64,000 bases of DNA from Octopus bimaculoides (lineage: Eukaryota): assembly GCF_001194135.2 (NCBI RefSeq), contig NC_068999.1, positions 54,372,715 through 54,436,714 on the forward strand, given 5' to 3'. Positions 1 through 64,000 of this stretch are shown one piece after another; position 1 is the first letter of the stretch, and the number at the start of each line of letters is the position of its first letter. The position numbers and the translations under genes were made by a program. Under the pieces are notes generated by a model, which was given only the letters and a program-made list of their open reading frames with translations, ran no database searches and was not told the DNA's origin.

Positions 1-180
1 AGTTTTAATTTCTTTGTTGGTCGATATCCTACGATGAAAAGCTTTTGCAGGTTCTGTATCTATGTCGCTGTCAGAGGAATACTCGTCTTGTGTTGGGCCA
101 CCATCACCTTGCATAAATTCCTTGTCCCTGCTCTCCTCCGGCCCAGCTCCCCTCCACTGACTGCAACTGCTAGCCGCCAT
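1..180 (-). CDS. N-terminal coding exon of an unidentified protein (MAASSCSQWRGAGPEESRDKEFMQGDGGPTQDEYSSDSDIDTEPAKAFHRRISTNKEIKT...), open at the window edge
   Basis: ATG at 180-178 in a strong context (aagATGGcg), 60 stop-free codons to position 1, locally GC/CpG-rich. Absent from the ORF track because no stop lies in the window. Confidence 0.7.
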   Translation of the reverse strand, partial: MAASSCSQWRGAGPEESRDKEFMQGDGGPTQDEYSSDSDIDTEPAKAFHRRISTNKEIKT

Positions 181-714
181 CTTGCTCCTCCTTCGCAGCC
201 CGTCTTCCTCCTACCCCTTCACACCGCTTCTCTTGCTGAGACCGAGGTCAAAGGTTGTATCTATAACTTGCGTGTCAGAGTTCATAGAGTATCACAGAAG
301 TAAATGTTGATTTAAACTCACGACGTCTTTTTTCTTTTTTTCTTTGTATATTATTGTTGCAAATTACTGAAACGACGACAACATAAGACAATGTAAATAG
401 ATTTCTATTGATACATCAATACACACACACACACGCACGCATATGTATCTTTTAAACAGAATTTGTGATGAAAAAGCAGAAGCGATGGTAAAACGAATTT
501 CAAATAGTCGTAGTAAAAAATATCTTTCAGTCAAGCCTTATGTAGGAAATTGTTGATAATGAATACCATGGTAACCCAATTCTCATTGAGAAATGAATGT
601 TTACAGTTCGGCGAGTATTTACTGCTATTACATCATCACTGTTACTTCATGGTTAAATTACTTCTGTCCCAATTAGTAAGGAAACTAAAATGACAGGTAA
701 TATTCCATTCAAGG

Positions 715-798
715 ACTGCATATATTTGTGTGTGTGTATGCATATATGTGTGTGTATATATGTGTATATACATATATATAGATAGATAGATATGTATG

Positions 799-831
<33 letters not shown>

Positions 832-880
832 AAATATGTATACGAATATAAATATATATATATATATATAATATATATAG
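715..880. repeat. (TA)n/(TG)n compound microsatellite
   Basis: Direct reading. Confidence 0.95.
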
Positions 881-1689
881 GTATAGAGTCTGATCAGCTG
901 TCCACAAAGCTGCAGCTTTAGTCAATGTCAAACCATTGGTCATCAGACTTTAACTTTATTGCTTTAAAACTTCACTGTTCTATACTTTAGACTGTGCTTC
1001 TTATTCAGATGGATATATGATACATTGAAAATATATATATATAAACACGCACACACACACACACACAAGGTAAGTAGGGTAAATCCCAGCTGTTTCCTCT
1101 TGAAACACATCTACTTATTCCATTATTACAATCCACTATGTTGTTGCAATTGTTGTTGTGTTGATGTAAGGGGCATATTAGAGTTGAAAATTCTGGAAAT
1201 ATTATTATATCATTTGCAGTTATTGTATAAGAAAAGAGGAAGTTGGAATTGGGAGGGTTATTTATTATTTACCATTACATATGTTTCATTTGCTAACAGG
1301 AATTACAAAGTTTTACATGTTAGATAAAAATGTAAGATATTTCCTTTTAGAAATTCTTCAGATAGAGAATCCAATAATAATGTATTATTGGATTCTCTTT
1401 TTGAAGAATTTCTAATTGGAAATCTCTTACATTTTCATCTAGCATATAAAACTTTTTAATTCCTATTAGCAAATGAAACATATGTAATAGTGAATAAATA
1501 ATACCAAAACCTCTCATCCTAAATGTGGGCACAGTACTATGTTGAGGGCCTTACCTGAACCTTGGCCAGTCTCAGCTGCTGCAACTGGGGATGAAATATC
1601 TTCTTGCCCGACAGAAAAGAGTTAATCTTTGGGATGCACTAAAATGCTTTAAAAATGTAGAATACAAGCTAATCACCTACATAATCAGA

Positions 1690-2105
1690 CTGTTCAAGAA
1701 GTAGTCATACCCAATAAATGGTGTAACAGCATCACTGTCAACTGCAAAGGAAATGCAATAGAGAAAGGAAATTACAGAGATATCAAATTGCTGGACCTAG
1801 TTATGAAAGTTATGGAGAGTTGAAGCTCAATTGATTAGAAATAGAATTAACCAAGATAAGACACTCTTCAGCTTTGTACCAGAAACAAATACTATTGATA
1901 CTGTCTTCCTAGTGAAACAACTGAAAAAGTACTTAGCTAAGATTTAGCCACTGTACTTACAATTTGTCAACCTGTAAAAGGCTTTTCACAAGGTTCCATG
2001 GTCTATAATATGGTCATCACTTAGGTAGCTAGAAGTAGATGAATGGCTTGTGGAGGCAGTACAAACCATGCCCAGAGCAGCAATGAGGACAGCAGTGAAT
2101 TTAAT
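1690..2105 (+). mobile_element. Decayed RTE-clade LINE reverse transcriptase fragment
   Basis: Frameshifted remnants such as GNYRDIKLLDLVMKV, FSFVPETNTIDTVFLVKQL, KAFHKVPWSIIWSSLR and LEVDEWLVEAVQTM resemble RTE RT domains. Confidence 0.75.
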
Positions 2106-2114
2106 AGACATGTG

Positions 2115-2790
2115 TGATTGCACAGGGATTAATTCTCAGCCTCCTTCTATTTATCATTGCTTCCAGGTTATAACGGAGAGTTAAAGACCTGTTGTCCATT
2201 GCATCTCCTATCTGATAATGATCCAGAAAACATTGACAGACAATAAATGTAGGCTGTGCAAGACAAAGACTGAAGATATCAACCACATTATTGCCAACTC
2301 TGAGATGTCTTCCAGATACTATCTTCCCATGAGGCATGATGCAGTGGCCAGAACATCCTGGAACAAAATGATAAAAAAAAGAATACACCTACAGACAAAA
2401 TTGACCATATTGACACTGATTGGTCAAAACTGATTGGTGGAAGTTAAAAATTTAAATAGTCACCAAGTTAAAACACAACCAGCCACATATTGTTGTGTGG
2501 GAAAAGATCTGTTCTGTTGTGGAAATCAGCTGCTTTTGGACACCAATGTTGTTAGAAAAATACAAGAGAAAGAGGACATCTATGGACCATTGATAAGGAG
2601 TTTGCAAATTCAGTACCCAAGATACACTTTCAGCTTCATACCTGTTATAATTGGAGCAACAGGATACATACCAACCCATCTGGAGTAAAGTATGACTGAA
2701 CTTGGAATCTTAGGGAGAGAATGCAAGTCCTTAATCCATAAGCCACAAATCTGGGACTACGAAAATCTTCAAGACCTTCTTAAGATTTAG
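2115..2790 (+). mobile_element. 3' fragment of an RLE-endonuclease non-LTR retrotransposon (R2/R4/NeSL-like)
   Basis: CRLCKTKTEDINHII zinc-knuckle remnant, MRHDAVA (RHD motif), KEDIYGPL (KxxxY-like) and IPVIIGATG; frameshifted. Confidence 0.75.
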
Positions 2791-3369
2791 AGTGTGATGG
2801 TTAAAACAAGACACCTTCCTTCACAACCTTGCTGCTTCGGAGGTGGCCAGTCAAAATTTATTCTAAATTTAAAAGAGAAAAAGAACATATGTACGTACAT
2901 ACATACATACATACATGCATGCATGACAGGCTTCCAACCAAATTCACTCACAAGGCATTGATCAGCTTGGGGATATAGTAGAAGGCATACGCCCAATGTG
3001 CCATGCAGTAGGACAGAACCCACAATCACATAGTTGCAAAGTGAGCTTCTTAACCACACAGCCATGCCTGCCATAAACAACGTTATATTAATTTAGCATT
3101 AATATCTTTAGAATCAACACGAAGGAAAATAAATGTAGCAAAAGCAATGAGAAATATGGTGAAGAATTTTTCAACCCCAAAAACCAATTTCCTAACTGGA
3201 ATCCTTAAATTTCTCTCTTGGAATCCTGCATATGATTAAACATAAAGAACTGAATGAATAAATAATTAAATAAATAACGAAATAAATAAATAAAACAAGG
3301 CTAGGTTGCAGGGTGTGGGAAGCCCGAAAACTTTATCTATTCAGTGAGGATCAGTACACACCCAATCAC

Positions 3370-4075
3370 TCATCACCACCACACATCATCCTTCATCTCA
3401 CACACACACACACACACACCTCCCAACAGAATAATAGCAAATTTTTTTTCATGATTCATTACTATTATCTCTCTTTTCAATCTCAGCTCTTAAACCCCAC
3501 CTTACCTTCCATCTTGATCAAAAGATTCTCCACAGAAAATATTGCCCTCCCCACTCCATGGACAACTACACACCTACCAAAAGAGAAAGAAAAAATAATG
3601 GAGAATGGATCTAATCACTCTTTTACACACATAAACTCTCTCTCTCTCTCTATCTCACACACACACACACACACATTGTCACTTGAAACAACAATAGGGA
3701 CTGATTTTACTACCATTAAAATACCACCTCTCTCCCCTCTCCCTCACACACACACACACACACACATAAAAGCACTTCAATCTGTTGTAGAAAGATAGCA
3801 TGCTTGATGGGGGAGTCTGTGGCACTGCATAGAGTGTAGTGGTGAGGGGGGAGTCAAAATACATTATGTATCCAATTGTATGGTGAGGTGGAGTGGTTTT
3901 GACAGAGTTGGTGATGTTAATGGTCTTGGTAGTAAATTTCATGTAAATGATAATTAGGTTTGCACAGGTGAATCATATAAACCATCAGATTCTTCCCAGT
4001 TGCTATCTTTCCACCCCTCTCTCTTTCTACTCTACATGTCTCTCTCTCCCTCTCTCTTTCTTTCACACACACACA
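3370..4075. repeat. CA/CT microsatellite-rich low-complexity tract
   Basis: Repeated (CA)n and (CT)n blocks. Confidence 0.8.
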
Positions 4076-4984
4076 GTGCTGTATTTATTATTACTTTGTA
4101 TGTGCAGCTTAATGGCAAAATCTTTAGAGCAGTGATAAAAACGCCTTGTTTTGGCTCTTTACATGCTGAGTTCAAATACCATCATGATCAACTTTGCTTT
4201 TCATCCTTTGGGGTTCATAACATGAAGTACAAGTTATAAACTGGAATTGATTTAATTAACTCCTCAGAACTGCTAGCCTTGTGCAGAAATCAAAAATTAC
4301 AACTGTAGTCATGGCTGTTGCCAGTGTCATGTAATGGCACCTGTGCCAGTGGCACGTTAAAGGCACCCATTATACTCTCAGACTAGTTGGTGTTAGGAGG
4401 GACATCCAGCTGTAGAAACCATGCCAAATCAGACTGGAACCTGGTGCAGCTCTCTGGCTTACCAGTTCCAGTCAAACCATCTAACCCATGCCAGCATGGA
4501 AAGCAGACGTTAAATGGTGGTAATGATGATGATGATGAATAGTGGTTTGGGACAATTGTTAGACCTTTAGGCAAAATGCCTATTTGTTCCAGCTCTTTAC
4601 ATACTGAATTCAAATCCAGCCAAGAATGAACTTTATTTTTCACCCTTTTGGTGTTGATTAGGTAAAATAAAGTTTTGGGGTAAATTTAATTGACTAATCC
4701 CTCCCATAAAATAAGTACCAGTTGTGTACTGGTGTTAGTGTGATCAACTTTACTCTTGGGTAGGGATATAAAAACTGCACTCATCTACCAAGCCATATCA
4801 AGTCAGTGTGGCAGAACAGGCTCATCAAACCAGCTCAAATTAACAGCCTCCACATCGAACCCTGGTTGGTGAAGTGAATATGCTGAAGTCTTCATCCTGC
4901 AGTAGACTGAACACAAGCAATCTAATCCAATCCAATCCAACACTTCCCACCAAAATTTCTTACCTTGCGTCTACATTAGACATT

Positions 4985-5345
4985 CTTTTATTTGTTTCAG
5001 TCTTTTGACTACGGCCATGCTGGAGCACCACCTTGAAGGGTTTCATCGAACAGATCAACCCCCAGGACTTATTCTTTGTAAGCCTACTACTGTTTCAATC
5101 AGTCTCTTTTGCCAAACTGCTAAGTTATGGGGACATAAACACACCAGCATTGGTTGTCAAGCAGTGGCAGGGGGGGACAAACACAAACACACAATGGGCT
5201 CCTTTCAGGTTCCATTAACCAAATCCACTCACAAGGCTTTGGTCAGCCTAAGGCTTTAGTAGAAGACACTTGCTCAAGGTGCCATACAGTGGGACTGAAC
5301 CCAGAAGCATGTGGTTTGGAGGCAAGCTTCTTACCACACAGCCAT
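4985..5345 (-). mobile_element. tRNA-derived SINE, representative of the dominant family (other copies near 9230-9870, 20870-21235, 22390-22800, 23150-23530, 32100-32560, 44100-44380, 45005-45350, 57920-58340)
   Basis: Recurrent blocks tttcagtcat..gactg..gccatgctgg, ctgctaagttac.ggga..taaacacacc and ccaaatccactcacaaggc..tggt. Confidence 0.85.
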
Positions 5346-5399
5346 GAATGGTTATTCTATACACACCAACACCGATTATACTGGTATTCAAGTGAGTAA

Positions 5400-7450
5400 A
5401 ATCAGGACGTGTTACATGTAATGTATTAGCACACGCTCAGGAAAGGAAAGAAAGATGGTTTAATGTTTCGAGCATAAACTCTTCTTCAGAAACAGAGATT
5501 CGAGATTCCATTATTTATAAGTTTCACAGGGTAATTTTGTTCTTGTAAGAAGCTTTTGAGTTCATCAAGTCTAATTTAGCATATTTGTGAGTCAGTTACT
5601 ATGATGCAGCTGCATTTTGCCATATTGTATGGGTTGTTCCTTTTGATGTGTGAGGGGGTGACAAGAGTAGAAGTTTAAGTATTGGTGTGTGTCTGTGTTT
5701 TTGTAAAATGTGTCTGTTGTGACAGTGGAGTTGTGTATTTTGCTGTGAATATCTAGGAATGGTAGTTTATTGTAGCTGGTTTCTGTTTTGAATTTGATAG
5801 ATGAGTGCAGTGTATTGAGGGTGTTGTGAAATGTTTGTAGGTCTTACTTTGGTCTATCGCAAAAAAGAAGCAGTCATCGAGGTAGTGCTTCCACTTCTTC
5901 ACAATGTTTTCTTTGAAGTTGTGGTCAAAGGTTTTTCCTACTTCCTCATAAAGTCTGCCTTCTAGGTAACTCATGACTTGGTTGGCATATGAGAGTGCAA
6001 ATTTTGTACCCATAGCCATGCCCTTTAACTGTTGGTATATCTTATAATAAGATCTGAAGATGTTTTCTTCTAGTACTAGACGAGTGGCTTTGGCAATGAA
6101 GGCTGTTTTGAAACGTTCATCTATACATCCTCTGTGTTTCTCTACCCAGTGTTTGACCACTTCCAGGCCTAAGGTATGCAGTATGTTGGTATAGAGGTTA
6201 GTGAAGTCAAAACTTGCAAGTATAGTACCTTAAGGGATGTGTTTGAGAAAGTTCATGTCATCCCATATATAACGGGGTATTAATAGGCATAAGGATTTGA
6301 AGAGTATGTCCAAGAGGCGACTCACTTGTTGTGTTGGGGCTTAGGGTCTAGCGACTATCAGTCTCATTTTGAGGTCTATGGGTCTTTGTATTTTTACATA
6401 TTGACTCTTCTGTTCATTTATGGCCTTCTGTATCTCGGGACATTTGTGAATTTTGGGCAATCTGTAGAAATTGCTCTCTATGATTATGGAGTTGCATAGG
6501 TAGTCCTTTTCTTTATCTGTGAAGGAGTCCTGGTATTCATTAATAAATGTTCTGATTTTGTTCAGTGTTTTTTCCAGAAGTCTTGATTCTTCTTTATAGT
6601 ATATTTGATCTGTTAAATTTCTAGTATTTTTTCTTTGTAGTAGTCTGTGTCCATAATTACTATCGCCCCCACCCTTGTTGGCTTCCTTTAGCATAATTGA
6701 ATTGTCATTCTTTAGCCTTTGTAAAGCTTCCTTTTCTCCTTCATGAAGGTTCTGTTCGCATTTATGGGTACTGAGAGGGAATTTCAAGATTGTTTCTATA
6801 TATGTATCTAGGTGTTATTGCTCCCCTTGTAGGGTGTGAAATGAGATCTTTTCTTACAATTGATTCGTCCTCTACATTCTTGTTGTTGAAGAAATCTATA
6901 CGACAGAGGTGACGGTTGAAGTTCTCAATATCGGTTTTTAATTCTATGAGATTCGGAGTAGGTGTCAGGGTAAATTTGAAACCTTTTAGTAAGAAACTTA
7001 TTTAATTTTCATTGAGGTCTCTATTTCATAAGTATATAATTTTACGGTCTCTGTGTTTTGTGGGTTCATTAGGAACTTCTGTTGTATTGGGTCTGGAGCG
7101 TGGTTGTGGCATTTTCTCCCTAAAAAAGGGGTTGTATTGTGATGTCTCTAATTTCTATTTCTAGGGTTCAATTTCTATTTCTGGGGTTTCAGTTGCTATT
7201 TCTGGGATTCGGGCTTCCTTGTGATTGAGGGAACAGTTCATGTTGTCTGTATATATTTCATTGTTCATAGTAGTTGTCTTCTTCCCATCTACGTTTGTTG
7301 CGTCATGTAGGATTGGTCTTCATATATTGTAGGTTTCTTGAGTTTTCATTATGATTTTTTATATTATAGTTTCTGTGTTGTTTGTTCCACACTTGTCTTT
7401 CGTCTCATGTGTTCATCCATCTAGGTCGTCCAGTATCATGGGTTAATGGT
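5400..7450 (-). mobile_element. Decayed Penelope-like element (PLE), GIY-YIG domain not seen
   Basis: ORF remnants FYRLPKIHK..MRLIVA, QLKGMAMGTKFA, WKHYLDDCFF and LPFLD..FYKNTDTHQYLNFYSCHP; pLTR-like end near 5400-5500. Confidence 0.9.
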
Positions 7451-7734
7451 TGTCTGTATTTTGCTTGTCTTACATATGAAGGGATATATAAAATATCCCA
7501 GAAACAGCTGTAAGACCTTCTATTTATAAATGTAGTGAAATCTTTCAGAGCCTTAGATTTTTATCGCATTCTGTTAATCTTTTTATATATACACGTGCTG
7601 ATATATGACCTACGTTGGACTCTTCATTCGCATAATCACCGAACCTGGAGCTTAACTATAGTCTGTCCATAGCACTTACTAAGCATTACCTGACACTTTT
7701 GAGATTTCTTGAAACCATTACCTCTCATAACCTA

Positions 7735-7885
7735 TATATATATATATATATATATACTCACACACACATATATACATGCACATACACACATATATTATAT
7801 TTACATATACATATATACACACACATATATTGTATGTGCCTATATGCACATGTGTGTTTACATATATATTATATATATATGTGAG
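7735..7885. repeat. (TA)n/(CA)n microsatellite
   Basis: Direct reading. Confidence 0.95.
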
Positions 7886-8303
7886 TGTGTGCTTGATTTT
7901 ATTACATAGGTGACAATAACTTAACACAATTAACAAATATACCACACCCTTCGTTTCATTGTTGATTTGAGGTTTGAATGAAACAGTATAGCTCTCAATT
8001 TCACACACACATGCACACGTACACACACACATGCACACCTAAACACAAAAAACCCACACACACATAAATGCAAACATATTCACTAGTGTACATACATTTT
8101 CTGAAAGGGATGGAGTGGTGGGGGTACAATTAGATTGCACAATTATAGGAGAACAGCTATAGCTGATCTTTCTTTCCATATATAGAAGTACATTTCCCTG
8201 GTAGGTATTTTTTGTTATATTTTTTGTTCTATTTTTTGTTCTATATATTTTATTTTTTATTTAAACTCCTGACAAAAGAGAATGAGAGAAAAAAGAGAAT
8301 GAG

Positions 8304-8334
<31 letters not shown>

Positions 8335-9191
8335 CACTTAGCAACCAATGAAAAAAATTTATGACATCGAGAAATAATTCAAATATTTGAGCAATAAAAT
8401 ATGGTCATGTTATGATTTTTCACAATCTTTTTTTTTCCTTCCTGATATCTTTTGTTTTTTAGTCATTAAATCTGGTACACTTAATGAAGAAATCTCCTTG
8501 ATAATGAGTGTATGATTCTTGCCATATTGAAATAACACAAAGGAGCCATTCGATTTTATAGTTTTCTATTGTCATGAGAGCTATATTATAAAAGTAGACC
8601 TGCAGACTTCAAGCAAGCTGTGTTTGCTTACAACTTGGTTTCAATTCCCAGTTGGAACCACTTGACTTCTTGTCCATAGTCAGTACCAATGCCATTGGGA
8701 AAATCATAAATGTCACTCCTTATTACCCTGCCCTTATAAATTTGAATGGTCTCTCATCTTCTCTCCCTTCCCTTCTCTCTCCTTCCACTCTCCCTTTTCC
8801 CTATCTTTCTTCCCATTTATACCCCTTTTCTCTGTAGAAATCTTTTCTCATTCATACATCAATAAAATCATTCAACAAAAATGATAAAGATAAAAAATTT
8901 TAAAATTACAGAGTGTACTGGGTGTATTTTATCAGGGTATTAGCGCTAAAATGGATGTCATGTCCTTGACTTGTGTGTTTTTTAAATGGCTTATAAACAC
9001 TTTCCACACTGCAATTGATTTTGTTTCAGCACATGATCTCAGATCAGGTCACTTGCTATGCAAGTACATCTCCTTAATATATTTTATTAGTGGCCAGCAT
9101 ATAAAAAAACCTTTTAGTTAAAATACATTTATAGAGATATATAAAATACATTTATACAATTGTACCCTAAAGAATTATATATCTCTATTAA

Positions 9192-9229
<38 letters not shown>

Positions 9230-9924
9230 TTAATCTTTTATTTGTTTCAGTCATCAACCCCAATATTTATTTTTTTAAAAAAGCCTGGTACGTATTCTAT
9301 CAGTCACTTTTGCCGAACTGCTCAGTTACAGGCACATAAACACATCGACACCAGTTGTCAAGCAGTGGTGGTAGACAAACACAAACACAAATACATGCAT
9401 ACAGGCACTTACACACACACATGCATACACACAAATACATATGTACTACATGTGTGTATATATATATATATAGATGTAGGCATGGCTGTGTGGCAAGAAT
9501 CTTGCTTCACAAGCAAATGGTTCCAGTCCCATTGCACAGCACCTTGTGCAAGTGTCTTCTACTATAGCCTCGGGCTGACCAAATCCTTGTGAGTGGATTT
9601 GGTAGATGGAAACTGAAAGAAGACCCTCGTATATATATGTATATATCTATGTGTGTATGTCTTTGTGTCTGTATTTGTCCCTCCATCACTGCTTGACAAC
9701 CAGTGTTGGTGGGTTTTCATCCCCATAATTTAGCTGTTCAGCAAAAGAGTTGACTAGAATAAGGACCAAACTTAACAAAATAAGTCCTTGGGTCAATTTG
9801 TTCAACTAAAATCCTTCAAGACAGTGCTCCAGCATGACCACAGTCAAATGATTGAAACAAAAGAAAAGAATATATATATACGATGGGCTTCTTTCAGTTC
9901 TGTCTTCCAAATCCACTCACAATT

Positions 9925-11230
9925 TATATAGAGCAAGTAATAACACATTTGCACAGCTTCTTAACAATACCATTACACAAACATACAGGAAGGCTTCTCC
10001 TCAAACTTATGATAGTGTTTAACATGAGGCCAGAGATATAGTGATTAAACTAGGCATAGAAAGTAAGGTAGAGACACTTGCAAAGAAAGAGGCCCTCATA
10101 TCAATCAAGTATCATAAACCACACTTGGCCTCTAACCCCATGTGCTGGTTGATAAACCCTGCAAAGTCTGAGATTGGACAGGTGAGCAAATGGCTAATCA
10201 GGAAGATCAGCAACGGTGTTCAAAATGCCTCTGACTTTTCCCTGAGGTCATTACATGGTTTAAAACCAGTAGCGGAAGGGGTAGAGCTAGGTTTACCCAA
10301 TTTGATATAATGCATTTCTACCCATCTATATCAAACGAGCTCCTTTTTAAGGCATTGGACCTTGCTAGGGCTTACACTGAAGTCAGTGACAAGGACATAC
10401 ACATTATCATGCACACCAGAAGAACCCTACTCTTCAGTAAGGGGTTGGCCTGGGCCAAGAGAACTGATCCAGCAGGCTCCTTCAACATGGCAATGGGTGC
10501 CTTCGACAGTGCTGATGTGTGTGAGCTTGTCGGTTTCTTCATCCTAAATGTATTCAAAAGGAAATTCCCTTCAACTCACTTTGGCCTCTACAGGGATAAT
10601 ACGCAGGTAATAACAAGAGGGGTAAATGGCCATATGCTAAGTAGGCTTAGAAAGGACCTTACCAGCACCATTAACTCCCTTACACTGAAGATCACAATAG
10701 AAACCAACCTGAAAATGGTGGATTTCCTTGATGTGATCCTGGACTTGGAATCTGGTGTCTATAGAACCTTTACGAAGCCAAACAAGAAGCTATCAGACAT
10801 TAACACAGGTTCCTGTCATCCAGCCATAGTGTTCAAGAACCTGATAAAGTGTTCCAGCAGTAGCATTTCCAGCTTATCTTCAAGCAAAGAGATTTTTGAT
10901 GCTGCTGTCCTGTAGTACAATGAGGCACTGGCTGCTAGCAGTTTCAAGGACAGGATTAGTTACGGGTCAGAACCTAACCCCTCCAAGCGAGGTGACACCA
11001 GAAAGTGTTGTGGTTCACACCACCCTTTTCTTTAAATGTTAAGACCCAAGCAGCTAAGATTTTTCTTAGCTTAGTTGATAATCACTTCCCCTATACAAAT
11101 AGATTTAGCAAAATATTGAATAAGCATACCCTGAGAATCATCTTTAGCTGTGCACTGAATGTAAAAAGGATTTTAGAAAGTAGGCCCACACCCAAGACAG
11201 AGGCAGGGTGCTCATATAGGTGGAGGTAGG
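9925..11230 (+). mobile_element. Decayed Penelope-like element of a second, YRDD-type family
   Basis: LINPAKSEIG, FYPSIS, MAMGAFDSADVCELVG, GLYRDN (catalytic DD mutated to DN), VDFLDVILDL and WFTPPFSLNVKT; frameshifts and stops. Confidence 0.88.
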
Positions 11231-13659
11231 AAAATCACTAAAGCCTGGATATTAAAAGTAATTCAAGGGAGGTAACGTCGGATCTAGTTATAAAAAGTTA
11301 CTTCCCAAATAAGTAACAGCATCGAAACTTCAAGTTTACCAGTAAACCACAAAAATTGCACGACATTCACATTAACGTTTGCAGTTTCTTTTGTTTACAA
11401 CCCCACCTTCAACTGACACACATATACACATACAGTGGTGTATCTGTTGATATGTGAAAAAACGAATTGCAGCCTTATATTTAATACACATATATTAATC
11501 TTCGCTGTGAAAACAGACATCCACCAATAAACCACATTAATCTTAGCAACTTGGAAAGATGAAAATGTTTCAGATTTCAGTGAAGCCAAAATTACTTTGC
11601 ACTCTACTGCTATGTATAGTTGACGAAAAGGCCAACTACCACAGAACATCATCATCATTGTCGTCGTATTTGTTACCATTTGACGTCTATTTTCTATGCT
11701 GGCATGGGTTGGGGAAATCATTTCTTATTTGGAATTACAGTCTATATAGATGTATTGGAAGACTCCATCTCGCCCTCTCATTCTATTTTCTTGAAGTTTC
11801 TATGGCTAGTTGCCCTTCTAAATGCAACCATGTTTCAGAGTGTACCATGGCCTTAGCACTAAAGAGATTGTTGTCCTCAGCATGACCAATTCTCAGATGA
11901 CATTAGCATTCTGTTTTCTTTTCTGCTAACTAAAAACTTTTGTTTTTGGTAATTTAACTTTTAGATATCTCAATTTTTGACCTTGCTTCCATGTTTAGAG
12001 CTTGTCCTTCAAGTCTTGAACTAATTTGGATATAAAAACTACATTGTCGTACGGGTAACCTGTTGTGGCCTGGCAAACTATGATAAATAACAGGTGGAGA
12101 ACGAAGCCCTGGTGGACACCTATCTGCACACTGACACTAAATTCCTCAATTAATTGTTAACTTTCATTGTACATGGCTTGTATGGCTATTGTAATTCATT
12201 GCACTGCCCCACTATTTTTCTTAGTGACCACCGGATGATGGAAAGAGGAACTGTGTTGAAGAACTTCTCTAAATCAATGAATGCTAGATATAATGGTTTG
12301 ATTTCAGTAAGTTTCATAATGGGGTGACCCTTACGAAGTTTCATTAAAGCAAGATGTCGCTAATTATTTTACACAAAATAATCTAAAATTTAAATCAATT
12401 AAAAACAAATTAACATGTATCATATTTATACAATGCATGATCAATTTTTAAATTTAGAATATTTATGTTCTGTATTTAGTGAGACGCATTAAGTTTTCTT
12501 CATGAATTTTGAGGAGAGCCTTCTGAAGAACTCTGTGTAAGCTTGTAACGTTATACATTGCAAACTAAACATATAACTCAGGACACAGATGAAGGAAATA
12601 GACGAATCTCTATCGGTAAAAGATGCAGTTTATTCGATCAACTGAATTACTTGCTCATTTAATTAACGTTTAAATGGCTTAGTATTTCACAGGGACGTGT
12701 ATGCTTAGAGTATTTCTCAGAATTGGTGCGACACCATGTGCGGAAGAGCTGTACTTTTGAATCCATCCAACTGTTTTCTATACAATATTCGTCTACCTAA
12801 TTTCACTCACAAGATATAGCCGAGGTTGTAGAAAATGGCATCTGCCTAAGATGACAAGCTATATGGTCGAATCTGAGACTTTGCAGTTGTGAAACGAACT
12901 TGCTAACCATTCGACTATACTTTACCTACATGTTGAATAATGTAGTCTGAGATAAACTATATTTTTTTAAAAAGTGGGAGATAGTCACAGGTGGAACACC
13001 TTTTATCACAGATTTACTTAATTCAGGGCAGTTTAAGAACTAAATAACAACACTTGTTATTGAAATTATCAATATTCTTCAGAGAAAATTTATATATAGC
13101 TAGCACAAACACGAATTATAATGAATCAAGAACATCTTCCTGTAAACTGTAGAATTGTCATCAACACAGTCATGAAAGTGTAGCCGATGGATAGGCAGAA
13201 TCAGTAGAGCAAAAAAAACAAAATGCTGTGCGGTATTTAATACGGACTCTCGCGTTGTTCAAATGAAGCCATAGTCGACAAAATAAATAACCAATCTAGT
13301 ATTGGGATTGGTTTATATTCCTATAATTGATCCGAAACGTGAATGGGGTTATAACTGAAGACAGAAGGCGAAAATGCTAGCGGTTAATTATCCGACAACC
13401 AGCCTCGTTGTGATTATGGTTTCTCCACCGTCGCCCTCACATCTATAACACATTACACAGGGGATGCATTTTCATCTTACACCGTATCGCCTTTAATCTG
13501 TAAACTATCAGTTTTTAGCTTGGGATATTTTGATTTCTTCTTTAGTTGCCTAAATGTTGATTTTAACGCTATAATGACCTGTATGATGAGTCTTTTTAAG
13601 GAGCTTTAATTTGGTATAATTGTTGTAGTCATTATTTATATATGATAGTTTACACTAAT

Positions 13660-13722
13660 TAAGCCGAGCGCTAGCTTTTGCTTGACACAAACATTGAAGC
13701 TTTTTTTCATCTGCAACATTTG
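13660..13722 (+). other. TAF6: Putative non-coding first exon of TAF6
   Basis: TG|GTAAGT donor at 13722/13723 downstream of a CpG-enriched stretch (about 13200-13680). The acceptor at 15630 needs an upstream exon. Exon start is uncertain. Confidence 0.4.
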
Positions 13723-13947
13723 GTAAGTCACTATCCTAAAAACTTTCTTTGAACGTTTTTAAAATATATCTAACACATAAACGGAGCATGAAAGATTGCT
13801 TGGAAATACATGGCGTATTTTATAAATATTCATAGTTAAAATTTCTTGAAAGCATGAAATTGTTAGCAGCTCTTTCGGTTGTGTATTAGATTGATATTTA
13901 TGTCTCACTGGATGGAGTACTTTTTTGTTGATTCTACCTATATTGGA

Positions 13948-14365
13948 GGTAATCTTCCAGTTTCGAGAGGTAATAGAAATAAATAAAAAAATATTCAAGG
14001 GAAATAACTGAACGACTTACCAGTATTATCCGTACTGCTTTTTCTCTAAAACAGCATGCGACGGAATTTTTTTTTATAAAAGTTTAAAATGTTTTTTTCT
14101 TTTTACAAACAGCATGCGATGAAATTTTTTTTTATAAAAGTTTAGGGTTAGATGTTGTGCAGCCGGTCTTCCACGAGGCATTTTCGATTTCTCATAAGAA
14201 ACTATGATATTCAATCACGCGTGTGACTTACATATAACGTCAGTTAACGTCAATCAAATCACGTGATTTATTTATAAACAAAGTACGGATAATACTGGTA
14301 AGACGATCAGTTATTTCCCTTGTATTTTATTTACTTTTTTAACCTCTCGAAACTGGAAGATTACC
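13948..14365. mobile_element. MITE-like element with about 90-bp imperfect terminal inverted repeats
   Basis: ggtaatcttccagtttcgagagg...caagggaaataactgaacgacttaccagtattatccgtac is mirrored at 14282-14365; internal ~40-bp direct duplication (14047-14085 vs 14105-14143). Confidence 0.8.
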
Positions 14366-15658
14366 ATATATATATATATATATATATATAATGTGTGTGC
14401 ACGCTCTTGGATGTTTTCTCGCGTTCATGTAGTTTTTTTCTTTCCCCCATATAAATAGAACTACACAATATCAAATCCATGAAAAGGGCTTTACTTTTAA
14501 ATCTGGTCTATGCGAGACAACAACCAATAAAATTCGTACACACACATGATAAGTTATTTCCCCGTTTCCATGCTAACTTCTATATTTGCTTCTGCATCTA
14601 GTATATGACAAAACTTTAATCCTTTCAATGTCGATAAAAGAAAATAAAATAAACAAGGAGTGCCGAAGATGGTGCTGACATAGTCGACTTTGTTTCTCTC
14701 TCGGAATGTCTGGCTATATGCCACTATTCACCATCCGAACCCGAGGGTTTATACCTCGTCACCGACACAGCACTGTCAGCATTGAAGAGGTATAACTTGT
14801 TAAAGTTGTTATTATTTAGTCCCAAGTCATCCCTCAGCCAGTAGACCTATGATGAAAGGCATTCTAGTATCGATCACACCGTTTTTTCACATTGTTAGTC
14901 TCTGGTTATATTATTCTATAATTTGTTGTTTTGTTCCCCATTACCACCACCTAAAGACAGCAGAGAATGATTTGAAAGCGAATTGACTGCTGTTTCTAGC
15001 AGATCTAATCACCACATAGATGGTCACTCATTACTCTAGTCAAGGTATGTTGAGGTTGTAGGTCTTCTACCTACACTTCACACGGTACAATGTACATTTC
15101 TACCCCAATTGCCTTATCTTTTTTGGTCAATTAAGTCTTCTTTTCTCATGCATTTTCTAAAAATGTTTCTGTTTAGTCCCAAAGTATCTAATATAATTTT
15201 GCAACTAACCATTTCATGTTGTAATTCCCTGTTAAAATTTCCTCCCTATACCCTCCTCTCTCTTGTTATACTTACTACCTTTTCTCTTCCAGACCTCACA
15301 CTTTACACTTTCCTTATAGGGCCAGTCCTCTGGAATTAACACCACTTTCCATTCTTCCTGCAGACATCAACTTAGAAAAGTTTAAGGTGAACTTTAACTG
15401 AATTGATATCAACTGTCTCAGAGAACCTACAAAGGTTATCTGTGCTTTCTCCTTCTCCTGATCCAGGCAAAAAGAAAAACAAGGAACGTCCCATCTGAAA
15501 GAGTTTCAGTATGATTTTCCCTCCTCCTCCTTTATAGTTCCAGTAAATGGAGTGTTGCAGAGAAAGTTGCAGATACAACACGTATATATTGTTACTGAGC
15601 TCACATTATCTATGTCTGTCTATTTTTCAGATTGCTGATTTGTCAAATCTTGTCAAGA

Positions 15659-15811
15659 ATGGCTGAAAAACACGAAGTAAAAGTAAGCAGTACACTTAGC
15701 CCTGATTCCATGAAAGGTATTGCAGAGTCTATTGGGGTCAGTGGAATTCCTGATGATGCTGCAAGCCAGTTAGCAGAAGATGTTAGCTACAGACTTAAAC
15801 TCCTTATTCAA
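15659..15811 (+). CDS. TAF6: TAF6 coding exon 1 (histone fold start, MAEKHEVK...VSYRLKLLIQ)
   Basis: Acceptor tttttcag at 15630, ATG 15659, donor gtaggt 15812; matches the TAF6 H4-like histone fold. Confidence 0.95.
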
Positions 15812-16739
15812 GTAGGTTTCACTCTTCACATTTAAAAAACATTTTTCATCAAACTGTAATAACTTGATATCATGGTGGCATGCTGTCTGGCTTGGAGGTT
15901 AGGGTGTTGGGCTCATGATAATATGATTCTTGGATCAGGCAATGTGTTGTTTCCTTAAGCAAAGAGGCACTTTGTTTCATGTTGCTCTAATCCACTTGGC
16001 TGAAGATGAGTATCAGCCCTGTGCTGGTACAGCCTACTCTCTTCTCAGCTGTCACATCCTGGATATGCCCCTGGATCCAGAGAGGGAATACCAAGAAGGT
16101 GTCTATGTCTGTTAGTGGTTACCTAGTCAATTATCTAAAACATGATACAATGCAAATGACAATGATGCTTTATACTGTCTAAAAGATACATGGCAAATGA
16201 AAATAACAGGCTTTAAAATATTGTTATTTTATAGCTTAGAGAATGAAGGATGGTGTCTGTGACTCTTCTCTGAACCTTCAAGCGAGATGGCAGTTATCCT
16301 TAAATCAAAGTCAGCCTGAATACTTGCAGTAGTGTGGACTCTTCTAAAGCTCATATCATGTGGTTGTGTTAAGCCTAGTGACTGATTAAACACACCACCC
16401 GAAAACAAGAAGAGTCTCTCAGTAATGGGCCCCTACACAGGTTTCATCTGTCAAATTTTACTTACAAGTCAATCCTGAAGCTAATAAGTGACACCTGCAC
16501 ATATACACACGCACACGTCTTTTTTTTATTGTACATTTGTTAGGAATTCTCTCAACCCAAATGTTCAATATGCCCAACTGATACATACAACAACTGGGAA
16601 TACTGCCAATCTTTCTTATTGTGTCATTTTTTTTTTATAGCCAACCACTTCACCCTATGTACTAGAGATTGCACTAGAGATTTTGTCTGTCAGGACTAAA
16701 GACCTGTACCTTACATTCAGAATTTACAGCCTAATGTAA

Positions 16740-16960
16740 ATATTGATTTCAAATTTTGTCACAAGACCAGCAATTTCAAGGGAGTAAGTCATTTACATCG
16801 ACCCCCAGTAATCAACTAGTACTCATTTTATCAACCCCAAAAGGATGAAAAGCAAAGTCAACCTCCGAAAAATTTGAACTCTGGACATAAAGACAGACAA
16901 AATGCTGCTAAACATTTTGCCCAACATGCTAACAATTCTGCCGGCTTGCTGTCTTACATA
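16740..16960 (-). mobile_element. SINE with a Meta-domain-like core (other copies near 4120-4300, 19960-20180, 26590-26830, 28300-28520, 36130-36570, 48680-48830, 58500-58720)
   Basis: Recurrent gtcgactttgcctttcatcctttcggggtcgataaattaagtaccag block; the Meta-domain assignment is from memory of the consensus. Confidence 0.75.
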
Positions 16961-17185
16961 ATAAAGTAAAAGATATGAGAGTCAACTCTATTTTTGTGCA
17001 GTTTCAGTTTAGAGTTTTAGCTACTTTGATTAATTTTTCACCTCTAATATTCTTAAGAAACTCGTGAATATCACACACTCTGAATTCCTCTGTACATAAG
17101 AGCTCTTTCTTATGGTGCATTGTGTATCACTTTTAAGCTATAATTAAACGGTCTATCTTGACAGCCAAATTCTTTTCTGTTTCAG

Positions 17186-17272
17186 GAAGCTGCTAAATTT
17201 ATGCACCACTGCAAACGAAGCAAGCTAATTACCAGTGACTTTGATATGGCTTTGAAGATCAAGAACTTGGAA
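17186..17272 (+). CDS. TAF6: TAF6 coding exon 2 (EAAKFMHHCKRSKLITSDFDMALKIKNLE)
   Basis: ttcag/gtaagt, phase 0-0, 87 nt. Confidence 0.95.
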
Positions 17273-17539
17273 GTAAGTTATCAACTATTTCCCTTTGAGA
17301 AAGCAGAACACTATTGTAATTCACTCTTGTTTAATACATGACCAAGTCAGTAAATAATCAGATAATTAAACAATAAGTCACAGGTCCATAACATAGCAAC
17401 AGCAGAGCATGTGTTCATAACCAAGACACATTACCCTTAATAGCTCAGTCCAGCTAGCTGTAATAGAGTACCACAAATTAAGTGGGATGACTGAGCGAAT
17501 AAATTATCAGATAACCAATCTCGCTGAGTCGTATTAAAA

Positions 17540-17800
17540 GCTCCCCTTCAGTCATGAATGACCATGGGATTGCACCTAGAAAGTTCCCCTCCAAGGCACA
17601 AGTCTGGGCAAGGTTGTTTTATGGAAGACCAGCAGTCGCCCATGCATACCAGCCTCCCCACTCCATGCCACTGATGTTATCTAAGGGAAAGACAAACACT
17701 GAAACAGCTTGGCACCAGTGATGTTACAACTCATTTCTACAGCTGAGTCAACTGGAGCAATGTGAAATAATGTGTCTTGCTTAAGAAAACAACACACAGC
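17540..17800 (+). mobile_element. Interspersed repeat (second copy about 54210-54370)
   Basis: gaatgaccatgg.attgcacctagaaagtt.ccc.ccaagg.acaagtctgggcaaggttgtttatggaagacca is shared by both copies. Confidence 0.75.
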
Positions 17801-18677
17801 CTGATCCAGGAATCAAACTCACTATCTTGTGTTTATGGGCCCGATGCTCTAACCACTGAGCCATGCACCTTCACTGAGTCGTTTTAGATAGTTGTATAAA
17901 GCATACAAATACACTGTTTTGACTCTTGTTTATTTTGTGATTGTAAATGGATTCCAATAGTTACAACAATGAATATTCTGGTGTTTGATCAGCTGAACTA
18001 CCTGCCCATTGTATTAACAAGTGAAGTGGCACATTACTCCAGAGGCACATTTACTCTTAACATAACCCTCGAGCAAAATCAGCACGACACAGTGTGTATG
18101 GAAAGGCTGAATCTTTGAATGATCGCAGTCTAATGACTGAAACGAGTAAAAGATGAAAAAAATATAGGTATACTCCATTTGATGATTTCACTCACAAGAC
18201 ATGGGTCAACTCAAGGCTATGGTAAAAGACATTTGCTCAAGATGCCATTCAGTGGGAATCAAACCTGGGAACTTGTCATTGAGAAGAGAATTTCTTAACC
18301 ATTTGGCTGTGTTGCATCCAGTTAAGTATTATGTAGTATAAGGTGTTAAAAATTTTCATTGTTCATCTATGACTTTCACTGATATTATTCCACTACATCG
18401 TTTTTAACTGGCGACCATGACTTTTTCACACTAATTCAGTTTTATGGTCTCAGATGAAGTCACTTGCCAAACAAGTACAACTCTCAAATAATTTAGCACA
18501 GAGAGAGGAACTGTAAGTGGCTTACTGTATGGTAACTGGAATTTTAGGGGATTCACTGAATCATTTTACGAACACACTTTATATGCACATTTCCTTTTTA
18601 TACAAATATGTTTTGTTTATGTGTGTGTGTGTTTTTATTTTTCTCAAAATGAATTGAATTGGAATTTTCTCTTGTAG

Positions 18678-18831
18678 CCATTGTATGGTTTCCAGTCAAA
18701 AGACCTTATACCATTTCGGTACACCAGTGGTGGAGGACGTGAGCTACATTTCTACGATGAAAAAGAACTAGATCTTAATGAGATAATCAGCAGTCAATTT
18801 CCAAAAATTCCATTAGATGTTTCATTAAAAA
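18678..18831 (+). CDS. TAF6: TAF6 coding exon 3 ([33 protein letters not shown]...)
   Basis: tgtag/gtaagc, 154 nt, phase 0-1. Confidence 0.96.
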
Positions 18832-19551
18832 GTAAGCAAAAATACAACTATTCCTTATTTTTAATGTTTTGCTTGTTGGTTTTTATGCTATATGGACAAT
18901 AGACATTAAATGATGATGATGATGATGATACCAACATAAATGAGAGCCAGACACTTTTATTTTATTTGTCAGCCTTGTTACAGTGATTTGCCAACTAAAC
19001 TGGAACAAACCAAAGTTTTTCTTATAAATATTTTAATTTTTTACTGGTTTCATTATTCGGACTGTGGCCATGCTGGGACATTGCCTTAAAAAAAATTGTT
19101 TTTCATTAATTATATTCACTCCAGCTCTTAATTGTTATCTGGTACTTATTTTTTTTACTTTTAGTGGTATAAATGGTTGTATTACACTAATATACATATG
19201 CACACATACACACACTCCTCATCATCATCATTTAACGTCCACCTTCCATGCTGGCATGGGTTGGATGGTTTGACAGGAGCAGAAGCCAGCACCTGCCTTC
19301 TGTGTCTGTTTTGGCATAGTTTTACAGCTGGATGTCCTTCCTAACACCAACCACCCAGCAGAGTGGACTAATGCAATATGTATTCATACACACATTTCTG
19401 TACAGTTTTCATCTACCAAGTTTCCTTCAGATGACATGTGACATCTACCCAACATATTACACTTAGTAGTATTGAACCCAGAACCATGTACTTATAAAGC
19501 CATTGTCTTAACCACACAGCCATCATGACTTTTTTTCCTGTTTTCTCTCAG

Positions 19552-19775
19552 CTCACTGGTTAAGTATTGAAGGAGTGCAGCCTGCCATTCCTGAGAACCC
19601 TCCCCCTGCATCTAAAGAACAACAACAAAAAGAAAGCTTCGACACTTCCATCAAAGCAGTCATTGACCGTTTACATAAACCGAAACCACACACTGACCTT
19701 GCCAAAGCACGGATGAAGCAGAAGTGTGCCAATACTGCCAAATTAAAGAATCTCATAATACATGAATTATCAGTG
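19552..19775 (+). CDS. TAF6: TAF6 coding exon 4 ([18 protein letters not shown]...IHELSV)
   Basis: ctcag/gtaagt, 224 nt, phase 1-0. Confidence 0.96.
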
Positions 19776-21469
19776 GTAAGTATCATCTCTTTCCTATCCT
19801 CTCTCTCTCTTTTCAATCTTTATCTCACCTTCATTTTCCCTTGCTTTCTCTTCCTCAATTCATATCCTGTTAGAGTTATGCAAGCCTTTACTTACACAGT
19901 CTCCATAATTACAAATTTAGATAATGAAGTGTTGCAAGTCACTTCAATAGAATTAAGTAGTTTAAGATGGTATGCTGACAGAATCATTAGCACACCAGAA
20001 AAAATGCATGACAGTATTTCTGATGACTTTACGTTCTGAGTTCAAATACTGCCACAGTCGACTTTGCCTTTCATACTTTTGAGGTTGATAAAATAAGTAC
20101 CAGTTGAACATTGGGGTCGATGTAATCAACTTACCACTTCCCTTGAAATTGCTGGCTTTATGCAAAAATTTGAAATCAATATAATTAGGTAGCTTGTTGT
20201 ACAAAGTTGAACTCCTTCAATGAGTTTCAGTCTTCAGCAGGGCTCTACACCTCCACTACCAGTGATAAGCATTTCATTCTCATAACTAAAGATTTGCTAT
20301 ATTTCTCACAATCTATGTTTTAATTCAGTATGTTCATAAATAAATATATATGAAAGTATGTGGCTTAGTGGTTAAAGTATTCAACTCACAATCATAAGGT
20401 TGTGAGTTCGATTCCCAGCAGCGCGTTGTGTCCTTAAGCAAATCACTTTTATTTCATGGTGCTCCAGGATACTCTTCTGGCAAAAATAAGTAGTACCAGT
20501 AATTCAAAGGGCCAGCCTTATCACTTTCAGTGTCATGCTGAGTCTTCCTGAGAACTACATTAAGGGTACGCATGTCTACGAGTGCTCAGCCACTTGCACG
20601 TTAATTTCAAGAGCAGGCTGTTCCATTAATCGGATCAGCTGGAACCTTCATCATTATAACCGATGGAGTACCAGTTAATACATGGGGCTTGTTTCTCTGT
20701 AGTTTCTTGTCACACATACATATCATCCTACCCTCAGATAAGTTTTTACTTCCCCTCCCTCTTTTACATGTTTCTTCACCACCACTCGCCACTCCACCCT
20801 CATCTTCTTTCTTTCTGTCCTCTACACATTGTTATCTCCTTTATTTAGTTACATCATTTATATTTTACTTGTTTTAGTCATTAGACTGTGGCCATGCTGG
20901 GGCACCACCTTGAAGAATTTTTAGTTAAATGAATCAACCCCAGTACTTATTTTTTTAAGCCTGGAACTTATACTATTGGTTGTTTTTGCCAAACCACTAA
21001 GTTACGGGGATGTAAACCCACCAACACCAGTTGTCAAGCGATGTTAATGGACAAATATAGACACACACACACATATACAACAGACTTCTTTCAGTTTCCA
21101 TCTACCAAATCCACTCAAGGATTTGGTCAGCCCTAGATTATAGTAGAAAACACTTGCCCAAGGTGTCATACAGTGGGACTGATCCAGAATTATATGGTTG
21201 AGAAGCAAGCTTCTTACCATTCAGCCACACCTGCCTTTATGTATTTCTATGGTTTTGGCTGAGAAGAATTGACTGTAGCCATCTATAACCTTCACAAACC
21301 CTCTGGAACTAGTGGAATTGAGGTGCATCAGGAATGACTGCAAGTCAATGTCTGTGTGGAAATTGTGGTTAGGAAAGGAATTTGAGAGGTTTGAGGAGGA
21401 AAGAAGGAGTAATGTGGTTAGGGTTGAATGAAAAAGGCATTTAAGAGTGTTTAATTTAAAATTTTTTTA

Positions 21470-22170
21470 TTTACTTTCTGGATCTAGAGGAAGGAGTAGT
21501 ACCTATGGCCTTCACAGGTTCTCTAAGACTAATGAGATTGATATCATTAACATTATGCTTAAACTGTTGCAAGTCAGCACCTCCAGGGAAGACAAGTTCC
21601 ATAAGGCCAATGTTCTGAGTGAAAGAACTGGAAGCAGTGATTAGTGGTGGAACCAACAAAGAATGACGAGAGAAGAGTTGCATGTGTATCCATTGCTGCT
21701 CCTTCATCACTCATATTGGAAGCGTCAAGAGACTAATCAACTTCAACAAGCCAAAGCCTTTGTAGCAGCAATAGACAACACAGAGAAGTGAACCAGCACG
21801 TCTGTAGGTGAGAGGCTGGAACATGTCTGTGAGTGGCTTTGAATCACTCGAGGGAAGTGATCATTCTTCAAATGCTTTCTAGGATTATCTGTGTGAAAAG
21901 TAATAACCTGGAAAAAGTAGTTAGTGTTGCTAATGAGAAACTAACTAAGTGTAACAAGAGGGATTGGGCCTTTAACTAGTTGCTAAAGCAGTTGAAGATG
22001 TAGGGTGAGAAGATAGCAAATCCGTGAAGCATCTTCAATATCATTCCATATATGGGAGCAGTATTCCATTGTGGTCCCAGTCAAGCTTTATAAAGTTGTT
22101 AAGAGTGTCATGATAATTATGTTGATAAACATCCAAGTTTAATACCAGCCTTTACAGTGTAGTTGAAAAA
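21470..22170 (-). mobile_element. 3' end of a decayed CR1/L2-like LINE
   Basis: Minus-strand remnants MEYCSHIWND and ELVFPGGADLQQFKHNVNDINL, typical of CR1-type RT C-termini. Confidence 0.65.
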
Positions 22171-22286
22171 GACATTTAAAGTGAATGAATTGTGTGTGTA
22201 GCGAGAGAGAGAGGGAGAGGGAGAAGTGTCACAGTAATGATTTTTTACTATTTAAGTTGCCCATCATGTCTTCATCTTCCTTACAG

Positions 22287-22352
22287 GAACAACAATTATA
22301 TTATAAAGAAATTACAGAAGCTTGCGTTGGAGCTGATGAACCACGACGTCAG
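22287..22352 (+). CDS. TAF6: TAF6 coding exon 5 (EQQLYYKEITEACVGADEPRRQ)
   Basis: ttacag/gttaga, 66 nt. Confidence 0.95.
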
Positions 22353-22939
22353 GTTAGATGATAATTTCTTTTTATTTGTTTTATATTCTTTTATTCTTTT
22401 ACTTGTTTCAGTCATTTGACTGCAGCCATGTTGGAGCACCACCTTTAGTCGAACACATCAACCTCAGGACTTATTCTTTGTAAGCCTAGTACCTTATTCT
22501 ATCAATCTCTTTTGCCGAACCGCTAAGTTACAGCGATGTAAACACGCCAACATCAGTTGTCAAGCGATGGTGGGGGACAAACACAGACACATGAGAGGCA
22601 CTTATGCCAATGACACAAAAGGCACCCATGCTTGTAACACGAGACACCTAGTACACTCTGTAAAGTGGTTGGCATTAGGAAGGACATTCAGTGATAGAAA
22701 CCAAGCCAAAACAACTGGAACCTGGTGCAGCTCTTTGGTTATCATCTCCAGTCAAACTGTCCTACCTATGCCAGCATGGAAAACAGATGCTAAATGAGGA
22801 TGATGATGATACATATACACACATATATACACAATGGACTTCCATCCAGTGAATTCTATTGAGAGGGTTTACTGTATGTTATTTACTTTGGTGATTGTTT
22901 TTCTTTTGTTGATACTTTTTTTTTTTTTTTTTTTTGCAG

Positions 22940-23119
22940 CAAGCCTTACAGAGTTTAGTGTCTGACCCTGGATTACACCAAATGCTGCCTCGGTTTAGTA
23001 CTTTCATATCTGAAGGTGTGAAGATCAATGTTGTTCAGAACAACTTAGCTTTGCTGATTTACCTGATGAGAATGGTGAAGTCATTGATTGACAATCCAAA
23101 CTTGTATCTAGAAAAATAT
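22940..23119 (+). CDS. TAF6: TAF6 coding exon 6 ([26 protein letters not shown]...LYLEKY)
   Basis: ttgcag/gtgagc, 180 nt; start of the HEAT-repeat domain. Confidence 0.97.
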
Positions 23120-23689
23120 GTGAGCACTCCTTTCGTTCTGTTTGTATCTTTTATTTTACTTTTAACTTGTTTCAGTCAATCGACTGTGATCATGCTGGGG
23201 TACCACCTTGGAATGTTTTAGTTGAACAGATCAACCCCAATACTTATTTTTTAAAGTTTGCTACTTGTTCTATCAGTCTCTTTTACCAAACTGCTAAGTT
23301 ATGGTGATGTAAACAAACCAAAACTAGATGTCAAATAGTGAGGAGGTACAAATACACACACACACATATTCAGTGAGCTTCTATATAGTTTCCATCTACC
23401 AAATTCACTCACAAGACATTGGTTTGCCCAGGGCTATCATAGAAGACACTTGCCCAAGATGTCATGTAGTAGGACTGAATATGAAACCACATGGTTACAA
23501 AGCAAGCTTCTTAACTATAAAGGCATGCTGTTTATGTGCAGTTCAATAAATATAGATTGTTGTTTAATCCCAAACGTGTCCAGAATGAGAAGAGGCAATG
23601 CCCATGGTATTCAAAGACCCTCCGAGACTGGTGAAACCAATGCAGTTAATGTTCCTCTTGAACAGTAACAAGTCAATGGATACTGGAAA

Positions 23690-23909
23690 AACATGTGCAT
23701 ATCACAGTTCACCTATTGTGGTTTATTATTTAAGCTTACGTCGGTTCCTCCGTGGTGTTGTTTTACATTTGTAATAAAATAAATATATGCAAATTATAAA
23801 AATAATTTAAAAAAAATATCGAGTACAGTACTGTTTTTACTTTGTGGATTTTCACCTATCACAGGGGTTTTTGGAACGTAACACCCGCAATAGTTGAGGG
23901 ATTACTGTA
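23690..23909. mobile_element. Tigger/pogo-like MITE remnant
   Basis: Ends ggaacgtaacacccgcaatagttgagggattactg|ta, a Tigger-type terminus followed by TA. Confidence 0.55.
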
Positions 23910-23925
23910 CTTACTTCAGCCTTTC

Positions 23926-24400
23926 ACTCCTTATAGGGCATAGGCCATCAGCAACTTTTCTCTACTGTTCCCAACTCTGAGCTATCTTTCATTCTTCTCT
24001 CCACTTGAATCCTTGCTTTTTTTCTTTTGGATTTTGCTGTACTGCATCATATGTTTCCCCGAGAGAAGGCCTTCCTCTCCCAGGTCTTGGTTTTGACTTG
24101 TCATTCGTGCTTTTGTAACTTAGCTTTTTTTTTTTTTAGGTTGGGGAGTTGATCCCATGCAAACTTGTTTTTTAACCTTTGGGAAGATGCGGTCCACATT
24201 AGTTTGAGCTCTTTCCTTTGACCCGTCCAACATGGGAGGCCCTACCAGCAGCTTATGCTCCACTAACATAGCTCTTGGGGGTCATCAAAGCACACAAGCC
24301 ACCACACTGCAATAAGGACTGGACTTCATTGCGGTGCGGTGTGTAGAAGGACAATACTCTGGGGAAGGAATAGAGGCTCGTGAAGGGCCTGGCGGTAGGG
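23926..24400. mobile_element. RTE-related non-autonomous repeat (second copy about 34510-34880)
   Basis: Shared gcataggccatc..caacttttc, gaaggccttcctctcccag and ctttgaccc.tc.a.ca.g.gag.ccctaccag blocks. Confidence 0.65.
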
Positions 24401-25179
24401 AGGAAATACTTTATAAGTGGTAAGAAAAATGGAGTTGTTTCATTGAATACATTTAACTTGTACACTTAAATATATTCAGTTCATTTATATCAGACAACTT
24501 CAACTGATCAGTCTCTGCATGGTGACTCAAATTTCTAGAAATAGCAGTCGAATTTTCCTCAAATCACACTCTACCACCTTAAAAACTGTGCATTGGATAA
24601 TGTTGTCTGTGTACACTACTTCTGCACGAAAAATGACAAGATGGTCATGGCTTATGTACTTTCAATCATAGGTCCACTCTATTAAGGATGTCCTGGAGCT
24701 AAATATCAACATCTTCATCTGCGCCTAAGTGCAGATATGGCTATGTAAAGAAACCCATCATATATGCGTGTGTGTGTCTTTATGTCTGTGTTTCTCCCTC
24801 ACCCACCACTTGACAACTGGTGTTGGTGTGTTTACATCCCCATAACTTAGTAGTTCTGCAAAGGTGGTAGAATAAGTACCAGGCTTTAAAAGAATAAGTA
24901 CTTGGGTTGATTCATTCAACTAAAATTCTTCATAGCAATACTCCAGTATTTTCTATTGGGGTCTTTTTTCTACTTTATATAGATTATTTAGAAATACTGT
25001 TTTGTCATTTTCATTTTTTTGTATTCCTTTTTCCTGCTAAATGAGCACTTGAGTTGAATTTATTTTTGTATTTTGTTAAATCTTGAAATTGAACAATAGT
25101 GTCAAATGTCAAACCTAAAACACAAGAAAGCTGATTTCTCTAAAAATGAAACCTAATGCCTTAAATCAAATTCAATGTG

Positions 25180-25600
25180 AAAATCTTCAAACAAATGAAA
25201 GAAACAAAGAGAAAAAATCAGAGCTAATATTGTTTTTGAGATCTTTATTAAGTTCAAAACACACACCATACATATGTAGTAACATTAGGTAAAGCTATGA
25301 AGAAAGATTTACTACTTTGACTAGAAGATAAAATCTAAAATGTATTTCTTATAAACTTTATGACACAACAAAAAACAGTAAGAGAATTTTAGTCAACTCA
25401 CTATTACAAATCAAATATTTTATCAATTACAGCTTGAATTTTTAGGTAGTAAGGGATAGCTTGAAAATTTTTAATCAAAGTTTTCTATATAATATGAAAC
25501 TACTTGGTAAAATGGATCAAGTGATAAGAAGACTTCTGAAGAATTTGTGCCTAAGGTTAAAGATATCACGAAACACCGAACAAATGTAATCCTCAGAGAG
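25180..25600 (+). mobile_element. Heavily decayed pogo/Tigger transposase fragment
   Basis: GSKG*LENF..LYNMKLLG..SDKKTSEEFVPKVKDI resembles the pogo ASxGW..F..GE.ASAD..AAEEF motif. Confidence 0.5.
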
Positions 25601-26375
25601 GTGAGCATTACATACAAAGGCTATGTACAAACTTTACCACATGATTTACCACAGTACTATGGCTAGCCATAGTACTGTGGCCATTCTGAGGTTCGAGCCC
25701 ATCATATCAACCTCAGTACTATTTCATTCTTGGACTTCTTTTATCGAGATCTATTTGTCAAACTGCTAAGTTACAGGGCACAGAATAACACAACATAAGC
25801 AACAGTGGTTCTTATACCAGTGTAAGTATAAACATGGAACACACACACACATATTAATGTTTGTTTTTATGTTCAGTTATAATAAAATCAGTTTTATATT
25901 AATCTGGTGAGTTACTCTGTACTTTTGTTGAGTACAAGATTTTTATTCTTAAACAAGAATATTGTTGACAATGACTTTAAAATTTCAATGATGGCTTAAC
26001 TGACTGAAACCTCAAAGTTGCTGTCAACATGTTTGTTTAAGAATAAATATATACATATATAAGAGAGTATTGTAGTTCGCTTGAAGCATTGTGTATTGTT
26101 TGTAAAATATGTGTCTTGAATGGCACAACAATGCATGTATGTAGAGATAGGATCTAGATATAATGACTTACCATAAGTCATCATAGCCAAGGTCCACTGA
26201 CGAAATACTGAAAGGCAAGCAAGAAATATATTTCCATTTAACAAATACGCATAGCTCTACCAACATTACTTGACCTACAGTATTGACACGTATGTGAATG
26301 GATTCCTTGATACGATATCATATTTTGTGTTGAATAAACACTTTTGAAGAATAAATTTAATTATCTTCTGTTTAT

Positions 26376-26585
26376 CCCTTTAGCATTCAGATTATTTGGT
26401 CAAATGTAATGCTTATTCATTCACATTGATTTGAATTAATCATACATTATCTCATAGCTTTGAGATTTCAATGATGTGGTTGTTGATTTTTAAATTGACA
26501 CTGTAGGTAAAAAGCCAAATCTGGCCAATTTGAACATAAAACAGAAAATTTGGGGCCAGATATGGCCAGTTTAAATGCTAAAGGG
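26376..26585. mobile_element. piggyBac-like MITE (TIR ccctttagcatt) with a TTAT target duplication
   Basis: ttat|ccctttagcatt...aatgctaaaggg|ttat. Confidence 0.8.
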
Positions 26586-29070
26586 TTATATCTTATTTCT
26601 TTATTGCCCACAAAGGGCTAAACATAGAGGAGACAAACAAGGACAGACAAAGGGATTAAGTCGATTACTTCGACCCCAGTGTGTAACTGGTACTTAATTT
26701 ATCGACCCCGAAAAGATGAAAGGCAAAGTCGACCTCGGCGGAATTTGAACTCAGAACGTAACGGCAGACAAAATACCGCCAAGCATTTCGCCTGGCGTGC
26801 TAACGATTCTGCCAGCTCGCCGCCTTCTCTGCTTTCCATGTCAGCAGAGTTGAGAGGGTCATCACAGTCCAAATAAGTTCTTGTTAGAAGTTTTACCACC
26901 TTAAATTTAAAGTCTTTACTGTACCAACCAGGAGGTGATGGGCATAGAGTATGTTACCTATCAGACCTCCCACATCACATTTGACCTAATATATGAAATA
27001 CAGTGGGAACTTTATGCTGTCCCTCAACCAATTAGAAATAGCTATAGTTTGATAAGAAGGACTACGTCTCACTAGATTCTTCAGAGGACTACATTTAACT
27101 TGTATGATCTATTTTTGACATGGTGTCTCTAGCTGTGTGCTCTTCATAATGCCAATCACTTTGCAGGGGTTACTTGATGTATATTATCGTGACACCAGCA
27201 CTAGAGAGGTTATCATGTCTTCAACAAGACAAGAGTTGTCTTGAACTTACCTGCTATCCATTTGTTTGCCAAACACATTAGGCTCAGCTGGAATTGCCTT
27301 TATCATCATCGTTTAATGTCTGTTTTGCATACTGCCACAGCTTGAACAGTTTGGCAGGAGCTAGCCAGCTTGAGAGCTGTCCAGGCTGCAATTGTCTGTT
27401 CTGGCATGGTTTGTATGGCTGGATGCCCTTCATGATGCCTACCACTTTACAGAGTGTGCTGGGTGCTTTTTTACATGCCACCAACATGGGTGCATTTACA
27501 TAGCACCAGTGCAAGTGCATCTCATGTGACACTGACACAAATGCAGTTTACGTGGCACCGGCACCTGCAAGACAGAGACCTCTCAGCTGGAGGAGGGAGT
27601 GGGGACATGGTCATAAAGGACATGCCTGTGTGTATGGATGGCCACGATTTTACTTAGCTTAACATGTCTTTTCAAGTACAGCAAATTGCCGCACAAGTCC
27701 TGGTCCCTTGTCATCTCCCCAGTGAGGCCCAGTGTCTGAAGATCCTTTCTCACCACTTCATCCCATGTCTACCTAGGTTTATCCCTTCCACAGGTTTATT
27801 AATTAGTTAATGAAGAATCAAGATATGTGATTGAGAAGTTTGCTTTCCAATTACACGGTTTCAAGTTCAGTTCCACTGCATGGTACCTTGGGCAAGTATC
27901 TTCTACTTGTGAGAGGGTTTGTTAGATGGACACTGAAAGATGTGTGTCCGTGTGTCCTTAACAAGTTCCATTGTCACACAATCAGTGTCATTCATTTCCA
28001 ATATTTTGCAAAAGCATGCATGACCAGCTGTAAATATTACTTTGCTTGGAAACAGGTGAGGGTTGGTGACAGGAAGGGCATCTGGCCATAAGAAAATCTG
28101 CCTTAATAAACTTCCTTCAACTTAGGCAAGCATGGAAAAGTGGATGTTAAGATGTTGTTGAATAGCCCTAGATGGTCCAAGACCAAGAAAACTTAGGATC
28201 AAATGTGTTCTAGCCATGATAATCCTGTCTCTTTTTTTAGAGGTATATCTAGGAATAAATTTTCCAATTTGGCCTTTTTTTATTTAATATGTTGCTGACA
28301 ACAGTGAGCTGGCAGAAACGTGAGCATGTCGGGCGAAATGCTGAGCGGTATTTCATCCGTCTTTACGTTCTGAGTTCAAATTCTGTCAAGGTCGACTTTG
28401 CCTTTCATCCTTTCGGGGGCGATAAATTAAGTACCAGTTGCGTACTGGGGTCGATCTTATCGACTGGCCCTCCCCCTCAAATTTCAGGCCTTGTGCCTAG
28501 AGTAGAAAACAATATGTTAATGTGAGGAAATTTGGCTGCTATTTCTAGCAAATTGAGAAATCCTTCACTAGTTTGTTGATGTTGATTAGGTGAACATCAA
28601 TCCTTATCAAATCCTATGAACCATTGTCGGCTCCCATAATATCTAAGAATGTATTCCACCATGTGTTTTTTGTTTTTAAAATGGTAGAATATGATTTGAG
28701 ATGGATTTTGGTTGTTATTTCTAGCAGGTCCACTGACCATATAGCATCTCCTATAATTATTAAACAACAGCTTCATAATATCCAGATCAGCTCTGATCAA
28801 GTAGACTTATAAATCCAAGCGTTCCAACCATGATCATTCATCGTTTATTTTCAGACAATGTATCCAAGACTATATTATCCAATGTGCCCTTCATTTTTTT
28901 AACATAGTAGGGTGTGGCTTGAAGGAAATTTGACTGCTACTTTAAGCATGCCAAGCATCTATGTCAAGGTTCTCTTATTAATAATTATATGTTGATGGCT
29001 GGGGTGGAAATGGTGTATAGAAGTTTTGGATGGATATACTTAGCAGCCTCCTATTACAAACAATTTTAAA

Positions 29071-29101
<31 letters not shown>

Positions 29102-29439
29102 GAAAATCAATGCTAACTCCCACAATGGTACGCTGATCACCTTCTGCCATTATAGCCCCACCCTTATTGACCTAACCAGTCTACACTACAACTGACCTAA
29201 ATCAGTTGTTAAGTTCTTTTTATCATCATTTTAACAAATGTCTGCTCCTGTATAACCAAATGGATGCCAATAATGTGAACTCAAGTGTGACTTTTAACAC
29301 ATGAAATATGCTGAATTAATCTTAAAAAGTCACTCAACATATATCCAATACCTCGTATTTCTGTATGTATGTGGGTGTACTTTTGTAAAACAATTTTTAT
29401 CAGATTCAGTTATTAAAAGTATGCTTGTTAATATGTGTG

Positions 29440-29539
29440 TGTGTATATATATGTATGTGTATGTATATATGTGTGTGTATATGTGTATGTACATATGTGT
29501 GTGTATATACATGTATATATATGTATGTATGTATATATA

Positions 29540-29579
<40 letters not shown>

Positions 29580-29585
29580 GTATAT
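29440..29585. repeat. (TA)n/(TG)n microsatellite
   Basis: Direct reading. Confidence 0.95.
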
Positions 29586-29588
29586 CTG

Positions 29589-30445
29589 CAGGGTGCGTTG
29601 GCTGTCGCCATTTTATATTTTTACTTTTGCACATGCACGTTGATTGTTTCTGATTTTGTTGACTACACAGTATAGTAGGGTTAGTTGGGCACCATCTGTG
29701 AGAAAAACAACACCATGACGCAAATCACTCTGCCAGAAATTTGGAAACAGCATGCTGTACTGCTTAGAATTTGCACCAGAAGCTCCAATACGAACATTTC
29801 AAAGCGTTTGGGTGTCCCCAAAACACGTTCTGAGAATGATAAAAATCAAACATCCAGTCAACATCATGGTGTTTGGAGTGATCACTAGTGATGGCGACAT
29901 TATGCCTCCATTTATCTTCCCACACGACCTCAGACGCAACACAAAGGCCTACATCAAGTGCCTGGAGGAGGTAGTGCTGCCCTGGGTCAAGAGGGTGGCT
30001 GCTGGAAGACCCTATGTCTGGCAACAGCACTCTGCACCATGNNNNNNNNNNCTGGGTCAAGAGGGTGGCTGCTGGAAGACCCTATGTCTGGCAACAGCAC
30101 TCTGCACCATGCCACACAAGCAGGAGAACCCAGTCATGGCTCTCAGGCAATTTCTGCAACCATGTCACCCCTAACATCTGGCCACCGAACTCCCCAGACT
30201 GCAACCTCTTTGATTATTATGCATGGGGTGCAGTTGAGTGAGAGACCAACAGAACTCCTTGTAACACCAAAGATGAACTGAAGTCAAGGATAATGGCAGC
30301 ATTCACCAACTTAAATAAGGAGACTCTTCTAGAAGAGTTGCAAAAGATACTGAAGTCATTTGAAGGCTGTGGTTGAAGCTAATAGTGAATTTATTGAATA
30401 AATTTACTCTTTACTATTTCAAGATATTTTTATGTAATTTTGCTA
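29589..30445 (+). mobile_element. Internally deleted Tc1/mariner DD37D (maT-type) transposon
   Basis: Starts cagggtgcg; N-terminus MTQITLPEIW joined to VMVFGVITSDG..WQQ(H)SAP..WPPNSPDCNLFDYYAWG. There are 37 residues between the second and third catalytic positions, and the second D is mutated to H. Confidence 0.88.
30042..30051. other. Assembly gap (10 N) with a 60-bp duplication across it
   Basis: 29982-30041 is repeated at 30052-30111. Confidence 0.95.
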
Positions 30446-30518
30446 GCCTCTGTGGCCCAGTCGATAAGGCACTGGCCTCCTAAGCTGGGGATTGCAGGTT
30501 CAAGTCCCGTCAGAGGTA
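30446..30518 (+). tRNA. tRNA-Arg(CCT)-like gene or pseudogene
   Basis: 73 nt; acceptor GCCTCTG/CAGAGGT+A, D stem GCC/GGC, anticodon loop CTCCTAA, T loop TTCAAGT, B box GGTTCAAGTCC, T6 at 30533-30538. Defects: D-loop GG is CG and the T stem has one A-C mismatch. Confidence 0.7.
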
Positions 30519-31634
30519 GTAAAGATTTCTAATTTTTTAAGGTGGTGCTCCAGCATGGCCAGAGTCAAATGACAAACATATAAAAGAATATAGGCACCGG
30601 CATGGCCATGTGGTAAGAAGCTTGCTTGATGGTGTGTTTACATCCCTGTAACTTAGCAGTTGAGCAAAAGAGACCGATAGAATAAGTACTAAGCTTACAA
30701 AGAATAAGTCCAGGGATCGATTTATTCGACTAAAGGTAGTGCTCCAGCATGGATGTAGTCAGATGACTAAAACAAATAAAAGAACATCTGTTAAAATGAG
30801 ATATCAGTGTAATTTATTTTTTTATTTTTTATGTGTGTATATGTCATGGAGATATAGATGCATTGCAAGTTTTTTTTTTTTTCTGAGATTATGTGCTGAA
30901 AGTAAAACAATTGCAGCATAGGAGACATGAGTCAGCCATTCAGAAACTCACGAAGACCATTAACTTCACTTAAGCATTTGTTTGTAAATGGTGTCAAAAT
31001 TTCCCTTGCTCAAAACTGTGACCTGAATACTGACAAATGTGTACTGTAGCACATTTTGAATGGCAACAATTTTGACAACTATTTTACAAACAATGAATAT
31101 TTAAGTGAAGCTAATGGACTTTGTCTGTTTTTGAATGACTAACTTGTGTTTTCCATGCTGCAATTATATACCATGTGATCACATGACTGACCGGATTATC
31201 AGATGTTGTTACACATTGCTGGTCACAATGTGATTTGCAATGTTTTAGCCTTTGGATGACACTGCCCTGCTGGCAACGTGAGCAGGCCAACATTTTCTCT
31301 GATTGAAAAGGGGGACTGGGGCAACATGAACTGAAATGTTTTGCTCAAGAACACAACTCGCTGCAGTTAAGTGCCACACATCAAAATTGAATTTTTAGTA
31401 GATAGAGACTTTGCTGTAGTTTTATAATTTTCTTTTTCCTAATACTTTTATCATTTACTGTGAGTGTATCTCAGTTTCAGAATGTGTACACCATATCCCT
31501 GTGTGTATAAGAAGTGGTCAAAAGAGTTGCTGACAGGGATAGCATCTGACTGTAAAGCTATTCCTCAGAAAAAGCATCCAACAAATGGGAAAATGGATGT
31601 AAAAAAAAACAAATAAACGCTGATGTATGATATA

Positions 31635-31850
31635 CAAGTTGGGTGCTGAAAAGTTCCTGGCTTTAAAGATATCACAAAAGACCTGGTCAGAAGCCCAATC
31701 TTCTGAGTTCTTTTACAGGGCTTAGTATAACTGAAGAACTGTTGCAATAGGTGTGTGAATTTGAGAGGGGAATATGTTGAGTAAAATCATAATTAACTGA
31801 TCCTTCTGTATTTTCTTTCTCCAAAAGCCAGGAGCTTTTCAGCACCCCTT
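31635..31850. mobile_element. Mariner-type MITE (TIR gggtgctgaaaagttcctggcttt); second copy about 33316-33537
   Basis: Inverted termini at 31641-31664 and 31824-31847; internal sequence shared with the second copy. Confidence 0.85.
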
Positions 31851-31964
31851 CACGCTTTTATATTTATGATGAGGAATTTGCTTAAAGTAATTAATATTGA
31901 TCCCTCTTCAGATTTCAATTTAGTAATAGAAAACCTTTCTTCTTTTGTTTTTCCTCATCTCCAG

Positions 31965-32089
31965 CTCCATGAAATTGTCCCTGCTGTAACGACCTGTATT
32001 GTCAGTAAACAGTTGTGTATGAAGCCCGATTTAGACAACCACTGGGCTTTGCGAGACTTTGCTGCAAGACTTATGAACAACATCTGCCG
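31965..32089 (+). CDS. TAF6: TAF6 coding exon 7 ([30 protein letters not shown])
   Basis: ctccag/gtaatc, 125 nt, phase 0-2. Confidence 0.97.
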
Positions 32090-35070
32090 GTAATCTTTTA
32101 TCTCTTCTCTTTTACTTGTTTCAGTCATTGGACTGCAGCCATGCTGGGGGCATTGCCTTGGAGGATTTAATCCAACAAATTTACCTCACTACTTGCTTTT
32201 ATTGTTTCTCTTATTACTTGTTTCAGTCATTCAACTACGGCCATGCTGGGGCACAGCCTTGATGTATTTTAGTTGAATGAATCGACCCCAGTACTTTATA
32301 TTTTTAAGCCATTTACTTATTCTGTCAGTCCCTTTTGCAAAACCACTAAGTTACACATGATGTAAACTAACCAACACCAGTTGTCAAGCAGTGTTAGGAC
32401 ACACACACACACATATATATATATATGCCAGGCTTCTTTTGAGTTTCCATCTACCAAATCCACTCTCAAGACTTTGGTTGGCCTGAAACTATAGCAGAAG
32501 ACACTTGCCCAGGGTGTCATACAGTGGGACTAAACCTGCAAGCATCTTACCACACAGTCACTCCTGTAGATAAATTTTGACAAGAAAATCCTATACGGGC
32601 CCCCAAGGGCCATATGGACCCCAGTTGAGAACCACTGGTCTAAGCCCTTTTTACCTCAAAAATATGATTGAGAAAAGAAAAATATCATTGTACTCCTGTA
32701 TGATTTATTCTCCTGTTCATCATCATTATCGTCATTTAACATCTCTTTTCGATGCTGGTAGTCATCTGTTTTGACACGGTTTCTATTCCCTCTTCTCTAA
32801 AAATCTTCAATCCTTGTGCCTATAGTAGAAAGGATTATTAGTCTAAAGAAAATGGAGCCAGTGTCTGTAGCTTTTGTAGAGACCAAATCTTTGATGCTTA
32901 AGCTGATGTCTTAGCACTTAAAGGCCCTTCCTAACGCCAGCCTCTTTACAGAATGTAAAGAGTAGAGTATTTCACACTAACTCCACTTTGATACTGCACG
33001 AAGAGAATCGCAGCAACTAGTTACTTGACAACTTTTGAGTTCATTCTCTATTCTTTTATCTTCTCTGTATGATCTGTTCTTTCATTTTCCTTTCGTTAGA
33101 CTGTGGCCATTGCTGGTGAATGTCCTTCTTGCATATACTCAATTACTTCTACTTTAGTATTTGTTTTATATTGACCCTTATTTATTTTATCAACCTCCAA
33201 AAGACAGACTGGATCTGGATTGAATGTGAACTGAGTTCACATCCTATCAAAAAGGGATGTCAACAAATATCACAAGATATTTTGCCTGGTGTTCTACCTA
33301 TTCATCCTATATATATGATGGGGTGCTGAAAAGTTTCTGGCTTTAAGGGTATCACAAAAGGTCCAGTTGGAGGCCCAACCTTCCAAGTTCTTTTACAAGG
33401 CTTAGCAAAATAGGAAAATTGGTGTGATAAGGGTGTGAATCTGAGGGGAGGGGAATATGTTGAATAAAATCATAATTAACTGATCCTCCAGTATTTTCTT
33501 TTACCCAAAGCCAGGAACTTTGCAGTAACCCTTTGTACCTATACATACATATATATATATGCATACATTCATAAATATATATATATATTATGGAGGCAAT
33601 AACTAGTGACTGAGACCTTTGGCAATATGCCATGCCTGAAAAGTCCTGTCAAGTCAAGTGAAGTCACAGTTGTGGCCATTGTCGGTATCACATAACTGAG
33701 ATCTGTGCCAGTGGCATGCAAACAACATCTTTCATGCTTGAGAAGACCCTTCAAGCCAAGTTGTGATCGTTGGTGTCACATTACAGGCACCCGTACCAGT
33801 GGCACATAAAAAGCACCTTTCGAGCATTGACCCTTACGGAGGCAATGACATCAAGCCAAGTGATAATGATATATACTGTACAGGTCATTTGTAGATTTTC
33901 AGCTGATTGGGACAGTAGCATCTTAAGAAAGCTTCCTGCTTGGATTATACATTCTACCCAACATCCATACTATTTGTGTGCGTGTGAGAGAGAGAGAGAG
34001 ATTAGAAGAAAAATGTTTTCAGGTTGAAACATTGTCTCACACTCACACACATCTCCTTGGGTTAAATAATGATCTTTATAATGCCTGAATAGAAAGATGA
34101 TTTAATCCTTTTGATGTTGTCATTTTAGTTTCACCTGATTTGTGAACTGATAGCATTATGATCTGGTATCAGCGTGCAGGACTGTTTTGTGTTGTATGGG
34201 AAAGGATCACCTGCTGCTTCTTTCAAATACTTTCCATGAGAATTGGGTCAATGAAATCAATATTGTGTTCTGTTTTTGACACTGTATTAATTTTTAAATG
34301 TTTTAAGTACTGAAGTATTTTATATTAATTGCATAATTAATACTACTAATTATTCATAGAATTATTGACTCTGCAGAACATTGATCAGTGTTAACCCTAC
34401 TAAACACATATTGCATTATTAACTATCCTATTGACCAATCTTGCCTTTGTCTTCAGCCCTTAACTCTTTGATAGCATCATGGGGGCAACATCATCAGATA
34501 CAGCCTACTTGCTTAAGCTCTTTACTCCCTGTGGAGCATAGGCCATCGACAACTTTTCATCATTGTTCTTGACTCTAGACTGTCCCTGAAGGAAGGCCTT
34601 CCTCTCCCAGATTTTGTTGATTTTGAATTGCTATCAATGCTTGTGTGACTACCCTTTTTTCTAGGTAGGGATGTTGATCCTATGCAAACCCTTTTTTACC
34701 TCTGAGAAGAGGTGGTCCATATTAGTCTCGCCTCTAACCTTTGACCCATCAAGCACGAGAGACCCTACCAGGAACTTGCACTCCAGTGATATAGCTTTCA
34801 GAGTTATTGAGATATACACAAGCTACCACACCACAACACAAGGACTGGACCTTGTAGTGGTTTAGTGGCATCTCTGTTTCAAGCACTCAGGCCGTATCTC
34901 TGATTTGAAGATACCTTCCACCCTGTCTCCTTCCCACTTGTCTCATAGTTTCTTATAAAGGATCATAAGCACTTCCCTTTCTATCTGACTGAGAGATAAA
35001 AAGTAAACAAAAATTGAATTCTCTCTTTTTCTCTACAGACGTTCTGACCATTATCAAACACCAACTTTAA

Positions 35071-35290
35071 CCCTTTAGCATTCAGATTCATCTATCAAAT
35101 GTAATACTTATTGATTTACATTATTTTGGATTAATCACACATTATCTTGTAGCTTTGATATTTCAGTGATGTGATTGTTTATTTTTAGAATGACATTGTA
35201 GGGTAGGTGTGAATGGCTGAATCTGGCAAGTTTAAACATAAAACAGGCAGGATATTTGGGCCAGATATGGCTTGTTTAAATGCTAAAGGG
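35071..35290. mobile_element. piggyBac-like MITE with TTAA target duplication
   Basis: ttaa|ccctttagcatt...aatgctaaaggg|ttaa; same family as 26376-26585. Confidence 0.88.
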
Positions 35291-36729
35291 TTAACAGTTC
35301 AGCTTAAACATCAAGGACTTGGTATCATCATGCTCCCCCTATCCTTCAGTCAAGGATGATGTACAAAAGCTATGGACACTGGCTCCATGTTCTTTAGACT
35401 AATAATCCTTTCTGCCATAGGCACAAGGCCTGAAATTTTTTAGAAAAGAGAGAATAGTTGATTGCATCAGCCTCGGTGCTCAACTGGTGTTTATTTTAAC
35501 TTTTTCCGAGAAAAGTTAAAGAGAGACAGCAGAGTTTTACATCCTCTAAGTTAGAAAAACTTGCTGCAAACATTAAGGAACACTAAACAACAGGAACATC
35601 AGATGTGGACTGGAAATAGTAGGAGAAAAAAACTGGGTGAGAGATGTAGGAAGAAAGAAGAATAGAATGAAGAGAAGTGGGCAAGAGTGAGGTGAGAGGG
35701 GAGTTGAGAGATAAGAAAGAGATTACTGAACTAAGAGAAGTAAGAGTAAAAGAAAAAAATGGTTATTGAATCTTGTTGGTGATATGGTACCAAGTTCCAT
35801 TTCCTTATGTGGGTCCATAGATAATGTAATCCTACTTAGCCCTAAGAAAGACTGGATTGTCATGAATGGAGTACCTATGATCATATGTCTGCTCAGTACT
35901 GTATCTAGCAACCTTCTCCCATGTCATGCCCACTGACAAGTCATAGATGCTATTTCCAGAGGTGTGCCCTCACCAAACACACACACATAGAGAAGTCATT
36001 ATATTACTGATATTTATTTGATTGACTTCAGAGCAAGAAAATGCAAAGTTAATCAACCACAAAGAACATGTTCCACTGTTATATTTATTCTGACAATTAC
36101 AACACTCTCACATTAATAATTCTTTCTGCAAGCCACAAGGCCTGAAACTTTTGCTGGGAGGGGCTATTTGATTACATCAACTCTAGTGCTCAACTGTTGC
36201 TTATTTTATCGATTCCAAAAGGATGAAAGGCTAAATCAACCTTGGTAGCATTTGAACTTAAAGCATAAAGCTGGAAGAAATAATGGTAAGCATTTAGTCT
36301 GGCATGCTAATGATTCTACCAGCTCACCACCTTCAACTTCTCTATTAATAATCCTTTCTACTAATGGCACAAGGCCTGAAATTTGGGGGTAGGGGACTGG
36401 TTGATTACATCAACCCTAGTGTTTCACTGGTACTCAATTTATTGACCTTGAAAGGATGAAAGGCAAAGTCAACCTTGGTGGAATTTGAACTCAGAATGTA
36501 AAGACAGATGAAGTGCCACTAAACGTTTTGCCTGATGTGCTAACAATTCTGCCAGCTCACCATCTTCTTCCCTGTTAATAATAAGAATAATGATAATTTT
36601 TGTTTATTTTAATTATTATTATTTTTTTTACCCTCTTTCTAGGATTAACAGTTTGAAGACTAACAGATTTTTCAGTTATATTTCATTTATTGGATAATGT
36701 TATTTTAATGTTATTTTAACTACCTCTAG

Positions 36730-36862
36730 AACTTTTAATACTTGCCGAAACAACCTTCAGACAAGAGTGACAAAGCTTTTTAGTAAAGCTCTCCAAACAG
36801 AAAAGGTTCCTTTATCTACCCAATATGGTGCACTTGTTGGTCTTGGAGAGCAAGGACAAGAG
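36730..36862 (+). CDS. TAF6: TAF6 coding exon 8 (TFNTCRNNLQTRVTKLF..TQYGALVGLGEQGQE)
   Basis: ctctag/gtaata, 133 nt, phase 2-0. Confidence 0.93.
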
Positions 36863-36993
36863 GTAATATCAGACTTTTCTAAGCTACTCTCTTATTTTCG
36901 TATTTATGTTTTTATGTTCTTGCTAAATTTCCTCCCCATCTTCTTTGCTCAGTTGACATCTAAATAAGGAAAACACTTCCCTCTGCATTACAG

Positions 36994-37119
36994 GTTGTGA
37001 AAGCTTTCATTGTACCCCATTTGAAGGTTCTTGGTGACCGGTTAAAAGCAGTTATTGACAGCCCTGTTGTGAATAGTTTGGACAAGCTTGCTGTTGATCA
37101 CGTGAAAAAGATTTTGTTG
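36994..37119 (+). CDS. TAF6: TAF6 coding exon 9 (VVKAFIVPHL..AVDHVKKILL)
   Basis: ttacag/gtaatt, 126 nt. Confidence 0.94.
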
Positions 37120-38548
37120 GTAATTTTTTTTTTCAGTTCTGTTTTGGTTTTCATAAAGTACAAGAATTTTTTTTTAATGCTAAATTTTTCATTTCTTTTT
37201 GTTTATCCATAAAACATGATAAGGATAAGATGACTGTAAATTTAGTTAAAGTGGTGGAATACCAGACTTAGTTGTGAATTCAAACCATTGGTGCAACAAT
37301 TTACATTATGCTCCAGAGGAAGATAGATAATATCATTGTGTCAGTTGCCCTGAAAGACAATATTTTACAACTGTTTCACAAATGAGTGGTTAACAATAGG
37401 AAGACTACCATCATCATTTAATGTCTTTGTTCTATATGGAAATAAAGTTAGCTGATATTTTTTCAGCTACAACATTTGAAAACTGCCCTTTCTTAATTTC
37501 AGTCAGTCCATTAGTATAGACTCACACCGCATGGCTAAGACAACTGACACCTCTCAATCACATTCATTTTGTGTTTCTAAATGTTTCAGAGAGGACGTAA
37601 GAGTGTGAGAGAGAGAAAAGGTGAGAGAAAGAGAGAGAGTGAAAGAGACGGTGAGTGGTGACGGCATTCGTTTTGCGTCTTTAAATGTTTATCACATCTC
37701 AAGAGAAGTAGATACATCGATACATGCATACAGCAAATATTGGATGTCAGTTTCACTTTTCATTATCACACGACGATAAAAGTAACTCACAAATGGCTGA
37801 GTACTCCACAGACATGCATAACATTAACATATTTCTTAGAGAGATTCAGCCTCATACAGGATATGACAAGGCTGGTCCCTTTGAATTACAGTTACAGCTC
37901 AAGACATATATCATCGTATTTGTGTGTGTGTATAGTTTAGGTTAGTTAAAACATGTTTGCAATAAGTGTCACGTGGTGGAAATAAACGCAATTAGCAAAC
38001 TTTCATTCATAAATCCATTTATTATTTCATTCTTTTGTATTTCAATTTGTACATTAAGGTTCTTTGAATATGTACGATGTATTTTAAGGTTAAATAGTAA
38101 TTCCGTTTACGTTTGCGCAACTGAGATACTTTGGTTGGATTATATAGTCATTGGTGTTACATTGCTTTCTATATTCTGTAACTGTCACAATATACTTTTC
38201 TAGGCCTGAATTTTTTGTGGGGAGGGGGCCACTTGATTAGATCGACCCCAGTACACAACTGATACTTAATTTATCAACCCCGAAAGGACGAGAAGTAAAG
38301 TCAATCTCAGCAGAATGCAAGACAGACGGTTATAATATACAAACATTTCTCATGGCACCAGTACACTGTTTCCCATGAATTTTTCCTGGGTCCAGCTAGT
38401 AAGAATAATTGTTGCTGCCAACGTAGCAGTACTCGTACTTGCTGCTGCCACCGTCATCAACAACGATGATGCAAAGTGACAAGAGTCACTGTGGGGCAAA
38501 CATTTAAAGAAAATATATTGGGTTAAGATTTTTTTTTCTTTTTTCCAG

Positions 38549-38716
38549 AAAGTTGTGCCACCTGTCCTGAAGAATACAAAAACAGGGAATGATTCTCTGG
38601 AAGATTACATGAAAGAATACGGATATCTTGGTCAGGCTTTACATACAGCTGTTGTTCAGGAGAGACAAACACCAATAGCAACCAACATGGCATCGACCAT
38701 GACTACAGGCAGTAAT
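38549..38716 (+). CDS. TAF6: TAF6 coding exon 10 (KVVPPVLK..YMKEYGYLGQAL..)
   Basis: ttccag/gtgagt, 168 nt. Confidence 0.92.
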
Positions 38717-39750
38717 GTGAGTACTGAATATTTTGTTTTGCTGGGGAGGAGACTTGAGGAAACGTTGATTATCAACAGAGGGTTTCTTTTAAAAAATTCT
38801 TCTGGAAAGACGTTCCAGTGTTTACATTCTGAATTCAAAACCTGTCATGGTTAACTTTGCTTCCATCCTACTGAGGTGCCAGAAGGATGAAATAACAGTC
38901 AAGCGCTGAAGTTGATTATTTAATCAACTGATAATAAAGCTACTAGGATTCTTTATGTAAGGAACAATGGCTAGGAATCCTGAACAAATCCTTTTAGTAT
39001 TGCTTCTATTTTAAGTGCAAATGATTGTGTAAAGGAAATATGTGCTGTGTCTGTTATTGTGCCCTATAGGATTAGTTTTTTTTGTTCAGAGAGAGCACTG
39101 TGAGGATTCAGAAAAGAGAGCAGACAAATGTTTAATTGAATTAAGATGGTTATTTTAAGCTTATCCAACACCATAGTGAAGAAACAAAGATTATATAGAT
39201 GCAAATTCTATTTTATTTTCTTGAGGACCAAGATACGTGGCGCATTGCTGCACTCAAGAAGACCTACACACCATAACTGAATTTATATCCTAAAACCAAA
39301 ATACTACGTAAAAAACATTGGTGTTAGTACCGTGTAAAAACACTGATGCTGGTGAAATTGCGTAAACAGAAACTGCTCAGAAACCCATCAGATGGGTTTT
39401 ATCTGTAATTTAAAGGTATAGCCTTGACATACACTATGTCATGCTTACCTTACCTAAGGATTATATTAATTGTGCACATGTCTGTGGGATACTCAGGCAT
39501 TTTCATGCTAATTCAATAAGCAGGTAATTCATTGACTGAACAACTGAATCCTCATTATTTGAAATCAGTAATTTTTTTTTTGTGGGAATGAGGGAACTGA
39601 TGGCCTAGATTTGATTCCCATCTGCAATTGATTCACATATATTGTTAATAGTATTCTTAAAGAAAGTAGGACCGTCACAATTTATTTTTTCTGAATGCAA
39701 CATGGTAAATTATCTTGTTACTGTTTTTCATTTTCTTGTTTTTTTCACAG

Positions 39751-40200
39751 ACAAGACAACCAATTTTGATCCATTCTGGCAGCTCCACACAAACTAACAT
39801 GACCTCCAGTGGAACTAACACACGTATTGTAACCCCATCAGGTGGAATGGCTCGCACACAAGGTCCCGGTCAAAACAAACTTGTAATTGTCACTCCTCCA
39901 ACCCGTCCAACAGGAATGGGTGTACAGACGTCTTGTTTCACTAGTGGCAGCAGCAATACATCTACGCCTACAATTGTGAAATTAGTCACAGCACCAAATA
40001 CAAGCTCCAACAGTTCAAAGATTGTTGTCATGTCAGTTCCTTCAGGTGCAAATTCAAACTCACAAACTTGCTCTACCATAATGCAAACAAACAGCACAAG
40101 TACAGCACCAGTTTCCACCACAACTCATGATATGGGCATGAAAAGTATTTTCAGTGCTACACCATCAATCGCTATTAAGAAAGACTCCAACAGCCCATAA
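39751..40200 (+). CDS. TAF6: TAF6 last coding exon (S/T-rich tail, TAA at 40198-40200)
   Basis: tttcacag acceptor, in frame, contains IVKLV; AATAAA at 40535-40540. Confidence 0.88.
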   Translation, partial: TRQPILIHSGSSTQTNMTSSGTNTRIVTPSGGMARTQGPGQNKLVIVTPPTRPTGMGVQTSCFTSGSSNTSTPTIVKLVTAPNTSSNSSKIVVMSVPSGANSNSQTCSTIMQTNSTSTAPVSTTTHDMGMKSIFSATPSIAIKKDSNSP

Positions 40201-43200
40201 AGGTTATATTCTTGCTGCCACAAAACGTTATCAAATAATTATTTTTGATTGACTGTTGTTCCTGATGCTATTAAGACAGACTTTGGACAGTCCTGAAAGA
40301 ATCTTTTCAAGATAAGTGGAGAAAAAAAATGTCCATTTTAATACCCAGTTTTTACGGACTGTGGTGCTTTGAGGTATTGGGGAAATTTTTATCAAGCATT
40401 TATCAAGAAATGGCTAATGACCTAACAAGTGACTATTGAGGCATTCAGTCAATTCAATCATTTCATGCTACAATTAGACAAATTAAATGGTTTCAAAGAC
40501 ATGTTGTAGGAGAAGAGAAATTTTATGCAATCCAAATAAAAACCATTTTCAGTCTTCAACAAATATTTTCAGGTGTACTCTGAAAAATTTATTTCTTTGT
40601 TGTGGTTTATTAATTATATTTTAGTAAAGCAGTTTGGTACCTCTTGGTCTTCTTTGAGATGTTTCTCTAAGATAGAATATTACAGCTTGTGCCGTTCTAT
40701 TTTTTATATACATCATGAATATTATACACACTGGTATTTTAACTTAAGGCTATTTCAAATGTGTATATTGATTTAAGTGTAACCTTGTTAGCTGTATTTA
40801 CCGATTTCTGCATCAGAACAAGCATTTTTTGCTTAACTCAAAATGCCTGAGGAGACACTGTGTCTAACATTCTACCAATGTTCTGAACAAAGCCCTGTTT
40901 TTTTTAACATGAGTTTTTTTTTTTTTTAGATGTTTCTGAAACAAAATTGTTTTCATATTTACATTCCCAATGAATATAAGAAAAAAATGATCTTATACTT
41001 TAAAAATAGGTAAAGGGCTGGTGACAGGAAGAGTAACCAGCCACAAAATACTGCTTAGAAAAGTGGACATAAAATCTACAAAATTCTAATCACAAGGCAT
41101 TGCTCAGGTAGATAAAATTATAGATTACTAATTCAAATATCAAATGTGTATTCATACCCCACTATAAGTTTCTGAGTTTATTTCAGTGTAGGATACTTAA
41201 ATTTTTATAATCTCACTTCATCCAGCTTTGAGGAGTGAGTACCATTTGCAATGGACAGGTAACATATCCAGAGAGAGAGAGAAGTTTATCTCTTGTCCAC
41301 TTAACATTATTTAACTTGGATCCAATATTGAATTTTAGTAACTTTTGGAGACTTTATCCCTATGTATATAGGAGTAACACACTGTAGGCCACTGCTGAAT
41401 ACTTTGTCCTAACAGATTTCACTTTCTTATCAGGTGGTCTCAGTGCTTGGCATCATGGCCAAGTGTCCTCTTTCATAGCTTTGGGTCAACTACTGAGAGG
41501 AAGAGATGGACAGAAACCATGTGGTAAACCCATTACCCTATCATATCTTCACCATCTTTCTTTCTTTTCCAACTATGGTAACCTTGAATCTCCCCTAGAG
41601 CAAGATACCTGTTCCTGTCCTTCTATGATAATTTAGCCCCTAATCACCTGGCTAGCATGAAGACTGCTGCCATTTTAGGGAGTAGTATTAAGGACATAAA
41701 GCTCTCAATGTTACTGCCACCTCAGTTAAGGGATCTTTTCTTGCAAGTTACTTGGTGACCTCACTATTGCTGGTACCACATAAAAGCACACAGTACACTC
41801 TGCAAAGTGGTTGGCAACAGGAAGGGTATGATGATGATGATGATGATGGTAGCGGTGGCAAGGAGGAGGATGGTGATTGGGGGTAGGATATTCTGCAACT
41901 TGACCTTCCCTGCACTTCTTGAATACTGGGAACTGTAAAACTTAAGAATTAATCACCTTATCTATCTGACTTGTTGATTTTTTTACCCATGGGTCAGCTC
42001 TGAATACACTCTTGGTCAGTGACATTCCAGTCATGACCATCCTTTTTTTTTCTCCTTACCAGTAATATATCTCTCAGTATTCAATATCTGATATGGACTT
42101 GATTTTTGAGTAGGTAGAGTGTGATTTGACATGAGATTTTACTGCTATATCTAGCAAATCAAGTCACCAAGTAGTAGTTCTGATTGACTACTAGGCTAAA
42201 ATTTTCGTGCCAGTGACATGTAAAAGGCACCTAGTACAATCTAAAGAGCAGTTGGCATTAGGAAGGGCATCCAAATGTAGAAACCAAGTCAAAACAGACT
42301 GGTGCATGGTGCAGCTCTCTGGCTTATCATTTCCAGTCAAATCATCTAACCCATGCCAGCATGGAAAACAGATATTAAATGATGATGATGATTTTTTTTT
42401 CAACAGATCTATGGAAATATAGACTATATAGCCTTCATCTTCAGAATCATTATAAAGTCCTTGTACAATTTCAGATTTACAAAACTCTATTTCTATATAA
42501 GTGATAAAAGTAATCTGTGAAAAGGATAAATGAAATAATTTATTACATTTTTAGAGAGATTTATTCTCGAGATTGTTAATTTTCATTGTGATGTAATGTT
42601 AATGCTCTAGAAATGTATTTGTAATCTGTAGCAGATTAGTTACACTTGCCCAAAGGACTTATATAGAATGTTGTTTAGCTGAACCAAACAGCTGTTTTTA
42701 TATTGCCTCATGAGTTAAAATTATTTAGGTACCATGGGCAAGTGTCTTTTACTATAGCCTTGGTGTAACCAAAGCCTTGTGAGTGGATTTGGTAGACGGA
42801 AACTGAAAGCTCATCATGTGTGTATTATCATCATCGTTATCATCAGCATCCAATAAGCCTTGCACAGTACCTCACAGACCCATTCCACCCTACTGGCATG
42901 ATCCGGAGACAAGCCAGGGCAAGACATCCAGTGCCGATATGGTTCACAGGCTTAGGGAAGTGGAAGATCCATGATCTCAAGCACAAGCAAAAGAATCCCC
43001 TAAATGTTCAATGCCATTCCCTGCATATCAGGTTTTATATCAGAGTGATCTTCTAGAGACATGCTTTCACAAAAGCTAAAGTGTACCTAACTCACAGTGG
43101 TCCTCCAGCATGCTGGACACGAACACAGGATTTCTTAGGACCTATGCTATTGCTAGATAGTCGTTGAACATATACTAGGTTCATCCATCCTTTTGACAGG

Positions 43201-43681
43201 TCTTGCTTTTAATTCTGCTGGGTTTCTAGCAACCCTCCTCACCAGGCAAGCCTTGTGGAAGTGGGAGTTTAGTCATCAACAGCCCAGCTATGTAACAAGT
43301 TGTACTGGATTACATACACACTCACAAAAAAAACTATTGGGTTAATATAAAGATCTTCATCCGTTAATAAAAAAAAAGAAAGAAAAACAGCCTGCTGGGT
43401 GTTAACAACTGTGGAGAAAACGAATATGACAAAAGAAATTTGCGCAAACGAACCTGGGAGGTGGGGAGAGGACTTTCGGAAAATTCACAAGATCTGATTT
43501 TTCGTCATAATTTTCGGGTAAATGGATATATATTGATTTTTTTTTTATGGAATCCCACGTTTTTGGTTATGGAGGATCCGATTCTGAAAAATAAAATTTC
43601 AAAAATCGCATTTTCAAATTTTCAATTCTCCGGCCTTGGCCTTCAAGCAAGCTATCCACATGCTAGAAATAACAGCCAAAC

Positions 43682-44104
43682 CTCACAAAACTGCGATAAT
43701 ATAATGAAAGGAATATGTAATCAATCTCCTCACCTTTCTGCAAAGATTTCTTTCAGAGTAATTTCCCGCAGTAATATAAANNNNNNNNNNNNNNNNNNNN
43801 NNNNNNNNNNNNNNNNNNNNNNNNNNNNNNNNNNNNNNNNNNNNNNNNNNNNNNNNNNNNNNNNNNNNNNNNNNNNNNNNNNNNNNNNNNNNNNNNNNNN
43901 NNNNNNNNNNNNNNNNNNNNNNNNNNNNNNNNNNNNNNNNNNNNNNNNNNNNNCTGTCTAAAATTCAAAATGAACGGTTTTGTCTGTTTCTGCATGCATT
44001 ATAGTGAAACAGCAAAAGGGTCGCGGCAGTGCCCGGTCACTAAAACGAAAAAAAACCCCAGTCTAATAGGTAGGTGTTCATTATGTTATCGCAGTTTTTG
44101 TGAG
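43682..44104. mobile_element. Probable TIR element spanning an assembly gap
   Basis: ctcacaaaactgcgataatataatgaa (43682-43708) is inverted at 44078-44104. Confidence 0.55.
43781..43953. other. Assembly gap (173 N)
   Basis: Run of N. Confidence 0.99.
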
Positions 44105-46329
44105 ATATAGGCGCAGGCATGGTAAGAAGCTTGCTTCCCAACCACATGATTCCAGGTTCAGTCCCACTGCCTTTGTTCCCCCCCCCCACTATCGCTTGGC
44201 AACTGATGTTGGTGTGTTTACGTTCCCGTTATCTAGCGGTTCGGCTAAAGAGACCGATAGAATAAGTAAGTACTAGGCTTACAAAATTAAGTCCTGGGGT
44301 CGATTTGTTCGACTAAAAGCGTTGCTCCAGCATGGCCGCAATCAACTGACTGAAACAAGTAAAAGAATAAAAGAATGTGTGTGTGTGTGCGCGCGCGCAT
44401 ACACTCGATAGGGTTCTGTTGGGATGAAAAAAAAATCAGAGACTAACGGTCATTGCCCCCAATTTCTCATCAGTTTTAAACTTCTGACATCATACTGCCA
44501 TGAATGAAATTTGCTGCGCGTCTATCATATTTCAATGCTTTTTTCACTTCATATTTTATTTTAATAGTTCTTTCGTTCGTTTTAACTATCATAGCCTAAG
44601 GATCAACGTCTTATCTGTCAATCTATACATACATACAGACACACATTGAACTAAAGGGTGGGGTTTCTTTCACTATTATGAAATATTACCAGAGTATAGT
44701 TAAAAATGCAGTCCTGAATCAGTTTTTTATTTCTTTCTCCAAAAACTGGTATCATCGTTTGCTTAAGCGTTTATCTCTCACATCTTACAAATATCGAAAC
44801 AACAAACGAATCTAGAAATAGCAGCCAATTTCCCATCAAACCATAGCTTACTGTTTAAAAGAAACAAAAAACACATTGGACAATTGTTGTCCGACTTCCC
44901 CTGAAACAAAAATGGTAATAAAAAGACGGTATGGTCATGGCGAGAATATTAGGATTGACTTAGGGTTAAATATCATCTATATTGTCGACGAATCTCAGGT
45001 GACCTTTTGCTTGTTTCAGCTATTAGACTGCGGCCATGCTGGGATACCGCCTTGTGAAATTTTAGTCGAATTTTTTAAAGCCTGGTACTTAGTCTATTTG
45101 TCTTTTTTGCTGAGCCGTTAAGTTACGAGGACGTAAACACACCAACACCGGTTGTCAAGTGGTGGTAGGGAACAAACACGTTGATATATACATATATAAC
45201 AAGCTTGTTTCAATTTCTGTCTACCAAATCCACTCACAAGGCTTTGGTCGGCCCAAGGCTATTGTGGAAGGCAACTATCCAAGGTACCATATAGTGGCAT
45301 TGAACCCAGAATTATGTGATTGGAAAGCTAAATTCTTACCACACAACCACCCCTACTAGTGGGTTCCTGTTGCTTTCTTTACTTGACAAGTTTGATAAGT
45401 GTCATGGAGTTTTCGTGGGAGAATATAAAGGCGGCTTTCCATTACTTTCATTCAACTATATAGATATGGTCGCAGCAACTGCCTAGGTATTCAAAATTTA
45501 ATACAAATACAGCGAAGTATTTTCCCCAATCTATCGCACCTACACGGTACTTAATTTTATCGACTCCGGAAAGATTAAAAGCTGAGTTAATACTGGAGTG
45601 GAGTCCAACTCAGAAATGCCGCGAAGTATTTTGTCCGGCACTCTGACAATTCTGCTACTTCGTAGCTCGTGTCAAATTATAAATGCCATTTTTGTTTAGT
45701 TCTCGATTATTTTCAACATAAGCGACAATTATAAAAAATACATAATTACGATTACTATGTACATTATACTTTGCACACTGCTAATATTCTAATCACCAAC
45801 AGATCTAGAAAAGGTGAAAAGACTTCTATATTAATTAACCATATTTAAATAAATTTCTTTCCTTTCTAGAAGAGCGTTAAACGGAGGAATGAGGAAGAAA
45901 AAAATCATTAACAGCGATTACTCAACACTAATTATGCAGAAAAAATTTTATATAACTAGTGTCGGCTGTTAAAAGCAAAAAAAATGTGAAGATTAAAAGA
46001 TTTCATTTCGAACGTTGTACAATGTTATGCCGATGAGTTCCCTAAGATAGAATTAAATATGACGGCGAGATGGTTGAGTAATACGTGACCCGGCTTCTTA
46101 GTTTTCAGTAATTTTAATTCGTTCGTAAGTCGCGTAAGAAAAGTACAAACAGATTCTTTCCTATTTGTCCGCCTTATAAATTTCAAGGGAAAAAACAAAA
46201 CGTAAAGCCTGAGAACAATATGATGTCAACGCCACGACATAATAATCGTCGGCACATTTAATGAAAATACTAGACTTTCAGCGATTGTGAATGTATTTGG
46301 AACAGTTGCAGGTACCAGTATTTATACTA

Positions 46330-46405
46330 TTCATCCACGTGACTACCCCCTTGAGGCCGCCTTAACCAATGAAATGTTGACGTTCAACCTAACCGGAAGT
46401 CAGTA
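46330..46405 (+). promoter_or_regulatory. Putative eIF4A core promoter
   Basis: E-box CACGTG 46336-46341, CCAAT 46366-46370 and ETS motif CCGGAAGT 46393-46400 in a CpG-enriched region just upstream of a strong donor. Confidence 0.6.
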
Positions 46406-46471
46406 ATTGTTCCACTCGGACATAACAGTACCTCTGTAATTGAGAAAAAAACAACTGACAAAGTGAACAAT
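46405..46471 (+). other. eIF4A: Putative eIF4A exon 1 (5'UTR plus the first two bases, AT, of the start codon)
   Basis: aacaAT|GTGAGT donor at 46471/46472; in-frame TGA at 46464-46466 excludes an earlier start. Exon start is approximate. Confidence 0.65.
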
Positions 46472-49084
46472 GTGAGTATTCTAATTGATATTGTTGTTAT
46501 TACCATCATCAATTGCATATTAGTTTTTCTACAAGGATCTTTATTACTGTAATGATTTGAGCTTAATTTGATTAGCCGCTAATTTATCCCAGGTATTATG
46601 TTGTTATTGTCTGAAAAGAAGCACTTGTTTCACTCCCCACCGACGCATATTCATCTGCTGTTGCTCCTCATGTCGACATTGATCAACGACTGACATATAT
46701 TGTATAGCTTAGCACTTACGAAATATATAGACATGTATGTGTTTGTGTGTTCGGCAACATTCAAGTTTTTTTTAAATTTTTATTATTCTTTCTATGTCTC
46801 GTCTCAAATTATTATTTTGTAATGTAGTAGTAGTATTATTTTGTATTATTTTGTAATCATAATTGTAGTCGGAGGTCGACTTCGCCTTTTATCCTTGCGA
46901 GATAAGGTATCGTTAACATTAATTACTAGGGTCGATTTATATCAGCAATGTCCCTCCCCACATGTTCGAGTGTTACAAATCATTAGACGTATCAATCATG
47001 TACTGATGACTCATCCATGGTAAATTATCCCGTGTAATATCCTTTACTCTGTCGGCATCACCAACCATAGACACACACTTATATACTATATATATTGCCG
47101 GAAAGAACGCAGAAAAATCGAGAAACTCGGAGTGAATGAGCAATTAAATACACGAAAAGATGTATATTTAAGAGTAGATATACTCGATTGAACTGAATTG
47201 CTACCCTAGTATTTTACTACTAACCTATATTATCGATCCTTTTTGAAAGAAATGAGCCAAGTCGTTTCCCGGTAGTTGGAATACCGGTCCAGTTAGTCGA
47301 ATAGAAACATCTGGTTCGACGCTCCTGTCTTATACGACTCTGATTTTTTTTTCTTCAAAACGTGATATTAGACTCAAACTTCCGACTGAATAATAACTTG
47401 TGTACAATTGTTTGTATTAATATTTTTTAGACCCTGATCTACTACATATTGTCAAAAATGTTCAAGCCTTGGACATTTCGTTCTTCTCGCTCCCTCAAAC
47501 CTCTGAGAGGTATAATGTATCTAGGACTACATTATCTAATATGTCCTTATTAACGACAGTAATATGTTATTTGAAGGAAATTTAACTGATACTTTTTTTA
47601 ATGGTGATCGACCACTTAAAGAAGTCTCTTTCGTTGGGTGTTAGTTAAGTCGATTGGTGGAGGATAAAGAAATCATGACGATTGTGGCTATGAATTGCTG
47701 AGGGTGATTGCAAATAATTGACATTCATGTGTTTCCCAAATACAATGACATTTTACGAAGTCTTTATTAGTTATTACGATTCTGTTGGTTATTTTTAACT
47801 AGTAAGTCTGATTCTGTAAGCTGTTCTGTGTCAAAGCTGGCCTTTATCCCCAAGATGGCTAATCATTCAATCATGAGATATGATTGTGCAAACCTTGTCC
47901 CGTGCATACTTACTTATTTAGCCTCTAGTTTCTCATTATTTATTACTTTTTTATTTACGTTTTATGTGTTAATTAAAGCTATTAAATTGTTACTAGAACT
48001 TAATTTCGAGAAAAGCATGAAAGCCACATATCGTTTCCCATCGTCTCCCGCCTATCACTTCGAAGCTTTGTGTGCTTTAGTAAGGAAGCATTTATGTAAT
48101 ATTGTTAGTAAAACGTAGCATTTTTATGGTATTATCAGTCTGAGTGTCAAAGATGATTGAGTATGAAAGTAAGTCGAGCATCGCAAACCTGCTTCGATTC
48201 TCTTCTGAAATTAATCCATTTACACAGTTAATAATCCATATAATCACCTTTTTACGTCCGCTTTTCATGACGTGTAATATGTTTAATGTATACATTTAAA
48301 AATAAAATTAACTTGAAGGATCTTGCGCGTATGCGTCTAACATTTGTAGTATATCTAATGTACTACATACACATCGATACTTTTACCTACGCAATATACC
48401 CATTGAAAAAGACATTGAGATTTTACATTTTCGTCCAGTTAATAGTATATTGTAATATTCGTTCTTGTTCTCTGAGATATTGTGAACGTGTGGCATGAAC
48501 CGAGTAGCCAAACCGGTAACATAACCCACCCAAGCATGTCTATTAAAAGATAAACGCGGGAGAGAGGCAGGCAAGACATGTGTATATTGAGATTAAACCG
48601 CGGGAAATATTCTTTTATTGGATATGATCATTGTATTGTGGCCATGCTAGAACACCGCCTTCTTAGGACACAGTTGCTAATATCCACCCTGAGCCGGCAG
48701 AAACGTCAGCACGCCGGGTTAAATGCTTAGCAGTTAAGTACCAGTTGCGTACTGAAGTCGATCTAATCGACTGGTCCCCTCCCCCCAAATTTCGGGCCTT
48801 GTACCTAAAGTAGAAAATATATATACGTAGTGACCGTGTAGTTAAGAAGTTCGCTTCTCGACCACGTGGTTTTCGACTTCATCCAAATGCACAGTATTAT
48901 TTGACCAATCACTTGTAGGTGGAATATCGTTGACAGAAACACTATATGGTCATTTGTACTAATCGGTACGTTCGACTGTCCCTTTGCTTCGAAAGGTAAT
49001 CATTCGATGAACTAACTCCTAGTGTTACATATGGTGGACTAAAAAAAAAAGCTCTTGAATACAATATCCCAGTATGGCCGCAAC

Positions 49085-49137
49085 CCTAAGACCTAATCGG
49101 TTATATATATATATATGTGTATATATATATATATGTG

Positions 49138-49221
<84 letters not shown>

Positions 49222-49240
49222 CATACATACACACACACAT
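49085..49240. repeat. Long (TA)n microsatellite
   Basis: Direct reading. Confidence 0.97.
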
Positions 49241-51153
49241 AGAGAGAAAGGCTTGCATGACTAAAAATTGGAAAGTGTATGAACAAAACCTTTGGTCCTG
49301 TAGCCACTTGTAACTTTCTGCCGATTAAAAATAAGAAAAAAAGGTGTGTTTGTGTGTTAAGACATTTACTTCCCAACTACATTGTTCCGAATTCAGTCCC
49401 ACTGCGTGACAACTTGGGCAAGTGTCTTCTGTAGCTTCGGGCCGAATAAAATCTAAGAGTAGATTTGGTCAACGGAAAGAAGTCCGTCATGTGTGTCTTT
49501 ATATCTGTTTACCCCACCACCACTTGACAACCGGTGTTTGTGTGTTTACGTCCTCGTGACTTAGCGGGTCTGCAAGAGAGCAATAGAATAAGTACCAGGG
49601 TTTTAAAAAATACTGGAGTCAGTTCTTCGCTCGACTAAAAATTCCTCAAGACTGTTCCAACGTGGTGACACTTGTTTCGCCTGTTTAAACCTCGAGACAT
49701 GCGGCTCCTGGTTATAAAACAATGATGATTCCACACTAGATCCTAGCATATATGTGTGCGTGTAGTTATTTTTATAAGATCCTCCCCATTCTATATGCAA
49801 CTAGAACGAAAGTCAGAGAAAATCTAGATGTTTCTATGACTTACTAGGCATAGAGAAGCAACTACAACAGTTACAATGATTAATTTGCTCCAAATACAAC
49901 CAAATTTTTACTTTCTCCATAAAGGAATTAACAAAATAATTTTAAAAAATTTCTATTCGGTTCTTTGTACTTTGCTTCGCATATTTATTATGGGAAATAG
50001 TTTTGTTTGTTTTTATTTTAGCCCCCTGGTAGGTCCTGATCGAGCAGGCCTGTAATCCCAGGCGTTCCAGTCAGTCCTTTTATTTTATTTTATTTTATTT
50101 ATTTATTTTTTGAGGATATTGTGTAATATAGGGAAAATTCGCTGCTATTTGTATCGGGTCGTGCGACCCCACAGGCTTGGTATGGAAAGAAAGAGTTTAG
50201 TTGGGTGGGATGTTTGGCTTTGTCTATTCACTTATTCGTACAAAATAGAGAGGTGGATACGTTGAATGTTCTCTAATGATTTTTGTTTGATCAGTTTTGG
50301 CGGTTGTGTAGTAGTAAATTGGTTTATTCAATGGGGAAGGGATAAAATAGTTTTTTAATGACTTGTCATGTGGAACGCCTAAATACTGACCGACATTGTT
50401 GACCTTTCAGTGGGAAGTAGTATATTTTCTTGGTAAAACAGTTATCACAGAACGACTACGTTTCTGTGAACTAATTCCATTTCGGAAAGGCATGAATGTC
50501 ATAAACTCCTGTATACCCTAAATTCTCAAATTGTTTGCCTTTGCGAGAAACAGTGTAACTAAACTGCATCTTCAACATACATGTTCCTTTGCATTCATGC
50601 ATAATCGATTAATTTACATATATTCTTAGGCTTACAGATGAAGCTAAATGCTATTTTGTTTTAAGTAAAATAAGATTTAGGACCATTTTGCATAATATTT
50701 GAGTTTCTTATTGAGTGTAAATCCTAAGTTGATTCTTTATTTATTTTCCATAGAAAATGTATTAGTAATATATCGACTAGGTAAGTTTTATTGTTGTTTA
50801 AATATGTTAACGATTTCATAATATTTCTGAAATATTCAGACAACTTTTTTAACATATTTCTTTTGTCGTTTCACTCCTCGGTCTACATGTGTGTGTAGAC
50901 CCCTACGTGAGCGCTTGATCTGTTAGAAAGAGCAGCTAAACATTCCACAAATTATACCCCCAATCGTCTTCAAAATTTTTAAAAAATACACATCGGATAT
51001 TGTCTTAGATACTCAGTACTTCGGAAAAGGACGAGATAGCGAGATCTGACACGGGATTACGCAGCAAACAAACCAGTTATTACATATCACCCAGTTTACA
51101 CACGTACACCAAGCTCAGGATGAAAAATTGTTTAACATTTAAAAAAAAAATAT

Positions 51154-51750
51154 TTGGATCTATTTCAAAACGGGGGCACCAGTTTTCATTTATGTTTTAT
51201 GTAGTGTTTTTGGTACCGAAAGACTTTCAAACTTCGTATACTTATCTATTTTGTGTTATAGAACAGAAAAAAAATTTTGTATTCGAATTTATTTCATGTA
51301 AAAAATTGTCTTATTTCGATAATTTCTACTAATCACTGACGTCTACTCAGTTGAAAACAGTTAGCGCTGTAACGGTGTATATCGTATTAATCCCCTAACC
51401 CTAACTCTAGAATCCGAACTCTAAAATTGTTACACACATAGATACGCACAGCGTAATTTATTATATAAACAATATATGCGTATAAATTACGATTAAACCG
51501 GATGAAATATGTCACAGGGAATAACATTTTTATGACCGCCCAGCAGTTGAATAGACGTCAGTGATTGGTTGAAATTACAGAAATACGACAACTTTAACAT
51601 GGAATAACTTGCGATGTACGTTTTTTTTTGTTAAGAAGACTAAGAGTAAAAGATGTTTTATTATTTTATATGACACAGTCTACCAGTGTCCCAAGTTTCA
51701 TAGTGTTTCGTTAAGAAAATACTGGTGCCCCCGTTTTGAAATAGATCCAA
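51154..51750. mobile_element. MITE-like element with a perfect 30-bp outer inverted repeat and an inner inverted repeat
   Basis: ttggatctatttcaaaacgggggcaccagt (51154-51183) vs 51721-51750; aatcactgacgtcta (51331-51345) vs 51552-51566. Confidence 0.8.
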
Positions 51751-54165
51751 TTATTTTTTATCACGTATGTGGCTGGAAATTAATGCTTACATCATGAATG
51801 TCATATAGTTAGTTCTTTTCTTTCTCACTCTTTTGACTATATACACACACACACACACACACTCGTTTCTTACCCTACCAACATTATATTGATAGATTCA
51901 TTACAGTGTCGGACAAAGTTCCTTTTGATTATTTGTTCCAGCTCTTTACGATCTAAATTCAAATCTTCCGATGTTTGTTAGGTAGTAATGGTCAATTTAA
52001 TCGATTGCTTCTCATCTGTGTCAATATGCAGTAGTCCAAATTCCTACCCAACTGTGGGTCTTTGGTGACTTGTGGCGCACACCAGTTCGAGTAAAACTGC
52101 TGTCACAATTGATGATATCTATTTGCAATACACACAATATGACTTAACAAAATTCACACATGCTGCGCATTCACCCCATTATACCCATTCTCTCTTCTCA
52201 AAGTGGACCCCATTGAAGCAATAATGCAAAAATAGTTTTGCATCTTGATAATAAAGTATTGCTGGTGAATATCTTCTGTGAACAAAATTAAATAAAGCTG
52301 TAAGCTATTTCATATTGCATTCTTTGGTCAAAATTGGCTGTCATTGTAATTGCAAATGAAATGTCTTTCGATATTCTTTCTGGCTTTTCATCTTTACGAT
52401 ATCTATGAAATAAAGTACCAATCCTGTTCTGTGATTGATTTTTTTTTAAAGAAATCAGTTGTGGTTTGACCTAGAAAAGTTTGGGCTCCAACAGATGTAA
52501 AATGGCCCAAAGCATGCCTTATGTCAAAACATCAACACTACAACTCCATTAGCTTAGGGCTCAAGGCAAGTTTGTGTGAAATGAAACATTAAACCCAGTG
52601 TTGCATCTTCTGCTCTATCTGTTGTTCATGTTATTAAACTGTTGATAGATCTACTTTGGTGGGAGTAAACCAAATTTTATTGGAATTATCAAAGAAATGT
52701 CATACACTTTTCACTTTGCTGCCTCATTAAGGTTTGTATTTTAAAAAAAAATTAATCAGGTGAAGCAGATGTGGTGACCTGATGTGATGGGGTGCATTGT
52801 CACTAAGCATATGTTGGCATGACTGGTTAATAATTTCACTTTGCAGTCATATAATTCTGGGTTTGACCCAGAATTGTGATACATTGGACATAGGTTTTCT
52901 ACCATAACGTTTCAACACAAGCCTTTCGAGTGCAATTAGTTATGCAGAAACTGCTGGAAGTGACAGCTATTACTAGTTATTGCTGGAGAAGAGAGACTAA
53001 ATTTACCATAGCAAGACCTGAACTCATTACTAGAAATAACAACATTACTTCCCTCAAATCACACCCTAAGGTTTTATTAGACAATATAGTCTTTGAGGCA
53101 CTTTCTAGATGATAAAAGAACAAATGGTAATTGTGTGTGTGTGTGAGATTGTAGAAAATACAACTTGATATCTATAGTCTTAAAATTTAGAAAGATTATG
53201 TTTGAGAATGAATATCAGACAAATTATCAGTGTCCAGTTTTGTTTCTCTCATCTGTCCTTAAGAAAAGTTGTGTGTATAAGGATAAATACAAAAATAGGA
53301 TATAACAGTCCACTGCTGGACATATCCCCTTTCCTGTCTGAAGGATTTTTTTTTTTTGTTGTACCAACGACCTGTTAATTTGACACTGACCAAGCACTGT
53401 CATCTGTCTTAATACTCATTTTTGCCAGCTAGGTGGACTGGTACATTGTTTTACATAACTCCAGTCTCTCCAGCTGTGTGCTAGTGCAGCCCTCTCTCCC
53501 TCCAGTTGTCACATGTTCTGCAAGATAATGAGTGGGAGGCCCAATAGAATGTCTGTGTTTATTCATAGTAACATGGACACTCTGAAAATTGCAATGAATG
53601 AAAGTATGCTACCAAATCATTTTTGATTGTAACAGCTGTAGTTACTTGCATATATGAAGTTCAGGTATTTAACATATTACATCAATTATTATTTTGTTGA
53701 AAATCACTGAAAAATACAAATGTAGTAAGTGGTGCAATTCAGTTTCTCTCTTGTGTGTATTTATCCCTTGCCACATGAAAGAATGTACAAATACAGTGAC
53801 AAAATGAATGCTCAGCTCCACTGCCTGTGGTTTTTTTCAATTGATTTTAAAAATAGGAAATTTGGATGGATTTAATAATAAAGCTAACTTTCTCATTAAG
53901 AATCTGGTGTTTGGAACAACAAAATTGTATAAATATATAATGGGAAGCTCAAATTTTGAAGAGTATTTTCAAATAGTTTGGTATTGTAGAACCAAGGTTG
54001 GTATAAAAAAGGGATATCAGTTACAATACCTTTGTGTGATCTTCAGGAAATTATAAGAGTATACTACATTTCATCATGGCACCAACACTAATGGGGTTGA
54101 CTTGTTGCTCATAAGATTAAAGAGTGAAAACTGTATTTTGTGTAATGTAAGTTAGTGTTCATATT

Positions 54166-54209
<44 letters not shown>

Positions 54210-56046
54210 GGGGGTGACCCCCTTCGATCATGAATGACCATGGAATTGCACCTAGAAAGTTACCCACCAAGGTACAAGTCTGGGCAAGGTTGTTTATGGA
54301 AGACCAACTGTCACCCATGTATACCAGCCTCCCCTCTTCACACCACCGATGTTATCCAAGGGAAAGGCATATAGATATATATATAAATCAGCATATTAGT
54401 AAAATACTTCCAGGCAACAGTTTATTAAAAGTAATATTGGAAAATAAGATATTATTTATGGAACTGTTAGTTAAAGAATAGTCTACCACAAAGGAGCGTC
54501 TTGCTCTATTATTGCTTTGCAACGTTTACTCCAATGACCAACCAAAAGTGATGACATAAGCCAATTTATTTTTGCTGCTGGTCTGGATACCACTGCACAA
54601 AATAAAATATTCTCAGTAGAGAAAAGTTGATTAATTTCCTTGATTGGTTAAGTCACAAGTATGTAGCTTTCATTTGAGAAAGAGTGAAACAAGTGCTACC
54701 TCCAAAGAACTTGAGCTCTGTGAATACCAGTTGTACTTAATTTTCATCCTTGAATCCCACATCCAGAAGACAAAAGACAAATAGGAGTGCTTGTAACAAC
54801 ATTATTAACAAGGTCACAAAATTAAGATGGCAGCAGTCTTCAGGCTCTGTGTTTTAATTGCCCTGGCTCCTTGATTCTTTTTAAACTGGGTACACCAACC
54901 CTGTATGAGAATGATCTAGCCCTTTCTGTTGACTGAGAACATGCTCTTAAACCAATTAGTGCTGACATAATCTATATTTTGGCATGGTTAGCTCCACCAG
55001 CCATTTGGAGACTAGCTGCCAGTTTGAAGAACATCTGTGGCACCAAATAGATAAATAACTAAACACTCCTTAAACATGTCTCTGTCTTTAGGGCTAACAC
55101 TACAACAAATGCCACAGGACCAACTCTGGAAAGAAAGAAACAGCAGTCTACTACTCTTGGCAACAATGTAAGTGATGACAGCTGAATAACTGTCCACTTA
55201 ATGTAAGTGTAAAGTGAACAGGGGAAAAAATTCTTTGAATTGAATTGGGGTTGGTGAAACCAGTGTAGCACTCAACAAATCGCACTCAAATTACACACAG
55301 TGTAATTAGGATTCAGCTCCTAATTACACCATGTGTGACTATTGCACAGTCACGGACTATGGAATAACTGTTGAGGCATTCTTTAAGAATCATTAACCTC
55401 TGTTGATTTTGCCATGTACAATGAAGATGCTGAGAAATTTTGTTCAGTCAAAACTGAACAAAATCTCACTGAATATGAAGTGGACTTGAAACTACAAATG
55501 AATGCATATGTATGTCGAGTGATTTTCCTCTCGTTTTTGTACTCAGTTGTGTATGTTTGTGTGTGTACTTTACAATCTTAGTATTGATTACACTTAATGT
55601 GTGTTACCTATATAGGTTATTGTGAGGATGTAGGAGGCATGGTGGTTGTAAAAGAAGTTCAGGTGCTTACAGTCATTGTGTTGTTCTCCATGAGTTAAGC
55701 ATATAACCCTGCTTTTTCTAGTTAGCCAACTTGAGCACAATAAATGAACAACCACCACTACTACTATACTCACACACTCACACACACACACACACCTTTT
55801 TAAGAGTGAGCCAATAATTAAACATTTAATTAAATGCCTAATTTGAGGGACACCTGTTCAGGCTTACATTTTCTGAAACAAAAATATCTTATTGAAATAA
55901 TTTTAATTATTTTTAGGCAACATAAACTTGGCTTATCACAAAGGGCTTTTCATGTGTATGTTGTAGCAGATTGTTAGAGACTGAAATAACTATAATTGGA
56001 ATGGTTTTCTTGTTGATTCCTTCAACTTCTGTTTGTTTCCTTTCAG

Positions 56047-56104
56047 GTCTTCAGAATCATCACAAAAGGTTCAATCTCCCGAAGATTGTAGCAGTGAGAT
56101 TGAA
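56047..56104 (+). CDS. eIF4A: eIF4A exon 2 ((AT|)G SSESSQKVQSPEDCSSEIE)
   Basis: Strong acceptor tttcctttcag and donor gtaagt; 58 nt, phase 2-0; ends in IE directly before SNYDEIV, like vertebrate EIF4A1 exon 2 (..GVIE|SNW). Confidence 0.8.
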
Positions 56105-57162
56105 GTAAGTTTTTATCACTTTTTATAACTTGTTTTATAGCTATATATTTGTCTAAAACTTGGTGAATCATTCCAATACTACTTACAAGTTTCTTAAATG
56201 TGTTTGGGTGATTAAAAAAAGACAAGCTGGACTTAATCATGAGCTTCAAACAAACAATCTATCATGTGTATTAAGTACTTTATTACTCATATACCTACAC
56301 ACATGCTGGCATAGTAAAACAAGGTTATAGCCATAGCCTTGTGGTTGAGAGGTTAATTTCACAACCACTTGGTTTCAGGTTCAACCCTATTGCATGGCAG
56401 CTTGGGCAAGTGTTTTTTGTAGTCATTGAGGGATTGGTAACATCACTATGTAATGCTTGAACATCTTTCATAATGTCCATTTTGTTGCAAGCATTTGAGC
56501 CAGGTCCTCTGATCTGAAGATAAATTCGTCTCACAAGCCTCAAAAGCTTTTTAAAGGCTCAAGTAGGTTTATATTTAAAACTTCAGCGTTTGAAAACAGT
56601 TAAATAATACAGATATATTGATTTTACTGGGGTAGGGTCTAACTTTCTATTTAGATAAATTTTGAAGGTTTGGGTAACCCACATATGTAATAAGCCTCTC
56701 TAGGTTAGTTTTAACTGAGCTGACCGTTAATCAAAGAGTTTTATATTTTTTAAATTTTATTTTAGAGCTACACTATTCAATATCTCCTTTTTTAAGAAGG
56801 TGGTTTTAGTTTAGAGAGAGTTTTGGTTAACATATTTGTTGAGCATTGCATGATTGAGAAGTATACTTTTTGATCTCATTGCACAACACCTTGGGGGAAG
56901 TGTCTTCTAACATAGCATCGGGTCAACCTAAACCTTGTGGATGAAAATGAGTTGATGGAGATAGTGTAGAAGCCCATCAAATGAACTAACTGAAAGAATT
57001 GTCCTTGATACATATTATCACTGTGAGCTCTCTCAGAGTTACCTTAAAGCTGAGTGTAAAATATTCTGCCACTTCAGCTATGAAAAAATATTATTGGGAT
57101 TACTAAATTCTGGAATGAATTTAATAGCTCTCTGATAATTAAATTTTGTTTAATATTTCTAG

Positions 57163-57295
57163 TCAAACTATGATGAAATTGTCTCTACATTTGATGAAAT
57201 GAAATTGCGGAACTCACTGTTAAGAGGGATATATGCTTATGGTTTTGAAAAGCCTTCTCTTATCCAGCAAAGAGCAATTGTACCTTGTATAAAAG
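57163..57295 (+). CDS. eIF4A: eIF4A exon 3 (Q motif, [21 protein letters not shown])
   Basis: ttctag/gtaaat, 133 nt. Confidence 0.97.
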
Positions 57296-57400
57296 GTAAA
57301 TATTAATTGGCTTTTTGGCAGTTACTTGTTAGTGCTGTTGTTGCCATTTCTTTTGACAGTCTTCATACATCATTTATTATTTAAATGAATAATGTTTGCT

Positions 57401-57433
<33 letters not shown>

Positions 57434-57496
57434 TATATATATATACATGTGTGTGTATCCTGCATTTTAACCCCAAAATACTTCCCAATTTTTTAG

Positions 57497-57636
57497 GTCA
57501 TGATGTTATTGCCCAAGCTCAGTCAGGCACAGGAAAGACTGCCACTTTCTCTATTGCCATTTTGGAACAGTTGGATATGGATCTCCATGAGTGTCAAGCT
57601 TTGGTCCTGGCTCCCACTAGGGAATTGGCTCAACAG
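57497..57636 (+). CDS. eIF4A: eIF4A exon 4 ([18 protein letters not shown])
   Basis: ttttag/gtaact, 140 nt; motifs I and Ia. Confidence 0.98.
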
Positions 57637-58958
57637 GTAACTCATTTCTTCATTTTTAATTCTCAGCATTATCCTACTAAAAGACATTCTACAATAGAAA
57701 GATACAAATGTTTTTTTATCACCATCAGTTAAATAAATGAAATGAACGAGAGATAATTATACAAAAATATGAAATTTATGCTCTATTGAACCAAAAATTG
57801 TTATGAGTCTGGGCAAAAAAACATGCTGATGTCCGAATTAGGTGAACTGTTTAACATGTGAAATAAACAGAATAAATAAAGAGTCAATGAGAATGTCCCT
57901 GTGTAGTTGTTTTTATCTTTTGTCTTTTACTTGTTTCAGTCATTAGACTGTGGCCTTTTCTGGGGCACTGCCTTGAAGAATTTTTAGTCGAATAAATCAA
58001 CCTCAGTACTGGGTTGTTGTTTGTTTGTTTGCTTTTTTGGGGGGGGGGGTTAAACTTGATATTTAATATATTGGTCTCTTTTATCGAACTGCAAACTTAC
58101 AGGAACATAAAGACACCAACACCAGTTGTCAATCAGTGGTGGATAACAAACACAGACACAAAATGTGTGCACATGCACACGCACACAAATATATACAACA
58201 GGTTTCTTTCAGTCTCTGACTACCAAAGCTACTCCCATGGCTTTGGTCAGCCTGAGGCTATAGTAGAGGACATTTGTCCAAGGCACTACACAGTGGGACT
58301 GAACCTAAAACCATGTGGTTGGAAAGCAAACTTCTTACCACACAGCCATGCCTGTGCTGTCCCTTGACTTACTGAAAATAGTAGCCAGACCCTTTAAATA
58401 CAGTATTGTGTTGGATAACGTAGAACATTTGTAATCAATAGTTCTGACTGCTCCATTAGGAATGACTTAGAAGAAAACAACAACAGGACAAAGTTTCGTC
58501 TTAAAGGCAGCAAGCTGGTTGAATTGTTAGCGTACCAGGGAAAATGCTTAGTAGTGTTTTGTCCATCTTCATGTTCTGAGTTCAAATTCCACCAAGGTTG
58601 ACTTTGCATTTCATCCTTTTGGGATCGATAAAATAAGTACCAATTGAACACTTGGGTCAATGTAATCGACTTGGCCCTTCCCTCAAACCTGCTGGCCTTG
58701 TGTCAAAATTTGAAACTAAGAAGAGCATCCAGCTGTAAAAATCCTGCCAAAACAGTCACAGAAATCTGGTGCAGGCTTCTACCTGGTTGGCTCTTGTGAA
58801 ACCATCCCAACCATGCTAGTATGGAAGGCAGACATTAAACAACAACAATGATGATGATAATTAAGCCAAATATATTGTCTTCATTTCTTCAAAATTGCAT
58901 CTTTCTTTAGTTTTCTTGATCTTAACTAATCTAACAATTTTATTCTCAAAATCCTCAG

Positions 58959-59124
58959 ATTCAGAAAGTCGTTGTGGCTCTTGGAGATTACATGGATGCA
59001 AGATGCCATGCTTGTATTGGTGGAACAAATGTTCATGATGATAGGTTACAATTATGTGAAGGTGTTCACACGGTTGTTGGAACTCCTGGACGTGTTAGTG
59101 ATATAATCCATCGAAAATGGCTTG
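58959..59124 (+). CDS. eIF4A: eIF4A exon 5 ([16 protein letters not shown])
   Basis: cctcag/gtaagt, 166 nt. Confidence 0.97.
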
Positions 59125-60066
59125 GTAAGTTTACTGATTATCACACCATGACTATTTTCTCTTTCAGTAAGGTGCCAGTGGATGATCTCACTCGAGCAGT
59201 CACCTTTCTGCATGGGCCAAAGATTCTCTTAATCGAGTCATAGAATTCATATGCTTTGTTCTTGACTGCAAAACATGTATGTCTGTGTGTATGTGCATAT
59301 AAAAGCATTTTTGATGTATAACAAAACAAAAATGACCTAAAGTGTTTTAAATGACTATCATGAGACTTTATTTTCCACAGTGTCTTTGTTTCAACACAAT
59401 CTCAAATCAGCTTAGCTGCCAAACAAATGCAACTCTGAAGTTTAAAAACCTAATTTCAAATATTTCACTCAGAGACTTTAGTTGCCAGTTGTAGATAGTT
59501 GCAGATAAACTTTCACTGCAGCACAGTGAAAACTACCGTTTTTGGATTAAAGATTTGACTTGAATTCAGTTATTGTTTTGCCCTAGGTGGGTCCTGATCT
59601 AGATGGCCTAATCAAAACATTCCTACCATGAGCATTCTGTCTTTTATTTAAACATAATGTATTTGGGACTAAATTATATAATGTATCCCTTTTTATAATG
59701 GTAGGGTGTAATTGGAGGAAGATTTAGTTGGTGTTTGTAACAAGTTGAGCGACTGCATAGAGGCCTTGTTGGCTCCATCTGGATTCAGTAAAGTAAGCTG
59801 GTGACCATCCTGACTAGACCATCCTTCTCTTGCATTTCTGTTGTGACTGCTGTAATGTTTGTATTTATGGATCCATTTTATAAGGAAGAACAAAAATGAC
59901 AGGGTAACATGTTGAAAGTTTTTTTTAACCAAGATGGTGAGTGAATATTGAGGTAATATGTTGAAATTTACTCTATAGCTAAATAAACTTAAGATGCTTT
60001 TTTTCCTAGACTTAATACAGTTGATGTTTCAATGATTTACATAACTTTTTTTCTTTTGATTTTTAG

Positions 60067-60176
60067 TAACTTCCCATATTAAAATATTTGTCCTTGATGA
60101 AGCAGATGAGATGTTGTCCCGAGGTTTCAAAGATCAAATCTACAGTGTTTTTAGATACATGCCCCAGAATGTTCAG
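60067..60176 (+). CDS. eIF4A: eIF4A exon 6 ([18 protein letters not shown])
   Basis: ttttag/gttagt, 110 nt; DEAD motif. Confidence 0.98.
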
Positions 60177-61457
60177 GTTAGTCAGTTTATTTACTTCCAA
60201 CTCTAATCATTGACAGTCTGTCTTGTCACACTGGTTTATGAGTCAAATGTTGCTGCAGCCTCAGTCATGTCAGTTACAGCAAAGCACATGTGTTTAGCTT
60301 TTCTAGAGGTCAAACATTCTGCAGTTACCTGAGATTTGTGAGTTAAATTTAGATAAATTAAACTCTCTGATACACTTATGCATATATGTAAGAGAAATAG
60401 ACTTAAATTTTTTTTTTTTAAAGTACTAATGCAAATAATGGGTATGGACAAAATCTAAAAGAATATGATCGTGTTAATGCAGTAAATTGGCAGAGTTGGT
60501 GAAACATTAGGTAGGATGCTTTGAATTTGTTCCAACTCTGTGATCTGAGTGTGAATTTATTTAAGGTCATCTTTACCTTTTGTTCTTTTGGGATTGAGAT
60601 AAAATACGATAGGACAGTGAGTTGATGGAGTTTCTAGTGTCAGTTTCTGTTCTGACTGCATTATAAGTTCAAATCCTGAACCATCACTGAAAAAAAAATT
60701 CTATTTCTATTAGGAGTTGCAACTGACAAAGTTTGCTTGGCAATTACATGAGTCTGGGTTTGATCCCTCTGCACAATGCCTTGAGGAAAGGCTTTGGGAA
60801 GACAAACTGTGTGAAACCCTTCAGTCTATGTACTTGTTCTTTAGTGTTAGACTTAATTTATCATCTTGTTTAACTCTTAAATTCCTGTAGTGCTTTCATT
60901 ATAATCATTTTAATGTCCACTTTTCTATGCTTGCATAGATCAAAAGAAATTCATTAAGGCAGCCTGATGCATTTCTTGTTGCCAACCTTCACCTATTTCC
61001 AAGCATGGTTATAATCCTAGTTTATCAAGTAATGAACAGCCCAAACATGGTTAAAGGAAGGTTTTTGTTTTAAAGATTTACTTTTCTTTTTTATGATGTC
61101 TGAATATCTTGGGAATATTGTGATGATTTATTATTACATGCCTTAGACATTAGTATACCACTAAATACTGTCTTCATGTAGTGCTCAAAAATACAGTGCA
61201 TTGTAGTGCTTTCCTGCTAATGATTGGATTTGTGCATTTTGTTAGTATTCAGTGACATCATTTCTTGTAGAAGACCTTTGTTTACAGCAGTGAGCACAAT
61301 ATTATTGGTACCTCTACACTGAATCTGCATATCAGAGTCAACTGAGAATTAGTAGTTAACTGCTTTTACTAGGTACAAAATGCAGTAATGTGGTAGTAGC
61401 ATGTACCCTTTCAATCTCAGATAATTATTACCATTTCTGCCTTTGTCGTTTCAACAG

Positions 61458-61601
61458 GTGATATTATTGTCAGCCACTATGCCACCAGATGTCTTTGAAG
61501 TCACCAGACAATTTATGAGGAAGCCTATTAAGATTTTAGTGAAAAAGGAAGAGTTGACTCTGGAAGGTATCAAACAATTCTTCGTTCACATTCAGCAAGA
61601 G
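61458..61601 (+). CDS. eIF4A: eIF4A exon 7 ([20 protein letters not shown])
   Basis: caacag/gtgagt, 144 nt; SAT motif. Confidence 0.98.
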
Positions 61602-62030
61602 GTGAGTCAGATATCAGTTTCTATTTATTTCTACATTTTTAAATGTCTATTTGTGACAAGAGTCATAATTGTAGACTGCATTTTGAACGAATCACATTAA
61701 TATTGTTTTACTGTTTTCTTAATATCATTTCACATGAATGTAGATCTGGTTGATTTGTTGGCATATAAATGCTAATTTCATCCTCCACATCCATTACTAC
61801 ACAGCTCAGCTAAACTTACAATTATCATTTTACAGGTAATTAACTGTTTCCTTGAAAGAGGAAATGTGTTTTTAATGTCTAACACTTTTGCTATTAGTCT
61901 AAGTATAAAAATACACTCTCTATGTATTATATGAATGTAAACTGACTTTGCATTTGATAGTGAGATTTTTCATTTCAAAACTAGTCTAATTAGTTACAAA
62001 TAAATGTAAAGTTATTTAAATTTCATTTAA

Positions 62031-62210
62031 CCCTTTTACTGTTGAAATACTCTTTCTTTGTTATTTTGAAAATTAACTGTTTTTATTAAGCTGTGATTAG
62101 GACAAATTAACACGAAATTTTGATGGAAGGTTATGATTGAGATAACTTTAAAACAGGAAATTTGTACCATAGAACCAAAAGCAGTCTCAAGAGGCATGAT
62201 ATTAAAAGGG
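62031..62210. mobile_element. Second piggyBac-like MITE family with TTAA duplication
   Basis: ttaa|cccttttact...attaaaaggg|ttaa. Confidence 0.7.
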
Positions 62211-63369
62211 TTAAATGATGCTATATAGCCAGTAGTCAACTGGGATTTATAACAGAATTATGGTATGGAATTGTGCACATTATTGAATTTTCGATTGAAC
62301 ATGAAATACTAGAATCTATTACTGTTTAGAGAAAACTACAAAATGAAATAAATTTAGACAAGCATAAATAAATATACAATTGCGCATTAGCTAATAAAGC
62401 AGGATTTTTCACTCACCTTGAAGATAAATTGAAATTTAAGGTGAAAAGATAAATTTCAAAAAGTGTTTTATAAAATTGACACAAACTAAATTAAATTATA
62501 TAATGACATAGATTAATATTTACATCATGAAAGGTATAAAGGGTTGGTGAATGGCTTGTGAGGGTCATGCAAGCCATATACCGAGATAGTCAGCAAAGTG
62601 AGAGCTAGCAATGAGTGGAGCAACATGTTCCAGGATTCATTCTTCATATCTTTTGTGGTTCTCTTGTGAAAACTCCTCCTATAGGCTGTAGTAGATTTAG
62701 TGACCTGGAAGTAAAACCTTTAATCAAAAGGACTCAAAGTAAGCTTAGAAAAGACTTATTTTATGTGGTTTACATACAAGAAGTATATGGAATCACAAGT
62801 GGCCTATTGAAGAGGTTAGACTTTGTATGCATCAGACACAGTAATAAGAGCATGTGGAGATTTTTAACTACCTGGATGGCTTCCTAGTTGTAGTTGGTAG
62901 CTTTTTGTTACCCAGGAAACAGAATTAACAGTAGAAATGAGTCTTGAAAGTTTAATACCCAGAACAAAACTTAGTGGGATAAGGTCAAGGACTTATTCTC
63001 TTCACTCTTAACTTAAGGTTTCTCTTTGAGTGACTTCACTTTGAAGTGTGATGCTGCATTAGAGCAAAAAATTAAGAAACCGTTCTTTGCTAGATGGGTA
63101 ATGTTTGTGTAGATGAATCACAACATAAATGAGTTGCACCAAAAAAGTCGAACTGCACTCTTCAAAACTTGCACCAAGAATAAGGACAAGTTAAAATTAC
63201 TACCTGCTTTTATAGCAAGTTGATGGAGGTAGTTTATCCCGTTCCCCTCTGACTTTTAGTTCATGCAATTGAAAAAACCACATTATTCATGGGATGACCC
63301 AGTACATATAGATGTCTTTAATGTTTCATGTTTGTTTATCATATTGCTATTCTTTTTCTGTAATTTCAG

Positions 63370-63507
63370 GAATGGAAACTAGACACGTTAATAGATTTAT
63401 ATGGAACTCTGACAATCACTCAAGCTGTTATATTCTGTAATACTCGTAGGAAAGTAGATTGGCTCACTGATCGGATGTTGGCAAAAGATTTCACTGTTTC
63501 TGCTATG
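63370..63507 (+). CDS. eIF4A: eIF4A exon 8 ([27 protein letters not shown]); the gene continues beyond the window
   Basis: tttcag/gtaatt, 138 nt. [24 protein letters not shown] and NTRRK diagnose eIF4A1/2 rather than eIF4A3. Confidence 0.97.
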
Positions 63508-64000
63508 GTAATTCCACTATTGTTTTTGTTGTTGTAGTTAATATTATTCTTATTGTATTCAACTTCATTATGCAACCAGTTGATAATTTTATAAAGCCTT
63601 GTGTTTTTGAAAATAAGTCACTTGTCATTTCTTTTTCCAAGACATCAGGTACAGGCATGACTGTATGGTCAAGACGTTTGATTCACAACCACATGGTTGT
63701 AGGTGAAATACCATTGGACAGCAACTTAAGTGACTTCTATAACTTTGGGTTAGATAGAAACTGTGCTAAAGCCTGTCATAGAATGTATTTGTTTTTGGTG
63801 CAGCACCACTGGTTAAAAAAGGCAGTACTGTGTTAAAATATAGACTGATAAAATGGGGTGCATGCACACACACAGACTTTCATACAGTTCATATCGCCAA
63901 TTTTACAGTTGAAGGCTTCAGTAGAAAACACTTTCTTAGAATAAGATAACTTGAGACCCTGTGCTAACAGTTTATCATATTGGTTTCAAATTTTGGGACA

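What the first reader, a model, noticed from the sequence alone, without database searches (positions are those of the whole stretch)
46464..56104. eIF4A start codon is assembled by splicing: AT|G across a 9,575-nt intron
Seen: the 58-nt exon upstream of SNYDEIV has no ATG and needs two upstream bases (phase 2); it begins with G. The promoter-proximal exon ends aacaAT|GTGAGT, with an in-frame TGA six bases earlier. Joining them gives aacaATGTCT (A at -3) and MSSESSQK...EIE-SNYDEIV. Established: vertebrate EIF4A1 intron 1 is also phase 2 but lies after several codons. Inference: translation of this initiation factor is strictly gated by one splicing event, so any change in acceptor choice creates, moves or destroys the AUG.
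Basis: partly seen in the sequence, partly recalled or inferred. Interest (0 to 1): 0.72.

Follow-up and report, generated by a model that had tools for sequence, protein, structure and literature searches.

The report
Split start codon in octopus eIF4A paralogue
The start codon of this octopus eIF4A-like helicase gene really is divided AT|G by a 9.6-kb intron, and cuttlefish share the split, but this is a rare and already documented gene layout, it is already in the public annotation, and nothing shows that it regulates translation.

Summary
The window is Octopus bimaculoides chromosome CM046619.1. One GT-AG exon chain (46470-46471 | 56047-56104 | 57163-57295 ...) translates exactly to the public 401-aa protein XP_014779042.1 / A0A0L8GQT2, and the annotated gene range starts on the A at 46470. 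I found no O. bimaculoides transcript. The cuttlefish orthologue has the same layout (CTCAAT|GTAAGT ... cag|GTCTTC, 17,041-nt intron), and six RNA-seq contigs from six runs read across that junction. O. sinensis keeps TGAACAAT|GTGAGT, and its annotation starts a 401-aa product there.

Two corrections. First, this is not the canonical eIF4A. It is a faster-evolving tandem paralogue ("B") lying 11.2 kb upstream of the canonical gene. The canonical gene has the same nine introns, but its first exon ends ATGGG|GT. Oyster has 29 coding bases before a phase-2 intron. So this looks like an old phase-2 intron that the start codon has moved onto. Second, the "strict gating" inference is not supported. 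The unspliced RNA already carries AUG, followed at once by a stop, and every intron-containing gene needs splicing to make its reading frame.

Split start codons are known, for example in VAMP1, and were surveyed in 2006. This is a new member of a known kind, of low interest.

The parts
43001..52000 (.). CpG-undepleted domain around the first exon, which probably marks an unmethylated promoter region
   Evidence: Observed/expected CpG in 1-kb bins is 0.67-1.25 here, against 0.03-0.3 in the flanking gene bodies and 0.36 for the whole window. The link to a promoter is inference.
46336..46400 (+). Promoter-like motifs upstream of the AT: CACGTG at 46336-46341, CCAAT at 46366-46370 and CCGGAAGT at 46393-46400
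   Evidence: Read directly. All three motifs are conserved in O. sinensis, but the whole 1.5 kb upstream is about 85% identical, so that conservation says little. A CCACGTG also lies about 55 nt upstream of the canonical paralogue's ATG. No function was tested.
46401..46471 (+). 3' part of the first exon: 5' UTR ending in AT. The transcription start site was not determined, so the left boundary is arbitrary.
   Evidence: No ATG lies between 46377 and 46469; the nearest upstream ATGs are at 46369 and 46374. The annotated gene range starts at 46470.
46464..46466 (+). In-frame TGA 6 nt upstream of the initiator A
   Evidence: It is conserved in O. sinensis. It rules out any N-terminal extension read through this exon.
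46470..46471 (+). AT: the first two bases of the start codon and the only coding bases of exon 1
46472..56046 (+). Intron 1: 9,575 nt, phase 2, GTGAGT...TTTCAG. The unspliced RNA reads ATG-TGA.
   Evidence: It has no Rfam family match and no ORF of 100 aa or more, only microsatellites.
56047..56104 (+). Coding exon 2: 58 nt, supplying the G of the ATG and then SSESSQKVQSPEDCSSEIE
57163..57295 (+). Coding exon 3: 133 nt, SNYDEIV...PCIKG, carrying the Q motif
57497..57636 (+). Coding exon 4: 140 nt, with motif I AQSGTGKT and motif Ia PTRELA
58959..59124 (+). Coding exon 5: 166 nt
60067..60176 (+). Coding exon 6: 110 nt, with the DEAD box
61458..61601 (+). Coding exon 7: 144 nt, with the SAT motif
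63370..63507 (+). Coding exon 8: 138 nt. Exons 9 and 10 lie beyond the window end, at window-equivalent positions 65349-65518 and 65610-65754.
   Evidence: with the locus L001 extending past the window.

Best explanation
**What it is.** The window holds the 5' two-thirds of Octopus bimaculoides LOC106875421. This is an intact, ten-coding-exon tandem paralogue ("B") of the translation initiation helicase eIF4A.

**How it is expressed.**
- Its first exon is almost entirely 5' UTR and contributes only the AT of the initiator codon.
- An ordinary U2-type intron of 9,575 nt (GTGAGT...TTTCAG) is removed, and the next exon supplies the G.
- The mature mRNA therefore reads ...UGA ACA AUG UCU UCA..., and translation starts by normal scanning at that AUG to give MSSESSQK....

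**Where the layout came from (inferred).** This is a historical accident and not a regulatory switch.
- eIF4A genes carry an old phase-2 intron near the N-terminus that is always followed by G TCN. Oyster has 29 coding bases before it, and the canonical cephalopod paralogue has 5 (ATGGG|G TCA).
- In paralogue B the start codon came to straddle the intron. The most economical route is loss of three G's from ATGGG|GT, which gives AT|GT.
- This happened before octopuses and cuttlefish diverged and has been kept since.

**Shown versus inferred.** Shown: the sequence anatomy, identity to the annotated protein, conservation, and transcripts across the cuttlefish junction. Inferred: use of the junction in O. 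bimaculoides itself, homology of intron 1 across species, and the 3-base deletion route.
For: **Gene model**
- One GT-AG chain translates exactly to the 401-aa public protein (protein).
- The annotated range starts at window position 46470.

**Conservation of the split**
- O. sinensis keeps TGAACAAT|GTGAGT, and its annotation starts a 401-aa DEAD-box product on that A.
- The cuttlefish (Acanthosepion pharaonis) orthologue reads CTCAAT|GTAAGT, then a 17,041-nt intron, then cag|GTCTTCTC.
- Six RNA-seq contigs from six runs read ...ttcaactcaATGTCTTCTC... across that junction. AT|G is the only placement of the junction that obeys GT-AG.

**Comparison of gene structures**
- Coding exon lengths are: octopus B 2/58/133/140/166/110/144/138/170/145, octopus canonical 5/61 then identical, cuttlefish B 2/70 then identical, cuttlefish canonical 5/61 then identical.
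- Oyster has 29 and 82 nt for the first two exons, with a phase-2 intron.
- Exon 2 starts with G TCN in all five genes.

**Orthology and integrity**
- The order B then canonical, on the same strand, is the same in both species.
- The cephalopod eIF4As form a clade with 100% bootstrap support.
- The protein has DEAD and Helicase_C domains and all helicase motifs are present.
- Exon 1 lies in a CpG-undepleted domain.
Against: - I recovered no spliced transcript from O. bimaculoides or any other octopus. No Logan RNA-seq contig encodes this protein, whereas several encode the cuttlefish orthologue.
- The octopus junction therefore rests on database gene models and on conservation.
- ATGTRAGT occurs three more times inside the intron.
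- The B pair groups with only 45% bootstrap support. Orthology rests mainly on gene order, gene structure and the shared MSS.../NYDEIV features.
- One cuttlefish contig (L002) has a different upstream exon that adds an in-frame ATG 17 codons earlier. 5' ends can therefore vary in this gene family.
- Homology of intron 1 across molluscs is inferred from phase and the following G TCN, within a poorly alignable N-terminal region and with only one outgroup.
Confidence: 0.85

Rival explanations
1. The split AUG is a regulatory device. On this view, production of the factor is controlled by the choice of acceptor, or of first exon, which would create, move or destroy the AUG.
For: - The layout has been kept since before the octopus-cuttlefish split.
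- Skipping exon 2 would give AT|T, with no AUG, followed by a short out-of-frame ORF.
- A cuttlefish contig with another 5' exon changes the first in-frame AUG.
Against: - The pre-mRNA already contains AUG, because the donor must start with G. Only the codons that follow change.
- I found no alternative acceptor or isoform for the octopus gene.
- Five of the six cuttlefish contigs show one and the same structure.
- The canonical paralogue does without the split.
- The -3 context is not conserved: A in octopus, T in cuttlefish.
- Retention over long periods is expected for any intron position and needs no selection for gating.
Confidence: 0.06
2. The true octopus start lies elsewhere. An unannotated first exon, either inside the 9.6-kb interval or further upstream, would splice to 56047 and supply an intact ATG, and the AT|G model would be an annotation convenience.
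For: - I saw no octopus transcript.
- ATGTRAGT is not rare in the interval.
- The cuttlefish genome annotation (P0121, 472 aa) and contig L002 show alternative upstream exons.
Against: - Two protein records for O. bimaculoides (XP_014779042.1 and A0A0L8GQT2) and the O. sinensis annotation give the same start.
- A 2-nt coding exon cannot come from protein homology, so these models probably rest on transcript alignments. That is my inference.
- In cuttlefish, every contig keeps the AT|G junction, including L002.
- The site lies in a CpG-rich, promoter-like domain.
- The in-frame TGA at -6 blocks any extension read through this exon.
Confidence: 0.07
3. The octopus B copy is a silent or decaying duplicate, in which case its start-codon layout has no functional meaning.
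For: - It has the longest branch in the tree. It is 84% identical to cuttlefish B, whereas the canonical pair is 91% identical.
- No RNA-seq-derived protein from any octopus appeared among the hits.
Against: - The 401-codon frame is intact, all nine introns are GT-AG, and every helicase motif is retained.
- The domain scores are strong.
- A product of the same length is annotated in O. sinensis.
- The cuttlefish orthologue is transcribed in at least six libraries.
Confidence: 0.05

Closest known systems
Vertebrate VAMP1, whose start codon is split across exons 1 and 2 so that exon 1 carries only the coding bases AT (TOGA2 preprint, doi 10.64898/2026.06.30.735536, read)
   Same: The architecture is the same: the first exon is 5' UTR plus AT, the intron is phase 2, and the G comes from the next exon. 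A 2-nt coding exon poses the same difficulty for annotation.
   Different: It is an unrelated gene in a different phylum. I did not inspect the VAMP1 sequence here.
"Start codon introns" surveyed by Nielsen and Wernersson 2006 (PMC1626468)
   Same: The paper recognises introns in phase 1 or 2 at codon position 1 as a class, which it calls "introns disrupting the start codon".
   Different: The paper's main finding is an excess of phase-0 introns just after the ATG. It calls the disrupting kind "relatively rare". The present case is of the rare phase-2 kind.
Canonical cephalopod eIF4A: O. bimaculoides LOC106875415, and its orthologues in O. vulgaris, O. sinensis and A. pharaonis
   Same: It is the tandem neighbour on the same strand. 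All nine introns are in the same positions and phases, and exons 3-10 have identical lengths. Exon 2 also begins G TCN.
   Different: Its ATG is intact in exon 1 (ATGGG|GT). Its first intron is 1.7-2.9 kb instead of 9.6-17 kb. It evolves more slowly. In cuttlefish the gene is far more compact: 6.7 kb against 70.5 kb for B.
Oyster (Crassostrea angulata) eIF4A-I-like gene
   Same: It has a phase-2 first intron followed by G TCT, and then a phase-0 intron just before SNWDEVV.
   Different: Twenty-nine coding bases (9 codons plus 2 nt) precede the intron, so the start codon lies well inside exon 1.

Membership tests
eIF4A subfamily of DEAD-box RNA helicases | Two RecA-like helicase domains (Pfam DEAD and Helicase_C) | tested here: met
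   PF00270 scores 157.6 bits and PF00271 scores 116.7 bits, both far above their cut-offs.
eIF4A subfamily of DEAD-box RNA helicases | Q motif and motifs I, Ia, Ib, II (DEAD), III (SAT), V and VI (HRIGRGGR) | tested here: met
   Read in P0001: [40 protein letters not shown] and HRIGRGGR. The motif definitions come from my own knowledge of the family.
eIF4A subfamily of DEAD-box RNA helicases | Closest relatives are eIF4A-I/II proteins and not other DEAD-box helicases | tested here: met
   The best hits are proteins named eIF4A or eIF4A-I-like, mostly at 71-79% identity over 297 aa. The gene falls inside a cephalopod eIF4A clade with 100% bootstrap support.
eIF4A subfamily of DEAD-box RNA helicases | RNA-dependent ATPase and helicase activity, and a role in the eIF4F complex | not testable with these tools
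   This needs biochemistry. Whether paralogue B acts in general or specialised translation is unknown.
Genes whose start codon is split by a phase-2 intron | The first coding exon ends in AT and is followed by a GT donor | tested here: met
   AACAAT|GTGAGT at 46466-46477.
Genes whose start codon is split by a phase-2 intron | The acceptor AG is followed by G, continuing the open frame into conserved protein | tested here: met
   tttcag|GTCTTC at 56047. The frame runs into SNYDEIV and the helicase core.
Genes whose start codon is split by a phase-2 intron | No other in-frame ATG is available to the same exons | tested here: met
   TGA lies in frame 6 nt upstream. Exon 2 has no ATG, and its frame is closed at 56000-56002 with no Met before the acceptor.
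Genes whose start codon is split by a phase-2 intron | Spliced transcripts show the junction | tested here: inconclusive
   Met for the cuttlefish orthologue, with six contigs from six runs. For O. bimaculoides only gene models are available. The N-terminal peptide search found nothing.
   No octopus transcript data can be reached with these tools. Five of the six cuttlefish contigs share one structure, and the sixth keeps the AT|G junction.

The most novel reading that the evidence does not exclude
Coleoid cephalopods keep a second, faster-evolving eIF4A ("B") next to the canonical gene, with much longer introns and its own promoter. The AT|G split, together with variable upstream exons, would let the choice of 5' exon decide whether B is made, or with which N-terminus. 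One cuttlefish contig adds an in-frame AUG 17 codons upstream. That would amount to a cephalopod-specific, tissue-restricted layer of translational control.
Probability: 0.07. Interest if true: 0.45.

Novelty: new member of a known kind. Interest (0 to 1): 0.2.

Why it matters
The value is mostly practical.
- **Annotation.** This is a clean, transcript-backed invertebrate example of a 2-nt first coding exon. Gene finders and homology-projection tools tend to miss that structure, and here it has been conserved since before octopuses and cuttlefish diverged.
- **Gene identity.** The work shows that cephalopods carry two tandem eIF4A genes with very different architectures and rates of change. 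Anyone studying translation factors or RNA biology in these animals needs to know this, because the window's gene must not be taken for the canonical eIF4A.
- **Regulation.** The finding does not reveal a new regulatory principle.

Tried and rejected
- **N-terminal peptide search.** A protein search with only the 45-aa N-terminus, meant to fish out RNA-seq fragments from octopus, returned nothing because of the word index.
- **Flanks upstream of the canonical gene.** The 10-kb flanks upstream of canonical eIF4A in O. sinensis and O. vulgaris do not reach the B gene. I reached O. sinensis B through TAF6 instead, but only its first 15 nt.
- **Outgroup gene structures.** The Pomacea and Glandiceps proteins were not on record. 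Acropora returned only a transcript. The oyster is therefore the only outgroup.
- **Intron content.** The Rfam scan of 40000-64000 found no family, so there is no intronic snoRNA. Intron 1 has no ORF of 100 aa or more, only microsatellites.
- **Promoter alignment.** The 5' UTR and promoter of octopus and cuttlefish B do not align meaningfully, so I make no claim about conserved promoter motifs across that distance.
- **Literature phrase searches.** Several wordings for split or interrupted start codons gave few or no hits. I found no paper on cephalopod eIF4A paralogues.
- **Motif statistics.** I dropped the idea that the AT|GTGAGT motif is statistically significant on its own, because there are 4 occurrences in 15.8 kb.
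- **Source of L002's first 31 nt.** These bases are not found in the 90-kb cuttlefish locus. They may come from a distant exon or from an assembly chimera. This is unresolved.
Full report
**1. The observation**

Reading the window directly confirms each sequence statement.
- The bases run ...AAAG TGA ACA AT|GTGAGT..., with TGA at 46464-46466, AT at 46470-46471 and the donor GT at 46472-46473.
- The acceptor is ...tgtttgtttcctttcag|GTCTTCAG..., with the exon starting at 56047.
- The exon 56047-56104 is 58 nt, has no ATG, and ends GAA|gtaagt.
- AT plus the 58 nt gives MSSESSQKVQSPEDCSSEIE. The next exon starts ttctag|TCAAACTATGATGAAATTGTC (SNYDEIV) at 57163, in phase 0.
- The frame of the 58-nt exon is open upstream only as far as a stop at 56000-56002, with no Met codon. 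It therefore cannot provide its own start.

**2. Whether it is more than chance**

The motif by itself is not. ATGTRAGT occurs four times between the end of the upstream gene and exon 2. The case rests on other evidence.

*Identity of the gene and its annotation.* The window is Octopus bimaculoides chromosome CM046619.1 (assembly GCA_001194135.2), matching with no mismatch over the 27.5-kb overlap. A protein search with the assembled exons returned a 401-aa protein at 100% identity and 100% coverage. It is held as XP_014779042.1 ("ATP-dependent RNA helicase eIF4A-like", now "uncharacterized protein LOC106875421") and as UniProt A0A0L8GQT2, and it begins MSSESSQKVQSPEDCSSEIESNYDEIV. The annotated range of that gene begins exactly on the A at window position 46470 and ends on the stop codon, 1.75 kb past the window end.

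*Exon chain.* A script tried GT-AG junctions around the protein-matching blocks and found one chain that translates to this protein:

| Coding exon | Window coordinates |
|---|---|
| 1 | 46470-46471 |
| 2 | 56047-56104 |
| 3 | 57163-57295 |
| 4 | 57497-57636 |
| 5 | 58959-59124 |
| 6 | 60067-60176 |
| 7 | 61458-61601 |
| 8 | 63370-63507 |
| 9, 10 | beyond the window end |

*Promoter-like context.* Exon 1 lies in the middle of a 9-kb stretch where CpG is not depleted. Observed/expected CpG is about 0.8-1.25 at 43-52 kb, against 0.36 for the window and 0.03-0.3 in the flanking gene bodies. I read that as an unmethylated promoter domain, which is inference. CACGTG, CCAAT and CCGGAAGT motifs lie 70-135 nt upstream of the AT, and no ATG lies in the last 93 nt before it.

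**3. Related species**

*O. sinensis.* I reached the orthologous place by way of the upstream gene TAF6. The sequence there reads ...GTGTGAACAAT|GTGAGTAT, and that genome's annotation starts a 401-residue DEAD-box product on the same A. The surrounding 1.5 kb is about 85% identical, so conservation at this distance proves little. It is, however, a further gene model with the same start.

*Cuttlefish.* In Acanthosepion (Sepia) pharaonis the orthologue reads ...TTTCAACTCAAT|GTAAGT, then a 17,041-nt intron, then ...tatcaccag|GTCTTCTCAAAG. Six assembled RNA-seq contigs from six different sequencing runs read ...tttcaactcaATGTCTTCTCAAAG... across that junction. The alignment leaves a 2-nt ambiguity, and only AT|G obeys GT-AG. 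I found no transcript for an octopus. The search with the N-terminal peptide returned nothing, and no RNA-seq-derived protein close to the octopus B copy appeared.

**4. What the gene is**

It is not the canonical eIF4A. The canonical gene, LOC106875415 (403 aa), differs from the O. vulgaris protein named translation initiation factor 4A at one residue. It lies 11.2 kb further downstream on the same strand.

The cuttlefish has the same arrangement on one scaffold: B at 269,767-340,304 and the canonical gene at 386,493-393,225.

In a neighbour-joining tree the cephalopod proteins form a clade with 100% bootstrap support. The canonical group has 72% support and the B pair only 45%. Orthology of the B copies therefore rests mainly on gene order, on the shared AT|G structure, and on the MSS... 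start and NYDEIV motif.

B evolves faster. Octopus and cuttlefish B are 84% identical, against 91% for the canonical pair.

B is intact. It has DEAD and Helicase_C domains, all helicase motifs, and nine GT-AG introns.

**5. How the split probably arose**

Coding exon lengths:

| Gene | Exon 1 | Exon 2 | Exons 3-10 |
|---|---|---|---|
| Octopus B | 2 | 58 | 133/140/166/110/144/138/170/145 |
| Octopus canonical | 5 | 61 | identical to B |
| Cuttlefish B | 2 | 70 | identical to B |
| Cuttlefish canonical | 5 | 61 | identical to B |
| Oyster eIF4A | 29 | 82 | not resolved |

In the canonical genes the first exon ends ATGGG|GTAAGT and exon 2 starts cag|GTCAATGG in octopus or aag|GTCGATGG in cuttlefish. 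Cuttlefish transcripts confirm this junction. The oyster's first intron is again phase 2, and its exon 2 starts cag|GTCTCGG.

In all five genes the first intron is phase 2 and is followed by G TCN. The codon that straddles it is Arg in oyster, Gly in the canonical cephalopod genes and Met in B.

I infer a single old intron. The coding part of exon 1 shrank in cephalopods, and in B the initiator codon ended up on the junction. Loss of three G's from the run in ATGGG|GT would do this in one step and would also remove Gly2, changing MGS... to MS.... This account rests on a single outgroup and on a poorly alignable N-terminal region.

**6.

Nothing unusual is needed. A U2-type intron is removed and scanning ribosomes meet ...ACA AUG U....

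The donor departs from consensus at -1 (T, because of the AT). The six intron positions match GTRAGT perfectly in both species, which presumably compensates.

A donor after AT must start with G, so the genomic sequence and the pre-mRNA already contain ATG. With a GTRAGT donor the next codon is always a stop: ATG-TGA in octopus and ATG-TAA in cuttlefish. Splicing therefore does not create the AUG. It replaces the stop that follows the AUG with the open reading frame.

Dependence on correct splicing is shared by every intron-containing gene. I found no alternative acceptor or regulated isoform. The A at -3 is not conserved, since cuttlefish has T. The sister gene works without the split. The "strict gating" reading is therefore unsupported.

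The one hint of 5' variability is cuttlefish contig L002. Its first 31 nt come from elsewhere and add an in-frame ATG 17 codons upstream, while the AT|G junction is kept. In octopus the TGA at -6 forbids such an extension.

**7. Comparison with what is known**

Start codons split by introns are documented.
[quoted passage not shown] The present junction is already encoded in public gene models. I found no paper on cephalopod eIF4A paralogues. From memory it matches the oyster position, but that is a lead and not a result.

**8. Verdict**

This is a new member of a known kind, conserved across coleoid cephalopods, and of low interest beyond annotation and cephalopod translation-factor biology.

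Noticed in passing
window ~14000-40200 (+); last coding exon ends with the stop at about 40198-40200: The gene upstream on the same strand is TAF6 (TFIID subunit 6). It is annotated as 621 aa here and 662 aa in O. sinensis. A second CpG-undepleted patch at 12-15 kb may be its promoter. The order TAF6, then eIF4A-B, then canonical eIF4A is shared with O. sinensis.
   Followed up: partly
L003 (O. bimaculoides record 54,449,700-54,468,786), 11.2 kb downstream of the window's gene: This is the canonical eIF4A, in tandem with B, with identical intron positions and a gene span of 19,087 bp against 19,285 bp for B. A RING-finger gene follows it. In cuttlefish the two paralogues differ tenfold in size: 70.5 kb for B against 6.7 kb for the canonical gene.
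   Followed up: yes
window 30042-30051 and 43781-43953: There are two runs of N, which are assembly gaps. The second is 173 N and lies 2.5 kb upstream of exon 1, inside the CpG-rich domain, so part of the upstream regulatory region is unresolved in this assembly.
   Followed up: no
window ~29700-30280 (+): Open frames here read like a Tc1/mariner-type transposase remnant (for example ...PYVWQQHSAPCHTSRRTQSWL...PPNSPDCNLFDYYAWGAVE), duplicated around the 10-N gap inside a TAF6 intron. Pfam gave no hit at E<=0.001, so the resemblance comes from my memory only.
   Followed up: partly
L002:1-31 (cuttlefish RNA-seq contig from run SRR25158151): The first 31 nt are joined at a proper AG acceptor (L006:11483/11484) to the exon carrying the AT, and they add an in-frame ATG 17 codons upstream. 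They are not found anywhere in the 90-kb locus. They may come from a distant alternative first exon or from an assembly chimera. The cuttlefish genome annotation (P0121, 472 aa) uses yet another upstream exon.
   Followed up: partly
window 46336-46341; L003:9944-9949; L012 about 55 nt before the ATG: A CACGTG E-box lies shortly upstream of the start in octopus B and in the canonical genes of octopus and cuttlefish. In the canonical genes the surrounding sequence AATCCACGTGTGGC is identical between octopus and cuttlefish. It may be a shared regulatory element of cephalopod eIF4A promoters.
   Followed up: no
window 49102-49241, 54173-54207, 57404-57450: TA, TATA and CA/TA microsatellites lie inside introns 1 and 3. 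They are typical of octopus intronic sequence and I found no other feature in them.
   Followed up: no
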